A stretch of 64,000 bases of DNA, from IMG/VR virus record IMGVR_UViG_3300029267_004155. One strand, given 5' to 3'. The position numbers and the translations under genes are program-made. The stretch's first letter is position 1. Every line of letters starts with the position of its first letter. This document shows, one piece after another, positions 1 to 64,000 of the stretch. Below the pieces are notes generated by a model. That model searched no databases. It worked only from the letters and a program-made list of their open reading frames with translations, and was not told the origin of the DNA. The DNA is from a virus (Duplodnaviria > Caudoviricetes).

Positions 1-1
1 G

Positions 2-439
2 TTGAGCGAAAAGGCACAGGCGGCGCTGGCCGAGTTGCCGCCCGAGCCGGAGGGGCGCGGGCGCCCCAGAATCGAGTTCGCGGAAGAGGCCATGGAGGAG
101 GCTTTCCGGAGACGATTTGTCGACGGGGAGCCGATTTCGAGGATAGCCGAGGGCATGGGGCTTCCGAGACAGACGCTGGCCAGGCGGTTGAAGGATGGCG
201 GCGTCGTGTGGTGTCGGAAGAGGGGTGTCGGGTGGAAGAAGGGCATCACGAAGAGGAGGACGCGGGGACGCCCCCGCCTTGAGATTCCCAAGCCGTTGGC
301 CATGGAGGTGGTTCGGCGTCATTGTTTGCAGGGAGAGACCTTTGCCGAGCTGGGTCGTGAGCTGGGGATTTCCAGCTACGTTGTTCGGCGCGTGGTTGGG
401 GAGAGCGTGAGATTGAAAGCCGGGAGGGACGTGGGATGA
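2..439 (+). CDS. Tandem helix-turn-helix DNA-binding protein (may be 5'-partial)
   Basis: Two GRPR+HTH repeats (ISRIAEGMGLPRQTLARRL; FAELGRELGISSYVVRRVV). Confidence 0.7.
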   Translation: MSEKAQAALAELPPEPEGRGRPRIEFAEEAMEEAFRRRFVDGEPISRIAEGMGLPRQTLARRLKDGGVVWCRKRGVGWKKGITKRRTRGRPRLEIPKPLAMEVVRRHCLQGETFAELGRELGISSYVVRRVVGESVRLKAGRDVG

Positions 440-566
440 CGAGGCTGTTGAGAACTCACAGGAACGACCGCCAGGCCCTGAGCCGGGCGTGGGTCAAGTC
501 CAACAAGAGGCTCGCCAACAGGCGGGCGCGGCGGAACGGCAACGCTTTGATTCGGGAGGCGACCTG

Positions 567-770
567 ATGGACGCGGACGAGAGGGACGGGTTGACGGCGA
601 GATGGGCCGACAGGGGCCGTGACGGCTCCTGCAACTTCTGCCTGCGTCCCCATCGGAAGGTGTACGTGGTGAAGGGCAGGTCGAGCCTTCGCACGCTGGA
701 GGTCCGGCTCTGCCAGCGCTGCCGGGACGAGCTGATGAAGCAGAGCTGGTCCCGCACAGGAGGTGAGTGA
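567..770 (+). CDS. Small Zn-finger protein
   Basis: CNFC...CQRC; GGAGG RBS. Confidence 0.55.
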   Translation: MDADERDGLTARWADRGRDGSCNFCLRPHRKVYVVKGRSSLRTLEVRLCQRCRDELMKQSWSRTGGE

Positions 771-1030
771 TGGATGGGAGCAAGTGCATCATGGCCGGGG
801 TTCCGTTCTGCGTGGGGTGCCTGGACACCATGCGCGTCGTCAGGAACGACGCGATGGTGGTGTGTCCGGGCGGCGCGATGAGGCGGGCCTACAAGGGTGA
901 CCTCTACGAGTGCCGCCGCTGCGGGGCGAGGGTCTTCCAGCCGGCCATGATGGGGATTGACATCAGCCCGGGAGAGGTCGGCGAGATCGCTGCGTCCGGC
1001 GAAGAGGTAATCCTGATGGAGGGTGTGTGA
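767..1030 (+). CDS. Zn-ribbon protein with GEIAASGEE tail
   Basis: CVGC...CRRC; coupled to neighbouring genes. Confidence 0.6.
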   Translation: MMDGSKCIMAGVPFCVGCLDTMRVVRNDAMVVCPGGAMRRAYKGDLYECRRCGARVFQPAMMGIDISPGEVGEIAASGEEVILMEGV

Positions 1031-1181
1031 TGAGGCTGGTCTTTGCCAGGTTCGACGACGGGCACGAGTCTTACCTGTTTCGGGTGGGGCCCGAGTTCGA
1101 CCTTCAGGCCTGGATCAAGAGTCGCGAGAAGGTTTTCCGGCTGCTTTGCGTGGCCGGGCTGATAGTGGAGGAGGTCGACTG

Positions 1182-1814
1182 ATGAGCGAGTATTGCCTTA
1201 ATTGCGGGACCGAGCTGAACTGCCTCGACGAGGACCCGAACGGCGACAGGAACGTCGTCTGCGCGAAGTGCCGGGCCGAGGATGACCACGACTTCGACGC
1301 GGAGCCCGACGTCCGGTTCGGTCGGGACGGGAGGCTGGTCGAGGCCGAGCCGAGCCGTTCCGGCGACGAGGGCCCTGTCTGCGTCGGGTGCAGGAAGTCT
1401 CGCGAGGAGGAGGCCGGCGTGTGCTCGGCGTGCGGGGCGGAGACGGAGGTCCAGTTCCTCCCTCTCCACATTATTGGGAGCGAGGGCACCTGGCTCTGCC
1501 ACTCCTGCAAGATGACCGTGATCGGGGTGATAAGGGGCATGAGGAGCGCGGCTGGAAGGGCTGTCGTGGCCCACCGGAAGCGGCAGAGGCGGCATGGGAA
1601 GGGGATCATGACCGGGACGTCGGAGAGGATGACGGTGGACGAGATGGTGAGGGAGCGGGTGAGGGCCCACCTCCGTGGCGACTGGCCTCGCATGGCCGAG
1701 CTCGACCTTGCGGGCCAGGATTACACGAACCACGGATACTGGACGAAGGTGCAGACCTTGAGCCCCCTCAGCGACGACGAGCTGCGGGAGTGGCTCGACG
1801 AAGGAGGCGAGTGA
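1182..1814 (+). CDS. Multi-CxxC hypothetical protein
   Basis: GGAGG RBS; five CxxC pairs. Confidence 0.55.
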   Translation: MSEYCLNCGTELNCLDEDPNGDRNVVCAKCRAEDDHDFDAEPDVRFGRDGRLVEAEPSRSGDEGPVCVGCRKSREEEAGVCSACGAETEVQFLPLHIIGSEGTWLCHSCKMTVIGVIRGMRSAAGRAVVAHRKRQRRHGKGIMTGTSERMTVDEMVRERVRAHLRGDWPRMAELDLAGQDYTNHGYWTKVQTLSPLSDDELREWLDEGGE

Positions 1815-2233
1815 TGTCTGAGTGGCTTGACAATCTGAAGGTCGGCGACAAGGTGACGGTGGTCCCGGGCGGCCTCATGGCGCAGGGGCGCATCGTCGGT
1901 GGCGAGATCACGGGCGAGACCAAGACGCTCTGGAGGGTGGCCTTTGGTCGTGACGGCCAGTATGTCGGGAGCTACCTCAAGCGGAGCGGGAAGGTGAGCG
2001 GTTCCTCCTCCTCCGACTTCTATTCGGGGCGCATCGATCCCTATGACGACGAGGCGATCCGGGTCGCGGTCGAGGAGCGCCGGCGCTCCCGCCTGGCCCG
2101 GAAGCTGGAGGACTACCCCTGGAGGAAGCTCACCGGCGACGAGCTGCGGCAGGTGCAGGAGTTCGTAAAAGGGCTGGTGGACACGCGTGAGGAGAGGAAG
2201 GCGGACGCTGCCGGGAAGGAGGGCGGATCATGA
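1814..2233 (+). CDS. Hypothetical protein, SH3/KOW-like N-terminus
   Basis: LDNLKVGDKV motif; TGATG overlap with upstream gene. Confidence 0.6.
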   Translation: MSEWLDNLKVGDKVTVVPGGLMAQGRIVGGEITGETKTLWRVAFGRDGQYVGSYLKRSGKVSGSSSSDFYSGRIDPYDDEAIRVAVEERRRSRLARKLEDYPWRKLTGDELRQVQEFVKGLVDTREERKADAAGKEGGS

Positions 2234-2463
2234 TTAACGTGATTCTCAGTAGTAACCATATCCCGTCGATCCCGACGCCGTGCCCCTACCACGACTGCGT
2301 CTACAACGGCGAGTCCGAGGAGGGCGTTTGCGACGATCCGCAGATTGGCTATCTGAACGGGGACTCCAGATGCCATCGCCGAGGGGTGAAGTGGCTCCTG
2401 GGCAAGCTGGGTGTTGATCTGGGAGAGACGAAGGAGCGCCTGCCGAGGGAGACGGGCCCGTGA
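2230..2463 (+). CDS. Small Cys-rich hypothetical protein
   Basis: CPYHDCVYN...C...C; translational coupling. Confidence 0.5.
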   Translation: MINVILSSNHIPSIPTPCPYHDCVYNGESEEGVCDDPQIGYLNGDSRCHRRGVKWLLGKLGVDLGETKERLPRETGP

Positions 2464-2732
2464 CCGAGGATGACGGTTCTTGCGTCCAATGCGGCTTTTG
2501 CTGTCGGCAGCGCCCGTGCCTCTACGGGCTGCATGCCGGCGCCAGCGGCAGCGGCCCCTGCCGGTTCCTGACGGATGACGACCTCTGCTCTCTTCACGAC
2601 GAGATCGTGGAGCGCGAGCGGGGGGCCAGCTATCCGATGATGGGCTCCGGCTGCTCCAGCACGCTCTTCAACGAGAGGCGCGACGGGAAGCTGGCCCGGA
2701 GGCGTATAGTGGGACAGGAGGTGACGACATGA
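2460..2732 (+). CDS. CxxCxxCC (YkgJ-like Zn/Fe-chelating) protein
   Basis: CVQCGFCC...CRFL..DDLCSLH pattern. Confidence 0.6.
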   Translation: MTEDDGSCVQCGFCCRQRPCLYGLHAGASGSGPCRFLTDDDLCSLHDEIVERERGASYPMMGSGCSSTLFNERRDGKLARRRIVGQEVTT

Positions 2733-4168
2733 TGATGAAGCTGACATGCGTGCGGGGCCACGAGGAGGTCGATGTCCTTCTGGCCGCGCCCTGGCGGGAC
2801 ACCGAGCCGTGGAGGATGGGGGTGGAGACCGAGACCGGCATCGAGGAGGTCAAGTTCGCCCGGGTGAGGAAGGGGAGGCCGGCCATCCCGTCGCTGGGGA
2901 TCGCGAGGAAGGCGCTGGTCGGCGCCGGGCTCGACTGGGCGGCCGATTCCGTGAGGACCGCCGACGACGGCCATCTCGAGGTCGACATGGAGGACAGGTC
3001 CAGGTATGGCTGGTGGTCGCCCTGCTCGGGGCGGACGCGTTCGGACCGGAAATGGATGGTGGCCGGCCGGGAGATCGGCGAGGAGGTCCATGGGAAGATC
3101 GTCGACGCCTTCCATACGGTGTCCCGGTGGCAGGACCTGCCCGGCGCCAGCGTCAGGGTCGCCGACAAGCAGATGCCCCTTCAGAGGCTTTTGGAGATGA
3201 TGGAAGGGAAGGTCGTGAGCGCGGCCTCCCTCAAGGAGTGCCGGGCTGACGGCGAGGACCGTCCGCCCTTCCTTCCGGGAGACCGGGTGAGGGGCTCCTT
3301 CGGCGAGGGGGTTCTGGAGGCCCTGAACGCCAAGGCCAAGGTCAGGCGTCCGGACGGGACCTACAGCAACGTGTCCTGGCGGGGCATGGAGCGGATGCCG
3401 GACGAGAGGCCGGAGCGGCCGGAGGACGTCCATGGGTCGCTGGACGCCGCCTTCTCCTTCGTGGTCGAGAAGGGGGCCCGCCTCTACAGGGCGGCGACCA
3501 GGAAGGGCCCGTGGGCGATCCCGGTCTTTCCGCAGAAGGGGGAGAAGCAGCGCCGCAGGGAGGACGCCGAGCAGTGCGAGTGCCCGATATGCGGATGGGC
3601 CATGGCTCAGTCGATGGGCTACGGGGAGGAGCACATCTTCGTATGCTGCATGTGCAGCCAGAGGGCCCTGGTGGTCGACGACTCGGCCGACGGCGAGATC
3701 AGCCTTCTCATGATGCGGAGGCCGGCCAAGAACCGGTTCTGCCTGGAGGAGGCGAGGTGCTGCGCCAACTGCGGGCTCTTCGAGTTCGAGGTGGGGCGCC
3801 AGGGCAGGAGGGTGACCGGCTACTGCCGGGCGAGCAACCAGTGCGTGCAGGGCTTCAACGCGTGCTCCTGGTGGTTCCCGCGGGACCCGAGGCGGTACTT
3901 GGCGAACATGAAGCAGCATGTCAGGAATTTGGCCTTCGGGGTCGACGACGAGCGGAACACGGGCCGGCACGACATCAGGGACACGGTCTACCGGGCCGAG
4001 GACCACGAGGCCCAGAAGACGCGGGCCGACGAGGCGGTCGACGCTTACCGGAGGGCCCACAGGTGGTGCATGCTGGAGTTGAAGGGAATGGCGGAGAAGG
4101 GGACGCTGCGGGAGAGGGCGACCCCGGAGGTCAGGGAGTTCTACGGCAGGGTCCTGGACGAGGAATGA
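2729..4168 (+). CDS. Hypothetical protein with C-terminal Zn-binding motifs
   Basis: 479-aa ORF with RBS; CPIC, CCMC, CANC motifs. Confidence 0.7.
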   Translation: MMMKLTCVRGHEEVDVLLAAPWRDTEPWRMGVETETGIEEVKFARVRKGRPAIPSLGIARKALVGAGLDWAADSVRTADDGHLEVDMEDRSRYGWWSPCSGRTRSDRKWMVAGREIGEEVHGKIVDAFHTVSRWQDLPGASVRVADKQMPLQRLLEMMEGKVVSAASLKECRADGEDRPPFLPGDRVRGSFGEGVLEALNAKAKVRRPDGTYSNVSWRGMERMPDERPERPEDVHGSLDAAFSFVVEKGARLYRAATRKGPWAIPVFPQKGEKQRRREDAEQCECPICGWAMAQSMGYGEEHIFVCCMCSQRALVVDDSADGEISLLMMRRPAKNRFCLEEARCCANCGLFEFEVGRQGRRVTGYCRASNQCVQGFNACSWWFPRDPRRYLANMKQHVRNLAFGVDDERNTGRHDIRDTVYRAEDHEAQKTRADEAVDAYRRAHRWCMLELKGMAEKGTLRERATPEVREFYGRVLDEE

Positions 4169-4172
4169 CGAC

Positions 4173-5048
4173 ATGAAGGTTCTTGTGACGGGTGCGAACG
4201 GCCAGCTCGGGAAGGTCGTGATGCGGAGGTTCGAGAAGGACGGAAAGTGCGACGTCTTCGGGGTGGACCTGCCTTTGCTGAACGTGGAGGCGCCTTTCGA
4301 CGTGCAGGTGGCCGTGGAGAGCTACGAGCCCGACGTGGTGGTCCACTGCGCGGCCAGGACGGACGTGGACGGCTGCCAGGCCGACCCTGTCGGGGCCATG
4401 GCGGCGAACTGGGTCGGGACGGCCAACGTGGCCGTGGCCTGCGCGATGGCCAAGTCCAAGATGGTCTACGTCTCGACGAGCTTCGTGTTCGACGGGAAGA
4501 AGCCGGGGTCCTACGTCGAGTGGGACGAGACGGGTCCTCTCGGGGTCTACGGCCTGAGCAAGCTGAAGGGAGAGGAGGCGGTCAGGGCCCACTGCCCGAA
4601 CCATGTCATCCTCCGGACGACGTGGTTGTACGGGGACGAGGGGAAGGGTTTCCCGGAGCGCGTGGTGGAGATGGCGAGGGCCGGCAAGCCGCTGACGGTC
4701 GTGGGCGACCAGAGGGGCGACCCGACGTCGGCGACGGCGTTGGCGGACGCGATCTGGTGGACGTGCGAGGCTCGCCTGGCGGGGACCTTCCATGCCTCGT
4801 GCTCCGGGGGCGGATGCGCCAAGCACGAGCTGGCGGTGGCGGCCCTGCAGGCTGCCAGGGCCTCGGCCGAGGTGGTTCCCATCTCGACGGCCGAGTACGT
4901 CCGGGACAATTCGGCGTCGGCGCCCGGGGTCGTGTCTCCGAGGCCGCGGAACTCGTGCATGGACGGGGCGCTGCTGGCCAGGACGGGATGGGCGCTGCCG
5001 CACTGGAGAGACGAGATTATTAGGAGATTTTCAGGAAAGTCTTCCTGA
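4173..5048 (+). CDS. rfbD: dTDP-4-dehydrorhamnose reductase (RmlD/RfbD)
   Basis: GANGQLG Rossmann motif, HCAARTDVD, STSFVFDG, YGLSK (YxxxK), VGDQRGDPT, PRPRNS. Confidence 0.93.
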   Translation: MKVLVTGANGQLGKVVMRRFEKDGKCDVFGVDLPLLNVEAPFDVQVAVESYEPDVVVHCAARTDVDGCQADPVGAMAANWVGTANVAVACAMAKSKMVYVSTSFVFDGKKPGSYVEWDETGPLGVYGLSKLKGEEAVRAHCPNHVILRTTWLYGDEGKGFPERVVEMARAGKPLTVVGDQRGDPTSATALADAIWWTCEARLAGTFHASCSGGGCAKHELAVAALQAARASAEVVPISTAEYVRDNSASAPGVVSPRPRNSCMDGALLARTGWALPHWRDEIIRRFSGKSS

Positions 5049-5094
5049 GATGCCGGTTTCGCGCGTATAGTTTGACAAATATGGGAGACGAGCA

Positions 5095-5457
5095 ATGGCC
5101 AACGACTGGGCGAAGATCGAGCGCTACAGGGACAAGGAGCGGCGCGAGCTTGTCGTTTTCACTCCTTGCAGGGGTGGGGAGGGGAAGGTCGTCCGGGGTG
5201 TGTGCATGCTGAAGGTGAAGGGTGTCCATCCCCAGACGAAGGAGGTGGTCGAGAGGGAGCAGGGCTTCGAGTTCGCCTTTCCGGGCGGCACGACCGTGAG
5301 GCGGGCGATGGACACCTTCGACGCCGTGGCGGGGAAGGCCATCAAGAAGTACGAGGAGGAGCAGCTGGAGAAGCAGAAGGAGCGGTCCATCGTGGCCGCC
5401 CGCCATGTGCCCCCGCTCCTGGGGCCTGGCGGGAAGCCGATGCGGCTTGGCGGCTAG
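5095..5457 (+). CDS. Hypothetical protein
   Basis: ORF downstream of GCGTATAGT -10-like motif. Confidence 0.65.
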   Translation: MANDWAKIERYRDKERRELVVFTPCRGGEGKVVRGVCMLKVKGVHPQTKEVVEREQGFEFAFPGGTTVRRAMDTFDAVAGKAIKKYEEEQLEKQKERSIVAARHVPPLLGPGGKPMRLGG

Positions 5458-5507
5458 GTGGCCGCGAGCTCGGGCAATAAAGGCAAAAGAGGCAAGGAGA
5501 TCGGGAA

Positions 5508-6332
5508 ATGACGAAGAGCTACGACTACGACGCGGCCATCGGAAGGGCGATCAGGCTCCACTGCACGGGGAGCGAGACCGGGCAGCCCACGCACACGCAG
5601 TTCAAGGAGATTTCCGACAGGATCGGCGTCAGCGTGGGGATGCTCCGGAACTGGACCCGGGATGTCAACGGGGAGAGGAACAGGGCCGGCAGGGAGGTGG
5701 CTCCGCCTGACAGCTGCTGCGGCGACAAGCTCCTGGCGCTGGCGTGCCTGATTCCGAACGAGCTGGAAGCGTGCGGGTGGGTCGATCCTGACCCGGCCCG
5801 GACGCAGAGCTGGATGAGGGAGAGGGCCATAGGGTCGACTGTCCCGGAGCTGAAGGCGAGGCTGGGGGCGAGGGCGAGGCAGCTGACGGCCCTCAACAAG
5901 ACGGTCGACGCGCTGAACGTCGAGAACGGGGACCTGGCTCGCAGGCTCAAGGAGGCGGCCGACGAGCTTGAGACGCTCCGTCGGTCCGCCGGCGTGCCGG
6001 CGCCAGTGGCGCGCAAGGCGGCGTTGCCGGTCGACGGCGAGATCGTTGTCTGCTGCAGCTGCAAGAAGCACGACCTCGAGAGCGTGGGATGGCGGATCGT
6101 CGGGGGCCGCGTGAAGCTGGTGGTCAAGCCGTGCCCGGGGTGCGTCGACCCCCAGGTGAGGGAGAAGGCGCGCACGAGGGGCGAGTACTTGAAGAGGATC
6201 GGCCGTGGCGTCGTGAGGATGAGGAAGTCCGTCGACGAGGTCGCCAGTGACATCGAGAGGCTAGTCGGGCCGGACTTCAGCAAGTCGCCCGGGGCCAACG
6301 GGAACACCAAGGGAGAGCTGGGTGATGAGTGA
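5508..6332 (+). CDS. HTH + coiled-coil + Zn-ribbon protein
   Basis: FKEISDRIGVSVGMLRNW; heptads; CCSC...CPGC. Confidence 0.65.
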   Translation: MTKSYDYDAAIGRAIRLHCTGSETGQPTHTQFKEISDRIGVSVGMLRNWTRDVNGERNRAGREVAPPDSCCGDKLLALACLIPNELEACGWVDPDPARTQSWMRERAIGSTVPELKARLGARARQLTALNKTVDALNVENGDLARRLKEAADELETLRRSAGVPAPVARKAALPVDGEIVVCCSCKKHDLESVGWRIVGGRVKLVVKPCPGCVDPQVREKARTRGEYLKRIGRGVVRMRKSVDEVASDIERLVGPDFSKSPGANGNTKGELGDE

Positions 6333-6966
6333 CGTCAAGGCGAGGATGCTGGTGTCAGGCGAGGCCAAGTCCGGGGTCGTCTCGGAATGGTCCTGGGGGT
6401 GTCCGAGGTGCGGGGCCAGCGAGGGCGGCTTCGAGGGGCGGGCGCAGGCCCGCTCGTCCTATCGGGCCCATCGCGAGAAGGGGTGCCCCGGGAAGCCTCC
6501 GTGGACCGTGGTCGTCAGTCCTCCGGGGGCGACCCCGTTCGTCATCTCCGACGTCGAGAAGGCGCAGTCGCAGGCCGAGGCGGCGGACGAGGAGGATGTC
6601 GCGGTGATGGACAGGGCCATAGCCGAGCTCGACGGAGAGGTCGCGGTCTCGGAGGTCGCTCCGGACGAGGACGTCCCTCTGGATTCGGAGGATGGCTCGA
6701 TCCTCGACGACATGCAGGAGCCGCCTCCCTGCTTCGGCCATCACGGCCCGGAGGACGAGGCTTGCCGGAAGTGCGACCTCTCCGCGGCCTGCGAGCAGGC
6801 GACGACTGCCGTTGGGGAGCCTGACCCGGTGGAGGAGGCCGAGGCCGCGGCCAGGGAGCTGGTGGCCGCTGCGCCGGGGGTGGGGTGCTTCGGCTACCAC
6901 GACCCGGAGGCCGAGGAGTGCATGGGGTGCCGCGTCGCCAGGGAGTGCGCGGAGAACCCGGCCTAG
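6325..6966 (+). CDS. Acidic protein with two CFGxH..PE...CxxC.....C repeats
   Basis: Internal repeat of a Cys motif. Confidence 0.6.
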   Translation: MSDVKARMLVSGEAKSGVVSEWSWGCPRCGASEGGFEGRAQARSSYRAHREKGCPGKPPWTVVVSPPGATPFVISDVEKAQSQAEAADEEDVAVMDRAIAELDGEVAVSEVAPDEDVPLDSEDGSILDDMQEPPPCFGHHGPEDEACRKCDLSAACEQATTAVGEPDPVEEAEAAARELVAAAPGVGCFGYHDPEAEECMGCRVARECAENPA

Positions 6967-7174
6967 AAGGACGTTCTCATGGACCTGCGGATAAGAGAGG
7001 GGCGGCTGCGCGACGTGGCGGCCGCCGTGGCGGAGACGGTTGTCTCCCATTTCGGGGCGGACGAGTGGGAGGGCGCCGACCAGGAGGAGAGGGAGGCCGT
7101 CGTCGACGAGGTGGCGGACAACATTCAGGAGCTGCTCGGCCTGGTGGTCGAGCCGGAATGCGAGGAGACATGAC

Positions 7175-8290
7175 ATGGCGACGGTGACGTGCTACCGGGT
7201 CGAGAGGGACGTGCACGCCTCCCCGTTGGGGGGCATGCTGAGGAAGGGGACCGGCCTGGAGGTCGGTGCCGACTTCGTGAGGGTCGGCGGCCGGGAGATC
7301 GGAGGCGAGCAGGCGGCCTTGTTCGTGGGGAGGCTCCTCGCGAAGACCGACTTCCTGAAGGAGGTGGAGAGGCTGGACGACACGACCCTGGAGGCCGTCT
7401 CCGGGACAAGCGCCGTGTGGCCCGTCCTGGGGTGCCTGAGGGCGGCCGAGAGGTTCGTCGGGGCCGGGACCGGGGCCTGGCTGCCCTCCGACGACAAGCA
7501 GAGGGAGTTCATGGACATCTTCTCCGGGCATATCCCGACCGTGGACGTCCTTGAGGAGCGGGTCGGGTGCCTGGAGAGCCGGGCCGACTCTGACATCGCC
7601 CCGCTCAACCGGTGGCTCAGGGAGCGCGGCTTCACCATCGAGTTGACGGTCGACCCGGGGTCCGAGGGCTTCGCGGTCGCGTCGATCCTGGACGTGCTGT
7701 GCGAGTGGCTGGAGAGGGGGACCCGGAGGACCATCGAGAAGGCCGGGGCCTCCTACGACGCCGTGAGGCTGGATGAGGGTGTGAGCCTGGTCCAGCATCC
7801 GGACCTGCACGACCATCCCGTCGTCCGGATCGCGGCCAAGGGTGGCTACCGCGTCTGCATGACGGTGGCGTCGGGCATGCCGCCGGGGGACTTCGGACTC
7901 CACTCGAAGGTGAGGAGCCTCCGGTTCGCGGACGCCCCGGACTACCGCTACGAGGGCGTCGTCTTCCCGATGGTCTCCTATGACCGGCACGAGGACATCA
8001 GTTTCCTGTGCGGCCTGGTGGTCAGGTCCGGCGGGAAGGGCTGGCACGTGGCCGAGGCGGTTCAGCAGACGAGGTTCCGGATGAACGAGACGGGCGCCAG
8101 GGCCGAGAGCGCGGCGGCCATGAGCTTCAGGTGCTCCGCCGCTGGTGCCGCCCGTCCCCCGTACGTCCTGGACAGGCCCTTCATCCTGTGGATCGAGAGG
8201 GAGGACTTCCCGATCCCGCTGTTCACGGCGGTCTTCGCCGAGGACTCCTGGAAGGACCCGGGCAATCTGGACGACGTGAAGGTGGGGTGA
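7175..8290 (+). CDS. Serpin-like protein
   Basis: C-terminal hinge/RCL pattern QQTRFRMNETGARAESAAA...YVLDRPFILWIE...PLF...DP. Confidence 0.7.
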   Translation: MATVTCYRVERDVHASPLGGMLRKGTGLEVGADFVRVGGREIGGEQAALFVGRLLAKTDFLKEVERLDDTTLEAVSGTSAVWPVLGCLRAAERFVGAGTGAWLPSDDKQREFMDIFSGHIPTVDVLEERVGCLESRADSDIAPLNRWLRERGFTIELTVDPGSEGFAVASILDVLCEWLERGTRRTIEKAGASYDAVRLDEGVSLVQHPDLHDHPVVRIAAKGGYRVCMTVASGMPPGDFGLHSKVRSLRFADAPDYRYEGVVFPMVSYDRHEDISFLCGLVVRSGGKGWHVAEAVQQTRFRMNETGARAESAAAMSFRCSAAGAARPPYVLDRPFILWIEREDFPIPLFTAVFAEDSWKDPGNLDDVKVG

Positions 8291-8293
8291 GTT

Positions 8294-8782
8294 ATGAACT
8301 GCATGGTGCATACCAAATGCAATCCGGGGACCGAGGTCTGGCGTGCGGCCATGGCCAAGGCTCTGGTCGTCGACCGCGAGGAGATGGACGAGGACGACGA
8401 GGATGCTTTCGAGGAGATGAACGAGAGGCTCGACGAGGCCCAGTTCTGTCCTCTTTGCGTCATCGAGCTGGATGATCGGGCCAGGGCTAATCCGTCTTCG
8501 GTCCTCAAGGTCCAGCTGGAGGCTGCCGAGAACGAGCTCAGGCGCCTCAGGGCGACGAGTGAGAAGAACGCCTCCGTCGTGGCCGCGGTGGTTGGCTTCA
8601 TCAAGGAGGCGACGGGCAAGGACGCCTGCGAGATGGCTTCTCAGAGGCACAAGGGTGGCCAGGGAGACCTTGCCAACATCATTCCCAACCTGCTTCACGA
8701 GGCCGTCCTGAAGAGGGTTCAGGACGGCATGGAGAGGTGTCGGGATCGTGAGAGGGCCGACATCTTGAGGGGGCATGGCTGA
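8294..8782 (+). CDS. Hypothetical coiled-coil protein
   Basis: ORF in operon context. Confidence 0.55.
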   Translation: MNCMVHTKCNPGTEVWRAAMAKALVVDREEMDEDDEDAFEEMNERLDEAQFCPLCVIELDDRARANPSSVLKVQLEAAENELRRLRATSEKNASVVAAVVGFIKEATGKDACEMASQRHKGGQGDLANIIPNLLHEAVLKRVQDGMERCRDRERADILRGHG

Positions 8783-9291
8783 TGGTCTCGGAGTGCGGCA
8801 AGTGCGAGAGGGCGGCGACGCACGAGTACGGCCATCCGGCGATCTGCCCCGGCTGCGGGGCGGAGCACATGCCGGACGAGTACCTGTCGGCGGTCTCGGT
8901 CTGGGAGCCGAGCACGATTTCCTGCGTGGAGCTGCCGTACAGCTTGACGAACTGGGGCCGGAGGCGGTTCATGGCGGATGCGTCCGCCATTGGCTATCAG
9001 GGCTTTCTCCTGCACCTTCTGGGCGACGGGGTCGTCACGGTCCCGTGGCTTGTCGAGGAAACCAGGTCCGAGTGGTTAGGCGCGCCTTCCGAGATGGCTA
9101 CGAGCAAGGCCGTCTTCTACCTGCCCTCGGGCCATGTGGCCATGATGATCGACGAGTGCGCGAAGCCGTCGCCGATTGGCCCCGGAATCCCGTTCCCGAT
9201 CACGATGCGGGCCAGGCGGAACGGCATCGACATCGCGGTCTACACCAACATGCAGATGGTCTGGAAGGAGGGGAAGGATGCCGGCGGCTGA
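8782..9291 (+). CDS. Zn-ribbon hypothetical protein
   Basis: CGKC...CPGC; TGATG coupling. Confidence 0.55.
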   Translation: MVSECGKCERAATHEYGHPAICPGCGAEHMPDEYLSAVSVWEPSTISCVELPYSLTNWGRRRFMADASAIGYQGFLLHLLGDGVVTVPWLVEETRSEWLGAPSEMATSKAVFYLPSGHVAMMIDECAKPSPIGPGIPFPITMRARRNGIDIAVYTNMQMVWKEGKDAGG

Positions 9292-9673
9292 CTTCCCATC
9301 TGGCTGGCCGGTCAGATGCCCGGCCTGCGAGGGCACCTTCGCGTTCAGGTACGTCTCGGACCGGACGGGCAACGTCCGCCGGTACAGGTGCCACAAGTGC
9401 GGGGTCGGGTTCCTGGCGACCTGGAAGGGCAAGCCCATCCGGAGTTGTTTAGCGGAGCCGAGGAACACCAGCATGGAGAAGTGGGACTGGGCACGTATAG
9501 TTGAGGGAAGGGAGCTTCCGCCGGCGGGTGCGCTTCCGGTTCGGGATGAGGCGATCGAGGTGGAGGCTGTGGTGGTCGACGTGCCGGAGATGACTGACGG
9601 GACGCCGGCGGCGAAGGAGTTGGTCGAGCTTTACGGTCCGCGGTTGGCGGGCCTCTTGGAGGAGAGGACATGA
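9278..9673 (+). CDS. Zn-ribbon hypothetical protein
   Basis: CPAC...CHKC; RBS. Confidence 0.55.
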   Translation: MPAADFPSGWPVRCPACEGTFAFRYVSDRTGNVRRYRCHKCGVGFLATWKGKPIRSCLAEPRNTSMEKWDWARIVEGRELPPAGALPVRDEAIEVEAVVVDVPEMTDGTPAAKELVELYGPRLAGLLEERT

Positions 9674-10050
9674 GCAAGCTGAGCGAGAGTCTGGCGGCGG
9701 TGCTGGCCGCCGCCAGGGGCGTCGACGAGGAGGCCGAGGCCATCCTGGAGGCCATGGCCTTTCGGGGGTCGGACGTGCTGGAGGCCGTCATGAGGGGGGC
9801 GACGCTTCGCCTGATGGGAGATGGCCAGTCCTTCCCCGCCGCGGAGGCGAACGATTCCGTCCGGTCCTACCAGGTGCTGGTCTTCGACCCGAATGGCGAT
9901 ACTGTCAGGACGGTGGCCGAGGCGGACTCCTGGAAGAGGGGGAGGGAGGGAGATATGTCCTTCTTCCTGAGGGGCCGCAAGGTGGCCTGGTTCGCCCGGG
10001 TGGACCTCTGGCGCGTGATGCCGGAAGAGGACGAAGGGGTGGGGTCATGA
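9670..10050 (+). CDS. Hypothetical protein
   Basis: RBS; ATGA coupling. Confidence 0.55.
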   Translation: MSKLSESLAAVLAAARGVDEEAEAILEAMAFRGSDVLEAVMRGATLRLMGDGQSFPAAEANDSVRSYQVLVFDPNGDTVRTVAEADSWKRGREGDMSFFLRGRKVAWFARVDLWRVMPEEDEGVGS

Positions 10051-10349
10051 CCGTCGAAGACCATTTGCTCGTGTGTCTGGCGGAGGAGTGCGCCGAGGTG
10101 GGGCACCAGGTCTGCAAGGCCCTTCGCTTCGGCCTTGGGGATTGCAACCCGGTTGACGGGGGGACGAGCGCGAAGAGGATCGCCACTGAGCTGGCCCATG
10201 TCGTGGCGGTGGCCAGGATGCTGGAGGAGGACGACCTCATCCCGCCGGGATGGGACGACCACCTGTCCGATGCCGCTCAGGACAAGAAGGAGGCGGTCTT
10301 GAGATGGATGAAGTACGCGAAGGACAAGGGGAGGTTGGGCGATGGCTGA
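10047..10349 (+). CDS. MazG-like nucleotide pyrophosphohydrolase
   Basis: LAEECAEV..QVCKALRFG...ELAHV motif. Confidence 0.65.
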   Translation: MTVEDHLLVCLAEECAEVGHQVCKALRFGLGDCNPVDGGTSAKRIATELAHVVAVARMLEEDDLIPPGWDDHLSDAAQDKKEAVLRWMKYAKDKGRLGDG

Positions 10350-10878
10350 CGAGACGACCTGGAGAGAGGATCATCTGAGGCACGTCGAGAGGGTGCGCGA
10401 GCTGATCGGGGGTTTCATCGCCGAGCTGGCCGAGAGGGCCAGGGGCCACGACGCCAGCAAGCTGACGGACCAGTGCGAGCGGGAGGGCTTCAGCGGGGCC
10501 TTCCATCGGCTCCGGGGGCTGACCTACGGGAGCCCGGAGTACAAGGCGCAGCTGGAGGACCCGAAGGTGGGAGGGCCTCTGACGAGCGCCGTCCACCATC
10601 ACCGGGCGGCCAACCGGCACCATCCCGAGTTCCACGAGAACGGCGTCCTGGACATGGACCTGGTCGACCTCGACGAGATGTTCGCGGACTGGGTCTCGGC
10701 ATGCGACAGACACGACGACGGCGACATCTTCAAGAGCATCGAGCACAACGAGAAGCGGTTCGGCATGGGGCCTGTCCTGACGGCCGTCTTCGTGAACACG
10801 GCCCGGAGGATCAAGGCTCGGGAGGCCAGGATCTTGACGGACAACAAGAAGCCCTGCAAGGGCTGCGGGAAGGATTGA
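10342..10878 (+). CDS. HD-like phage protein (DUF5662-like)
   Basis: HDASK...HHHRAANRHHPE...DLDEMFADW. Confidence 0.7.
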   Translation: MADETTWREDHLRHVERVRELIGGFIAELAERARGHDASKLTDQCEREGFSGAFHRLRGLTYGSPEYKAQLEDPKVGGPLTSAVHHHRAANRHHPEFHENGVLDMDLVDLDEMFADWVSACDRHDDGDIFKSIEHNEKRFGMGPVLTAVFVNTARRIKAREARILTDNKKPCKGCGKD

Positions 10879-11080
10879 GCGATGTTCGAGGAAAAGATAC
10901 TCAAGCTGGAGGTCTGCCGGAGGGTCATGGCTCGCCGGGAGTTTGCCGACAGGTTTCATGATGGGAGTTGCGGGGGGAAGGTGATGAGACCTGGAAGCAA
11001 ATCAAGCCCGACAGGACTGACGATCAGTCACGAGCTTCGGATGCTGCAGGCTGCCGAGAAGCGCTTTGGTGATTTCCTGA

Positions 11081-11287
11081 TGGGCCTTCGACCACTACAA
11101 GAAGGGATGGCCCTTCTCCTACGACTCCGCGAGGGACGTGCGGACCGCGTGTGACGTATTGGGGTTCGACCGCAGCACCTTTGTTGTCGAGGGCCTGGGG
11201 GCTCACAACGCCCTCGACGACGCGAAGTACGCGGCGCTGTGCGTCCAGGCCGCGTTCAGGCAGGCGAAGGAGAGGGAGGTGAAGTGA
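11081..11287 (+). pseudogene. C-terminal remnant of a DEDDh 3'-5' exonuclease
   Basis: Frame reads WAFDHYKKGWPFSYDSARDVRT...HNALDDAKY with an in-frame TGA immediately upstream and no N-terminal DxE motif. Confidence 0.6.
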
Positions 11288-12267
11288 TGCCGAAGAGAAT
11301 ACCGGTCAAGGTGGCCAGGGAGCTGGGCAAGAGTTTGGGGCTCGACCAGCTCATGCTGTTCGGGTGGGATCGTGAGACCGGGAAGGAGCATGTCGTCACC
11401 TGGGGCAGGACCCGGGAGGACTGCGACCAGATGGCCCAGTGCGGGAACTGGTTCAAGGAGAAGGCGCGGGGATGGCCTCACAACGAGTGCTGTGCCGAGC
11501 CGAGCCGGGTGAGGCGGCTCAAGGCCGAGGCGGTCGAGCTGAAGCGGAAGGTCGAGCGGTTGAAGGCGGAGCTTGGGAGACGTGACCCCTGCACCTGCGA
11601 CGAGATGGGCGACAGTCCTTGTCCGAGGCATGCCAGGGAGAACCGGCTCCAGGAAGCGCTTCTGAAGTTGCGGGAGGTGTGTTCCGAGGCCGAGAGAAAC
11701 GGCCATGGCGCCGACCGGATGGAGGAGCCGAGGCTCCCGTTCTCGGCTCCGACGAGCTCGATGGACACCATTCAGGCGAGGATCGAGGCCGAGGAGGACA
11801 AGGCCATGATGGGGTGTGCCGGGAAGTGCGGGGCGTGCGGGAACGCGGCGGCCGCGGCCTGGGACCGGAAGGACAAGGCCGCTCCTCCCGCGACGGACGG
11901 CGTGACCCTGTTCGTCTGCTCGTCAGTCGACGAGGATGTCGCGAGGATGAGGGAATGCCTGAGCCGGGGCAGGGAGTGGGTGTCCGAAACGGCGTCCAGG
12001 GTCACGTCCAAGAGGGGAGAGACCTTCGTCTTCAAGTGTTGGCACGAGGTTCTGCGCGGCTGCAAGGGGGTGGACGTCACGACGCTGGTCTGGTCGGACA
12101 GTGTCATGCTGGGCGACGAGTACGAGGAGGCCATCAGGCGTTCGGTCCTGCCGCTTCGGGAGGTGGGCGAGGCCGAGTTCTGGGCCGGCCTGCGGGTGGG
12201 GCCTGGCGTTTACAACCCGAACGCCGTCTCGAAGGTGGATATGTGGGGGGCCGACCGCGACGGATGA
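11287..12267 (+). CDS. Mosaic hypothetical protein
   Basis: MPKRIPV... start overlaps the upstream TGA. Confidence 0.6.
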   Translation: MPKRIPVKVARELGKSLGLDQLMLFGWDRETGKEHVVTWGRTREDCDQMAQCGNWFKEKARGWPHNECCAEPSRVRRLKAEAVELKRKVERLKAELGRRDPCTCDEMGDSPCPRHARENRLQEALLKLREVCSEAERNGHGADRMEEPRLPFSAPTSSMDTIQARIEAEEDKAMMGCAGKCGACGNAAAAAWDRKDKAAPPATDGVTLFVCSSVDEDVARMRECLSRGREWVSETASRVTSKRGETFVFKCWHEVLRGCKGVDVTTLVWSDSVMLGDEYEEAIRRSVLPLREVGEAEFWAGLRVGPGVYNPNAVSKVDMWGADRDG

Positions 12268-12360
12268 CTATGCGCATGATAGATTGAAGGCAGCCGCGCG
12301 TCATGGCCTGGACGGGCTCATGAGGCGGAACGGAGGCGGGGTCCGGACACCAGAGGAGGC

Positions 12361-12684
12361 GTGACGATGGCTTTCGAGAGCAGAGAGGACTACATGGCGA
12401 GGATCGATCCTAAGACGTTGTCCAACCCTGGAAGCCATGTCGTCTCCGACGCGGACGGTCTGCTTGGGGTCTCCAGGGAGTCGATGCGGGCGGTCAGGAT
12501 CGAGGTGAACGGGGAGGTTCGGGGAAGCGTGATGCTGTGCTCCGAGCTGTCCGACGCGACCCTGGCCAGGAACCTGAGTTGGAACGACAGGCTCAACCTG
12601 GGCTACGGGGTCCTCGTCGACATGACGGCCGCGTCCGAGATCGTGGTGGACATGGCTGGCGGCATCGTTCAGGCGACGATATAG
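12361..12684 (+). CDS. Hypothetical protein
   Basis: GAGGAGG RBS. Confidence 0.5.
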   Translation: MTMAFESREDYMARIDPKTLSNPGSHVVSDADGLLGVSRESMRAVRIEVNGEVRGSVMLCSELSDATLARNLSWNDRLNLGYGVLVDMTAASEIVVDMAGGIVQATI

Positions 12685-12691
12685 GGAGGGG

Positions 12692-13225
12692 ATGGCGATG
12701 AGGTACGTGGAGGCAGAAGTGATGACGAGCCGGGAGTCGGTCGAGGCCCTCCGGGAGTTCCTGGGGCCCTTGGAGGGCGTCACCGTGCTCGCCTGCGATG
12801 ACCTGCAGAGGGCGACGAAGGGGCATGTCGCCTTCTACGAGGGCGACGACGGGGAGGAGCGGACGATCTGCTTCCAGTGGCGGTTCGCCAAGGTTCCCAT
12901 GGTGAAGGTCTACGACCGCAGGGAGTACGAGGAGGAGGAGCGTCTCAAGATCATCGGGATGCTGGAGAGCCTGGAACCTGATGATCCTGCCAGATCGCTT
13001 GAGCCTCCGACCTTCGAGGAGCTGATCGAGGAGTGCATGGGCGAAGGCTGGGTGAAGTGCGACGACCCGCAGAACAGGCGTATCGGGTTCGCCAAGTACG
13101 CCGAGCTGACAGGTGTCGCGGAGAGCAGCGTTCTTCTTTTCGACCTGTTAGACATCAAGGGTCTGGACAAGGGTCTTCGGGACCGGCTGATGGAATGGCG
13201 AGGAAAGAGGAAGGCGGGAGATTGA
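12692..13225 (+). CDS. Hypothetical protein
   Basis: RBS; GC3-rich codon usage. Confidence 0.6.
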   Translation: MAMRYVEAEVMTSRESVEALREFLGPLEGVTVLACDDLQRATKGHVAFYEGDDGEERTICFQWRFAKVPMVKVYDRREYEEEERLKIIGMLESLEPDDPARSLEPPTFEELIEECMGEGWVKCDDPQNRRIGFAKYAELTGVAESSVLLFDLLDIKGLDKGLRDRLMEWRGKRKAGD

Positions 13226-13227
13226 CG

Positions 13228-13626
13228 ATGGGGAGGTTTGGCCGCAAGGAGTTCATGGCCCAGCTCTTCGTGGTGGACTCCGTGGAGAACCGCGTTGTCG
13301 CCATGTGCGCGAAGAGTGACGATGCCGACATGGTCGTCAAGGCCCTGAACGCACGCGGGGGAGAGGCGGGGGCCGGCTCCCCGGCCGGGGAGTGCCCCCT
13401 GCAGGCGACTCATCGGCTCAGGAAGCCATTCCGGGATGCCGCGAGCCATGTCTCCATTCGGCGAGGGGCTCGGGCCTCGGTCTCTGGCAGCCGGGTGGCC
13501 TTTCTGGACAAGCGCGGCAACGTCAGGAGCGTTTCCTGTGGGAAGGGCGACAGTCGGAGCTGGTGCATGGTCTACGACGGGGCCTTCTTCGAGCCCTTGT
13601 CGGACTGGTTCGAGGAGCTGGGCTGA
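13228..13626 (+). CDS. Hypothetical protein
   Basis: Operon context. Confidence 0.5.
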   Translation: MGRFGRKEFMAQLFVVDSVENRVVAMCAKSDDADMVVKALNARGGEAGAGSPAGECPLQATHRLRKPFRDAASHVSIRRGARASVSGSRVAFLDKRGNVRSVSCGKGDSRSWCMVYDGAFFEPLSDWFEELG

Positions 13627-14030
13627 TGCCTCCGAAGACGGTGACATGCGTGGTCTGCGGCCAGGAGGTCAGCAAGCGGAAGACGCTGCTGATCGAGGGA
13701 GGCCGGGCTTGCCGCGACCACGACGAGGTGAGGGCGTGGGAGGAGCTCCGGAAGCTGGAGTCCGACATGGCCGAGGTTGGCGAGAGTCTCAGGGTGATGG
13801 TGCTGGCGGCGGGGGTTCGGACGACCCACTCGCTTGCCAGGACGCCCGTGGAGACGCTGTATGGGCGCATATCGAGCCGCTGGGGCCTGTCCACGGCCGA
13901 GAGCGTGCGCAGGAAGGTGGACGAGCACGGAGGGCCTCTGATGACGGCCGTGGAGCTGTCTTCGGTCATCGCTGACGGCCTGATGATGAGGGCGAGGATG
14001 GCCAAGCTGGAAAAGGAGATGGAAGGATGA
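13626..14030 (+). CDS. Zn-finger hypothetical protein
   Basis: CVVC...CRDH. Confidence 0.55.
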   Translation: MPPKTVTCVVCGQEVSKRKTLLIEGGRACRDHDEVRAWEELRKLESDMAEVGESLRVMVLAAGVRTTHSLARTPVETLYGRISSRWGLSTAESVRRKVDEHGGPLMTAVELSSVIADGLMMRARMAKLEKEMEG

Positions 14031-14566
14031 AGAGGGGTTTCAAGACGACGATCACGCAGGCCGCGGACGGCAACGTCGTGGCGAGGGTTGGGTGCAAGCT
14101 GTTCGTCGGAGCGCCGGCGGACCTGAAGGGGCTCGCCGCCTACTACGGGGGCGAACTGCCGAGGGGCTTCAAGCGCCTGATGGGCGGGATGGAGCCGTGG
14201 ATGGGAGGGGGGCCGGAGCCGTGTGGTTGCCAGTCGGCCGTTCCCTTGCGATGCCACGAGCTGTCGTGGGGCAAGTCGGTCGCGGCGGTGACGATGGCCG
14301 ACAACGGCTACGTGGTCCGGATGGGCGACGTCGACGTGGTCTTCAAGGCCGGGACGGACGTGGCGAGGGCGCTGGACGAGGTCTTCGAGGGGTTGGTCCT
14401 TTTCGGGGCCAGCGGGCGGCCGGAGTGCTGCGACGGCACCACGGGGCCGACGGGCACCACGGGGCCGACGGGCACCACGGGGCCGACGGGCACCACGGGG
14501 GCGGTCGAGGCTGAGGGCTCGGGTGGCGATCCTGGCGCCGTCTCCGGCGAGATGGGGGAGATATGA
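14027..14566 (+). CDS. Hypothetical protein, paralog of 23045..23452, with GTTGPT repeat
   Basis: Shared RxGCKxxxxxPxDLKGLxxY motif. Confidence 0.6.
   Translation: MKRGFKTTITQAADGNVVARVGCKLFVGAPADLKGLAAYYGGELPRGFKRLMGGMEPWMGGGPEPCGCQSAVPLRCHELSWGKSVAAVTMADNGYVVRMGDVDVVFKAGTDVARALDEVFEGLVLFGASGRPECCDGTTGPTGTTGPTGTTGPTGTTGAVEAEGSGGDPGAVSGEMGEI
14435..14499 (+). repeat. 18-bp tandem repeat GGCACCACGGGGCCGACG (about 3.5 copies, collagen-like GTTGPT)
   Basis: Seen directly. Confidence 0.9.
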
Positions 14567-14862
14567 CTCGAACGAGATTTACCGAGGTGGAGGTGGCCGA
14601 CTCCGTGGCGGGGGTCGGCACGGCGTCGATCAAGGCCGAGGTGCCGATCGACCCGGACCTGCCGCCGGCGGAGGTGACGATAGACGTGGCGGTTCCGACG
14701 AGGGGCAAGAGGAGCGTGAGCGTCTGCGCCTGCGCCTCGGCTCCGCTGCCGCCGGGGGCCAACGCCTTGAAGGCGTGCGCCCTGATGCTGGAGGAGCTCG
14801 CCGCCAGGCTGTGGGCGGACCTGGAGCTGGCGCCGGACTTGGCGCCGTTGCTGAAGGAGTGA
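14563..14862 (+). CDS. Hypothetical protein
   Basis: ATGA coupling. Confidence 0.5.
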   Translation: MTRTRFTEVEVADSVAGVGTASIKAEVPIDPDLPPAEVTIDVAVPTRGKRSVSVCACASAPLPPGANALKACALMLEELAARLWADLELAPDLAPLLKE

Positions 14863-14866
14863 CGTT

Positions 14867-15430
14867 ATGCTTTGCGAGACGGTGAGGGAGTGGATGGACG
14901 CGATGAGGGGGCACGCGTGTCCCGAGTCGGTCGCGATGGCCGACCCGAGGAGGTTCGACCCGGACGACGATCCCGAGAGCGAGGAGGACGGGAAGGCGGC
15001 GCCGCGGATCGGGTACGTCTGCCGGGGGTGCGGGGAGTCGTTCGCCGTCCGTGGCTCCGTGCTCCAGGCCGACCCCAGCTTCGAGGGCGGCTTCAAGGAT
15101 TTGTTCGCCGGCGTCGACGGGAGGATGAGGCTGGCGGTCATGATGAGCGGGGCGCCTCCGGAGGCGCCCGGGGAGATGGCCGGAAAGCCCAGGGTGATGG
15201 CCTTCCCCAAGACGCCCGAGCCGGAGGGCAACCGGCAGGCCCGGAGGCTGCTCCAGTGGGAGAAGATGGACGACGACGGCTTCGAGTGGCGTGCGCCGGT
15301 GCCAGGTGGCTGGCTCGTCAAGACCATGGACAAGGTGGTTCATTTCGATGGTGGTTCGAGGCGGGATGGGGAGGACTGGAGGCCGAGCCTCGCCTTCGTC
15401 CCCGACCCCGGGCACGTCTGGGGGAAGTGA
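14867..15430 (+). CDS. Hypothetical protein
   Basis: RBS; WRAPVPGGWLV...FVPDPGHVW tail. Confidence 0.55.
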   Translation: MLCETVREWMDAMRGHACPESVAMADPRRFDPDDDPESEEDGKAAPRIGYVCRGCGESFAVRGSVLQADPSFEGGFKDLFAGVDGRMRLAVMMSGAPPEAPGEMAGKPRVMAFPKTPEPEGNRQARRLLQWEKMDDDGFEWRAPVPGGWLVKTMDKVVHFDGGSRRDGEDWRPSLAFVPDPGHVWGK

Positions 15431-16448
15431 CATGAGGTGGTTCGTCATTCATTCGGCTCCGGGGGATGTCCGTGGGTTTAAGAGCTTCCCCGAGGAGGCC
15501 AAGGCGGAGATGGAGGAGTGGATCGCCGGGAAGGTGACGGAGGGCCACCCCGCGACCGACTTCACGGTCGTCAGGGGCTGGCGGCACGCCGTCCGGCCGA
15601 GGACGGCGGTGGTGGGCGTCAAGGTGGGAAAGGCGGTGGGAGAGGTGATTGGCGACGACCCTCCCGGCCCGGAGCACAAGGACGGAAGATGACCATGAGT
15701 CCGGAGGAGATGGTGGCCGACGCGGCCAGGAGATGCGGGGTTCCGGAGGAGGAGCTTCGGAGCTACAGCTTTCCGAAGATGTTCGGGAGTGCGGCGGGGA
15801 CGGCCGGCGATCCTCGGGACGACGAGCCGCCGGAGCCTCCTCCGCCTCCGACGCTCTCGGCCGGCCAGTTCCGGGCTTCTCTTCCGACCTTCCGCCGGCG
15901 ACCTGGCCGGCACCCGCTGACCCGGTGGCTCCAGCGCAAGCATGGAGGGGGCCGGCGGTGAGCGTGACGGTCATGATGCGGACGGACGCCGGGGTCGTGG
16001 TCGAGGCCGAGGTGAAGGAGGGGGTCTTCATCCAGATGGGGACGGCTCTCGTTGCGGGGGAGGACGGGAAGGTCCGACCCATGAACAGGGACGACTTCCT
16101 CGGCGCCGTCGGTTTCTCCCTGGGCGTTTCCCCGGACGACGGCTCGGTGCAGGCCGGCGACGAGATTATTCTGCCGGAAACCTCCAGGGACTGACATGGC
16201 GCGGCGTATGCTAGGTGAAAGGCAGGAAGGAGTCAGGCGATGAACGAAGGTGAGATAAGGCAGTTGGCACAGCTGTTCGCACTCCAGGCCGAGATGCACG
16301 CCGTGGTGGCTGAGATTGAAGCTGTCAAGATAGTGGTTGCGAATCAGAAGATGCTGAGGAAGGGGGGAAGGCCTGTTTGTGACGAGAAGGCTTTCGAGAA
16401 GGCGAGGGACGAGCTGTTTTCCATAGCCCACGCCATGCGGACCAAGAT

Positions 16449-17375
16449 ATGACGGGAAGGAGTCCGGAGATGAGGTTCAAGACGAGGCGGATCGAGGTCG
16501 AGGCGACCCGGTGGTTCAGGAATGGCGACCATCCGGAGGACGAGTCGGTGCCGGTCGAGGATGACGGATCGGTTGTTCAGGGTAAGTGGGATGAGCTGAC
16601 CGAGGGCAAGGTGGTCAGACGGTTCAGACATCCGGGCCATCCGGGTCACGATCACTGTCCGATCTGCCACGAGGTCAATCATCTTCACGGTTGGATCGAC
16701 AGCGGTGGTGATGGTCAGACCGTCTGCCCGGGCGACTGGGTGGTGACGCTGCCGGGCGGCCAGAGGGTGGCGTGCCCGCACGCCTTCTTTTCGAAGGCCT
16801 ACCTGGTGCCCGAGGCGGAGGCCGGCCCGGAGTTCGCCGGCGGCGTGACGACCGCGGAGGCCAGCGTTAAAAGGGATGCGATGAAGGCCGCGCGCCAGCG
16901 CCAGGACGAGGAGCAGCGCTGGAAGGACGAGGGCCATGCCGTATGGCATCAGCACGGTGGGATGAAGCACGCGCCCCGGGTCGACCCGGAGGTGTTCGGA
17001 CCCCACTCATATCCGCACCAGGACGGAACGAGCGATTGCTCCCATGGGTGCGGTTGCTGGATGGGGCCTACCAGGAGCGGCGGCCCGGTTGATCCGATGG
17101 GGGCGTGCCCCGAGAACGTCAAGGCCGGCCAGGTGGTTGCCGAGAAAGAGCAGCTTGGTCCCGGCTCGGAGCCTGCCGGCCAGATTCCGTCGAGCGACAC
17201 GATCTGTGTCCCGGGCATCGAGTCCTGGTTCAAGCCTCCCGAGGAGCCGGCGAGCGATCCGGCGTACGTCAAGCACGTCCTCTGTAAGGGTGTCAGGTGC
17301 CACGTGCTGAGCTGGGACGAGAACGGGACGCGCTGCTCCGAGCCCAAGTGCATCGTGAATAGGAGGGACGAGTGA
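16449..17375 (+). CDS. Phage protein with PGDW(V/I) domain plus Cys-rich extensions
   Basis: VEATRWFRNGDHP...HGWID...VCPGDWVV...F.KAY. Confidence 0.65.
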   Translation: MTGRSPEMRFKTRRIEVEATRWFRNGDHPEDESVPVEDDGSVVQGKWDELTEGKVVRRFRHPGHPGHDHCPICHEVNHLHGWIDSGGDGQTVCPGDWVVTLPGGQRVACPHAFFSKAYLVPEAEAGPEFAGGVTTAEASVKRDAMKAARQRQDEEQRWKDEGHAVWHQHGGMKHAPRVDPEVFGPHSYPHQDGTSDCSHGCGCWMGPTRSGGPVDPMGACPENVKAGQVVAEKEQLGPGSEPAGQIPSSDTICVPGIESWFKPPEEPASDPAYVKHVLCKGVRCHVLSWDENGTRCSEPKCIVNRRDE

Positions 17376-18001
17376 TGCCGGCTGTCAACCATCCCATGCA
17401 CGTGGGGATGCTCCGAAGGTGGAAGGACGACCCCAGGGGCGACCTGTACGGCTGCCAGTGGGGCGACCCGGAGGAGGGCCACGAGATCGTGACCCTCGCC
17501 AGGGACCACTACCTGCTGCCCTTGCTGGGGCCGTCCTCCACGGTGGTCGAGATAGGGCCGGGAGGGGGCAGGTGGACCAGGTACATGACGGGATGCAGGA
17601 AGGTCTACGCCGTCGATGTCTCCCGTGAGATGCTCGACGAGCTGGCGCGCTCGTTCCGGCATCCGTTCCTGGTGCCCGTCCTGGGTGGCGGCACGGACCT
17701 GGCCGGCGTGCCTGACGGCTGCGCCGACCTGGTCTGGTCGTATGACGTCTTCGTCCATCTGGAGCTGGACGCGATACGGGCCTACCTGAAGGAGATGTGG
17801 AGGGTGCTGAGGCGGGGCGGCCAGGGCGTCATCCACTACTCCGACAAGACCAAGCCGAATGGTTTGGCCAACACCGGCTTCTCCGACAACGACCCGGCGA
17901 GGATGAGGGCCGCGGTCGGGGATGCCGGCTTCCGGATCGTGGGCGAGAACGTGACCTGGAACCCGATGGGCGCGATAATCTGGTTCGAGAGGCCGGGATG
18001 A
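17372..18001 (+). CDS. Class I SAM-dependent methyltransferase
   Basis: VEIGPGGGRWT, VDVS, D.VWSYDVFVHL, RVLRRGG. Confidence 0.88.
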   Translation: MMPAVNHPMHVGMLRRWKDDPRGDLYGCQWGDPEEGHEIVTLARDHYLLPLLGPSSTVVEIGPGGGRWTRYMTGCRKVYAVDVSREMLDELARSFRHPFLVPVLGGGTDLAGVPDGCADLVWSYDVFVHLELDAIRAYLKEMWRVLRRGGQGVIHYSDKTKPNGLANTGFSDNDPARMRAAVGDAGFRIVGENVTWNPMGAIIWFERPG

Positions 18002-18621
18002 CGGTCGACACGCCAACCGGGCCGGTCGAGGTGCCGGCCAGGGCCATGAGGGCCGTCTGGCAGGGCGACGGCGTCGTGTTCGAGTGCGACGTGTGCAAGA
18101 CGGAGGGGTGGAGCTACTCGAAGAGCAAGACGGACTCGGTCAGGCGGATGGTGGCCCTGGAGGGTTGGCGGTGGGGCTTGAGGGACGTGTACGAGACTCA
18201 TGGGTGGACCTGCGGGGTCTGCTCGGCGCAGCTGACGCAGACGGACGTGAGGGCCGAAGAAGAGGAGATGGCCGATGGGTAGGAAGATGGAGATGGGGTG
18301 GCAGTTCGCGGCCGTGATGATCGTCTTCGTCATGCTGTACGGGGTCGTTAGGGCCCGGATGGACAGGGCTCGGGGCATTACGCCGCTGGGCGAGGAGCCG
18401 AAGGCTGCGGAGGTGGCTGGCGAGATCGAGAAGGAGCCGAATACGCCGTTTCTGATGCCGGTTAGGTTCGAGGTCGTGTCGAACCAGGACATACGGGCCT
18501 GGAGGAGCTTGCCGGTCGGCATCCGGGCCGTCGTGCTGCGGGACGTGGGGACCGGAGTGGAGTACCTCGTCCTGGAGGGCGGTTCGGGCGTCGCCGCAAT
18601 CGAGATCGCCGAAGGAGGAAG

Positions 18622-19035
18622 ATGATGAGCAAGATTAAAGCATTGGAAAGGCGCGTCACGCATCTTGAGAGGCGGATCGCCCACCTGGCCGATGCCAACG
18701 GTCTGAGGACGTTGGAGGAGACCGTCGGATACGAGCCTCCTGAGGAGCCCCAGGGGAGCGAGCCGGTCGAGAAGGTGGAGTCGTACCCGCTCGGCATGTG
18801 CCGGCTCGTCGACGTCACGCTGCCGTCGGGCGAGCGGTTCGGGAATGGCCCTGTGAGCGTCGAGGACAGCCTCTCGGAGGCTCTCGGCCTGCTGGAGCGG
18901 TGTCGGGTCCTCATGGGCCACTCGCCGCCTCTCAGCGACGACGTGAGGGCGTTCCTGGAGGGGCAGGGGGTCCCGGACCATGAGAGCGCCGAGTGGCAGG
19001 AGATGACGACGGGGCACAAGGAGGTCGAGGTATGA
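18622..19035 (+). CDS. Hypothetical protein
   Basis: RBS; N-terminal coiled coil. Confidence 0.5.
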   Translation: MMSKIKALERRVTHLERRIAHLADANGLRTLEETVGYEPPEEPQGSEPVEKVESYPLGMCRLVDVTLPSGERFGNGPVSVEDSLSEALGLLERCRVLMGHSPPLSDDVRAFLEGQGVPDHESAEWQEMTTGHKEVEV

Positions 19036-19057
19036 AGGCCGAGCTGGAGGAGAGTTG

Positions 19058-19354
19058 ATGGCGGGCAAGGGTGACACGCCGAGGCCGGTGAACAGGGCCA
19101 GGTACGACGAGGGCTATGAGCGGATATTCGGAACCGACGACGAGGTGGCCCGGAGGCGGCGGGCCTCCATGGGGAAGGTTCGAGGTGAGAGGGGGTCTGC
19201 TGTCGTGATGGACGATTTCGCCTTCGTCGACGGGTCGATGGCCGCGGACATGGAGGAGATCGAGCTGGCAGTCGCCAAGGGGTTGCGGCTGCCGATTCAG
19301 TTCCTGGTTGGCGACGACGGGGATGTGAGGACGAGCAAGGAGGAGAAGTTATGA
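19058..19354 (+). CDS. Small protein, GKGDTPRP...YERIF N-terminus and GDVRTSKEE tail
   Basis: RBS; motif. Confidence 0.55.
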   Translation: MAGKGDTPRPVNRARYDEGYERIFGTDDEVARRRRASMGKVRGERGSAVVMDDFAFVDGSMAADMEEIELAVAKGLRLPIQFLVGDDGDVRTSKEEKL

Positions 19355-19943
19355 AGGTCGGGAACTGGGTCGCGTTGAAGCAGGGCCTTGTCGCGGGAAG
19401 TTCTCCGGGAGCCGAGATCGTGGTGGCCAGGGGCTGCGTCGGGACGGTGATTGATACGGACGCCGGGGTTTTCGGTGGTCCTCCCAAGGTGAGGGTAGCC
19501 TTCGAGGTGGCCAGACAGGCCTTGATCGTGAGGGCCTGGGTCGTGGTTGAGGATGACTTTCTGAAGGACGGAGGGCCGAATGACGCCTTCGACTCGAAGG
19601 CTCGCTACGACAACGGGATGACGTACAGAGAGATGCTGGAGGGCTAGGGGATGGGCGTGTTGTCTGATCTGCTGGTGAGGCACGGGATCGTCCAGGAGGT
19701 GGCGGTCGAGGACCCCGAGGGCTACGACGGAGGTAGGAAAGAGGAGGCCATCGCCAAGGTCGAGGCAGAGCTTGGCGACATGAACGGCAACGCCGTGACC
19801 CTCCATCGCCAGGCGAAGGAGCAGAAGGAGGTTCTGGAGCGGGAGGTCCACCACCTGTCCGGGGCCGTCCTGACGGATTGAGGATGGTCGATGGCGGTGA
19901 TGGCGACGGACGAGGAGATGGCCATGAGATTGGCGAGGACAAC

Positions 19944-20771
19944 ATGGCGAAGGAGAAGGTCATGAGGGAGAGCAATGCTGGCAACGCGGCGAGGGCGGCC
20001 TCGCTGGGTGACAGGGTCGTGGAGATGCTTGTGGAGGCCGACGCGACCCGGGAGGAGTCGGGCGCCAGGGTGGCCGAGGCCATGAAGGGGGTCCTGGAGG
20101 GAATCAGGGCGTTCCTGGGGAGCACCTCGCTGGAAGTCGCGCTCGTGAGCGCGACCTGCTGTGACAGGCAGCGCTACGAGATCGTCCTGAGCGGGGAGTC
20201 CCTGGCGTCCAGGCTCTCGCTGGTCCGCGTCAGCATCGACCAGGACGGCGTCGTGATGCTCGGCTACGGCACTCTGATGTCCGGCATGGGCTGGAACAGG
20301 GTCTGGGGCGAGCTGGACGATTCCCTGGCGGACGCGATCCCGGTGGCCGACATCGTCAAGATCAAGAGGGAGTGGGTTCGCTGGAGCGCCCCGGCCACGC
20401 CGAGGGAGCCGGTGACGTGGCCGGTCAGGAGCGTCGAGTTCATGGGGGAGGTGGCTCCGGGGACGTGGAAGATGAGGATAGACGTGGCGGTCGACGGGGA
20501 GGTGAGGGAGGGGGACGTCCTCTCCGTCGTGGCCGGCAACCGCTGGAGGGTCGAGTCCAGCCTGGGCGACGACGTCTTCACCTGCGTGGGGCCCGACCCG
20601 GACCTGCCGCCCCGGGGCGCGCTGGCCGACGGCGACGTCGACGTCGAGGTCGTCAGGTGGTGGGCCAGGCAGATGTCGATGCTCGCCGACTCCTTCGACG
20701 ACAGGCGCAGGAGGAGGAAGTGCCTCAAGGCGGCCAGGCTCATGTTCGAGGTGACGGGGGGACGGGAATGA
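19944..20771 (+). CDS. Hypothetical protein
   Basis: Long ORF; GAGG RBS. Confidence 0.55.
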   Translation: MAKEKVMRESNAGNAARAASLGDRVVEMLVEADATREESGARVAEAMKGVLEGIRAFLGSTSLEVALVSATCCDRQRYEIVLSGESLASRLSLVRVSIDQDGVVMLGYGTLMSGMGWNRVWGELDDSLADAIPVADIVKIKREWVRWSAPATPREPVTWPVRSVEFMGEVAPGTWKMRIDVAVDGEVREGDVLSVVAGNRWRVESSLGDDVFTCVGPDPDLPPRGALADGDVDVEVVRWWARQMSMLADSFDDRRRRRKCLKAARLMFEVTGGRE

Positions 20772-21301
20772 CGAAGGTCGAGATCAGGGACGCGACCCAG
20801 TTCTGCGAGCTCGTCCGGCTGCTGAGGGCCATGGCGGAGCGGGCGGGCCTCGTCGTGCGGCCGTTCGAGACGCCGGCCGAGGGCGTCGTCGGCTACTCGG
20901 TCGTGGCCGACTCGAAGGACGAGCCGCTGCCGGAGGTGGGCGTCTCCTTCAGGGTGGACCGTGAGCTGGATGTCGAGGTGGTCTCCATGGAGCACGCCGG
21001 CCACCTGCCGCCTGGCGAGGTGCTGGTCATGGGCGAGAACGGCCGGCGGAGCGGCCTGGAGAAGCTGATGGAATGCCTGAGGGGGGCCGAGTGGGTGAGG
21101 GCCGACGACGCGAGGAGGCTGCTGGTCGGCTTCGCGAGGCCGGACGGGGACAGGATCGCCGTCAGGCAGTTCAGGTTGATGGAGCTGAAGATGGGTCTGG
21201 CCAGCGAGGGAGTGGGCGCGGAGGTGAACAGGCTGCGGGGCGAGAAGGATGGCGACGGCTTCAGGAAGATGCTCTCGGCCATGGCCGGGGAGGAGCTGTG
21301 A
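20768..21301 (+). CDS. Hypothetical protein
   Basis: ATGA coupling. Confidence 0.55.
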   Translation: MTKVEIRDATQFCELVRLLRAMAERAGLVVRPFETPAEGVVGYSVVADSKDEPLPEVGVSFRVDRELDVEVVSMEHAGHLPPGEVLVMGENGRRSGLEKLMECLRGAEWVRADDARRLLVGFARPDGDRIAVRQFRLMELKMGLASEGVGAEVNRLRGEKDGDGFRKMLSAMAGEEL

Positions 21302-21302
21302 C

Positions 21303-21539
21303 ATGGCCGACGGCAGGTCGTTTCTCGCCAGGAGGATGGCCGACGAGGTCGAGTCGAGAGGCGACGCCGTCGTCTGCCGATGCGGGAGGTGCGGCTGGCA
21401 GGGCTACCTGGAGGAGGCCCATGTCGAGCTGGACGAGCAGGTCTTCACGGGATGGCGCTGCCCGAGGTGCTCGGGGCGGGTCGTCCTGGAGAGGGTGCTC
21501 GGAGGCGACGTCCTGGCGGCCGGGGAGGGGACGAGATGA
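21303..21539 (+). CDS. CxxCGWxG Zn-ribbon family protein
   Basis: CGRCGWQG...CPRC...GGDVLAAGE. Confidence 0.65.
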   Translation: MADGRSFLARRMADEVESRGDAVVCRCGRCGWQGYLEEAHVELDEQVFTGWRCPRCSGRVVLERVLGGDVLAAGEGTR

Positions 21540-21901
21540 CGGTCTTCAAGTGCGGGGCCTGCGGGTGGCGGGGAGACACGAACGACGTCGGGTGGGACCT
21601 GGCCAGGGCGATGCGGGCGTGCGGCGCCTGCGGCTCGACGAGCCTGCGGGTCGTGGCCAGGCTGCCGAGCGGGGACGTGATGGCCGAGGATGAGAACATG
21701 AGGGCGCACGAGGCCGCGGCCAGGGCGGCCTGCGGAACTCCCGACGGGGACGTGATGGGCGTGGACGAGGAAATGAGGATGGGCCTTGCCATTGAGGAGT
21801 CGAGTCGTGGTAGAGATGACAGTAACCCAACACTTGAGGCAACATCTGCTGACCCGTCCCCGAGGAGGGGTGAGGAACGCCCTCCGTCTGCCTCCACTTG
21901 A
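21536..21901 (+). CDS. CxxCGWxG Zn-ribbon family protein
   Basis: CGACGWRG...CGAC...GDVMAEDE. Confidence 0.6.
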   Translation: MTVFKCGACGWRGDTNDVGWDLARAMRACGACGSTSLRVVARLPSGDVMAEDENMRAHEAAARAACGTPDGDVMGVDEEMRMGLAIEESSRGRDDSNPTLEATSADPSPRRGEERPPSAST

Positions 21902-22184
21902 AGATATGCGGGAAAGTCAATGGAGCTCTGAGTTTGAGCAGTTTCAGAGGAACCGGCTCATTTTCGGAGCTCATCGGTATGGAATGGAGTTTGGAAATGC
22001 TTCATATGACTACGTCGGTGCTCTGAGGACTCGCCTTCGTGAGTATGAGGAGACTGGAAATCTCGAGTTCCTTGTTGACGTGGCCAACTACGCGATGCTC
22101 GAGTTCGTGGTTGGAAGGAGACGAGGGAAAGAGATGAGGCCCGTGGATGGAGGAACTCATTGTGGGAAGAAGAACGTCAGGTGA
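21816..22184 (+). CDS. Lower-GC inserted phage protein (RNRLIFGAHRYG...TGNLEFLVDVANYAMLEF)
   Basis: Visibly more AT-rich than neighbours; flanked by ~50-bp direct repeats. Confidence 0.6.
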   Translation: MTVTQHLRQHLLTRPRGGVRNALRLPPLEDMRESQWSSEFEQFQRNRLIFGAHRYGMEFGNASYDYVGALRTRLREYEETGNLEFLVDVANYAMLEFVVGRRRGKEMRPVDGGTHCGKKNVR

Positions 22185-22205
22185 GTTGGAACTCCCGACG
22201 AGGAG

Positions 22206-22679
22206 ATGGGCGTGGACGAGGAGATGAGGATGGGCAGGGAGTGGGTGCCCGCATGCCACGACTGCGGATGGTGGGGGGTCGACGACGACCTGGCCGGCGA
22301 CAACAACGGGAGCCGGACCCTCTGCCCGAGATGCCTGGGCGGGAACGTCGGGAGGCTGTGGGTCGAGAAGGGCGTCGTCGAGGCGGTGAGCGAGGCCCCG
22401 GACGGCTTCCGCAAGGGCTCCGTCCACGTCCTGGAGAGGACGACGGAGAGGGACGAGCCGCTGAGAAGGGCCTCCGACAACGTTCTCCATGGGGCCGTTC
22501 ACGCAATGGACGAGGAGGCGGACGAGAGCGAAAGGCTGAACAAGGCGTTCGCGGCCGTGGAGGCCCACGACGTCGACGTCAGGTCGGTGATGATCTTCGG
22601 AACCGACGACGAGCGCGACAAGGTCCTTGGCGACCTGAGGGACTTCGGGGGCCGGATGGGGACGTGGCCGTCGAGATAG
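22206..22679 (+). CDS. CxxCGWxG Zn-ribbon protein with capsid-like C-terminal segment
   Basis: CHDCGWWG...CPRC; LNKAFAAVEAHDVDVRSV. Confidence 0.55.
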   Translation: MGVDEEMRMGREWVPACHDCGWWGVDDDLAGDNNGSRTLCPRCLGGNVGRLWVEKGVVEAVSEAPDGFRKGSVHVLERTTERDEPLRRASDNVLHGAVHAMDEEADESERLNKAFAAVEAHDVDVRSVMIFGTDDERDKVLGDLRDFGGRMGTWPSR

Positions 22680-23044
22680 CCAAGTGGAGAAGGGTCGTGA
22701 CGGGCGACGTCGAGGACGAGAGGATGTACGTCCTGGAGGAGAAGGTCGCCAAGGAGTGGTTCGAGAACGGAGAGGTCGTGGCGTATGATGAGGTGTGACG
22801 ACGAAGGCTGAGAATGGAGGACGAGGCATGAGGAGGTACATGGTGACGATGGCCGAGTCGATCGCGATCTCTTACGAGACCGTGGAGGCGGACTACGTCG
22901 AGGTCGAGAATGGCTGCCTGGTCTTCTGCAGGCATGTCGATGACGAGAAGGGAAAGGACGACGTGATCCAGGCCTTCGCCAAGGGGGCGTGGGCCAGGGT
23001 CGAGGAGATCGAGAGTCGAAACGAGGAGAAGAAGGAGACGAGAG

Positions 23045-23452
23045 ATGAAGCACGCGCATGAGGTGACGGTGGCCCCGATCATGAACGGGGTCCTGGTGAG
23101 GGCCGGATGCAAGACGCTGTTCGCCAAGCCGGAGGACCTGAAGGGCCTCGAGGGCTACTTCGCCAAGGGCGACGCGGCCAAGGTGCCGGCCAGGTTCAAG
23201 CGGTGGGTCAGGGACGGCGAGGCCTTCAGGGGCCCCGAGGGGCCTTGCGCCGAAGAGACGGAGAGCTGCCTCGACATCAAGGAGGGCATGTCGAGGCCGT
23301 CCTTCCTGGACAAGAGCGGAGCCGTGGTCGTCCACAGGATCACCAACGGCTTCGTGGTGGAGTGCGACAGGCAGTGCTGGGGCGTCGAGCCGGGCAAGGA
23401 CGAGAAGCCCGAGGATACCGTTTACGGGCTCCTGGCAGGCGTGCTGTCATGA
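23045..23452 (+). CDS. Hypothetical protein, paralog of 14027..14566
   Basis: RAGCKTLFAKPEDLKGLEGY. Confidence 0.6.
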   Translation: MKHAHEVTVAPIMNGVLVRAGCKTLFAKPEDLKGLEGYFAKGDAAKVPARFKRWVRDGEAFRGPEGPCAEETESCLDIKEGMSRPSFLDKSGAVVVHRITNGFVVECDRQCWGVEPGKDEKPEDTVYGLLAGVLS

Positions 23453-23904
23453 GGTGGAGGGTCATGGCCCCGCTCAGGTTCGTCGGCCTGGCGGTCCGCC
23501 TCAAGGCCGAGGTCCTCGGCCGGGCCGGATGGCGGCGGGTGACGTGCCTTTGGCGCGGCCGGAGGCCGATCGGGCAGGCGGGGCCGGAGGCCGATCGGGC
23601 TCGGCAAGCCCAGGCGCGTTGAGGTTCCGCTGTTCGAGACCGTGGCCTGCCCGGCCATCCGGCTCGATGACGTCAAGGCCAGGCGCCTCGTCCTGTTCGG
23701 CGACGATTCGGACATAGTCTCGCTGGTCAGATGCTCCGAGTGCGGCTGGCTGGGCGAGTCGTGGAGGCTGAGGAGGCTCCCGTTGCGGGCGTGTCCCCGG
23801 AAGCGATGCCCGAGATGCGCGACGGACGAGGTCGGGGCGCTGGTGGCCATGGACCTGGGCGGCACCGACGTGGGCGTCTGGGAGGAGCGGAAGGAGGAGA
23901 CGAC

Positions 23905-24336
23905 ATGAGCAGGCCGCCGCCATGCGACCGGGAGGTCTTCAGGAAGGGCCGGAGCATCATGGCCTGCGACACGGGCACCGCCGAATGCCGGGCGGAGGAC
24001 TTCGAGGCCTGGATCGTCAGCGTCAGGAGAAGGCTGCCGAAGGGCAGCGGGATCGACTGGCACTACTTCGGGGGCGTGGCCAACGTCCTGGCCCTCGGGG
24101 ACCGTGAGGCCGTTCTGGACGCCGTCGGGGGCATGATGTCCTCCTGCCCGGCCAGCGTCATGCGATGGGTGGGGGAGGGCGAGATCGGGCCGCACCGGTC
24201 CGGGGTCACCCCGGCCCCGCAGGGGGCCATGGGCGCGAGCTACGGGCCGGACGGCGGGGAGTTCCTCCTGGAGGGAAGCCGGGCCCCGGAGCCGGGCGAC
24301 GTCGTGGCGGCCGACGACGAGAGGGCCGGGCCGTGA
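23905..24336 (+). CDS. Hypothetical protein (IDWHYFGG) with GDVVAADDE tail
   Basis: RBS; coupling. Confidence 0.6.
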   Translation: MSRPPPCDREVFRKGRSIMACDTGTAECRAEDFEAWIVSVRRRLPKGSGIDWHYFGGVANVLALGDREAVLDAVGGMMSSCPASVMRWVGEGEIGPHRSGVTPAPQGAMGASYGPDGGEFLLEGSRAPEPGDVVAADDERAGP

Positions 24337-25067
24337 TCCTGGCCAGATGCGCCAAGTGCGGGTGGAGGGGGGTCGACGAGCATTGCTCGAAGGAGCTGGT
24401 CGAGTGCCCGAGATGCGGGAGGCCCGTCGTCGGGCTCTCGATCATGTTCGAGCCGGACGTCGTGGCGACGGACGAGACGAAGGACGAGGAGAGGGAGCGG
24501 GACATGAGAGACGGAGGGGACGAGGAGATCGAGGCGGTCTCCATGACGAGGTGCTCCAGATGCAACCACGAGGCCAGCTCGAAGGAGTGGGAAGGGAGCA
24601 AATGCCCGGAGTGCGGCTCCGGGTGCGCGTTGCAGTGGATAGTGGACCACCCCGGGGAGGTCGAGGTGTTCGAGGACGGGGAGGTGGAGGTCTACGAGGA
24701 CGGGGGAGATGAGGTGTGGGGTGAGCGGATCGAGGCCAGAGGCTGGGTCACCATCTGCAACGGGTGCGGGTGGCAGGGGGACTTCGAGAGGGACATGAGG
24801 GAGAGGGGGCCGAGGGGCTGGGAGTGCCCGGAGTGCGGATGGGGAGTCGGGGAGGCCGTCAGGGTGGACGACGGCGAGGTCTGGGCCAGGAAGGAGAGGG
24901 CGGAGGACGCCATGCCGGACGTCGAGGCGTTCCCTGCCGGAGGGACGACCCGGGACCCCTCCTGGGCCGACGTGATGGGGGCCTACGACAGGCTCCTCGA
25001 AGGGAGGGCGAAGGACAGGATGCTCGACGGGGCCGTCCTCGCCGAGCGGGAGAGGAGGGAGCCGTGA
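24333..25067 (+). CDS. Triple Zn-ribbon family protein
   Basis: Three CxxC..CPxC units, each followed by a [GP][DE]V.x.[DE]-type motif. Confidence 0.65.
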   Translation: MILARCAKCGWRGVDEHCSKELVECPRCGRPVVGLSIMFEPDVVATDETKDEERERDMRDGGDEEIEAVSMTRCSRCNHEASSKEWEGSKCPECGSGCALQWIVDHPGEVEVFEDGEVEVYEDGGDEVWGERIEARGWVTICNGCGWQGDFERDMRERGPRGWECPECGWGVGEAVRVDDGEVWARKERAEDAMPDVEAFPAGGTTRDPSWADVMGAYDRLLEGRAKDRMLDGAVLAERERREP

Positions 25068-25327
25068 GGCACTACAGGTGCAGATGCGGGAACAGGAAGA
25101 TGTGGGGCTCGATGCCGCCAAGCCCGTGCCAGGGCTGCCCGAAGTGCGGCACCACCATGGCCCATGATCCGGCGAGATGCAAAACGCCGGAGCCGCACGA
25201 CTGGACCACCGAGGAGACCGTCGGGGATGGCGACACCGTCAGGAGAACGACGCGCTGCCGAAGGTGTCATGAGAGGATGGACGACTCGACGGACGTGGTG
25301 GCCGAGGACGAGAAGGTCGAGCCATGA
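25064..25327 (+). CDS. Cys-rich small protein
   Basis: CRCG...CQGCPKCG...CRRC; DVVAEDE tail. Confidence 0.55.
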   Translation: MRHYRCRCGNRKMWGSMPPSPCQGCPKCGTTMAHDPARCKTPEPHDWTTEETVGDGDTVRRTTRCRRCHERMDDSTDVVAEDEKVEP

Positions 25328-25584
25328 GACAAGTCGGAGTCCAGGGGCCGCAGGGCTGGCCCGAGGAGGCGACGGGGTCGTGGTCGCCTGCTTCGAGGAG
25401 GTGACGACATGACTGAGGAGTACGTGGTGCTGACGGTCAGTCGCTGCCCGAGATGCGGGTGGGAGCTGTCCAGGCACGTGGTGGAGATGCGGCTTGGGGA
25501 CGTCGTGCTGTTTGACGAGAGGGACGTGGGGGCGCTGGACGAGCAGGGCGACGTCCAGGTGGCGGACGACGAGAGGAGGGAGCC

Positions 25585-25947
25585 GTGCTGAAGACGAACA
25601 AGTGGAGCCTGAACGTGGCCTTCTCCCACGTGGAGAGCATGGACTACTTTGTGGTGGGCGTCCTGGCGAGGGAGCCTCTGGAGTGCGAGGACGGACTCTG
25701 GGAGTCATTCCCGCCGGTGGGGGTGAGCAAGGACGTCGCCAGGTCCGACGACAGGGTGGCCATGATCCTGGTGGGCGTGAGGGACCGCAGCTCCATCGCC
25801 GTGGGCTTCGCTCTCCAGGAGGACGGAGACTGGGAGTGCCTGATGACCGACGAGGAGAAGGACGAGCACCTGCGAGCCTTGAACGCCAAGGCGGAGGCGA
25901 GGATGAAGGCCCCGCCCGACGAGCCGAGGGAGGGGCCGGGGTCATGA
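25585..25947 (+). CDS. Hypothetical protein
   Basis: RBS; coupling. Confidence 0.5.
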   Translation: MLKTNKWSLNVAFSHVESMDYFVVGVLAREPLECEDGLWESFPPVGVSKDVARSDDRVAMILVGVRDRSSIAVGFALQEDGDWECLMTDEEKDEHLRALNAKAEARMKAPPDEPREGPGS

Positions 25948-26315
25948 TCCTCGCGAGATGCACCGAATGCGGCTGGCACGGAGTCGACGAGCAGGTCGAC
26001 CAGGTCCTGGTCGCGGCCCCGGACGGAAGCAGGGGGCGACCGTGCCCCGAGTGCGGGCTGCCGAATGTCGCGCTCTCGATCCAGTTCGATGACGAGGGGG
26101 TCGTCGTCGCCACGACCGAGGAGCTGCTGGTGATCGACGGCCTGCCCGGGGTCTCCATCTGCGAGGCCTGCGGATGGGAGGGGGCTCCGTGGGAGCACGA
26201 CCAGTCGACCTGGCCGGCCCGGTGCCCGGCGTGCCACAGGAAGGCGATTGAGAGGACCATCCCGGGGCTCAGGCCCGGGGAGGTCCAGGTTCTCAGGGAG
26301 GAGGCGATGCCATGA
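25944..26315 (+). CDS. Double CxxCGWxG Zn-ribbon protein
   Basis: CTECGWHG..CPEC; CEACGWEG..CPAC..GEVQVLREE. Confidence 0.65.
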   Translation: MILARCTECGWHGVDEQVDQVLVAAPDGSRGRPCPECGLPNVALSIQFDDEGVVVATTEELLVIDGLPGVSICEACGWEGAPWEHDQSTWPARCPACHRKAIERTIPGLRPGEVQVLREEAMP

Positions 26316-26672
26316 GCAAGATCATGAGGCCGACCTTCCCGCCGATCATGACCTTGCTGACATGCCACAGCCGCGGATGGTCGGGGAATACGGACGAGCA
26401 GGGGACCTTCAAGGATGAAGCGGGAGATAGATGGATGTGCTGTCCGGAATGTAAAAGCGTGACGCTCGGGAGCGAGGCCGTCGAGACGGGCTTCGTCGGA
26501 GTCAGGGACGAGACCATGATGAAGAGACTAACGGCATGGAGATGCAAGAACTGCGGCCGGGAAGGAACCCCCGATCATCTGCCCGAGATGCCAAGGGGAG
26601 AGCTTTGAGAGGGTCGTGGCGAAGGAGGGGGACGTCTGGGCCACTGACGAGAAGATCGGGAGGGCGACGTGA
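26312..26672 (+). pseudogene. Frameshifted double Zn-ribbon family gene
   Basis: CKNCGREG frame continues in +1 frame as IICPRCQ...EGDVWATDEK; first unit has CHSR in place of CxxC. Confidence 0.6.
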
Positions 26673-26943
26673 CAGGAAGGTTCCATAGGAGGTGCCACGA
26701 GCGCGGATGGGACTGCGACGACGCGGACCATGACGAGATCAACGTCCCGGGGCCGTGCCCGAGATGCGGCAAGCTGCTCAGGAGGGGGAGTCCGGAAGGG
26801 CACCGAGAGGACCTTGCGGAACCGGACGAGCCACGGAAGAAGAAGCGAAGCCTACGGCTTCGAGGCGACGACCGGACGACGCCACGAATCGGAAAGGGCC
26901 ATCCTCAGGGACGGCCTCCCGAAGGCCGGAAGCCAGCGAAATG

Positions 26944-27146
26944 TCGGAGAAAAAAGCGATGCGGCTCTTTCTGGAAATCCACGGATGGCATGGAACGTGC
27001 CCGGGCGTCGTCACGGCAGGACCACCGTCCCGGTGAGGCGTCAAGGAAAAACCGATGGGACTTTTCCTGGAAATTCACGGGCTTGAAAAAACGTCGGGAA
27101 AAAACCGATGCGATTCTTTCTGGAAATTCACGGATGGCATGGAACC
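26944..27146. repeat. Three imperfect direct repeats (AAAAA.CGATG....TTT.CTGGAAAT.CACGG)
   Basis: Copies at ~26944, ~27045 and ~27093. Confidence 0.8.
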
Positions 27147-27311
27147 TGCCGTGACGGGGGCCGCGATCGAAGACGATCGAAGACGATCGTTTCGGGAGTG
27201 GGGGGTCCCGTGACCTGGGCTGTGTGCAATGGGCGCACACGTACAGGGGCGCGCATTTATCGTATGGTAGGGGCGTGGACAATTTCCGCATGGCGGGTCT
27301 GGAGGTGAGCG

Positions 27312-27608
27312 ATGAGGTGGTGTCCGGAATGTGGTGGCTCCCGGTTCGAGGGGCGTCGTTGGGAGATAAGGACGGTGGTGGTGGACGGTGACGGCGTTTC
27401 CCTGCCCGGGGATGGCGGCGTCGCGGGCTGGGAGCCGGAGACCCTGACGGTCGGCGTGCACTGGGGCCCGTACGTCTGCCTGGGGTGTGGGCGGAAGACG
27501 GCCGAGCTGGAAGACCTGCCGGAGACGGGCGACGTGCTGGCCGAGGGGGAGGCCGGAGGCCGAAGGGGGCCGGTCCGGAGGCCCCGGAGGCCTCCCGACG
27601 TCGCATAA
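27312..27608 (+). CDS. Zn-ribbon protein with GDVLAEGE tail
   Basis: CPEC...CLGC; GGAGG RBS. Confidence 0.55.
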   Translation: MRWCPECGGSRFEGRRWEIRTVVVDGDGVSLPGDGGVAGWEPETLTVGVHWGPYVCLGCGRKTAELEDLPETGDVLAEGEAGGRRGPVRRPRRPPDVA

Positions 27609-27626
27609 TATCATATTATGTTTAAT
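27598..27626 (+). other. dif-like XerC/XerD site with 7-bp spacer
   Basis: ACGTCGCATAA-TATCATA-TTATGTTTAAT vs E. coli dif GGTGCGCATAA-TGTATA-TTATGTTAAAT. Confidence 0.75.
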
Positions 27627-28624
27627 TCACGACGGAACTAATTGGACGTTTCGCGTCGCAAACGCGCCTGCCGCAGGTACTTGCGGCTACGAGAAAAAGA
27701 GGGAAATTCGGCATGCAACCTGCTATGGGTTATCAGGGGGGAATCGAGCCTTTTTTTCGCGCTGCTACAAAGAAGGTCGTCGATTGTAACGGTGGACGCC
27801 TGGTGGTGGTGGGCGGGGAGCTGGGCGAGTCCGCGGAGGTGGTGGTCGACGCGTCGGTGGAGGAGCTGAGGGCCGTCAGGGCCGGGGAGGTGGTGGCGGG
27901 TTCGGAGGCCATGGCGCCTGCCGGGGTCCGGGGAGGTGGTCGGCCCGGAGGTCCTGGGGCCTGCGGGGGCCTGCCCGGAGCCCGTCTCAACCGCGTCTCA
28001 ACCCGGCGGGGGCCTCCCGGGAAATAGGACGGCTATCGATCCGGCCTTCCGGGATCGGACCCCGGGGCGCTGTCGCGCGTCGGCGATTTTTTCGGAAATC
28101 CGAAAATCGGGAATTGGCCTTTTCGGGGCTTTCACATGCGCTCGCGTGCGCGTGTGGGGGAGGTGGTCTGATGGGTGAGGTGGTCGAGGGCTACGTGGTC
28201 CACTGGTGCCCGTCCTGTGGACGCCTGTGGGTATGGGAGAGCCGGCGGCTGCCTGACGAGATGGTGGTGTTCGACGTGGTCGAGAGGTGTGACGACGGGG
28301 GTTTCTGCTGGCATGATCGTGACGAGGTGGTTTTGCGGTTCTCTCCTGGGGAGGTCGGGGTTTGGCGCGAGGATGCTGGGTGGCCGGCATCCACAGGGAG
28401 CCGGGGCTGGAGGCGCATGGCGGTCTCCGGTGTCCCGTCTGCGACTTCCGGTTGGCGGGTGGCCACGTCGGGGGTGCCCGGGGTGCGGGGCGAGGCCCTT
28501 TCCCCTGTCGGGACGGGAGGAGTCGGGGGAGGTCGCCTGCTCGGGGAGGTTGAGTTTCTGGGAGGTGGTGGCTGTCTCGGAGGGGGTTGGGGGCGTATAG
28601 TGTCTTGACGGCCGGCGTCTTCAT

Positions 28625-28972
28625 GTGGATGACGGGTTCGTGTCCGACTCGCCGGGCTTGCCGGCCGCGAAGCTGTTGGTCCGTGCGGGTGCTCCTGAGG
28701 GGGCGACGGCGGGCGTCCCCGGTAACGGGCCCTTCCCGCCATTCCTGGAGGTTCGGGTGAGGCTGGTGGGTCACGACGAGAGTTGGTGGGCGTGTCTGTC
28801 GTGCGGTCACGTGGTCCACCGGGTCAGGAGGGGCGCTGTCCGGGACGGCTGCTCCTGCGGGGCTTGCGGGAAGGCGGCCTGGTGGGAGCGGTTCGTGATC
28901 GGCGAGGTGGTCGCCGTCCGCGAGGAGGTGTTCGACGTTCGCGAGGAGGTGTTCGATGGAGAATCTGGTTGA
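28625..28972 (+). CDS. Zn-ribbon protein with GEVVAVREE tail
   Basis: CLSC...CGAC. Confidence 0.5.
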   Translation: MDDGFVSDSPGLPAAKLLVRAGAPEGATAGVPGNGPFPPFLEVRVRLVGHDESWWACLSCGHVVHRVRRGAVRDGCSCGACGKAAWWERFVIGEVVAVREEVFDVREEVFDGESG

Positions 28973-29400
28973 CATCTTGACGCGCGGCCTTGCCGAGGTT
29001 CGGGCGGTCCGGGCCTCGGGGGCGGTTCGCGAGTGGGTCTCCGGGGACGTGTCGGTCTCCCTTCTGGAGGTTCCGGACGGGCGGTCCCGCGCCGTGGCGC
29101 GCTCCCCCGATGGCCGGGACGTGCTCGTCCTTCTCTTCGAGGACGCCGGGGCTCTTCGCGAGCTGGTCGAGGGCGTGGTCCGGGAGGCCGGGGCCCTTCG
29201 CGAGCTGGTCGGGGCCGGGGGCGGCACGAGGCTGATGGTCGCCGTCCGGGGGTCTCTGACGGGGCTGGCCCTGGTTGGCGACGGCTGGCGGTGGGCGGCG
29301 GTCGACGGCCCTTGACGGGGCCGTTCCTGCCGCGGGTCGGCGCTTTTCCCGGAGCCGTCCGGCGGGATCGGGCTTTTCACCGTGGGCGAGGAGGCTGGTG

Positions 29401-29820
29401 ATGGTTTCGGAGTGCGTGGTCTGGCGTTGCGGGCGTTGCGGGTGGGAGGGCGTGGGTGACGGGAGCTGTCCTGGTTGCGACAGGTCCGGGGCCTTCTGGA
29501 CCGACGACGGCCTCATGCGTCCTCGCGAGGCGGGGTCCTTCGAGGACGGCGAGGTCCTGGCGAGGCACGAGGAGCTGGGGCGGCTCGCCGGATGGATTGT
29601 CTTCAGCTGCCCGGGTTGCGGCTGGGTTGGCCGCGGGGCGCCCACGGAGGTGCTTCCTGACGGCTCCTGGGGGTCCGGGAGGGTTTGCCCCGGGTGTTCG
29701 AGGCTCGGCGTGTCCGAAGAGGGTTACGTGTCCGCGGACGGCCTTGACGTGACGGCGGCGGCGGAGGTGGTTCGGACGAGGTTTCGGGGGCGTGGTGGTC
29801 TGAGAAGAGGAGGTTGTTGA
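29401..29820 (+). CDS. Double CxxCGWxG Zn-ribbon protein
   Basis: CGRCGWEG..CPGC..DGEVLARHEE; CPGCGWVG..CPGC. Confidence 0.65.
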   Translation: MVSECVVWRCGRCGWEGVGDGSCPGCDRSGAFWTDDGLMRPREAGSFEDGEVLARHEELGRLAGWIVFSCPGCGWVGRGAPTEVLPDGSWGSGRVCPGCSRLGVSEEGYVSADGLDVTAAAEVVRTRFRGRGGLRRGGC

Positions 29821-30246
29821 TGAGGCGGACGGGTAGGAGCCTGATGGCGTGCGCGTTCTGCGGCGAGCTTCTTCGCGGGAAGGAGCTTGCTCCTCCTGGC
29901 CGGGTGGCCTGGAGGTGCGCGGTGGGGCGTCCGGAGATGGGCGACGGGAGGGAGCTGTGGAGGCCCGCGGCCGACTACCACGGCCTGCGGCTTCCGGCCA
30001 GGTGCTGGCTCCGGAGGGGGGAGGTGGTCTGTGCCGAGGTGTCTTGAGGCGTGCTCCGGGTGCGGGTTCCTGAGCGGGGCGGCGACGGCCTTGGGCGAGA
30101 CGGTGCCTGCTCGCCGTGGTGGTGGACGAGCGCGGCCCGCGGGGGGAGCCGCGGGCTCGTGGTGGGCCGTTCGAGGGCACGGAGCTGCCGGCAGCTCCGT
30201 GCCCGTACTCGACGGGCGAGGTCGGGGCCTTGGACGAGGAGGTTGG

Positions 30247-31194
30247 ATGAGCGTCACGAAGGAGGGGATCATAGCGAAGGCCCTGTCGACTCCGGAGGGT
30301 CGCCAGGAGCTGGCCCGGGCGATGTGGCCGTACGCCTGCGACGTCTGCGGGCGCTTCCCGATGAACTGGAAGGGTCTCGGGGTGAGGCCGGTGGAGACGT
30401 GCCCGGCGTGTGGCGCCGTCTGGTTCGACGCCGAGAGGAAGTGGGTGCCCGACGGCGACGTTGGGGCTTCGGACGAGGTTTCGGGGGCGTGGTGGTCGGA
30501 GAAGAGGAGGTGCGACGTGATAATAGGTGAGAACTTCGCGTGGGGCCACATTCCGAGGACCGGCGGCACCTTGACGGCCTGCCGGTTCGTCGAGGCTGCC
30601 AGGCTGTGCGGCGCGGCCTTGTCGGTGGACGGCGACCTGTCTCATTCCAAGCACGACCCCTTCCCCGCCCGGGCCGTGGAGGGCAAGGTCCTGGTCCTGA
30701 GCGTGCGCAGGCTGCCGTCCCTCTACCTGTCCTGGCTCGTGATGATGTCTGGCAGGCTGCGCCCCGGCGATCCCGTCTGCGGGGACTACGGGGGCGGGGT
30801 GTGGCCCTGCTACGTGCCTCTGCCGACGCCCACCAGGGGCCAGGTGCTCGGGGTCGAGGACTACCGCGTGCGCGACTTCGTGGACGTCTACGGTCCCCTG
30901 CGGTGCTTCCCGGACGCCTATCTCAGGTCCTTCACGGACGACGGGAGGCTGAAGGTGGACCACCACATCCGGCTGGAGTTCCTCGACCGGGATTTCCGGC
31001 GGGTGGCCGTGGCGCTGGGGATGGACTACGACGAGGACGCGTTCCGGCCCGTGGCGCCCGGGGCCAAGGTCGTCTTCTCGTACGACCACGACGTCGCGGG
31101 GTATTTCTCGGAGGGCGACCTGGAGGTCCTGTACGCCAACAACCCCCTGTGGGCCGCGATGGAGGCCGAGGTCTATGGCGGGGTGCCCGGATGA
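30247..31194 (+). CDS. Zn-ribbon fused in frame to a sulfotransferase-like domain (possible internal start GTG 30517)
   Basis: CDVC..CPAC..GDVGASDE, then WGHIPRTGGT (5'-PSB-like) and IRLEFLDRDF. Confidence 0.6.
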   Translation: MSVTKEGIIAKALSTPEGRQELARAMWPYACDVCGRFPMNWKGLGVRPVETCPACGAVWFDAERKWVPDGDVGASDEVSGAWWSEKRRCDVIIGENFAWGHIPRTGGTLTACRFVEAARLCGAALSVDGDLSHSKHDPFPARAVEGKVLVLSVRRLPSLYLSWLVMMSGRLRPGDPVCGDYGGGVWPCYVPLPTPTRGQVLGVEDYRVRDFVDVYGPLRCFPDAYLRSFTDDGRLKVDHHIRLEFLDRDFRRVAVALGMDYDEDAFRPVAPGAKVVFSYDHDVAGYFSEGDLEVLYANNPLWAAMEAEVYGGVPG

Positions 31195-31412
31195 GAAGGT
31201 GTCTCGACGCGTGTAGGGGCTGTCGGTTCTGGCGGGCGCGGGTGCGGCTCGGCGCCGACGACCTCTACAGGTGCGTGTGTTTCGTCGTTTCCTTCGGTGG
31301 CGGGGTGATGGCGGAGGACTGGGCCTCTCGGGGCGTCTACGAGGGTCGCCATCTCCCGGCCGGGTGCCTGGCCCTCGGCGATGTTGCGACCGTGGACGAG
31401 GAGCTGTCATGA
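31191..31412 (+). CDS. Cys-motif small protein with GDVATVDEE tail
   Basis: Paralogous to 29820..30047 and 34568..34924. Confidence 0.55.
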   Translation: MRRCLDACRGCRFWRARVRLGADDLYRCVCFVVSFGGGVMAEDWASRGVYEGRHLPAGCLALGDVATVDEELS

Positions 31413-31681
31413 GCGACGCGGGCCGCTTGACCGCCGACGACCTGAGCGTGGCCTTCGAGAAGATCGAGAGGACGGACGCTCAGGCCGGGGCCGTGACGGT
31501 GGGCGTCGAGGCCTGGGAGGAGCTGGGGAGGATGGGGTCCGACGCCCTGGTGCCCGCGACGGAGGAGGAGCTGTTCAGGAACGGCTTCGTCGGGTCGATC
31601 TGGGGCGCCAACCTGCATGTCTCGTGCCCTCCTGGCGAGGTGATGGCGAGTGACGAGGTGATCGAGAGGCGTATGGTGTGA
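31409..31681 (+). CDS. Small protein resembling a major-capsid fragment
   Basis: LTADDLSVAFEKIE...ELFRNGFVGSIWGANLHVS..PGEV; similarity recalled, not searched. Confidence 0.45.
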   Translation: MSDAGRLTADDLSVAFEKIERTDAQAGAVTVGVEAWEELGRMGSDALVPATEEELFRNGFVGSIWGANLHVSCPPGEVMASDEVIERRMV

Positions 31682-33341
31682 CGACGGACGCGGATGAGAG
31701 GAACGGGATCGTGGCGGTCGACGGGACGAAGGACGGGACCGGGGTGGCATGATGGTTTTCTCGAAGGTGTTCGGGACGATGGCGTCGGGAAGGAGGCTGT
31801 CCGCCGACTGGGCACCGGCGGTCGCGGCCTGCGGTCTTTGTCATGCCTCTGTCCTGAGGGGCGACGGCGAGGGCAACTTCGCGGCTCTGGGCGTCTGTCC
31901 GAGGTGCGGGGCCGTCCGCGTCGGCGTGACGGGGAAGTGGGTCCTGGGCGAGGTGGTGGTGAGAGAGGAGGAGAAAGCGGATGGATGAGAAGGCGTCCGG
32001 GGTCGGGAGGTTCAGTCCCGGGGTGATGGTGCCCGGCGTGGGCCTCGTCGAGGTTCCTGGCTGGATGTGGGTCCTGGCCTTCGCCCTCCGCGGGGTGCCC
32101 TGGGCCATGGAGGAGGTCTCCGGCCCGGAGTTCGGGGCCGTGGTCCGGGCCTGGGTCGAGGAGGACGCCAGGCGGAAGGCCTCGGCCGGGATCGACCGGT
32201 GTCTCAAGGAGGTGGCCAGGCTGAGGAAGGAGCTGGGGACGTGACCGAGAAGTTCTACAGGGAGCTGTGCGGGTTGCTGAACCGGCTGCTGGAGGCCGAT
32301 CCGGCGAAGGCGGAGGCCGTGGCGGAGTCGGGGCTGCTGGAGCTGGCGAACGAGAGGCGCCCGCAGGTCATGGGGCCGCTGGTGGCCCATTGGCACGAGG
32401 TCATGGTGGACGAGGTTTCCCAGGGCGGCAGACTGACGGCGTTCGAGCTGTGGCTTGGCGCCCGGGACGCGAAGCCGAAGGAGAAGGTTCATGAGGTCGG
32501 CGGTGAGCATGGGGATGAAGCTATGGTGGATGAGGCGGCCGAAGTGCCGCGATTGCCGGAAGGTGCGGCTGCTAGGCGCGGAGGCGAGAAGGACGCGCCG
32601 GTGCGCGGCTTGCAGGAGGAAGGCGGATGCTCGAGAGGCTGAGATGTAAGATGTTCGGGCATGTCCGGGGCTCGGAGGAGATTGAGGAGTCGGTTGGCCG
32701 GCTTCGCGAGCCCGGCGGCCTCATGCGTGAGGGTTCCCGGCCATCTCGGGATGATGGCTTGCTGTGAGGTTGGGATGTTCGGGGTGGGATGAGGAGACGA
32801 CCATGAACGAGGATAGGTGCATGCTGGGGCCGACGAGCTCCGAGGAGATTCCCTGCTACGTGACCGCGGAGGAGAGGCCCGTCGAGCCGACGTGGTTCGG
32901 CCGGCTGTGCTGTCTGGTGCTCGGGCACGTGGAGGTGGTGAGGCTGGAAGAGAGCGTCGGCGAGCTCAGGGAGCCTGACGGGGAGCCTCGCGAGGTGGTG
33001 GTTCGCCTGTTGATTACCGAATGTCTGCGCTGCGGGAAGCTGATTGCGCTTCATCCGGCGGGCGTCGCGAGGGACCCGGCTCGGGGAGGTTGGATGGAGA
33101 AGGCGGATGGCGTGTGACTCGGGAGGAAGTTTGTGGAGACGACCATGACGTAGGAACGGGAGGTGCGCGAGAGTTGGTGAAGCGAAGGGCGGCAGCCGAC
33201 TGCCGTGGGGCTCTTTGTTCCCAACCTGCCGAGGGTGCCGCGTGGCAGACGGCACGAGGTTCGATTCCTTCCCTCCCGTCCAATCGAGGCCCGCATGCCC
33301 GGAGGTCCGGAGGGCGCGGAGTGCAGGAGAAAGGTGGGCAC

Positions 33342-34577
33342 ATGATCGACTTGACTGACGCGACGTTCATGATCGCGATGAGGGCGGACTCGGAGGAGCG
33401 TGTCCGGATGCTCCGGATGGTGGTCGACTACCTGGGGTCGGTGGTGGACGCCCCGATCCTGATAGGGGAGGAGGGTCCGGAGCCGACGCTGGAGGCCCTT
33501 TTCCCCGGGTGCGAGCACGTCTTCGTGCATTCGGCCGACGAGGTCTTCCGGAGGGCCAGGCTGCTGAACGCGATGTGGGCGCGCGTGCGCACGCGGTACG
33601 CCTTCAACCACGACGGCGACTGCTGGGTGGCCCCGGAGGGCTACCGCCGGGCGGTCGAGATGCTTAGGTGGTCGGACGTGGACGTGGCCTATCCGCACGT
33701 CCGGCTCAGGGACCACGTGGAGCTGCCGGGTCCTGGCGTCGGGTGCTCGGAGCTGGGTTCGGCGCCGTCGGTCTCCACGGCGTGGCGGCAGTACGGAGGC
33801 CTGATCGGCTATCGCCGGGAGGCCTTCGTCCGGGCCGGCATGGAGAACGAGAAGTTCGTCAGCTGGGGCTTCGAGGACGTGTCCAGGCTGGAGCGCCTGG
33901 AGAGGCTCGGGCAGAAGGCCGTGTGCGTCAGGGACTTCAGGCTCAGGCACTTCCTGCATGCCAGGCCGTTGAACAGCGACATGTCCAGCGAGTACGTCTC
34001 GGGGAACGAGGCGGAGCTGTGGCGGATGAGGGGGATGAGCCTGGAGGACCTGGTCTGGTACGTGTCGAGCTGGCCGTGGTCCGCCCACGTCCACGGGGAC
34101 GGCCATCTCCTGTTCGACCGCCACCCGTCGATGGCCAGGGTTCACGGGTGGGCGTCGAACGCGGGGCTTCACGAGGACGGGTTCCTGAGGAAGGAGTGGG
34201 CGTACGGGAGGATGGTTCTCGCGCTGAGGCCCGAGGAGGACGGCCCGGTTGGCGTCGCGCTCCCTTTCCGGCCCGGCGGCTACGCCTTCGATCCACCGGA
34301 CCTGCGGGAGGCCGCGCTCGTGGTCCGGTACGTCGGGTCCGATCCGTTCAGGCTGGCGCTGTTCGACGGGGGAGGGCGGCCCTCGAAGGAGGTCGTGGTC
34401 GAGCCGCGCGACACGTCGGGGTCGTGGTCGGGCGTGGAGTGGCAGGAGGTCTCGGTGCCGATGCTCGGGATGTTCGGGCAGCCGGGGCCAGCAGGCGGCC
34501 TGATGACGCTGGCGTTGAACTTCGCCGGGCTGACCAGGGACTTCGCGATAGGGGAGGCGGGGTTGAGATGGGGCTAG
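33342..34577 (+). CDS. GT-A glycosyltransferase (GT2/GT7-like) with C-terminal extension
   Basis: F.RARLLN, HDGD (DxD), GMENEKFVSWGFED, HFLH. Confidence 0.8.
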   Translation: MIDLTDATFMIAMRADSEERVRMLRMVVDYLGSVVDAPILIGEEGPEPTLEALFPGCEHVFVHSADEVFRRARLLNAMWARVRTRYAFNHDGDCWVAPEGYRRAVEMLRWSDVDVAYPHVRLRDHVELPGPGVGCSELGSAPSVSTAWRQYGGLIGYRREAFVRAGMENEKFVSWGFEDVSRLERLERLGQKAVCVRDFRLRHFLHARPLNSDMSSEYVSGNEAELWRMRGMSLEDLVWYVSSWPWSAHVHGDGHLLFDRHPSMARVHGWASNAGLHEDGFLRKEWAYGRMVLALRPEEDGPVGVALPFRPGGYAFDPPDLREAALVVRYVGSDPFRLALFDGGGRPSKEVVVEPRDTSGSWSGVEWQEVSVPMLGMFGQPGPAGGLMTLALNFAGLTRDFAIGEAGLRWG

Positions 34578-34924
34578 ACAGGGAGACGTGCCGGGGGTGC
34601 GTCTTGACGTACGTGAGAAGAACCTTCGTGCCCGGCGCCTTCGACGACGAGCAGCTCGACCTCTTCGCGAGGGATTGGGAGAGGGGGGAGGTGCGGTGTC
34701 CCGGCGTGTTGCGGCTGCCGGCCACGGAGACGCCGATGAGGGTCGGCGAAAGCGGGCGCTTCATCTTCGAGAGCTTCGTCGGGGTCGGCGGGCCGATTCC
34801 CGGCTGCTGCCTGGAGAAGGAGGGGCAGCTGGGCCCGGAGGCGTGGGGCGCGTACCTGAGGGCCCTGGAGCTGAACGGGGAGCTGTTGCCGGGCGAGGTC
34901 GTGGCGACGGCGGAGGAGAGATGA
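34568..34924 (+). CDS. Cys-motif protein with GEVVATAEE tail
   Basis: CRGC...C...PIPGCC. Confidence 0.55.
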   Translation: MGLDRETCRGCVLTYVRRTFVPGAFDDEQLDLFARDWERGEVRCPGVLRLPATETPMRVGESGRFIFESFVGVGGPIPGCCLEKEGQLGPEAWGAYLRALELNGELLPGEVVATAEER

Positions 34925-35223
34925 GCATCCTCGACGACATGGACCTGAGCGACCCGGTCGTGGTCCGGATGGAGTGGCAGGACGACAAGTACGATTCGGG
35001 GCGGTGGCTCGGGGAGCACGAGTGGCAGTGCGCGTGCGAAGGGTGGAACGGAAGGCCGGTGGCGCCTCGCAGGGTGCACAGGAGGCTGAACGTTAAGCGT
35101 GGGCAGATTTTGACGGCGGTGACCTGCGACGCCTGCGAGCGTTGCGGGTGCGGCGTCACGGTGATGTTCGTGGCTCACGACGACGGGAGCGTGGAGGCGG
35201 CCGATGAAGACGACCCACGGTAG
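34921..35223 (+). CDS. Zn-binding small protein with DGSVEAADE tail
   Basis: CAC...CERC. Confidence 0.55.
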   Translation: MSILDDMDLSDPVVVRMEWQDDKYDSGRWLGEHEWQCACEGWNGRPVAPRRVHRRLNVKRGQILTAVTCDACERCGCGVTVMFVAHDDGSVEAADEDDPR

Positions 35224-35443
35224 TTTTGCCGTGACGATTCCGTGGGACGGGACGCACGAGTGTGGCCGGTGCGGGCACCGGTGGCGCGAGGCGGCCGAGA
35301 AGGACGTGGTTCCAGGAGTGGTCGAGCAAGTCGCGGCCTTCGAGGAGTGCCCGTCCTGCGGCGGGAGGTTGTGGACGCTGTTCCGCGGCTACCGCGACGG
35401 GAGCGTCGGGACGGAAGGAGAGACATGGATTGGCAGTGGATGA
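35204..35443 (+). CDS. Zn-ribbon protein
   Basis: CGRCGHRW...CPSC. Confidence 0.55.
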   Translation: MKTTHGSFAVTIPWDGTHECGRCGHRWREAAEKDVVPGVVEQVAAFEECPSCGGRLWTLFRGYRDGSVGTEGETWIGSG

Positions 35444-36322
35444 TCTTGTGCGTCTGTGGCTGAGGCGTATAATGGTGGCGGAGGCGAGATGGAAAAGGCC
35501 ACTTTGACCGACATACTGGACATGTGGATGATGCGGACGCCGAGGCTTTTCAAGAGCGACGCGACCGCCTTGAGTTTCCTGGAGGCCTGCGCCGGGGTGG
35601 CGCGGGGAGAGGTTGGGCTCGCGCGACCGCCGGAGCTGCTGGCGGCCGGGGGCTTCTCCTCCTCCGGGGTTGACGCTGAGGAGATGAGGAAGGAGCTGGC
35701 CTTCGTGGCCGGAGAAGGAGCGGACGATGACAGACCAGGCGGACCAGGCGGAGTTGACGGCGAGGGAGTCGGAGGACAGGAGGAAGTGGCCGGAGAAGGA
35801 GGCGGAGGACACGAGAAGGTGGCCGCGGAAGGAGCAGGAGGCGGGAGGCCAGGCGGAGCCGAGGGCGAGGGGGTCGGAGGACAGGAGAAGGGGACCGGAG
35901 GACAGGAGAAGGGGGTCGGAGGACAGAGGAAGGGGGGCGAGGGACCAGGGGCCTCCGGGGAACCCTCACGTCCAGCACATGAGGGGCGTGATCCTGGAGA
36001 CGATCCGGGCCGTGCAGAAGGAGAAGCACGACTGCCTGGACTGCTTCCAGGCTTTCGCCCGTAGCGCCCGGGACGAGGAGGAGCTCAAGAACGTGATGAA
36101 CGGCATGATGCTGGTGGGGAGGCTGCACAGCAATGACGCCTGACGAACAGCTGATCTGCACCCGGTGCGGCGCCGAGATCGAGAGCATGATGGATGTGGG
36201 CTATCTGGGGCCGAGGGACCGGGGCGACAGGAGCTGCCACCCGTTCATGGAGTTCGAGACGGTCTGCCGGGAGTGCGAGGACAAAGGTGCCGAAGGCACG
36301 TCGGGAAAATCCGGCGACGGGG

Positions 36323-36352
36323 TTGGCAAGTCGGCGCCCGAGGGTGTATAAT
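36323..36352 (+). promoter_or_regulatory. Sigma70-like promoter of tRNA operon 1
   Basis: TTGGCA-18 nt-TATAAT with extended TG. Confidence 0.7.
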
Positions 36353-36420
36353 GGGATTTTGGACGACGGGTGAGGGTCCTGGCCAATTCCAGGGCTGGAC
36401 CCCACAAACCGAGAGAGACG

Positions 36421-36510
36421 ATGGACAAGCAGAGTCGCAACCTGATGTTGGCATGTTGTGGGCGGGGATATTCCTCGTTCCGCCTTACGCCTGCGTCCGG
36501 GCTGCGTTGA
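36421..36510 (+). CDS. Attenuator leader peptide 1 (MDKQSRNLMLACCGRGYSSFRLTPASGLR)
   Basis: Codons match operon-1 tRNAs; its 3' end contains the antiterminator strand. Confidence 0.8.
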   Translation: MDKQSRNLMLACCGRGYSSFRLTPASGLR

Positions 36511-36562
36511 CGCTCGTCGAAGCCCCTAGGCCCCCGGACGCGAAAGCCTCCGGGGGTTTTTC
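36493..36562 (+). terminator. Attenuator 1 antiterminator/terminator switch
   Basis: GCGTCCGGG (36493-36501) is complementary to terminator 5' arm CCCGGACGC (36533-36541); hairpin + U-tract. Confidence 0.85.
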
Positions 36563-36569
36563 TGTTTCT

Positions 36570-36660
36570 GGAGGGCGACCGGCTGCACGAGGAGCTCGAT
36601 TTGAAATCGGGTAGGCCCTGGAAACGGGGTCTCGGGGTTGGAGTCCCCGGCCCTCCTCCA
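36570..36660 (+). tRNA. tRNA-Ser(UGA), atypical D/T loops
   Basis: Cloverleaf, long variable arm, CCA. Confidence 0.8.
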
Positions 36661-36669
36661 GGATTGAAA

Positions 36670-36754
36670 GGCCCAGTGGCGGAATTGGCATACGCGCCCG
36701 ATTCAAAATCGGGTCCCTTCGGGGATGGGAGTTCGACTCTCCCCTGGGCTACCA
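36670..36754 (+). tRNA. tRNA-Leu(CAA)
   Basis: Cloverleaf, CCA. Confidence 0.92.
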
Positions 36755-36816
36755 GCAACAAATGGAACGAGATAGCGAGTCCGGGATCGAGAGAAGGAGA
36801 TGATCGACGACGAGAT

Positions 36817-36902
36817 GCGTCGGCTGAGCATTTGGCGAGCTCCCCGGTCTGTAAAATCGGCGCCTTCGGGCTTTGATGGTTCGACTCCATCTCGGCGCAC
36901 CA
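36817..36902 (+). tRNA. tRNA-Tyr(GUA)
   Basis: Cloverleaf, variable arm, CCA. Confidence 0.85.
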
Positions 36903-36915
36903 ACAACTGAACAGT

Positions 36916-37002
36916 GGTCCCGTGCCGGAATTGGCATACGGCCCCGGTTGAGGGCCGGGGGCCCGAGAGGGCGTGGGAGTTCGAGTCTCCCCGGGGTCAC
37001 CA
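36916..37002 (+). tRNA. tRNA-Leu(GAG)
   Basis: Cloverleaf, CCA. Confidence 0.9.
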
Positions 37003-37010
37003 GGAATCAT

Positions 37011-37101
37011 GGAGAGCATCCGGCCGGATGAGGAGCGCGTTTCGAAAGCGCGTAGGTCCCGGGAACGGGGCTTCGGAGTTCGAGTCTCCGGCTCTCCGCC
37101 A
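37011..37101 (+). tRNA. tRNA-Ser(CGA)
   Basis: Cloverleaf, long variable arm, GCCA. Confidence 0.85.
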
Positions 37102-37199
37102 AGATGTGGACCGGGGCTTCAAACCTCGGTGCAACCCATTAACGTCTTGTGGGGTATGCAAAGGCGTGACTTCGCCGGGTGGAGAGAACCCGGCAACAA

Positions 37200-37285
37200 G
37201 CCCGGGTGGTGGAATTGGCAGACACGCTGCGCTCAGACCGCAGTGCCGAAAGGCGGTGAGGGTTCGACTCCCTCCTCGGGCACCA
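37200..37285 (+). tRNA. tRNA-Leu(CAG)
   Basis: Cloverleaf, CCA. Confidence 0.92.
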
Positions 37286-37294
37286 GATTTAGAC

Positions 37295-37371
37295 GCAGTG
37301 GTAGCTCAGCCAGGTAGAGCTTCCGCCTTCCAAGCGGAAGGTCGCGCGTTCGATTCGCGTCCACTGCACCA
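37295..37371 (+). tRNA. tRNA-Gly(UCC)
   Basis: Cloverleaf, CCA. Confidence 0.9.
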
Positions 37372-37387
37372 TTGATAGGAGGAAGGA

Positions 37388-37564
37388 GTGAGGGCGCCAA
37401 ACTCGGTGATACGCGAGCGACTTGACCGTTGGTGCAAGCCGTGTCGTAAGATGGACGCCAAGGCGATGGTGTGCTTGGTGGAGAGGTGCAACGTCAGACG
37501 AAAGGCGTCGTTGGCAGAAGAGTCGTGCCCGATGGGTTTCTGGGGGAAGTACGAGGAGATTTGA
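37388..37564 (+). CDS. Small Cys-rich protein (DUF6171-like) inside the tRNA array
   Basis: ERLDRWCKPC...C....C...K....SCPMGFW; AGGAGG RBS; below the ORF-track size cutoff. Confidence 0.55.
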   Translation: MRAPNSVIRERLDRWCKPCRKMDAKAMVCLVERCNVRRKASLAEESCPMGFWGKYEEI

Positions 37565-37569
37565 ATAGT

Positions 37570-37660
37570 GGAGAGCGTCCGGATGGACGAGGAGTCGGTT
37601 TGCTAAACCGGTAGGCCCTGGAAACGGGGTTTCGGGGTTCGATTCCCCGGCTCTCCGCCA
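37570..37660 (+). tRNA. tRNA-Ser(GCU)
   Basis: Cloverleaf, long variable arm, GCCA. Confidence 0.87.
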
Positions 37661-37738
37661 AAGATTGTGTCCCGACCGGTGCTCGGGCTTGGCAGCCCGA
37701 CGGGTCCAAACGCCCGGCCAGAACTGGAAGGGACTTTC

Positions 37739-37815
37739 GGTGAGGTAGCTCAGTCCGGTAGAGCACTCGGTTGAAGCCCGAGGCGTCGTTGGTTCGATTC
37801 CGACTCTCACCACCA
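37739..37815 (+). tRNA. tRNA-Phe(GAA)
   Basis: Cloverleaf, CCA. Confidence 0.9.
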
Positions 37816-37820
37816 ATTTG

Positions 37821-37904
37821 GCCCGAGTGGCGGAATGGCAGACGCGGCCGGTTTAAGTTCGGCTGTCGAAAGGCGTGCAGGTTCGATCCCTGTCTCGGGC
37901 ACCA
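37821..37904 (+). tRNA. tRNA-Leu(UAA)
   Basis: Cloverleaf, CCA. Confidence 0.9.
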
Positions 37905-37942
37905 AGGTGTAGCAGTGTAGCAGTGTAGCAAAGGAGATTTTT

Positions 37943-38018
37943 GGCGGGGTGGCTGAGAGGTTTAGGCGCGCGGTTGCAACCCGCGTTCATGAGGGTTCGA
38001 GTCCCTCCCCCGTCTCCA
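37943..38018 (+). tRNA. tRNA-Cys(GCA)
   Basis: Cloverleaf, U73, CCA. Confidence 0.9.
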
Positions 38019-38025
38019 TTTTCGA

Positions 38026-38196
38026 TGAGGCCGTCCACCTAATGGCAAGGGCCGGAGCGGAGCGCCGCATAGCCCGTCGAGGCGCAAGCGCGACGGGTGA
38101 CGCCTGCGAGTCCAAAGGGCTGTGACATGGCCAGCCACGCGGGCTGCGGAATGGGCAGGACGCACCGGGATGCGGGTTCGAGTCCCGTCGGCTTCA
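38026..38196 (+). ncRNA. tRNA-like RNA with ~105-nt structured insert replacing the anticodon loop
   Basis: Acceptor TGAGGCCG/CGGCTTCA, D-like loop TAATGGCAAG, T arm GCGGGTTCGAGTCCCGT. Confidence 0.6.
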
Positions 38197-38204
38197 GACT
38201 TTGA

Positions 38205-38295
38205 GGAGAGCATCCGGCTGCATGAGGAGCGCCGTTGGAAACGGCGTCGGTCCGGGAAACCGGGCTTCGGGGTTGGAGTCCCCGGCTCTCCGCCA
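38205..38295 (+). tRNA. tRNA-Ser(GGA), atypical D/T loops
   Basis: Cloverleaf, GCCA. Confidence 0.82.
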
Positions 38296-38327
38296 GTATG
38301 TTAAGGGCAACCCAAAGGAGGTTGCTG

Positions 38328-38993
38328 ATGAAGATCGAGGGCTGTCGGGTGGCCGCGGCGATGGTCGTCTATCACACCTACGGCCTGATGAGGAAGGCGG
38401 TGGCGTCGGTGAGGAGGTTCTATCCGGACATCGACTTCTTCGTGGTGGACAACACCGAGGGGGTCGCTCCGAGGAACGTCAGGAAATGGGCGAAGAGGAA
38501 CCGGGTGAGGCTTATCCGGGTGGGGTCCAACATCGGCCATGGGCCGGGGATGAACGTGGCGCTGTGGGCGACGGAGGCCGACGTGCTGCTGATGCTGGAC
38601 AGCGATACGGAGATGTACGAGCCGAACTTGCTGGAGGACGCCCTGGCGAAGGTCGGGGGCCGGAAGACCAGGTGGTACGGGATAGGGCCGGTCGCGCCGG
38701 TGAAAAGGCCGGTGGGAGGCGAGAAGGTTTCGTACCTTCATTCGTCGACGTGCCTCTTCCATGTCGGGTACTATCGGCGGTTCGAGCCGTTCACGGACCA
38801 CGGGCTTGCGCTGGTGGCGCCGATGTACGAGCTGAGGGTCAAGAGGATGGAGTCGATGCTGGTGGACTTCCCGGTCCAGGACTACGTGCATCACCTCTGG
38901 AGAGGAACCAGGGACTTTTGCAGGGGCCACCAGCTGGACAGGTCTTACGAAAGCCGGAAGTCGGCCTCCTGGTGGGAGCCTGGGAAGTTTTGA
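38328..38993 (+). CDS. Glycosyltransferase family 2
   Basis: VVDN, NIGHGPGMN, LMLDSD. Confidence 0.85.
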   Translation: MKIEGCRVAAAMVVYHTYGLMRKAVASVRRFYPDIDFFVVDNTEGVAPRNVRKWAKRNRVRLIRVGSNIGHGPGMNVALWATEADVLLMLDSDTEMYEPNLLEDALAKVGGRKTRWYGIGPVAPVKRPVGGEKVSYLHSSTCLFHVGYYRRFEPFTDHGLALVAPMYELRVKRMESMLVDFPVQDYVHHLWRGTRDFCRGHQLDRSYESRKSASWWEPGKF

Positions 38994-38999
38994 TAATGA

Positions 39000-39077
39000 G
39001 CGCCCGTAGCTCAGTCTGAATAGAGCGCCCCGCTACGGACGGGGAAGTCGCAGGTTTGAATCCTGCCGGGCGTGCCA
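39000..39077 (+). tRNA. tRNA-Arg(ACG)
   Basis: Cloverleaf; A19/U56 variant. Confidence 0.88.
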
Positions 39078-39084
39078 ACTTTGA

Positions 39085-39160
39085 GGACCTGTAGTTCAGT
39101 TGGAAGAACATCGGTCTCCGAAGCCGAAGGTCGCGGGTTCGAGTCCCGCCGGGTCCTCCA
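39085..39160 (+). tRNA. tRNA-Arg(CCG)
   Basis: Cloverleaf, CCA. Confidence 0.9.
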
Positions 39161-39167
39161 GAATTAT

Positions 39168-39244
39168 CCGTCTGTAGCTCAGTTGGTTAGAGCGGTCGTC
39201 TCATACGCGACAGGTTGTAGGTTCGATCCCTACCAGACGGACCA
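39168..39244 (+). tRNA. tRNA-Met(CAU), elongator-type
   Basis: Cloverleaf, paired 1-72, CCA. Confidence 0.85.
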
Positions 39245-39347
39245 TCCTCTTTGAAGACGGGCCTCTGGCGGTGTACAATAGGCCAGGAGGTGCGCCGCGA
39301 GGCTTGAGGCGAGGTGACGATCGACGACTACGAGAAGGAGCGGGGCG

Positions 39348-39971
39348 ATGACGGGAGTGCTTGACAGGCGGGTCCTGGTGCTTGACGGCTCGTGGAGGCC
39401 GGTGGACGTGACGAACGTGGTCGGGGCCCTGTGCAAGGTGTGCGCGGGGAAGGCCGACGTCGTCGACAATGACTACTCCCTCTACGGCTTCGAGGAGTGG
39501 GTCGAGAGCTGGTCCGACGCGGCCAGGGCCGCGGAGATGGCCGAGTCGGGGCGCCCCCTCGTGCGTTCCAGGAGCTTCGCCTTCCCGGCGCCGGAGGTCA
39601 TCCGGCTCGTCCGGAAGGTCCGCTTCTGGCGTCGTCGGGCCAAGCTCTGCCGGAAGGCGATCTTCGCCCGCGACCGGAACGTCTGTCAGTACTGCGGCAA
39701 GAAGCTGCCGGCCTCCAAGCTCAACATCGACCACGTGGTCCCCAAGTCCAGGGGTGGAGGCACGACCTGGGAGAACCTGGTTCTCTCGTGCGTGAGGTGC
39801 AACCACAAGAAGGACAGCCGGACGCCCAGGGAGGCGGGCCTGACGCTCCTGAGGGAGCCGAGGGAGCCGCACTGGGCCGTCGTCAACAGGCGTGGCATCC
39901 TGAGGGACCCTCCCAGGTCGTGGGAGGACTTCCTCGGCGCCATGTACTGGGACGTCGAGCTGGAGGGCTGA
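39348..39971 (+). CDS. HNH endonuclease
   Basis: IFARDRNVCQYCG...NIDHVVPKSRGGGTTWENLVLSCVRCNHKK. Confidence 0.93.
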   Translation: MTGVLDRRVLVLDGSWRPVDVTNVVGALCKVCAGKADVVDNDYSLYGFEEWVESWSDAARAAEMAESGRPLVRSRSFAFPAPEVIRLVRKVRFWRRRAKLCRKAIFARDRNVCQYCGKKLPASKLNIDHVVPKSRGGGTTWENLVLSCVRCNHKKDSRTPREAGLTLLREPREPHWAVVNRRGILRDPPRSWEDFLGAMYWDVELEG

Positions 39972-40048
39972 CGGGCCGGTTCTCGGAAAAATCTCCGAGG
40001 GGGCTGGTAAGACTGGCGTTGACGGCGTATGATAATAGGCAAGGAGCA

Positions 40049-40129
40049 ATGTACTCAATGAACCCGATGGCCAGACACGAAGCGATCGAGCAGCCCGCGA
40101 ACGCGGGTGCCGGGGGTGCTGTGTTCTGA
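40049..40129 (+). CDS. Attenuator leader peptide 2 (MYSMNPMARHEAIEQPANAGAGGAVF)
   Basis: AAGGAG RBS; TATGATAAT upstream; codons match operon-2 tRNAs. Confidence 0.82.
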   Translation: MYSMNPMARHEAIEQPANAGAGGAVF

Positions 40130-40186
40130 CCCTGATAGGTCCAAGGACCCCCGGCACCCCGAAAAGGGCGTCGGGGGTTTTTCTTT
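40105..40186 (+). terminator. Attenuator 2 antiterminator/terminator switch
   Basis: GGGTGCCGGGGGT (40105-40117) is a perfect 13-bp complement of ACCCCCGGCACCC (40147-40159); hairpin + U-tract. Confidence 0.9.
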
Positions 40187-40222
40187 GGAGTCGAGAGAAG
40201 GAGGGCGAGTCACGAGCAGGAC

Positions 40223-40300
40223 GGGCCGGTAGCTCAGTTGGCTAAGAGCACCTGACTTGCAATCAGGATGTCCAGGGTTCGATCCCCTGTCGGTCCACCA
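40223..40300 (+). tRNA. tRNA-Ala(UGC)
   Basis: Cloverleaf, G3:U70, CCA. Confidence 0.92.
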
Positions 40301-40311
40301 ACAATTCAGAT

Positions 40312-40389
40312 GCGCCTCGGAGCTCGGTCAGGAAGAGCGCCCGGTCGTGGCCCGGGAGGCCGCGGGTTCGAGTCCCGTCGGGGCGCCCA
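40312..40389 (+). tRNA. tRNA-His(GUG)
   Basis: 8-bp acceptor with G-1:C73; C33. Confidence 0.85.
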
Positions 40390-40398
40390 GGATCATGC

Positions 40399-40476
40399 GG
40401 TGGCGTAGCTTAGTTGGCCGAAAGCGCTGTCCTGTCACGGCAGAGAACGAGGGTTCAAATCCCTTCGTCACCGCCA
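40399..40476 (+). tRNA. tRNA-Asp(GUC)
   Basis: Cloverleaf, GCCA. Confidence 0.9.
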
Positions 40477-40483
40477 ATATCAC

Positions 40484-40559
40484 GGCCACGTAGCTCAGCG
40501 GCAGGAGCGTCCGGTCCACACCCGGATGGTCGAAGGTTCGAGTCCTTCCGTGGTCACCA
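40484..40559 (+). tRNA. tRNA-Val(CAC)
   Basis: Cloverleaf; C33. Confidence 0.87.
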
Positions 40560-40565
40560 GTTCGA

Positions 40566-40639
40566 TGCCCGGTGGTGTAATGGCAGCACAGCTGGTTCTG
40601 GCCCAGTCGGTCAGGGTTCGAGTCCTTGCCGGGCAGCCA
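40566..40639 (+). tRNA. tRNA-Gln(CUG)
   Basis: Cloverleaf, U1-A72. Confidence 0.9.
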
Positions 40640-40647
40640 GATATCGA

Positions 40648-40724
40648 GCGCCCGTAGCTCAGGGGATACGAGCAGCGCACTTCTAATGCGCGGGTCGAAG
40701 GTTCGAATCCTTCCGGGCGTGCCA
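40648..40724 (+). tRNA. tRNA-Arg(UCU)
   Basis: Cloverleaf, GCCA. Confidence 0.9.
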
Positions 40725-40726
40725 AT

Positions 40727-40803
40727 GGGCGGTTAGTTCAGATGGCTAGAACGTCAGCTCGACATGCTGAAGGTTGCGAGTTCGAGTCTCGCACCGCCCA
40801 CCA
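40727..40803 (+). tRNA. tRNA-Val(GAC)
   Basis: Cloverleaf; C33. Confidence 0.88.
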
Positions 40804-40834
40804 TCAGTCAAGGAGAGAGGCGAGAGCAACATGT

Positions 40835-40911
40835 CGGCCCATAGCTCAGTTGGTAAGAGCGAACGGCTGATAACCGTTAGGTCGGAGGTTCGATTCCTCC
40901 TGGGCCGACCA
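40835..40911 (+). tRNA. tRNA-Ile(GAU)
   Basis: Cloverleaf, CCA. Confidence 0.92.
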
Positions 40912-40925
40912 ACAATTGAATATGT

Positions 40926-41000
40926 GTCCCCATCGTCTAGCGGCCAGGATGCGAGGCCCTCAACCTCGTGACGCCGGTTCGAGTCCGGCTGGGGATGCCA
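40926..41000 (+). tRNA. tRNA-Glu(CUC)
   Basis: Cloverleaf, GCCA. Confidence 0.9.
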
Positions 41001-41112
41001 GGATTGAGGGCTGCAATATGGCCGGAAAGCAAGTCGCGGGCTTTGCCGAGTTCCAAGACGCGCAGAAGCGGGTAGACGGCAGTCCTGGGGGAGCGGCAAA
41101 CTCCCCCGAACT

Positions 41113-41189
41113 CGGGATGTGGCTCAGTCTGGTAGAGCGTCCGGCTGGGGGCCGGAAGGTCGCAGGTTCGATTCCTGCCATCCCGACCA
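41113..41189 (+). tRNA. tRNA-Pro(GGG)
   Basis: Cloverleaf, C1-G72. Confidence 0.92.
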
Positions 41190-41199
41190 TAGACTTGAG

Positions 41200-41278
41200 A
41201 GCGGGGTGAATGTCGATTTGGTAAGACGCCAGGCTCATAACCTGGAGCATGTGGGTTCAACTCCCACCCCCGCCACCA
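41200..41278 (+). tRNA. Initiator-like tRNA-fMet(CAU)
   Basis: A1.C72 mismatch, TTCAA T loop, irregular D arm. Confidence 0.75.
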
Positions 41279-41343
41279 ATATCGGGACGTGACGAGCGGT
41301 TTGACTCCGTCGCCTGAAGCGTGAATGGGCAAGCGTCCCACTT

Positions 41344-41418
41344 GGCCCCATCGTCTAGTGGCAAGGACGTCGGGTTTTCATCCCGGAGACGGGGGTTCGA
41401 TTCCCCCTGGGGCTACCA
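41344..41418 (+). tRNA. tRNA-Glu(UUC)
   Basis: Cloverleaf, CCA. Confidence 0.9.
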
Positions 41419-41426
41419 GTTTTAGA

Positions 41427-41498
41427 TGGCCCGTAGCTCAGCGGTAGAGCATGCGACTCATAATTGCGGGGTCCTCGGTTCAATCCCGAGCGGGCCAA
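41427..41498 (+). tRNA. tRNA with CAU anticodon (probable Ile2), no encoded CCA
   Basis: Cloverleaf; ends ACTA. Confidence 0.75.
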
Positions 41499-41667
41499 CT
41501 AGTTTTTTGTTGCGATGATGGCCGGTACCGGCGAGGGAAAGTCATCAGATGGGCGCCAACCGGGTATTGCTCGGAAGAAGGCACTGTCGGAAATCGGTGG
41601 TGGGGTGACGTCCGAAGCCGCCGTTCGCCGACGCCCGTTCCGTCTGGCGGCGGCCGCGACATCTTAT

Positions 41668-41744
41668 CGGGATGTGGCTCAGTCTGGTAGAGCGCCTCGT
41701 TCGGGGCGAGGAAGCCGGAGGTTCAAATCCTCTCATCCCGACCA
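41668..41744 (+). tRNA. tRNA-Pro(CGG)
   Basis: Cloverleaf, CCA. Confidence 0.92.
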
Positions 41745-41749
41745 GTTTT

Positions 41750-41826
41750 CGGGCGGTGGCGCAGTTTGGAAGCGCGCGGCGTTTGGGGCGCTGAGGTCGC
41801 CGGTTCGAGCCCGGCCCGCCCGACCA
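41750..41826 (+). tRNA. tRNA-Pro(UGG)
   Basis: Cloverleaf, CCA. Confidence 0.9.
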
Positions 41827-42006
41827 GTCTCGGGATGTGTCCAGACGTGGAGAAACTGGACCGCAAAAACAAAAAACTCTCGCAGTAACGAGACCCGAAA
41901 GGGATAGGAAGTGAGGAAACTGCGTCAACAACACTCGGCCTCCGTAGCTCTGGGCGCTTACACCTACGGACCTTTTCGCAGGCAGGAAGATGGAGGAAGA
42001 CGATTG

Positions 42007-42894
42007 ATGGACCTGATAGTGGAAACCGACATCGGGCACGATCCCGACGACTACTTCACGCTGTGCCACCTGCACGCCGCGGGTGTCAGGATCAGGGCGA
42101 TCCTCGTCTCTCCCGGACACCGGTACCAGGTCGCCATCGCGAGGGCCTTCTGCGCGGAGGTCGGCCTGGATGTCCCTGTCGGGATCGCGAAGGAGACGAG
42201 CGTCGTCAAGACCGGAGGGACGTCGTTCCACATGGCGCTCCTGAGGAAGATGGGACATCCGACCGAGGCGGACCCCGACGGCTTCGGCCACGAGCTTCTG
42301 GGCGGGGTTCTCGAGGACCATCCGGACAGCGACGTCTTCATCTGCGGGCCGGTGAAGAACGTGGGCCGCTACATGATCGAGCATCCGGAGAGGGAGTTCG
42401 GGCGGGTCACGATGCAGGGTGGCTTTCTGGGATACGACCTTCATGGCCATGACGTCGAGAGGCTTCCCAAGTTCAAGGGCAAGGTGGCCGTGCCTACCTT
42501 CAACTTGAACGGGTCGAAGGACGAGGGCTTGTTCCTGGCGTCGCGGGCGAAGGTCGGGGACCTGAGGTTCGTCGGCAAGAACGTCTGTCACACGATCCTG
42601 TACGACAGGGCGAGGCACGAGTGGATGAGGCGCAGGAAGCCTTCCTGCCGGGCGATGGAGCTGTTCATGGAAGGCATGGACCTCTATCTCTACGGGAAGA
42701 GGCACCGGGAGAAGAAGTTCCACGACCCGACCGCTGCCGTGTGCCATCTGCATCCCGAGATCGGGACCTGGGTTGGCGGAAGGTTGTACCGGGAGGGAGG
42801 CTGGTGGGGGACGAAGGTCGAGGAGGGGACGAACACCAGGGTCTTGGCCGATGTTGACCGGGAGGGGCTTTGGGACTTTATCAGAGGGTGTTAG
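42007..42894 (+). CDS. Inosine/uridine-preferring nucleoside hydrolase family protein
   Basis: ETDIGHDPDD, GPVKN, MQGG, TFN, FHDP motifs. Confidence 0.85.
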   Translation: MDLIVETDIGHDPDDYFTLCHLHAAGVRIRAILVSPGHRYQVAIARAFCAEVGLDVPVGIAKETSVVKTGGTSFHMALLRKMGHPTEADPDGFGHELLGGVLEDHPDSDVFICGPVKNVGRYMIEHPEREFGRVTMQGGFLGYDLHGHDVERLPKFKGKVAVPTFNLNGSKDEGLFLASRAKVGDLRFVGKNVCHTILYDRARHEWMRRRKPSCRAMELFMEGMDLYLYGKRHREKKFHDPTAAVCHLHPEIGTWVGGRLYREGGWWGTKVEEGTNTRVLADVDREGLWDFIRGC

Positions 42895-42913
42895 GGCCCG
42901 TCCGGCCATGGAT

Positions 42914-42987
42914 TGCCCCGTGGTGTAATGGCAGCACAAGTGTCTTTGGAGCACTCGGTTCTGGTTCGAGTCCAGGCGGGGCAGCCA
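42914..42987 (+). tRNA. tRNA-Gln(UUG)
   Basis: Cloverleaf, GCCA. Confidence 0.9.
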
Positions 42988-43049
42988 TCTCCTGGGCGCG
43001 GGCAGGCCGGGGCCGGCCTCGATCCCCGTCGGAAAAACCGAGAGGTCGC

Positions 43050-43078
43050 TTGGCAAATTCGGGCGAGCGGCGTATAAT
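43050..43078 (+). promoter_or_regulatory. Sigma70-like promoter of tRNA operon 3
   Basis: TTGGCA-17 nt-TATAAT. Confidence 0.75.
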
Positions 43079-43102
43079 AAGGCAACGAAAGGCAACTACG
43101 TC

Positions 43103-43186
43103 ATGCTGACGGGAACCACAACGAAAGACAATACCTGGGGCGGCAAGCCCGCCCACGGGGGTCTTTCGCTTGGAGTTCAAGCGTAG
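43103..43186 (+). CDS. Attenuator leader peptide 3 (MLTGTTTKDNTWGGKPAHGGLSLGVQA)
   Basis: GAAAGG RBS; codons match operon-3 tRNAs. Confidence 0.8.
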   Translation: MLTGTTTKDNTWGGKPAHGGLSLGVQA

Positions 43187-43243
43187 ACGGTGGCGAGCGC
43201 GCTGTGAGACCCCCGGCCCGAAAGGGCGCGGGGGTTTTTCTTT
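43156..43243 (+). terminator. Attenuator 3 antiterminator/terminator switch
   Basis: CGGGGGTCT (43156-43164) is complementary to AGACCCCCG (43207-43215); GAAA-loop hairpin + U-tract. Confidence 0.85.
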
Positions 43244-43319
43244 GCGGCAGTAGCTCAGTCGGAAGAGCACCTGCTTGCCAAGCAGGAGGCCACGGGTTCG
43301 AGCCCCGTCTGTCGCACCA
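43244..43319 (+). tRNA. tRNA-Gly(GCC)
   Basis: Cloverleaf, CCA. Confidence 0.9.
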
Positions 43320-43330
43320 GGTTTCATGAT

Positions 43331-43407
43331 AGGTCCGTAGCTCAATCGGCTAGAGCACCGGTCTCCAAAACCGGCGGTTCTCGGTTCGACCCCGAGCGGG
43401 CCTGCCA
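43331..43407 (+). tRNA. tRNA-Trp(CCA)
   Basis: Cloverleaf, GCCA. Confidence 0.92.
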
Positions 43408-43411
43408 AGAA

Positions 43412-43487
43412 CGGCTCGTAGCTCAGTTGGTAGAGCATCCGCCTTTTAAGCGGAACGCCGAGGGTTCGAGTCCCTCCGAGCCGACCA
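43412..43487 (+). tRNA. tRNA-Lys(UUU)
   Basis: Cloverleaf, CCA. Confidence 0.92.
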
Positions 43488-43568
43488 GAAATTCGGAGCG
43501 AGTGGAAAACCTTGCTCGTTCGGCAATGTAGGGTGGAGACGAGGTTCAACAGAAGGAGATGTGATCGA

Positions 43569-43642
43569 GGTTCCGTAGCTTAGAGGTAGAGCGGGCGGCT
43601 CGGACCGCGTGGCCGCAGGTTCGAGCCCTGCCGGGACCTCCA
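43569..43642 (+). tRNA. Aberrant tRNA with 6-nt anticodon loop (CTCGGA; possibly Arg(UCG)-derived)
   Basis: Intact acceptor, D and T arms and CCA; short anticodon loop. Confidence 0.6.
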
Positions 43643-43663
43643 ACTCGACAGGAGAGTCTATTC

Positions 43664-43740
43664 GCACCCGTAGCTCAGTTGGCTAGAGCGGCTGACTCTT
43701 AATCAGCAGGTTCTCGGTTCGAACCCGAGCGGGTGTGCCA
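43664..43740 (+). tRNA. tRNA-Lys(CUU)
   Basis: Cloverleaf, GCCA. Confidence 0.92.
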
Positions 43741-43751
43741 ACAATTCAGAT

Positions 43752-43847
43752 GCCGATGTGGTGTAATGGTAGCACACCGGGTAAACCGGAGGTTTTCCTC
43801 GATCAGCGCGCGTAGTCGAGGCGGTTCAAGTCCAGACATCGGCTCCA
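43752..43847 (+). ncRNA. Thr-like tRNA derivative with shortened anticodon arm and extra hairpin
   Basis: GCCGATG/CATCGGC-TCCA acceptor; CCGG-GTAAA-CCGG; inserted CCTCGA...TCGAGG stem. Confidence 0.6.
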
Positions 43848-43965
43848 ACAACTTAGGCGACACCTGCCTGTCCGAAGAAGGTCCGGCGACGAGCGGGGAC
43901 GAACCCGTGGACGACCAGGCTGGAGGAGAAGTGGTGTGACTCGGGTGAGAGCAGGCCCGCATTAA

Positions 43966-44042
43966 GCCCGGATAGCTCAGTGGCTAAGAGCAGCCGATTC
44001 GTAATCGGCAGGTCGAGGGTTCGAGTCCCTCTCTGGGCTCCA
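43966..44042 (+). tRNA. tRNA-Thr(CGU)
   Basis: Cloverleaf, CCA. Confidence 0.92.
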
Positions 44043-44045
44043 GAC

Positions 44046-44119
44046 TCCCCCATGGTGTAATGGTAGCACGTAGGACTGTTAATCCTTTGGTCCTGGTTCG
44101 AGTCCAGGTGGGGGAACCA
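44046..44119 (+). tRNA. tRNA-Asn(GUU)
   Basis: Cloverleaf, CCA. Confidence 0.9.
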
Positions 44120-44169
44120 ACTCAAGCCGGGTCGACGAGATCGGCCGTCAGGGAAAAGGAGGCAGGGAC

Positions 44170-45612
44170 ATGAAGAGGGAAGAGACGATTCGGAAGCTGT
44201 ACGAGTGCGTTCAGACGCGTCCGCGTCCGGAGGATGTTGCCGAGGTCGTGCTGGAGGCATTGCTTCCGCGGCTGTCGCTGGCCCAGAGGAACGTCTTGAA
44301 GCAGGCGACCAGGATCTCGACGAGGAGCCACCTCCTGGGCTACTCGTCCATGGCCGCGGACTTCCATCGCCCGACGGGCATGGAGAAGCCGGTCAAGGTG
44401 GCGTCCGAGCTCTTCTCCGTTCCGATGCTGTCGGTGGAGGAGTGCCTCGACCCGGAGAGGGTGGAGGTCTTCGTCCAGGGCGTGTCGTCGGCCATCGGCA
44501 AGAGCTACGGGCAGTCCGACTTCCTGAAGCACCGGATGAACCGGGAGCAGCGGGCGCAGGCGGGCCTCGACATGGGGCACCGCGCCTACAACAAGCGCTT
44601 CAGGCTCCTGGGCCGGATGGAGTCCAAGCTCCTGAGGATGGTCCGCGAGCGGAAGAAGTACGTCCTGACCCGGATCGGCAAGAGCGGCTTCGCCGTGGAG
44701 ATCGACTTCGACGACTTCTCCGCCGACCTGGGCACGGCCTGCTTCGTGGCGTACATGAGCGCGAGGATGAGCCTTCGGAGCACCTTCACGAACGACTCCC
44801 AGGTTCGGGCCTTCGACGTGGTGGCCAAGATGCTGTACGACCGCCTGACCAAGTCCAACACGGCCAGGTGGGACGTCGTGGCCGCCGTCTATCCGGTGGA
44901 CAGGGTCCTGAGGCTCCTGACGGACTACCAGAAGGGCGCCATGCTCGCGAGGGCGTGGGGTCTCCTGGAGGACGCGTGCGACCTTCTCACGGAGGTCTGG
45001 GAGGGTTCCGGCGGCGGCATCGACCTGGAGAGGATGGTGGTGCGGCGCGGGTGCGACTCGTCGACGTGGAACCAGTCGGCCGGCGGGTGGAACAAGGCCC
45101 GGGACCACTGGGTGTCGATGCTTCACGCCATGGGCATGGGCTCCATGCTTGAGGCCCTGTGCCCGGGCAAGGTCATGAGGCTGATGGCGGCGGACGTGGT
45201 CCGTTGGCACCTGGCCTCGGGCGGCGACGTCCATCCGGGGACCAAGGTGTGGGCTGAGCTTCCGTACCCGTGGGACGTCGTCGCGGGCAAGGAGCGGTGC
45301 ACGAAGGAGATGGTGGTGGCCGCGTGCGAGAGGCACGGCGTCGAGCCGGCGTCCTGGGTCGGGCCGAGGAGGCGTGCCCGGGCCGTGGAGTTCACGCCGA
45401 CCCCCGAGCTGGTGCACGGCGTCGCCGTGTCGAGCCCGGGACTGGCTCTCGCCCTGCGGAGGGCCGGGGTCTTCTCGGCCAAGGCCCTCAGGGCCGAGCA
45501 TCTCCCGGCCGGCGGCTTCCATGTCGACAGGGACGGCGACGGCTTCGCGCTCGGGGCGACCGACGCGAATTCTCACGGGTCGGGCCGGAAGGTCCGGGCC
45601 GCGGGCGTATAG
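44170..45612 (+). CDS. 480-aa helical protein of unknown function at the end of the tRNA array
   Basis: AGGAGG RBS; motif-rich C-terminus (DSSTWN, CPGKVMRLMAADV, PTPELVHGV). Confidence 0.8.
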   Translation: MKREETIRKLYECVQTRPRPEDVAEVVLEALLPRLSLAQRNVLKQATRISTRSHLLGYSSMAADFHRPTGMEKPVKVASELFSVPMLSVEECLDPERVEVFVQGVSSAIGKSYGQSDFLKHRMNREQRAQAGLDMGHRAYNKRFRLLGRMESKLLRMVRERKKYVLTRIGKSGFAVEIDFDDFSADLGTACFVAYMSARMSLRSTFTNDSQVRAFDVVAKMLYDRLTKSNTARWDVVAAVYPVDRVLRLLTDYQKGAMLARAWGLLEDACDLLTEVWEGSGGGIDLERMVVRRGCDSSTWNQSAGGWNKARDHWVSMLHAMGMGSMLEALCPGKVMRLMAADVVRWHLASGGDVHPGTKVWAELPYPWDVVAGKERCTKEMVVAACERHGVEPASWVGPRRRARAVEFTPTPELVHGVAVSSPGLALALRRAGVFSAKALRAEHLPAGGFHVDRDGDGFALGATDANSHGSGRKVRAAGV

Positions 45613-45625
45613 TAGGAGTGGATGC

Positions 45626-45787
45626 AGGTGTGTAGCTCAGTGGTAGAGCGTCCCGGCTCTTTTTCCGGGAGGACGCAGGTTCGAGCCCTGCCTCACCTGC
45701 CAATCTTGTCTCGACGTAGCTCAGTGGTAGAGCGTCCCGGCTCTTTTTCCGGGAGGACGCAGGTTCGAGCCCTGTCGTTCGAGGCCA
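45626..45787 (+). ncRNA. Two tandem near-identical tRNA-like RNAs with an 8-nt CUCUUUUU loop
   Basis: 59-nt duplication (45632-45690 and 45716-45774); both end in GCCA. Confidence 0.7.
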
Positions 45788-46366
45788 TTTGGTTTTCGAC
45801 CCCTGTCGGTTCGACTCCGACGTCCGGCTCCTATACTAGTTGCACGGGAGGCGGCCACACCGGTTGGAAGGGTGGGCCCGGGGGTCTTTCTTGACGTCCC
45901 CGGCTCAATGGAGAGCTGGGCACTTGTGGCGCCCAGACGCCAGTTCGATTCTGGCAGGGGCTCCATCCTCCGTTCCGCGTCCCTGGTCCGAGCCCGAGGG
46001 CAGGCCGCGTCTTTCTTCTCCTCCTTGGCGGCGTATAATCCCATGACGAATCATGGAGGGCGCTGACGACGTAGAATGGGATGGAGAGCTTTGCGGACTG
46101 GTGGCGGTAGCCAGAGAGCGAGAACAAGGAGATGCGAGATGATCTATCGGGGCAAATGGTTCACGGTGAGGGTCGAGGAGCTGGCGGAGGTTGGCGTCTC
46201 GACGTCGCAGGGGAACAAGGGTGAGGTCGTGCGCGGGCTGCACGTGACGCACAGGTCGGGGACGCAGAACCGGACGTCTTACGCCGACGAGGCGGAGCTC
46301 ATGAGGGACTACGAGGGGCTCGCCGCGGCCATGGAGAAGGTGGACGACAAGTAGGAGGGGAGAGCC

Positions 46367-47005
46367 ATGTTCGACGGAGTCAAGCTGTCGAAGAAGTTCC
46401 TGTCCAGGCGAGACACGTTCTTCGTGTCGCCGTCCTGGTTCGGCTGTGGGCACTGGGCGGTCCGGAGGGAGATGCTTCTTTCCCCGGACCTTTCCGGCCT
46501 GGGAGCTGGCGGGGTGGAGCTGACGACGGGCGAGATTGCCACGAAGCTCGGCCTCGAGCCTTACAGGGCGCAGTGGCATTGGAGGGAGGACGACATGTTC
46601 GAGGCCATGCTCTGCCCGGAGCCGGACGGTGCCGAGAGGTTCCGCCGGCAGGAGTGGGTGAAGGTGGGCTGCGACTCGGGTCGGAATGTCGACTCGGTCC
46701 TGTTCCAGGGGGATGACTCGGGGACCCCGTGCTTCATCGACAGGGACTTCGTCCAGACGTTCGACGTCGACGAGCTCGTGATGGGCGCCGGCGGGAAGGT
46801 CGCGATGCACGATCCGGAAAGGCGCGTCGTCATCGCCAGGAGGGTCGGGGACCTTCCGCGCGTGATGGTGACGAAGGATCGGGTCATCCGGGAGGAGGAC
46901 CTGATGGCGGCGGTCCGGGACGCGTGCGCCGAAGCGAAGCTCGATCCGGGTGTCGGTGGCCAGCTCTCGTATGCGATCGGCAGGAGGATAGGGGTGGCGG
47001 TGTGA
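46367..47005 (+). CDS. Hypothetical protein
   Basis: GGAGG RBS. Confidence 0.6.
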   Translation: MFDGVKLSKKFLSRRDTFFVSPSWFGCGHWAVRREMLLSPDLSGLGAGGVELTTGEIATKLGLEPYRAQWHWREDDMFEAMLCPEPDGAERFRRQEWVKVGCDSGRNVDSVLFQGDDSGTPCFIDRDFVQTFDVDELVMGAGGKVAMHDPERRVVIARRVGDLPRVMVTKDRVIREEDLMAAVRDACAEAKLDPGVGGQLSYAIGRRIGVAV

Positions 47006-47309
47006 CATGGCCTGGCTGTGTGTTCGAATATGCAGTCTCGTGCGTGATTTGGACCGCCGTCGGGCGCCGGCTGGCACCGAGGCTTGATTTTTCTGTGAGA
47101 TCGAGTATAATATTGACAAGAGAGGCTACCCGCGGGTCCTTAGGGGCCCGGGCTGGGGCAGTTGCCGACGACACCCCGGGATTGTGCGCCGGGATGGCAG
47201 AGGACGCGGTGTCGGTCGGGAAGCCGATCTCCAAGTTGGCCCGCCGAGAGGCGGGCCTTCCTCTTTTTGGGGATGGCCCGATGCCGGGGTGGCTCGTCGA
47301 CGCGGGCGC

Positions 47310-48050
47310 TCATCCCCACGGCGGATCGTCGGGATAGCCGAAGGCGTCGAAGTCGGCGGAGAAGATTCTCCTGACGGCCCGCAGGAGCCGGTCGTCGTAG
47401 AAGTGTCGGTACGGGGGCACGCCGGCGCTGGTCGGGTAGAAGCGCGTGTCCGGGTCGCACCTCATCGCCGGGACGACCGTCTGGTGGTGGGAGGGGGTCG
47501 GGAGGCCGTCGAAGGAGTAGTCCGTCCCGTGGAGCCGGTTGAACTCGGAGAGCCCGCTGGCGGCGTCCTCGATCCTGACGACGTGGTAGCGGTTCGGGAA
47601 GGTCCTGTCGTGCAGGCTCAGCTGGGAGCCGACGTGAGGGTTGAAGGTCTCCAGGTCGAGGCGTTCGAGCTCGGAGACGAACTCTCGGAAGGTCATGCCG
47701 GCGAACCTGCGGGGCCATTCGAGGTGAGGCCCCGCGGTCCTGGCCATGACGACGGCGTGGAAGTAGCTGCTGACGGTCCTCGCGTATGGGTTCCTGGACG
47801 TCCGGATGCCTGGGACTGACGGGTCGGAGAGGGCGTCGAGGGTGGCCGGGTGCGCGGCGTGGTGGGGGCCGATCCGGTAGACGTGCACCCACGGGTCGTG
47901 CCGGAGGGCCTCGTCCAGGAGGCCGATCGATCTGAGGACGGCCTGGACCAGCATGGTGCAGCCGGCCTTGTGGTTCAGGCGAGCCAGGACGCCCCGAGAC
48001 GGGTCCAGCATGAGGTAGAACTTGAGATAGTGGTCGAGGTGGTTGTCCAT
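47310..48050 (-). CDS. Sulfotransferase family 2 protein
   Basis: NHKAGCT (5'-PSB-like), RNPYARTVSSY (3'-PB), NPHVGSQ, VRIED, DFDAFGY; the only clear minus-strand gene. Confidence 0.8.
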   Translation of the reverse strand: MDNHLDHYLKFYLMLDPSRGVLARLNHKAGCTMLVQAVLRSIGLLDEALRHDPWVHVYRIGPHHAAHPATLDALSDPSVPGIRTSRNPYARTVSSYFHAVVMARTAGPHLEWPRRFAGMTFREFVSELERLDLETFNPHVGSQLSLHDRTFPNRYHVVRIEDAASGLSEFNRLHGTDYSFDGLPTPSHHQTVVPAMRCDPDTRFYPTSAGVPPYRHFYDDRLLRAVRRIFSADFDAFGYPDDPPWG

Positions 48051-48390
48051 CGGTGCTCCTTTTGACGTATAGTAGGCCGTAAGGAGATTGTCTGCAAGGA
48101 GGTCGCGATGAGAGATGGGCTCGGGGTGCTGCTCGTCGAGGGCGGCGACGGAAAGGTCGCGGTGCAGCTGTTCGAGAGGCCGGAGGTGATGGCCGAGAGC
48201 CTTGGGCATCTGAAGGGGCGCGTGTCCGACGACCCGTCCAGGGTGACGGGCCTGACGGTGAGGTGGCCGGAGGGCGGTGGCGTCTCGGTGGAGGCCGTGG
48301 CGGTCGACTTGCCGGAGCCGCCGGAGACGCCCTGGGGCTGGAGGGTCGGCGAGGGTCCGATGAACGATCCGCAAGAAGGAGGCGACGCCG

Positions 48391-48822
48391 ATGTTTCTTG
48401 AACTGGAGATATCCGACAAGGTCGACAAGGACTGGGCGATCGGGATGCTGGAGACGCTCGACTTCGTGGCCGGGGCGGCCGAGACGACGGTGAAGGGGGA
48501 GGTCTGCGAGGCCTGGGGGAAGCTCCTGGCCGAGGTGGGCGCGGAGCTCTACCAGCTGGAGGACGGGAGCGATCCCAACTGTCCGCTGAACGCCTTGCGC
48601 GGGGAGATCGAGGACGCGATCGGGACCAGCTGCTCGAAGGGGCACAAGGACTGGTCCCGGGTCATGAGGGTCGGCGCCGTGTCGGCTTCGGTCCCGGCCC
48701 CGGCCCCGGAGCCGAAGGAAGAGGGTCCGGACGTCGGCGTCTGGACCGACGGGAGCGATCCGAAGGGCCTGATTGACCTGATCGGCCATGTTGAGATCGT
48801 GGACAGGGTCGAGGAACTCTGA
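48391..48822 (+). CDS. Hypothetical protein
   Basis: AGGAGG RBS. Confidence 0.55.
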   Translation: MFLELEISDKVDKDWAIGMLETLDFVAGAAETTVKGEVCEAWGKLLAEVGAELYQLEDGSDPNCPLNALRGEIEDAIGTSCSKGHKDWSRVMRVGAVSASVPAPAPEPKEEGPDVGVWTDGSDPKGLIDLIGHVEIVDRVEEL

Positions 48823-48905
48823 CTTTTTTTCAGGAAAACGCACGCGACGCGTGGAAAATCGGCCTCTTTTGGCAATATGGGGGTGGAGTTCAAGCCAAGG
48901 AGGAA
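48820..48905 (+). promoter_or_regulatory. Conserved promoter/RBS module, copy 1
   Basis: TGACTTTTTT...CGCGTGGAAAATCGGCCTCTTTTGGCAATATGGGGGT...CCAAGGAGGA. Confidence 0.8.
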
Positions 48906-48910
48906 CCTAG

Positions 48911-51052
48911 ATGCCAGTTGGATACTACAGCAAGGAACAGGCGCAGGACGCGGTGGTCGCTGCCGGGCTCGGCGCGGCCGGACTTGACGGTGTCAGGGTT
49001 GTTTGGCACGACGAGAAGATCGTTCCCAACGCCGATCCCGACAAGGGCGTCGTCAACCTTCCCCGCCTCGCTTGCGCCGAGGGGTTCACCCAGGAGGAGC
49101 TGACCGTCCTCCGGGGCAACACCGACCACGAGATCGGCCACTGCAAGGAGTCCGTCGGGGTTTCCAGGCGCCAGTGGCCCAAGGGTCCCCTCTTCGGAAT
49201 TTGGAACGCGATCGAGGATCGCCGCATGGAGCGCGCCTTCTCGAAGGAGTGGCCCGGCATCCGGTCCACCTTCCGCGACGCCCTCGGCATCGCCAACAGG
49301 AAGATCGGCGGCAACATCCTCGACGGCAAGGAGTATCCTCCACTGTGGGAGGCGCTCGCGGCCATGAGCTTCCAGTCCGAGGGCGAGGCTCCGACGTGGA
49401 AGCTCACCGACAAGGCCGACCACTACTACCAGGCCGGATATGCCACCTTCTCCGAGTGGCGCGAGTGCGAGACGGCCAGGGACGCCCTGGACCTCGCCAA
49501 GCGCCTCCACGCCGTTCTCAATCAGGCCAACAAGGACTGGCAGGAGAAGCAGGACGACGGTCAGGGCCAGGGCTCTGGCGACGGCGAGGACGAACGGGAC
49601 GGGCAGGACGGGCAGCCGGGCGAGAAGAAGTCCGACGACAGCGACGGCGAGGGCGGCCAGGATGCCGGTGGCCAGGATGCAGGGGAGCCTGCTGGAGAGT
49701 CCGACGAGGAAGGTGACAAGGACGCCGGCGACGGTTCTGGTGCTGGCGGCTCGAAAGAGCTTGATGACGATGGTGACGACTCCGGCGACTCCGAAGACGG
49801 GCAGTCTGGCGGGGGAGGTTCGGACGATGGTGACGACTCCGGCGACTCCGAAGACGGGCAGTCTGGCGGGGGAGGTTCGGACGATGACGGTGACGGACAG
49901 GGCGATGGAGCCTCCGGGGGCGGCGAGCCGGACGAGGGCGGCGAGCCGGACCGGCACGACGGGGCCGAGGGTCATGGTGGCGGCGGCCGGGGGCCCGGTG
50001 GTGGCCACAGGGACGAACTGCCGGACGACGAGGACGTCGACAGGGGCTTGACGCCCGAGGACGTCGAGAGGGCCATTGCCGAGGACATGGACGGGGACAA
50101 CCCCATCGACCTCGTCAAGGGCGAGATCGTCGTGGAGGCGATGGAGCGAGTCGAGAGGGACGCGTGGAGCTCGGGCGCCAGTCCGTACACGGCCCTCAGG
50201 CACACTGATGAGCACACGGTCCCGGCTGGCGACAGGGACGAGTTCATGGCTCTCAGGAAGAGTATCCAGACTTCCGTCTTCGCGCTGACCCGGATGCTGG
50301 AGCAGGCCCTCAGGGCCATGGCCAGCTGTCGCAGGTTGCGAGGCAAGCGGTCGGGCCGGCTGGACGCCACCCGGCTGGTCCACGTGGCCAAGAGCCTCTC
50401 CAGGGACGTCTTCGAGCGCAAGCGCCTCGGGTCCAAGCTGGACACGGCGGTCGTCCTGGTCATCGACGAGAGCGGCTCCATGTGGGCCTGCAGGGAGATA
50501 GGCAAGGTCGTGGCGGCCATGGGCGAGGCCATGTCGGCCTGCAACATCCCCTTCGAGATAGTGGGGGCGACCACCAAGTACAGTGGCGGGGCCAGGAGGT
50601 GTCCGTGCCTGGACGGCTTCACCCGGACCAACCCCGTGGTCTACATGCACTACAAGAGCTTCGGCGAGCGGTGGGCCGGCGTGGCTCACAGGATTGTCGA
50701 GATAGCGGCCCGCAAGCACCACATCGACGGCGAGGTCGTGGAGCACGGGGCTGCCCGGCTGCTGGGGCGCCGGGAGTCCCGCAAGGTCGTCATCAGCCTC
50801 TCGGACGGCGACCCCTGCGGCGGGCAGGGCAACGACCGGGAGCTGGCGAGCAACCTGGTCCGCGTCTGCAAGCGGGCCCGGGAGGCGGGCGTCGAGGTCT
50901 ACAGCCTGAGCATCGACACGACGACTCCGGCTCGCTACTACGGCAAAGAGAACAGCGTGGTCATGAAGAAGGGCGACGACTTCGGCAAGGAGTTCGCCAG
51001 GAACTTCGTCAAGATACTCACCGACGGGCGGTTGAAGGTCGCCGGGGTCTAA
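48911..51052 (+). CDS. CobT-like vWA protein (HExxH N-domain, acidic linker, vWA)
   Basis: [33 protein letters not shown]. Confidence 0.85.
49766..49886 (+). repeat. 57-bp tandem duplication in the acidic linker
   Basis: [19 protein letters not shown] x2. Confidence 0.9.
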
Positions 51053-51064
51053 GGAGGGACGACG

Positions 51065-51616
51065 ATGCAAAAGAGAGCGATATGGCAGAAGGTCGGGCAC
51101 TGCGTCAAAGGCTCGAGCGACAAGCTGTACGTCGTGGTTGTGATCGAGGGGCCGACGTTGGGCGAGTTCGAGGTCGTGGCCAGGTGGGGCAAGCGGCGGC
51201 TGACCGGTCCCCAGCAGAGCAAGACGTACCACGAGTGTGGCTCTCTCACCGGGGCCTTGTGCGAGGCCGAGAAGCTGTGGAAGAAGAAGGTCGATAAGGG
51301 GTATGTGGACATCGACGCGCCGGGGTACGACGGCCCGATCTACTGGGACTGGCTGCGCGGGACCGACTGGTACACCGCAGGGGCCGAGGGCGCCCGGATC
51401 ATGCGGGGCAGCCAGCCGGCCATGCCGGCCGCCAAGTTGAAGGAGAGGACCTTCGTCGTGGTCTGCGTCAACGCGGGCGGCGTGGAGGACAGGTTCGTCG
51501 AGGGTGAGCAGTACGCGGCCGAGGGGCATTCCGACTCCGAGATGCTGTGGGTCACCGACATGAGGGGCAAGAGGGACGAGTGGTTCATGGAGCGTTTCGA
51601 GCGCCTGTCCGTCTGA
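51065..51616 (+). CDS. WGR-domain protein
   Basis: GSSDKLY...VARWGKR...KKKVDKGY. Confidence 0.75.
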   Translation: MQKRAIWQKVGHCVKGSSDKLYVVVVIEGPTLGEFEVVARWGKRRLTGPQQSKTYHECGSLTGALCEAEKLWKKKVDKGYVDIDAPGYDGPIYWDWLRGTDWYTAGAEGARIMRGSQPAMPAAKLKERTFVVVCVNAGGVEDRFVEGEQYAAEGHSDSEMLWVTDMRGKRDEWFMERFERLSV

Positions 51617-51627
51617 GGAGGTTCGAT

Positions 51628-52290
51628 ATGATGTTCGTCAAGTATGTCGGCTCTGGACGGGAGGGGGCGGTCCTGAGGAAGGGGCGCGTGTACCTGGGGC
51701 GCCCGGCGCTGGAGGACCATGCCGCGGTGGACGTGGACAAGGTGGTGGTCGTCGGCGACGACGGCTCCGAGGTGTCGTTCCGGCCGGCCGACTCGGAGGG
51801 CTCTTTCGAGTTCCTGGACTTCGTCTACGCGGTGGTTCTCCGGGACTGCGGCGTGGGGGCTGCCGGGGACGTCGTGAGGTTGGAGGGGGCGGACGACGAC
51901 GGCTACTACCTGGTGGCGGGGAAGGGGCATCACAACGCGGCCTTCTTCGAGATCATGGACGAGTCGAACCTGGCCCCGGGCTTCTGGGTCCTGGACCTGT
52001 CCGACGGCCGCTGGCGGCAGATCACGCGCGTCGCGGCGTGCGGGTGGGTGGCGATCGAGGGCCTGTCGTCGATGCGGCCGTTGACTGACTTCGCCTTTCC
52101 GGTCGGGGGCGGAGGCGTCCTGGCAGAGCCGGTGGCGCGCTGTGTGGACGTGGCCGGCGAGCCTGGGCTGGAGGAGGGCCGGGTCTACCGGATGACGGGG
52201 TGGGACAGGGTCGGAGGCATCGTGGAGATCGTGGTCGACGATGTCGAGAGGTCCTTCATGGAATCCAGGTTCGAGATAGGGGACGTTTGA
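51628..52290 (+). CDS. Hypothetical protein
   Basis: GAGGAGG RBS. Confidence 0.6.
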   Translation: MMFVKYVGSGREGAVLRKGRVYLGRPALEDHAAVDVDKVVVVGDDGSEVSFRPADSEGSFEFLDFVYAVVLRDCGVGAAGDVVRLEGADDDGYYLVAGKGHHNAAFFEIMDESNLAPGFWVLDLSDGRWRQITRVAACGWVAIEGLSSMRPLTDFAFPVGGGGVLAEPVARCVDVAGEPGLEEGRVYRMTGWDRVGGIVEIVVDDVERSFMESRFEIGDV

Positions 52291-52378
52291 CTTTTTTCAG
52301 GAAAACGCGCGCGACGCGTGGAAAATCGGCCTCTTTTGGCAATATGGGGGTGGAGACACGGCCAACCAAGGAGGAACC
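52288..52378 (+). promoter_or_regulatory. Conserved promoter/RBS module, copy 2
   Basis: Near-identical to copy 1. Confidence 0.8.
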
Positions 52379-52381
52379 GAG

Positions 52382-53596
52382 ATGGCAACGAAGGCGAACG
52401 AGAAGCAAGTGGCGGACAAGGTCGAGCAGCTGCTCGGCACCGAGGTCCGCATCGAGGTCAAGGCGGACGATCCTTCCGTCGTGGACATCGCCAAGGACCT
52501 GCGCCTGGCGCGGGTGCTCCTGGCGTTGACGACCAGGGGCATCGCGATCGAGCGGGCCGGCAACGTCATGACCATCTTCCGCATCGGGGCCGCGCGGCCG
52601 GCCCAGGCGGGGCCGCCCAAGGGTGTCGTGGTGCCCGATCCTGACAGGCCGGAGGCCACCGCCACCCCGAAGGTGGACCGGAGCCGTCACAGCTCCCGCC
52701 CGTACGCCAAGGAGAAGGACGTGCTCGACGTGGTCACGGACGACGCGAGCCACGTCCTCATGTTCGTCGGGCCCGCGGGCTGCGGCAAGACCTTCGAGGC
52801 TCGCCGCATCGCCGAGCTGACGGGACGCAAGTTCTACCGCCTCCAGTGCCATGGCGACATGACCTCCGCCGACCTCTTCGGCGAGAAGACCGTCGAGGTC
52901 GACGAGAAGACCGGCCAGTCGGTCGTCGTCTACAAGCCGGGCACCGTGGTCCAGGCCTGGCAGGAGGGGCTCGACGAGGACGGCAACGAGACCGGCCAGG
53001 CGGCGCTTCTCCTGATCGACGAGTGGGCGGCCATGCCGACCCACCTGTTCATCGCTCTCAACGCCTCCCTGGAGTCGGACGACCCCCGGCGCAGGCTGGT
53101 GGTCGAGGCTGACGGCGGCAGGCTCATCCGGAGCCACAGCGGCCTCCGCATCATCCTCACGAGCAACCTGGCGGGGCGCGGGGCCTCGACCATGGGCGAG
53201 GCCCTTCACACGGCCCAGGCGGACGCTCAGGACATCTCGGGCATCAACCGGGTGGCTGCCACTTTCCGCTTCGGCTATGACAGGAAGCTGGAGAAGGGCA
53301 TTCTCATGGAGAAGGTGGGCGACGACAGGGTGGTCCGGGACATCCTGCGCCTCCGCGACCAGATCAGGGCCCAAATCAAGACCGAGCGCCTGCGGGAGCC
53401 TTTCGGCACCCGGCACTTGATCGCCATAGCGAACCTCTATCGCATCTGGGGCGACCTCGGGAAGGCGCTCTACCTGTCCATCATGACGGGCATGGCGCCC
53501 GATGAGCGGGCGGTCGTCAACGAGACCGCCAAGAACGTCCTCGACCGCGACCTCATGAAGGAGATCGAGGACGACGAGGACATCGACTACATGTGA
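52382..53596 (+). CDS. CobS/MoxR-like AAA+ ATPase
   Basis: GPAGCGKT, LLIDE, TSN, GTRHL. Confidence 0.88.
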   Translation: MATKANEKQVADKVEQLLGTEVRIEVKADDPSVVDIAKDLRLARVLLALTTRGIAIERAGNVMTIFRIGAARPAQAGPPKGVVVPDPDRPEATATPKVDRSRHSSRPYAKEKDVLDVVTDDASHVLMFVGPAGCGKTFEARRIAELTGRKFYRLQCHGDMTSADLFGEKTVEVDEKTGQSVVVYKPGTVVQAWQEGLDEDGNETGQAALLLIDEWAAMPTHLFIALNASLESDDPRRRLVVEADGGRLIRSHSGLRIILTSNLAGRGASTMGEALHTAQADAQDISGINRVAATFRFGYDRKLEKGILMEKVGDDRVVRDILRLRDQIRAQIKTERLREPFGTRHLIAIANLYRIWGDLGKALYLSIMTGMAPDERAVVNETAKNVLDRDLMKEIEDDEDIDYM

Positions 53597-53621
53597 CCTC
53601 GGCGGCTGGCCGTGCCGCTCC

Positions 53622-53655
53622 GGGCCGGGACATCAAGGTCCCGGCCCTTTTTCTT
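53622..53655 (+). terminator. Intrinsic terminator
   Basis: GGGCCGGGAC-ATCAAG-GTCCCGGCCC followed by U-tract. Confidence 0.85.
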
Positions 53656-53721
53656 TGTCCGGATCGCTTGCTTTCGGGGTTGTCCTGCGCTATTTGTTAG
53701 TCAACCGGAGGTGGCCCGCGT

Positions 53722-54129
53722 ATGGATGGAAACGACAGGTACCTGATCTACCGGATGCTCGGTCGGCGAGTCGACATGACCCCGCCGAGAAGAAGCCGTC
53801 GCGCGTGCCACGTGGTGGGCGTCGTGGAGAAGGTGGTCCGGAACATCTTCGACAACGTCGTGGAGCTGACGGTGGCCGGCCGGATGTTCTCCTTCGACGA
53901 GCCGAGCGCGATATTGGCGCAGGAGGATGACGTCGTCTTCGTCTACGGCGGCAGGATCGCCGCGGCCGACGACGAGGTCTTCCGGCAGGTTGGTGAGAAG
54001 GCCCACTCCGGCGAGAACATCTATGACGTGATGAGGCGCACCGAGGGCCGCTCGGAGAGGCTGCTCCGTTTCCGCCTGGGGCCTTCTGAGAAGGTCCGGC
54101 GCGTCCGGCGACGCCCGGCCATGGTCTGA
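53722..54129 (+). CDS. Hypothetical protein
   Basis: GGAGG RBS. Confidence 0.6.
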   Translation: MDGNDRYLIYRMLGRRVDMTPPRRSRRACHVVGVVEKVVRNIFDNVVELTVAGRMFSFDEPSAILAQEDDVVFVYGGRIAAADDEVFRQVGEKAHSGENIYDVMRRTEGRSERLLRFRLGPSEKVRRVRRRPAMV

Positions 54130-54149
54130 TCCTTTCTTTTGATCTTTCC

Positions 54150-54240
54150 TGACTTTTTTTGCTCCTCCGCGTGGAAAACCTGCCTCTTTTGGCAATATGG
54201 GGGTAGAGCGTGCGATGAGAACGGCCAACCAAGGAGGACC
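54150..54240 (+). promoter_or_regulatory. Conserved promoter/RBS module, copy 3
   Basis: Shared core motif. Confidence 0.8.
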
Positions 54241-54246
54241 GACAAG

Positions 54247-55383
54247 ATGACAGAGACCATCAACGAAGGCACGGGCGCGGGGCTGGGGGTCAACGTCTGG
54301 TACACGGTGCCGCAGGGCATCGTCATTCCGGCGGAGGATGCCCAGGCTGCCGCGGTGAGAAACGGCTTCCAGGAATGCGACTTCCCGGTGCCGAGCCCGC
54401 GGACCGAGGTGTCCCGCGCGGCGCACTCCCTGCAGGATCGCCGGCACAAGAGCAACCGGCGCGTGACCGAGAAGACCAAGGACAACGACCGCTACGTGGT
54501 CTATGGCATCCTCGACCAGACCCGCAAGGGCGACGAGGAGGTCGCGTTCGAGCAGGGCACGACGGTCCGCTTCGACAAGGAGACCGGACGGGTGGACGCG
54601 GAAGGCCCGCTTGCCGAGGACTTCCAGAAGCGCTACAACAAGGTCAAGGGCGCGGTCACGGATGACGACGTCCGCATCTTCCTGCGCCGGGTGGTCGGCA
54701 TGTGCTTCGGGGTTCCGAAGCGCCCGACGGGCGGCATCTGGTTCGTCCCCGGCCACGTGGCGACCATCGTCGAGAACGCGCAGGCCGTACTGGACGAGCT
54801 GAAGACTGGGGCCAAGCTCTACCTCGAAGGCGTCGTGAACGGCGTCAGGGAGCGGGAGAACGTCTGGGAGTCGGTCGAGGGCGAGATCGAGAAGAGGATC
54901 GAGGAGACCCTCCGGGCGGTCGAGCGCATCGGCAAGCGGGCGGCCGGCCTCGTTGACCACGAGGCGACGATCGCCGGGCTTGACGAGCTCATGAAGGTGT
55001 ACTCCAACATCCTGGGCGAGGAGGCCCGGCACGAGGCGCTCGCGGAGAAGCTGTCGGACGCGGCGCAGACGGTCGCGGCCAAGATGGCTGCCATGCAGGC
55101 CACTCGGATGGTCCGCAAGGCCAAGGGTCGCAAGAAGGGCGGTTCGACCGCGTCGGGCGGATACGGGACTCAGGTCGTCGAGGCCGTCAAGGGGGTCCTG
55201 GGGGCGGCTGGCGTCCCGCTCCACTATCGGGACATCGCCGACAAGGCGTTCGAGGCGGGCCTGGCCAAGCGTGGCCGCGACCCCCACAAGACCGTGGCGT
55301 CGTGGATCGCCGAGGCTGGCCGGGACGGGGCCGACAGCCCCTTCGTCCGGGCGGGGCGCGGGACCTACACCCTCGCCTCCTGA
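54247..55383 (+). CDS. DUF6744-like protein with C-terminal HARE-type winged HTH
   Basis: PTGGIWFVP; VLGAAGVPLHYRDIADKA..GL...PHKTV...FVRAGRGTYTL. Confidence 0.7.
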   Translation: MTETINEGTGAGLGVNVWYTVPQGIVIPAEDAQAAAVRNGFQECDFPVPSPRTEVSRAAHSLQDRRHKSNRRVTEKTKDNDRYVVYGILDQTRKGDEEVAFEQGTTVRFDKETGRVDAEGPLAEDFQKRYNKVKGAVTDDDVRIFLRRVVGMCFGVPKRPTGGIWFVPGHVATIVENAQAVLDELKTGAKLYLEGVVNGVRERENVWESVEGEIEKRIEETLRAVERIGKRAAGLVDHEATIAGLDELMKVYSNILGEEARHEALAEKLSDAAQTVAAKMAAMQATRMVRKAKGRKKGGSTASGGYGTQVVEAVKGVLGAAGVPLHYRDIADKAFEAGLAKRGRDPHKTVASWIAEAGRDGADSPFVRAGRGTYTLAS

Positions 55384-55463
55384 AGGTGTCACGGGAAAGC
55401 CGGAGGGTGTCCTCCGGCTTTTCTGTTCAAGGCGTATAATGGGAAAAGAAGGAGGATCATGAC

Positions 55464-57383
55464 ATGGGCGTCAACGAACGGATAAGAGAGCTCGAAGGGC
55501 TCGTGCGGTACCACTCCGACATCTACTTCAACGAGGCGAAGCAGGAGATCACGGACGCCGAGTACGACGAGCTGGTGGCCGAGCTGACGGAGCTCGACCC
55601 GGAGTCCCCGGCGCTGGTGGAGGTCGGCTCGGTGCCGTCCTACGGGCGCAAGGTGAAGCACAGCTCGACCATGGGCTCGCTGAAGAAGGCGACGACCGTG
55701 GACGAGGTGATGGCGTGGCACGAGGCCTGCGGGGGTGGCGACATCGTCCTGATGCCGAAGATGGACGGCCTGGCCATAAGGCTGAACTACAGGAGCGGGC
55801 GGTTCGTCCAGGCCGCGACACGGGGCGACGGGGAGATCGGCCAGGACGTGACCGACAACGCCAGGGGCGTCGACGGGGTGCGCGAGGAGATCGAGGACAA
55901 GGGGCCCGTCGAGATGCGGGGCGAGGTCTACATGCCGAAGGACGTCTTCCGGGGTTTCCAGGAGACCGGCTCCATCGACTTCGCCAACCCGAGGAACGCG
56001 GCGGCCGGCAGCCTGTGCGCCAAGGACCCGAAGGTGACGGCGAGCCGCGGGCTCTGCTTCCGGTGCTACGAGATCACGGGAGTCCACGGCCTGGAGTCGG
56101 AGACGGCCCGGCACGTCTACGCGAAGAACGAGCTCGGCGTGCCGTACGTGTCCATGAAGAGGTTCCATGACGGGCCGAACCTGAGGGCCGAGCTGGAGGC
56201 CGAGCTTCACGACTGCGAGTTCTCCAAGCGCCAGAAGATGAACTTCGAGATCGACGGCATGGTGCTGGCGATCGGAGACCTGGAGACGCAGGAGGAGCTC
56301 GGGTGGTCGGGGCGGCGCCCCAATGGGAAGATAGCCTACAAGTTCCGCCCCGAGCAGAAGGTCGCCGTCGTGCGCAGCGTGGATTGGCAGGTGGGCAGGA
56401 CCGGGCGCATGACGCCCATGGCGAGGATCGAGCCCACGGCCCTGTCCGGGAGCGTGGTCAAGAACGTGACGCTCCACAACCAGAAGTTCCTGGAGGAGCT
56501 GGGGCTCTGCGCCGGCTGCCGGGTGCTGGTCCAGAAGGCCGGCGACATCATCCCGCAGGTGGTGCGGAAGACGGACGGGCCGGAGGGCGCCGCGATTCCG
56601 AGGCCGGGGGTCTGCCCGTCCTGCGGGAGCAAGCTGAGGTTCGACGACGTGAACCTCTGGTGCGACTCCGTCTCGTGCCCGGCGAAGCTGGAGGAGAGGG
56701 TGCTCCACTACCTGAGGCGCATGGACGTCCTCGGGGTGGGGCCGGCGCTCGTCTCGGCTCTCTGTCGGAAAGGCCTCGTCAAGAGGCTGCCGGACTTGTA
56801 CTCCATCCCCTTCTCGGGGCTTCAGGAGGCGGCCGGGGGGACGCAGGCGGCGAGGAACGCCATGGAGGCGATCCTGGGCCGGAACGAGGTCCCGCTGCAC
56901 CAGTTCCTTTCCGCTCTCGGGGTTGGCGGGCTCGGGCGCACGACGTCCAGGGCGGTGGCGAAGGAGTACCGGTCCCTCTCCAAGATCGTGGCGTGTCCGG
57001 ACCTTCCCCTCATGGTTGGCCGGCTGGTCGGGCTGGACGGGATCGGGGAGACGACGGCCGGCTCCATCGCGCTCGGGCTGGCGGAGATCGCGAAGGAGGT
57101 CGAGGAGCTGGCCGGGATCATAGAGGTGCAGGACGTGGCCGAGGCCGAGGGGCCTCTGGTCGGACGGAGCTTCTGTCTGACCGGCGCCATGAGTCGGCCG
57201 AGGAAGGCGATAGCCGCGGACATCGAGGCCGCGGGCGGCGAGGTGAGGTCGAGTGTCGGGAAGGGATTGGACTTCCTGGTTCAGGCTGACGCGTCCAGCA
57301 CGTCAGGCAAGACGAAGAAGGCAGTGGCCAACGGGACCGCCATCATCGGCGAGGACGAGCTGGTCGAGATGATGCGGGGCTGA
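55464..57383 (+). CDS. ligA: NAD-dependent DNA ligase
   Basis: ITDAEYDEL, KMDG, TRGDG, RGE, ANPRNAAAG, QVGRTG, KAGDIIPQV, Zn finger, HhH, BRCT. Confidence 0.97.
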   Translation: MGVNERIRELEGLVRYHSDIYFNEAKQEITDAEYDELVAELTELDPESPALVEVGSVPSYGRKVKHSSTMGSLKKATTVDEVMAWHEACGGGDIVLMPKMDGLAIRLNYRSGRFVQAATRGDGEIGQDVTDNARGVDGVREEIEDKGPVEMRGEVYMPKDVFRGFQETGSIDFANPRNAAAGSLCAKDPKVTASRGLCFRCYEITGVHGLESETARHVYAKNELGVPYVSMKRFHDGPNLRAELEAELHDCEFSKRQKMNFEIDGMVLAIGDLETQEELGWSGRRPNGKIAYKFRPEQKVAVVRSVDWQVGRTGRMTPMARIEPTALSGSVVKNVTLHNQKFLEELGLCAGCRVLVQKAGDIIPQVVRKTDGPEGAAIPRPGVCPSCGSKLRFDDVNLWCDSVSCPAKLEERVLHYLRRMDVLGVGPALVSALCRKGLVKRLPDLYSIPFSGLQEAAGGTQAARNAMEAILGRNEVPLHQFLSALGVGGLGRTTSRAVAKEYRSLSKIVACPDLPLMVGRLVGLDGIGETTAGSIALGLAEIAKEVEELAGIIEVQDVAEAEGPLVGRSFCLTGAMSRPRKAIAADIEAAGGEVRSSVGKGLDFLVQADASSTSGKTKKAVANGTAIIGEDELVEMMRG

Positions 57384-57754
57384 GAGACGGCCCATGGAAG
57401 CGGAGATGTGGAAAGGGCCTTGGCGGGTCGGCCATGACCGAGCGGGCCGAACGGATCGAGGCCGAGCTGAAAGTGATAGGTGGTGGATGACATGGATGTG
57501 CCGAGCATGCCGGGGGAGAGGGCGCACGGCTTGTTCGTCGCCGCGGAGAGGATGGGGCTGGACGGCCCCACCCACGACATGATCTCGATGGCGATTCAGG
57601 ATGCCGAGTTCGACACCTTGAACTTCCCCGACGTGATCGCGCAGAGGCATGGGCACGGGTGGGACGGCAAGGGCATGATGGTGCGCGTGGACAATCCGGA
57701 GTCCGATGCCGACATGATCGCGGACGAGGTGATAGCGGAGCTGGAGTACATGGA

Positions 57755-58300
57755 ATGAGCGAGATGCACTTGGCCCAGGTGACGGTGGTCTTCTACGATG
57801 TCGGCGACGCCGTTCCGTGGGACGACGAGTTCGCCGTCATGCGGAAGCGGGCCGACGAGACGTCCGAGGAGCGGACCGGGAAGACGGCCCTCGGCCAGGA
57901 GCTCGAGCCGTGGCACGTCTTCACGGAGCCGAACGCCGGCATGAACGTGACCTTCGTCGGCTCGTGGAGCGACGGGTCTGCCGGTTGCCTGCTGGAGCAC
58001 GAGGTCCAGGAGATGGGCCTCTCCCACGTCATCGAGGGTTTGGAGGAGGCCTTGTTCGCCATTGCCGAGAGGAGGATGGCTGCCGAGCAGAGGAGGATGG
58101 ACGGGTTGCCGTTGCCTCCAGCGTGCCTGATGTCGTATGACGTCACGCATCCGAAGTTGCGGGCCATTTCGTTCGTGGCGGCTTTCGAGGCCAAGACGTG
58201 GAGGCGCGCGGACGACGATTGGGGCGTGGACGCGGTGTTGCTCGGCGTGGTGGACCTGGACAGGATCAAGGAGGTAGTCGAGCATGAGGACGCCGAGTGA
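57755..58300 (+). CDS. Hypothetical protein
   Basis: ATGA coupling. Confidence 0.55.
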   Translation: MSEMHLAQVTVVFYDVGDAVPWDDEFAVMRKRADETSEERTGKTALGQELEPWHVFTEPNAGMNVTFVGSWSDGSAGCLLEHEVQEMGLSHVIEGLEEALFAIAERRMAAEQRRMDGLPLPPACLMSYDVTHPKLRAISFVAAFEAKTWRRADDDWGVDAVLLGVVDLDRIKEVVEHEDAE

Positions 58301-58961
58301 GCTTTATCTCGCCCTGGGGCGCTATCTGGTGGTGAAAAGGGCGGAAGGTGGAGAAGTCCGGACTTTCAAGCGCCCCGACGGGCGTATAATGGCAGTGAGG
58401 TGGTGTCCGGACCCGAAGGCGGGCGACCGACCCACCCTGGGGCAGTTTTGCCAGGCCTACGGGCTGGAGCGGGAGAGGTGATGGTGGACAGGCAGCGACA
58501 GATGGAGGATGCGATGGGGCGCTGGTGCCAGGAGGGCTACCAGTGCATGGTCGCCGTCATGGACGACGGTGACGACAGGGCCCTGACCCGGTGCCTGTCC
58601 ACGCTGCCGCAGCCGATCGTCGTGGACCTCTGCCTCAGGCTCTCCAGGGTCATGGCCGCGATGCCGCCCTGGTGGGCCGGCGCGAAAGGGGGCGCTCTCG
58701 CCGTCAAGGGCGGCGGGGGGACCGACGAGATGGCGAGGGAGGTGGGCGAGGCTCTGGGCGGCGACGTCGTCATGGCGGTCGGCGTGGCCACGGGCCACCA
58801 GTCGGTCTACATCCGGGGGTCCGTCATGGAGGTGGTCTACCTGGCAATGCGGACGGTTATCTCGATGGAGCGCAGCATGGCCGAGGCGAGGAGGGGCGGG
58901 GAAGGCCCGCCGACGGGCCCGGGGCCGATAGGCCACTACAGCTTGAACTGAGGAGTCGACC

Positions 58962-59591
58962 ATGGACGTGGAAAGCGAGACGGCGAGGCGGAGGGCGGAC
59001 CTGGACCGGAGGCTGGCTGAGAACGCGTTGCTGGAGCGCCAGGCCAGCGAGGCCGATGACAGGATGATCGAGGTCGTCTCCAGCCTGGAGGTGGGGCAGC
59101 AGGCCCTGGTCTTCCTGGAGCGTGTGGCCAACGCCAGGCGCGGGGCCATGAAGGGCAAGATCGAGACGGTCGTGACGGAGGCGCTGAGGCTCATCTACGG
59201 GCCGGACTACTCCGTCGAGCTGACCTACTGCATGAAGAACAATCGTTCCAACCTGGACGTGGAGCTCGTCAGGAAGACCGCGGTCGGCGAGGTCAGGCGC
59301 GGCCTTGGCGGCTTCGGGGGAGGCGTGGCTGACACGATCAGCGTCCCCATGCGCCTCATGGTCCTGATCGGCTCCAGGCAGACGGACCGGGTGTGCGCGC
59401 TGGACGAGTGCTGGAAGCACATAGACCCCGACAGGGTCGAGCTCGTGGCCCAGTTCCTGAGGGCGCTGTCGGACAGGCTCGGGGTGCAGCTCCTCATTAG
59501 CTCGCATCACGAGAGGATGGTGGACGTGGCCGACCGGGCCTACCACGTGACGGAGGAAGATGGTCGTTCGATAGTTGGCAGGGTAACGTGA
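58962..59591 (+). CDS. SbcC/Rad50/gp46-like ATPase C-terminal-half protein
   Basis: Coiled coil, then GGGVADTIS (signature-like), ALDE (Walker B), ISSH. Confidence 0.75.
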   Translation: MDVESETARRRADLDRRLAENALLERQASEADDRMIEVVSSLEVGQQALVFLERVANARRGAMKGKIETVVTEALRLIYGPDYSVELTYCMKNNRSNLDVELVRKTAVGEVRRGLGGFGGGVADTISVPMRLMVLIGSRQTDRVCALDECWKHIDPDRVELVAQFLRALSDRLGVQLLISSHHERMVDVADRAYHVTEEDGRSIVGRVT

Positions 59592-59606
59592 GAAGGAGAC
59601 GGGAAG

Positions 59607-60128
59607 ATGGCTAGGCAGATAGAGGCGTCGGAGGCGCTCGTGGCGGTCGCGGACGAGGCTGCGCGGGTGAACAACAGGCTGACCGAGCTGACGGCCCAGG
59701 ACAAGGGCTACAAGCTCAAGATCGTCGAGGGCGTCAAGGGGATGTTCGAGAAGGGGGAGAAGTCCGTCGTCGTCCGGGGGACGGAGGCCGACGTGATGGT
59801 GACCGCCTCCGACAAGGTGACGATCCTGGTCGGCGAGCCGGTCTTCGAGGAGCTTGTCAGGCCGGCCATCGACTCGGGCCTCCTGGACCTGGTCGACGCG
59901 AAGAGGAGGCTCGTCGTGGCCCCGGGGGACGTGCAGAGGGCCGCGGACGCCCTGGAGGCTGCCGGCATCGGGGCGAGCATCGAGGTGGCCTACTCCGCCA
60001 AGGCGGCGGACCTGGACGGCCCGGGGTCCAGGACCGGCGAGGTGGAGCATGACAAGGCTGCCGAGGCGCTGGACAGGGTGGTGAGGACGAGCCGGGACTA
60101 CAGGGTCTCGTTCAAGTGGAGGGGCTGA
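59607..60128 (+). CDS. Hypothetical protein
   Basis: Operon context. Confidence 0.6.
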   Translation: MARQIEASEALVAVADEAARVNNRLTELTAQDKGYKLKIVEGVKGMFEKGEKSVVVRGTEADVMVTASDKVTILVGEPVFEELVRPAIDSGLLDLVDAKRRLVVAPGDVQRAADALEAAGIGASIEVAYSAKAADLDGPGSRTGEVEHDKAAEALDRVVRTSRDYRVSFKWRG

Positions 60129-60129
60129 C

Positions 60130-62706
60130 ATGGGGAAAGACAAAGATCAAGAGCAGGACCTCTCGTACGAGGGCTGCTACGGGCCGAAGCTGAGCTACTC
60201 CGAGCTCGACGACTTCCTGGCCGAGTCGTTCAGCCTGAACTACGAGATCAAGAACGATCGGGACCGGTTCTCCACCTGCGTGTGGGGTCATTCCGGTGTC
60301 GGAAAGTGCATTGCTGGGGAGTCTCTCGTCGTGACTGACGACGGGATGGTGGAGATAGCCGAGTGCTGTGACGGCCTGGGGGACGACTCCACAAGGGGGG
60401 TTGTCGACCTTAGGGTTCACACTCCGAACCGAAGCGACCCGATGCAGCAGGTAGCTTTTGTGTATCATGCCGGTTTGAAGGATGCCATCGGGATCAGGAC
60501 GAGCAATGGGAGGGAGATCGTTGGCAGCCTGGAGCATCCGGTGAAGGTGCTGACGGAATCGGGGTTCAAATGGAAGAACCTGCCCGAACTGGAGATCGGC
60601 GATTTTGTCGTTGTCGATTTTGTCAGGGTCGATGCGCCCGACATGGGGCTTCCTTCCCTTGGCGACCTCGGGAGATATTGCATCCGTGATTTTGTGGTGC
60701 CATCGAGGATGACGCCCGACTTGGCCTTCGTGCTCGGGGCTCTCGTTGGGGAGGGGGCACAGGGCTCTCGTTATGTGGTCAAGTTCTCGCAGCATGAGTC
60801 TCGTCCGCTCGGGGACGCCTACTGTCTGAGATTTGAAAAAGTGTTTGGGCTCCGGCCTGTTCGATCTTCCCACAAGGGGGATGGCAATTTCGACTACTCT
60901 GTGAACAGGACGGCGATCAGGAGGTGGCTGGCCGAGATAGGTCTTGACTATGCGGGAAGCGACGATGTGCGCGTTCCCTATTCCGTCATGCGGTCCTCGA
61001 AACGTAGCCAGTTGGGGTTTCTGAAGGCGCTCGTGGAGGCCGGGGGCTCCAACGAGTTGCATGGAATCTCGATAGGGTCGAACTCGAAGAGGATGCTGGA
61101 GCAGGTGCAGTTCATGCTTCTGCGTTTCGGCGTGATGGCCTCTCTCAGAAGGAAGACGAAGAAGGCGTGGAGGCTGAACGTTACCGGAGAGGACGCGAGG
61201 GCCTTCAATGAGGTTGTCGGCTTCTCCAGGGCCGCGGGTGAATGGCTTGATCGTTCATCCAATCCGAACAAGGATGGTGTCCCCTCCTGTTGGGCGTGGG
61301 GGTTCCTTCGGGCCATGAAGGATTCGCACCTGGCGAATGGTGGCCATGTCGGGAAGAAGGCCGTCCACTCCTGTCCGCTGAACAGCATCTATGGCGAGGG
61401 CCTCAAGAAGAGGCGAAAGGTGTGGAGCAGGGAGAAGGTTGAGAGGATTGCTGCCGTCCTGGATGCCGCCGACGAGTCGTACAGGACGCTTCTGGACTAT
61501 GTGATGGCTTATAGGTACGAGACAGTGGAGGAGACCTGGGATGCTGGTCGCATTCCCCTCTTCGATCTGTGCGTGCCGAATGGTCATGAGTTCGTGGCTA
61601 ATGGGATCGTGGTTCACAATTCTGGTAAGATCGACCAGTTCCGGAAGGTGCCGGTCAAGTGGGAGGGCGACGACTACGAGGGCTACGACGTCAGGCATGT
61701 CCCCATCGCGCAGTTCGAGGAGATGGGCGACCTGCACGGGCTCCCCGACAAGCACGTCCTGATTCGCAGGAATCACGGCAGGAACGATGAGCTGTGGGTG
61801 CCGATGGAAGTGGCCAAGGGCTACGTCAACGACGGGTGGGACGTCGATCACACGGCGGGCGTCAGGACAATGTACGCGCCTCCGGACTGGGTGCCTCACC
61901 GGCCGGGGCCGTCGATCCTCCACCTGGAGGACTGGAACCGGGCGAGCGGCCGCATCGTCAAGGGGATCATGCAGCTGATGCAGACCTACGGGATGATGAG
62001 CTGGAGGCTGCCGCCTGGCTGCAACATAGTGATGTCGGCCAACCCGGACGAGCAGGAGTACCTCGTGACGACCATCGACAAGGCGATCCTGACCAGGTTC
62101 CGCAGCGCGACCCTGAGGCACGACGCCAAGGAGTGGGCGGTCTGGGCCGACGCCCAGGGGCTCGACCCACGGGGGATCAACTACGTCCTGTCCTACCCCG
62201 AGATGATGGTCGGGGGCGAGAGGACGATGCCGCGGACGCTGTCGGACTTCTTCCGGTACTCAAAGAGGGTGCCGAGCCTGAAGGGCAAGGAGTCGGTCGC
62301 GCGTCTCAGGAGGATGGCCCAGGCGCTCCTGGACGACGTCACGGTCCATTCCATCCTGACCTTCTTCCAGAGGGACGTGGAGATGGCCGTCGAGCCGGAG
62401 CGGATACTGCTCGGGGACGAGTCGGCCTTCAAGCACGTCAAGGACCTCATGACCAGGAGGGAGAAGAGGATCGACGTGGTCGGGGTCATCTCCAGCCGGC
62501 TCTTCGCCAGGCTGGCCAACCCCGAGTGCGAGCAGACGGCGTCGGCAGTTGCCAACGTCCAGCGCTTCCTGACGCTGCCGTGCCTGGAGGAGGACATGAG
62601 GCATGCCCTCTGCCTCCGCATCAACAGGGTCCGTGACGAGGGGCGCATGGTGCAGTGGATACTCGGGAACGACGAGCTCAAGGACCTCATCATGAAGGTG
62701 GTGTGA
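60130..62706 (+). CDS. AAA+ ATPase interrupted by an intein
   Basis: WGHSGVGK|S Walker A, YAPPDW, LEDWNRA, SANP, D.AILTRF, MPRT. Confidence 0.88.
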   Translation: MGKDKDQEQDLSYEGCYGPKLSYSELDDFLAESFSLNYEIKNDRDRFSTCVWGHSGVGKCIAGESLVVTDDGMVEIAECCDGLGDDSTRGVVDLRVHTPNRSDPMQQVAFVYHAGLKDAIGIRTSNGREIVGSLEHPVKVLTESGFKWKNLPELEIGDFVVVDFVRVDAPDMGLPSLGDLGRYCIRDFVVPSRMTPDLAFVLGALVGEGAQGSRYVVKFSQHESRPLGDAYCLRFEKVFGLRPVRSSHKGDGNFDYSVNRTAIRRWLAEIGLDYAGSDDVRVPYSVMRSSKRSQLGFLKALVEAGGSNELHGISIGSNSKRMLEQVQFMLLRFGVMASLRRKTKKAWRLNVTGEDARAFNEVVGFSRAAGEWLDRSSNPNKDGVPSCWAWGFLRAMKDSHLANGGHVGKKAVHSCPLNSIYGEGLKKRRKVWSREKVERIAAVLDAADESYRTLLDYVMAYRYETVEETWDAGRIPLFDLCVPNGHEFVANGIVVHNSGKIDQFRKVPVKWEGDDYEGYDVRHVPIAQFEEMGDLHGLPDKHVLIRRNHGRNDELWVPMEVAKGYVNDGWDVDHTAGVRTMYAPPDWVPHRPGPSILHLEDWNRASGRIVKGIMQLMQTYGMMSWRLPPGCNIVMSANPDEQEYLVTTIDKAILTRFRSATLRHDAKEWAVWADAQGLDPRGINYVLSYPEMMVGGERTMPRTLSDFFRYSKRVPSLKGKESVARLRRMAQALLDDVTVHSILTFFQRDVEMAVEPERILLGDESAFKHVKDLMTRREKRIDVVGVISSRLFARLANPECEQTASAVANVQRFLTLPCLEEDMRHALCLRINRVRDEGRMVQWILGNDELKDLIMKVV
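60307..61620 (+). mobile_element. Intein with LAGLIDADG homing-endonuclease domain
   Basis: Starts CIAGESLV; SLEHPV block B; LGALVGEG and FLKALVEAGG blocks; ends FVANGIVVHN|S; visibly lower GC. Confidence 0.93.
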
Positions 62707-63047
62707 TGGCTAGGCTTGTGGTCATGGCTCAGAGGATGCCCGGGGTCGGGCGCATGTTCGTGCGCGGGACCTTCACCCAGAAGAAGAACGCGTGGGACTC
62801 CATGGTCGGCCTCGTGCCGGACCTGGAGTCCTCCATGGTGGCCTACGACGACGTCGTGGCGACCGAGTCGCCGCTCACCTACCGAAGGGTCTGCGACTTG
62901 CTGCGGAGGAACGGGAGGGCCGTCGTCGGGCGACCGGGGGGCGACAAGGAGTTCCTGCTGCTGGAGGGCGAGGCGAACGAGGTGAGGTCCTGGGACGTGA
63001 GCGACGGAGGGGCTCCTGTGCCGAACCCGGCGAGGGGGTCGGGGTGA
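62706..63047 (+). CDS. Hypothetical protein
   Basis: TGATG coupling. Confidence 0.55.
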   Translation: MARLVVMAQRMPGVGRMFVRGTFTQKKNAWDSMVGLVPDLESSMVAYDDVVATESPLTYRRVCDLLRRNGRAVVGRPGGDKEFLLLEGEANEVRSWDVSDGGAPVPNPARGSG

Positions 63048-63430
63048 GACGGGGCGGCCGCAAGTTGAAGAGGGCCTACGACTACGAGACGGGAGAGCTC
63101 CTGAGGGATGGCGACAGCTCGTGGCCCGGACGCATCATGTCGATGCGGAGGCATCCGGATCGGCCCATGGTCTACTTCCTTTGCAGGAACGACCGCGACG
63201 AGTGGACCATGATGGTCTCTCTCGCCGACGCGGTCTGCGAGCCGTGGCTGGCTCGCCAGGTTCCCGCTTCCGTCATGGAGGAGATGCTGTACGACGCCTT
63301 CGTCGGCTATGTCCTTCCCACGCCGGTGACGCCCGAGCGGTTCGCCAGGCGGTCGTCCGCGAGGCCGCAGGTGAAGCCGCAGGCGGTCGCCGTCTCCGAG
63401 TCCCTCTGGCTGCCGGCCGTTGACCTCCCT

Positions 63431-63520
63431 TGACTTTTTTCGCTGTCCGCGTGGAAAATCGCCCTCTTTCGGCAATATGGGGTGGAGCGTGTGACGAGAA
63501 CGGCCAACACAAGGAGGACG
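63431..63520 (+). promoter_or_regulatory. Conserved promoter/RBS module, copy 4
   Basis: Shared core motif. Confidence 0.8.
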
Positions 63521-63522
63521 AC

Positions 63523-63987
63523 ATGAGCGACCTGACGCTTGAGGACCTGATCCCCGGGACCATGGCGGCGAGGCTCGATGGCAAGCTGGCGATCGTGCTG
63601 GAGCAGAAGCCTGGCAATCCGAGCAACCCCGTCATTTTCCAGATGGCCGGCAAGGCGCTCGGCGCCCGGTACAAGGGGCCGGTGGCGGACTTCACGGCCG
63701 TCGTGGGGCTCGTCGACATGGATGCGCTGAGGGAGGCCGCGACGACGATGCCGGGTGGCCCTCCGCGGTCCGGCCATGCCGGGGTCGACGACGACTTCCT
63801 GGTTCCCGACAGCCTCAAGGGCATCAAGGTCGGGGACCAGATCAGGATCAGGGGGCGACGCGGGGACGAGGTCGTCACGTACGAAGGGTACAACCACCGG
63901 CGTCCGAGGTACCCGGTCAGCTTCACGACGGTGTCGGGCCGTCAGATGAAGGGCGGCGTGAGCATCGTTCTCGGGAAGGCGGGCTGA
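63523..63987 (+). CDS. Hypothetical protein with two similar halves
   Basis: AAGGAGG RBS after promoter module. Confidence 0.65.
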   Translation: MSDLTLEDLIPGTMAARLDGKLAIVLEQKPGNPSNPVIFQMAGKALGARYKGPVADFTAVVGLVDMDALREAATTMPGGPPRSGHAGVDDDFLVPDSLKGIKVGDQIRIRGRRGDEVVTYEGYNHRRPRYPVSFTTVSGRQMKGGVSIVLGKAG

Positions 63988-64000
63988 TGGACGTCATGTC

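Follow-up and report, generated by a model that had tools for sequence, protein, structure and literature searches.

A putative leader-peptide attenuator ahead of a tRNA gene block on a probable giant phage

The window analysed here, a stretch of 64 kb of DNA, carries an array of 38 tRNA genes called by ARAGORN. They all lie on the plus strand between 36.6 and 45.8 kb, and 35 of them are confirmed by Rfam. The blocks of this array (36670-44119) are sorted roughly by the first codon letter: UNN codons (Leu, Tyr, Ser, Phe, Cys) predominate in block 1, CNN and GNN codons predominate in block 2, and block 3 is devoted to ANN codons (Lys, Asn, Thr) along with those of Trp and Gly. A tRNA gene at 41200-41275 was missed by ARAGORN and scores 44.7 bits with Rfam; because of its CAU anticodon and its unpaired first acceptor-stem pair it is possibly of the initiator type. 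When strict wobble rules are applied to the tRNAs found in the window, 11 sense codons (ACA, ACC, ACT, ATA, CTA, GCC, GCT, GTA, TCA, TCC and TCT) are left unread. In 43 long ORFs they account for about 10% of all codons, and all 20 amino acids are still covered. In the surroundings of the array we found genes for an HNH endonuclease, glycosyltransferases, a nucleoside-hydrolase-like protein, an NAD-dependent ligase, a CobT/VWA and MoxR-type ATPase pair and an intein-bearing protein. Since an identical copy of a 480-aa protein encoded behind block 3 is present on a 298-kb contig, and relatives of this protein occur on viral contigs of 100-570 kb, the carrier of the element is probably a giant phage.

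Block 3 consists of eight tRNA or tRNA-like genes on the plus strand, which lie behind the element that is the subject of this study, Att3. Its canonical members, all of them detected by both ARAGORN and Rfam, are tRNA-Gly(GCC) (43244-43319; Rfam 72.3 bits), tRNA-Trp(CCA) (43331-43407), tRNA-Lys(UUU) (43412-43487), tRNA-Lys(CUU) (43664-43740), tRNA-Thr(CGU) (43966-44042), besides which no Thr tRNA was found in the 64-kb window, and tRNA-Asn(GUU) (44046-44119), which concludes the block. The remaining genes are unusual. The one at 43569-43642 has a 6-nt anticodon loop and belongs to a conserved family of odd tRNAs, and the one at 43752-43847 is a deformed tRNA-like gene of class II (Ser/Leu-like) build, in which the anticodon loop has 5 nt, 33 nt are inserted and the T stem, of 2 bp, is broken.

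Downstream of block 3, on the same strand, lies the gene for the 480-aa protein, a conserved helical protein (44170-45612) for which no Pfam or PHROG family and no Atlas lead was found. Its predicted structure is confident (pLDDT 82), and fold searches with this model gave no match (Foldseek E of at least 0.29; best VIA Z 6.4 over 76 residues). The closest homologues, P0002 and P0003, share 69% and 63% identity with it. In 44 of 45 bacterial genome loci, in all 14 metagenome loci and in 5 of the 10 viral loci with full flanks (loci L002-L177), one or two tRNA-like genes lie behind the gene at a distance of up to about 100 nt, and they mostly receive a 4-base 'anticodon' call, equivalent to an 8-nt loop. 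In phages the gene resides inside tRNA arrays, and in bacteria it occurs without other tRNAs. The 480-aa protein and the odd tRNA form a conserved module. The odd tRNA genes of the window (43569-43642, 45626-45702 and 45709-45787) have a near-invariant tRNA body in common with relatives from many phyla, among them the genes adjacent to homologues of the 480-aa protein. In this family the acceptor stems vary freely and the anticodon loop measures 6, 7 or 8 nt, the block 3 member being of the 6-nt type. From 43243 to about 45848 no strong terminator was found, and the transcription unit of Att3 may therefore extend over the 480-aa gene and the odd tRNA-like genes at 45626-45787. The stretch behind the odd tRNA pair (45800-45960) contains pieces resembling tRNA T arms, as well as a hairpin with a U-tract (45848-45888, -16 kcal/mol), and may represent the end of that unit.

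Att3 is a compact part of 160 nt on the plus strand. It begins with a sigma-70-type promoter (TTGGCA-17 nt-TATAAT, 43050-43078) that matches the consensus at 11 of 12 positions. Only two promoter sites of such quality occur within 12 kb, this one and another that heads the sibling element Att1, and transcription of Att3 would start near 43085. Just behind the promoter there is a short ORF with a start codon, as is typical of leader attenuators, which runs over 27 codons from ATG to TAG (43103-43186; stop codon at 43184). By inspection of the sequence, the Shine-Dalgarno-like motif of this ORF (GAAAGG, 43087-43092, 10 nt 5' of the ATG) is weak, and it is both weaker and more distant from the start than the AAGGAGG ahead of the gene at 44170. 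Likewise in keeping with leader attenuators, an intrinsic terminator separates the leader from the tRNA genes. Its hairpin (43206-43238, termed segments 3 and 4) has 13-14 pairs and a predicted energy of -25 to -27 kcal/mol, and the U-tract (43234-43243) ends one base ahead of tRNA-Gly. The classical target class of such elements, i.e. genes for amino acid biosynthesis, transport or synthetases, is absent behind Att3.

The leader ORF contains a cluster of regulatory codons for the amino acids concerned, again in line with known attenuators. Its codons 3-15 (43109-43147), ACG GGA ACC ACA ACG AAA GAC AAT ACC TGG GGC GGC AAG, encode TGTTTKDNTWGGK, i.e. five Thr, three Gly, two Lys, Asn, Trp and one Asp. 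The initial annotation had pointed out that 12 of these 13 codons specify amino acids whose tRNAs lie in block 3, and this observation holds. With the exception of Asp, all residues are served by canonical block 3 tRNAs (Thr, Gly, Lys, Asn, Trp), and among 105,190 stop-free windows of 13 codons in the six frames of the 64-kb window no other one reaches 12 matches. The runners-up have 11 matches, and all of them are either overlapping windows or Gly/Thr repeats. Based on the amino acid frequencies of the phage (0.227 for the five combined), the binomial probability of 12 matches in 13 is about 2e-7. The match is also specific to the frame, as 15 of 26 residues are served by block 3 in the frame of the ORF, and 6 of 26 in each of the other frames.

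At the level of codons, the correspondence is looser. No block 3 tRNA reads GGA, ACC (present twice), ACA or GAC, which together are five of the 13 control codons, and therefore a feedback through this leader would be imperfect at the codon level. Coverage of every anticodon by a leader codon is uninformative for Att3 (P = 0.97, synonymous resampling). Taken as a group, the leaders have more rare codons than expected (27 of 79 versus 10.2). This excess could raise the sensitivity of the leaders or only reflect constraints on RNA structure, and it may just as well indicate that normal coding selection does not act on the ORF.

Att3 RNA can adopt alternative folds. Segment 1 (43113-43129), inside codons 4-9, is the 5' strand of a 1:2 helix, and the entire 1:2 domain (43113-43178) has a fold energy of -34.1 kcal/mol. 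Enclosed in this domain is a GC-rich hairpin (43134-43158), followed by a U-rich stretch, which is a possible polymerase pause hairpin. Segment 2 (43156-43178) has two roles: its positions 43161-43178 pair with segment 1, and 43156-43165 are the antiterminator strand, which forms a 10-bp 2:3 helix with 43206-43215. The helices are mutually exclusive, with -34.1 kcal/mol for 1:2, -22.4 kcal/mol for the 2:3 duplex and -26.7 kcal/mol for 3:4. Thus, an antiterminator pairing and a 1:2 helix that overlaps the regulatory codons, further hallmarks of leader attenuators, are present as well. The antiterminator pairing of Att3 (-23.8 kcal/mol) is stronger than in dinucleotide shuffles of the leader (-16.9 +/- 2.6 kcal/mol, P = 0.014). 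The same test on the sibling elements gave P = 0.036 for Att1 and P < 0.001 for Att2, which has the strongest pairing (-33.1 kcal/mol). Part of segment 2 (43161-43168) can engage in an 8-bp pairing with either codons 7-9 (43122-43129) or the Shine-Dalgarno region (43086-43093); the latter pairing might shut off re-initiation on read-through transcripts.

We then placed a ribosome on the leader in silico by masking its footprint. Without a ribosome, the full Att3 transcript folds as 1:2 plus terminator. When a ribosome is placed on codon 10 or 12, the minimum-energy fold of the full-length RNA retains the 2:3 helix, and the terminator is lost. Blocking of the antiterminator is limited to A-site positions on codons 15-26 (pairing 0.2-0.57). 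With the ribosome at the stop codon the pairing is back to 0.66, since the antiterminator strand lies 19-28 nt 5' of the stop (43184), and the full-length fold is again 1:2 plus terminator. Accordingly, the trp-type detail of a ribosome at the stop codon that masks segment 2 is absent in Att3; it is present in Att2 and in L002a. Footprint-masked folds of seven elements, including those described below, gave a common picture: the antiterminator is intact with the ribosome on the matched codons and broken when the ribosome is further along.

Two sibling elements reside in the same array, Att1 (36323-36567), whose leader matches block 1, and Att2 (about 40000-40186), whose leader matches block 2. 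The three elements can be aligned at the promoter, at the G-rich core of segment 2 and at the terminator, and their coding parts differ. The match between each leader and its own block amounts to 0.54, 0.68 and 0.58 for Att1, Att2 and Att3, respectively, versus off-diagonal values of 0.20-0.38. Distant relatives, fetched with a profile of the flanking 480-aa protein (38-54% identity), revealed the same layout ahead of tRNA blocks for five elements in three distant phages of very different G+C content (L061 2905-3041 and 7666-7822; L002 1599-1716 and 7369-7489; L005 5701-5866). One leader of L002, with the core RRPQPQQPRR, precedes Pro, Gln and Arg tRNAs, and the other one, rich in Met, Asp, Arg, Thr, Ala and Ile, is found ahead of the tRNAs for these amino acids. 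In L061, an Ile/Asp/Ala leader, IDTDIIDAIAADAA, stands ahead of Ile, Ala, Ile and Asp tRNAs, and the leader RHEEREHGERH ahead of Arg, His and Glu tRNAs. The leader of L005, ahead of Met, Thr and Ile tRNAs, is a weaker case. When all eight leaders are compared with all eight blocks, the own block ranks first in six cases and second in two (permutation p = 5e-5). In seven of the eight elements the match is confined to the frame that opens with the start codon and stops ahead of the terminator.

Closer counterparts of Att3 were not among the loci fetched. An IMG/VR search with two flanking proteins and the CobT-like protein yielded nothing close, the one match (L001) being devoid of tRNAs, and none of the 175 loci found with the profile of the 480-aa protein has the layout of block 3. 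Locus L017 carries a cluster of Lys, Lys, Gln, Thr(UGU) and Asn tRNA genes without a leader, and its tRNAs are only 0.6-0.7 identical. A scan of IMG/VR for the terminator pattern gave 102 matches, none of them ahead of a tRNA.

It is reasonable to propose, with a probability of roughly 75%, that Att3 gates tRNA block 3 by ribosome-mediated (leader-peptide) attenuation of transcription, as the initial annotation had put forward; the 480-aa gene further behind may be under its control as well. According to this model, transcription would begin at the Att3 promoter, and the 27-codon leader would be translated as the polymerase advances. If codons 3-15 are decoded fast, the ribosome would run over segment 2, the 1:2 helix would re-form behind it and the 3:4 terminator could form, so that the transcript would end at the U-tract just 5' of tRNA-Gly. 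If, on the other hand, any of the control codons is decoded slowly, the stalled ribosome would cover segment 1 and leave segment 2 free to pair with segment 3; no terminator would form, and the tRNA block would be transcribed. The outcome would be a negative feedback on the supply of the tRNAs under control, which acts per amino acid and not per single anticodon. We infer that the leader is translated, and likewise the timing of these steps and the cause of the slow decoding.

It is important to note that a ribosome at the stop codon leaves the antiterminator strand uncovered. Termination in the unstalled state must therefore rest on a 1:2 helix that re-forms behind the ribosome before segment 3 emerges, or on tight coupling of ribosome and polymerase. 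This agrees with a caveat raised at the outset, namely that control would have to be kinetic. The assumption on timing and the weak Shine-Dalgarno-like motif, 10 nt from the ATG, are among the weak points of the attenuator model. The parts of Att3, its alternative pairings and the frame- and block-specific match can be read directly from the DNA. Together with the exclusive helices and the recurrence in paralogues and distant phages, the complete set of parts makes for a model that is well supported on sequence grounds.

One could argue that the ORF is untranslated, that the hairpin terminates transcription constitutively but only in part, or acts as a signal for RNA processing, and that the codon match is coincidental or compositional. 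The weak Shine-Dalgarno-like motif would be in line with this scenario, as would the wealth of rare codons in the leaders, and the abundance of A and C in the control region favours codons for Thr, Lys and Asn in one frame out of three. However, a compositional effect would hardly follow the start-to-stop frame in seven of eight elements, nor track each block's own tRNAs in four phages of very different G+C content, and the complementarity of the antiterminator exceeds that of shuffled sequences. We thus regard a silent ORF as very unlikely. Direct sensing of tRNAs by the leader RNA, in the manner of a T-box riboswitch and without translation, seems extremely improbable. The regulated genes are indeed tRNAs and the leader displays their codons, but a single RNA would need to read five kinds of tRNA. 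Furthermore, Rfam at the gathering threshold, which covers described families only, detected no family other than tRNA in the 64-kb window.

A different proposal retains the switch and changes its signal, which would be damage of host tRNAs by an anticodon nuclease rather than a general shortage. The rare codons AAA, ACA and AAU would then serve to sense the state of the host's Lys(UUU), Thr(UGU) and Asn(GUU), and read-through would turn on replacement tRNAs, the 480-aa protein and the odd tRNA-like RNAs. Indeed, block 3 groups Lys, Thr and Asn tRNAs, and AAA, ACA and AAT, which are rare in phage genes (4%, 3% and 13% of their families), all occur in the control region. On the other hand, the block offers Thr(CGU), which is unable to read ACA, Gly and Trp are likewise represented in block and leader, and the grouping of Lys, Thr and Asn may simply track the first codon letter, as in blocks 1-3. 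Damage as the signal is therefore improbable in our estimation. One may go further and speculate, at similarly long odds, that Att3 is a module of a phage system that monitors decoding by codon class and serves as a self-triggering counter-defence operon. In such a scenario, ribosomes would stall on Lys, Thr or Asn codons, e.g. once a PARIS-like anticodon nuclease has cut host tRNAs, and the operon would be switched on, providing replacement tRNAs, odd tRNA-like RNAs (with anticodon loops of 6 to 8 nt) and the helical 480-aa protein. The three kinds of tRNA grouped here, Lys, Thr and Asn, are also those targeted by AriB, the nuclease of PARIS; this is a suggestive coincidence and not evidence, and a link of Att3 to a defence nuclease is conjecture.

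The composition of the leader could also be taken as a memory of the block. As stated in the initial annotation, the leader has ACG, ACC and ACA codons and Thr(CGU) is the only intact Thr tRNA downstream. From this, it was suggested that the leader preserves a formerly larger set; ACC and ACA would then date from Thr(GGU) and Thr(UGU) genes since lost from block 3, with the gene at 43752 as one remnant. In favour of such losses, the leader holds ACC twice and ACA once, ACA accounts for only 3% of the Thr codons of the phage, and Thr(CGU), the sole Thr tRNA found in the window, reads ACG alone. In addition, the distant relative L002 possesses Thr(CGU), Thr(UGU) and Thr(GGU), and all Thr codons of its leader are cognate; L005, which is syntenic with L002, has neither Thr(GGU) nor a remnant at that place, yet its leader has retained ACC. 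Therefore, isoacceptor turnover with codon retention does occur.

For block 3, however, such a loss is unlikely. When cognate codons are counted under strict wobble, with an expectation derived from phage codon usage within the matched amino acids, 33 codons in the three leaders of the window are read by a block tRNA, versus 31.7 (sd 2.5) expected. Unread codons are found in other leaders as well: TCC occurs twice in Att1 in the absence of Ser(GGA), Att2 contains two GCC and one GCT in the absence of Ala(GGC), and the Arg/His/Glu leader of L061 contains three AGR codons, Arg(ACG) being the only Arg tRNA in its block as fetched. The tRNA set of the phage is devoid of G34 tRNAs for Thr, Ala and Ser alike, and only a C34 tRNA is available for Thr and for the UCN codons of Ser. 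Since the Thr and Ser sets have the same gaps, Thr is no oddity that would call for a loss. Moreover, ACC makes up 35% of the Thr codons of the phage, so that two ACC among five Thr codons is the level expected by chance. We found no tRNA remnant in the 81-nt gap at 43488-43568, even at E <= 10, and none at E <= 1 in the 118-nt gap at 43848-43965 (searched to 43960).

The odd genes of block 3 were considered as Thr derivatives and rejected. The gene at 43752 had been described as deformed and Thr-like. Its deformation is evident from the 5-nt anticodon loop, the 33-nt insert and the 2-bp T stem. The supposed kinship to Thr tRNAs, on the contrary, has to be given up: the identity to 21 Thr tRNAs is only 0.49-0.57, and class II Ser/Leu tRNAs come closest (0.64-0.67). 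The D arm of this gene matches the one in the Asn tRNA of the phage exactly, and those in the Gln tRNAs of the phage almost exactly. The gene at 43569 has the invariant body of the conserved odd-tRNA family instead of a Thr-derived one. With the cognate codons at the expected number and the odd genes not derived from Thr tRNAs, the notion that the leader records lost Thr isoacceptors is not supported, and the result for Att3 is a caution against treating leader codons as a record of lost anticodons.

If the attenuator model is true, the phage would measure decoding speed directly and make each set of tRNAs on demand. Att3 thus bears on the question of when and why large phages use dozens of tRNA genes. 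Such leaders would also allow one to deduce, from sequence only, which tRNAs a phage treats as one functional group.

Among known systems, the attenuators of enterobacterial amino acid operons (thr, ilvGMEDA, trp, his and pheA; for a model of pheL see PMC3082878) are most comparable in their layout, with a short promoter-proximal ORF and a cluster of regulatory codons. They also employ mutually exclusive 1:2, 2:3 antiterminator and 3:4 terminator helices, and a stalled ribosome frees segment 2. The thr leader contains Thr and Ile codons, and that of ilvGMEDA contains Ile, Leu and Val codons. Sensing of several amino acids by one leader would thus be a further trait in common with Att3. Several differences are apparent, however. 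Att3 targets tRNA genes rather than genes for biosynthetic enzymes or synthetases, and the five amino acids of its leader are the isotypes of the genes behind it. Since the output, tRNA, is itself the decoding agent, the loop would be a direct feedback on decoding capacity. Furthermore, a ribosome at the stop codon of Att3 leaves segment 2 unmasked, and the element is found on a probable phage in three paralogous copies. We have also considered the E. coli tRNA-Phe genes as a precedent for an attenuator-like leader, and rejected them on the basis of pheV, where the tRNA follows the promoter directly and a leader ORF is missing.

The long tRNA array of Anabaena sp. PCC 7120 (trn operon) is induced under translational stress (PMC8421152) and controlled by the repressor TrcR (PMC10272220). 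It resembles the array described here in that an accessory set of tRNAs is held low and comes on when translation is impaired. Yet, in Anabaena the control is exerted at the promoter, through direct repeats that are bound by the repressor protein, whereas here each block would be governed by a translated leader and a switchable terminator; an attenuator, leader or terminator is not mentioned in the trn papers (PMC8421152, PMC10272220). In phage T5, tRNA-Lys, -Thr and -Asn replace the host tRNAs that are cut by the PARIS nuclease AriB (PMC12409363). As in block 3, phage Lys, Thr and Asn tRNAs are grouped, and they are needed when host tRNAs fail; a regulatory leader is not described for the T5 tRNAs (PMC12409363). 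An account of leader-peptide attenuation of tRNA genes was not found in the full-text literature searched, which covers few subscription journals. Compared with the systems found in this literature, tRNA genes would be a new target of classical attenuation, and the level at which leader and block match is that of the amino acid, not of the codon.
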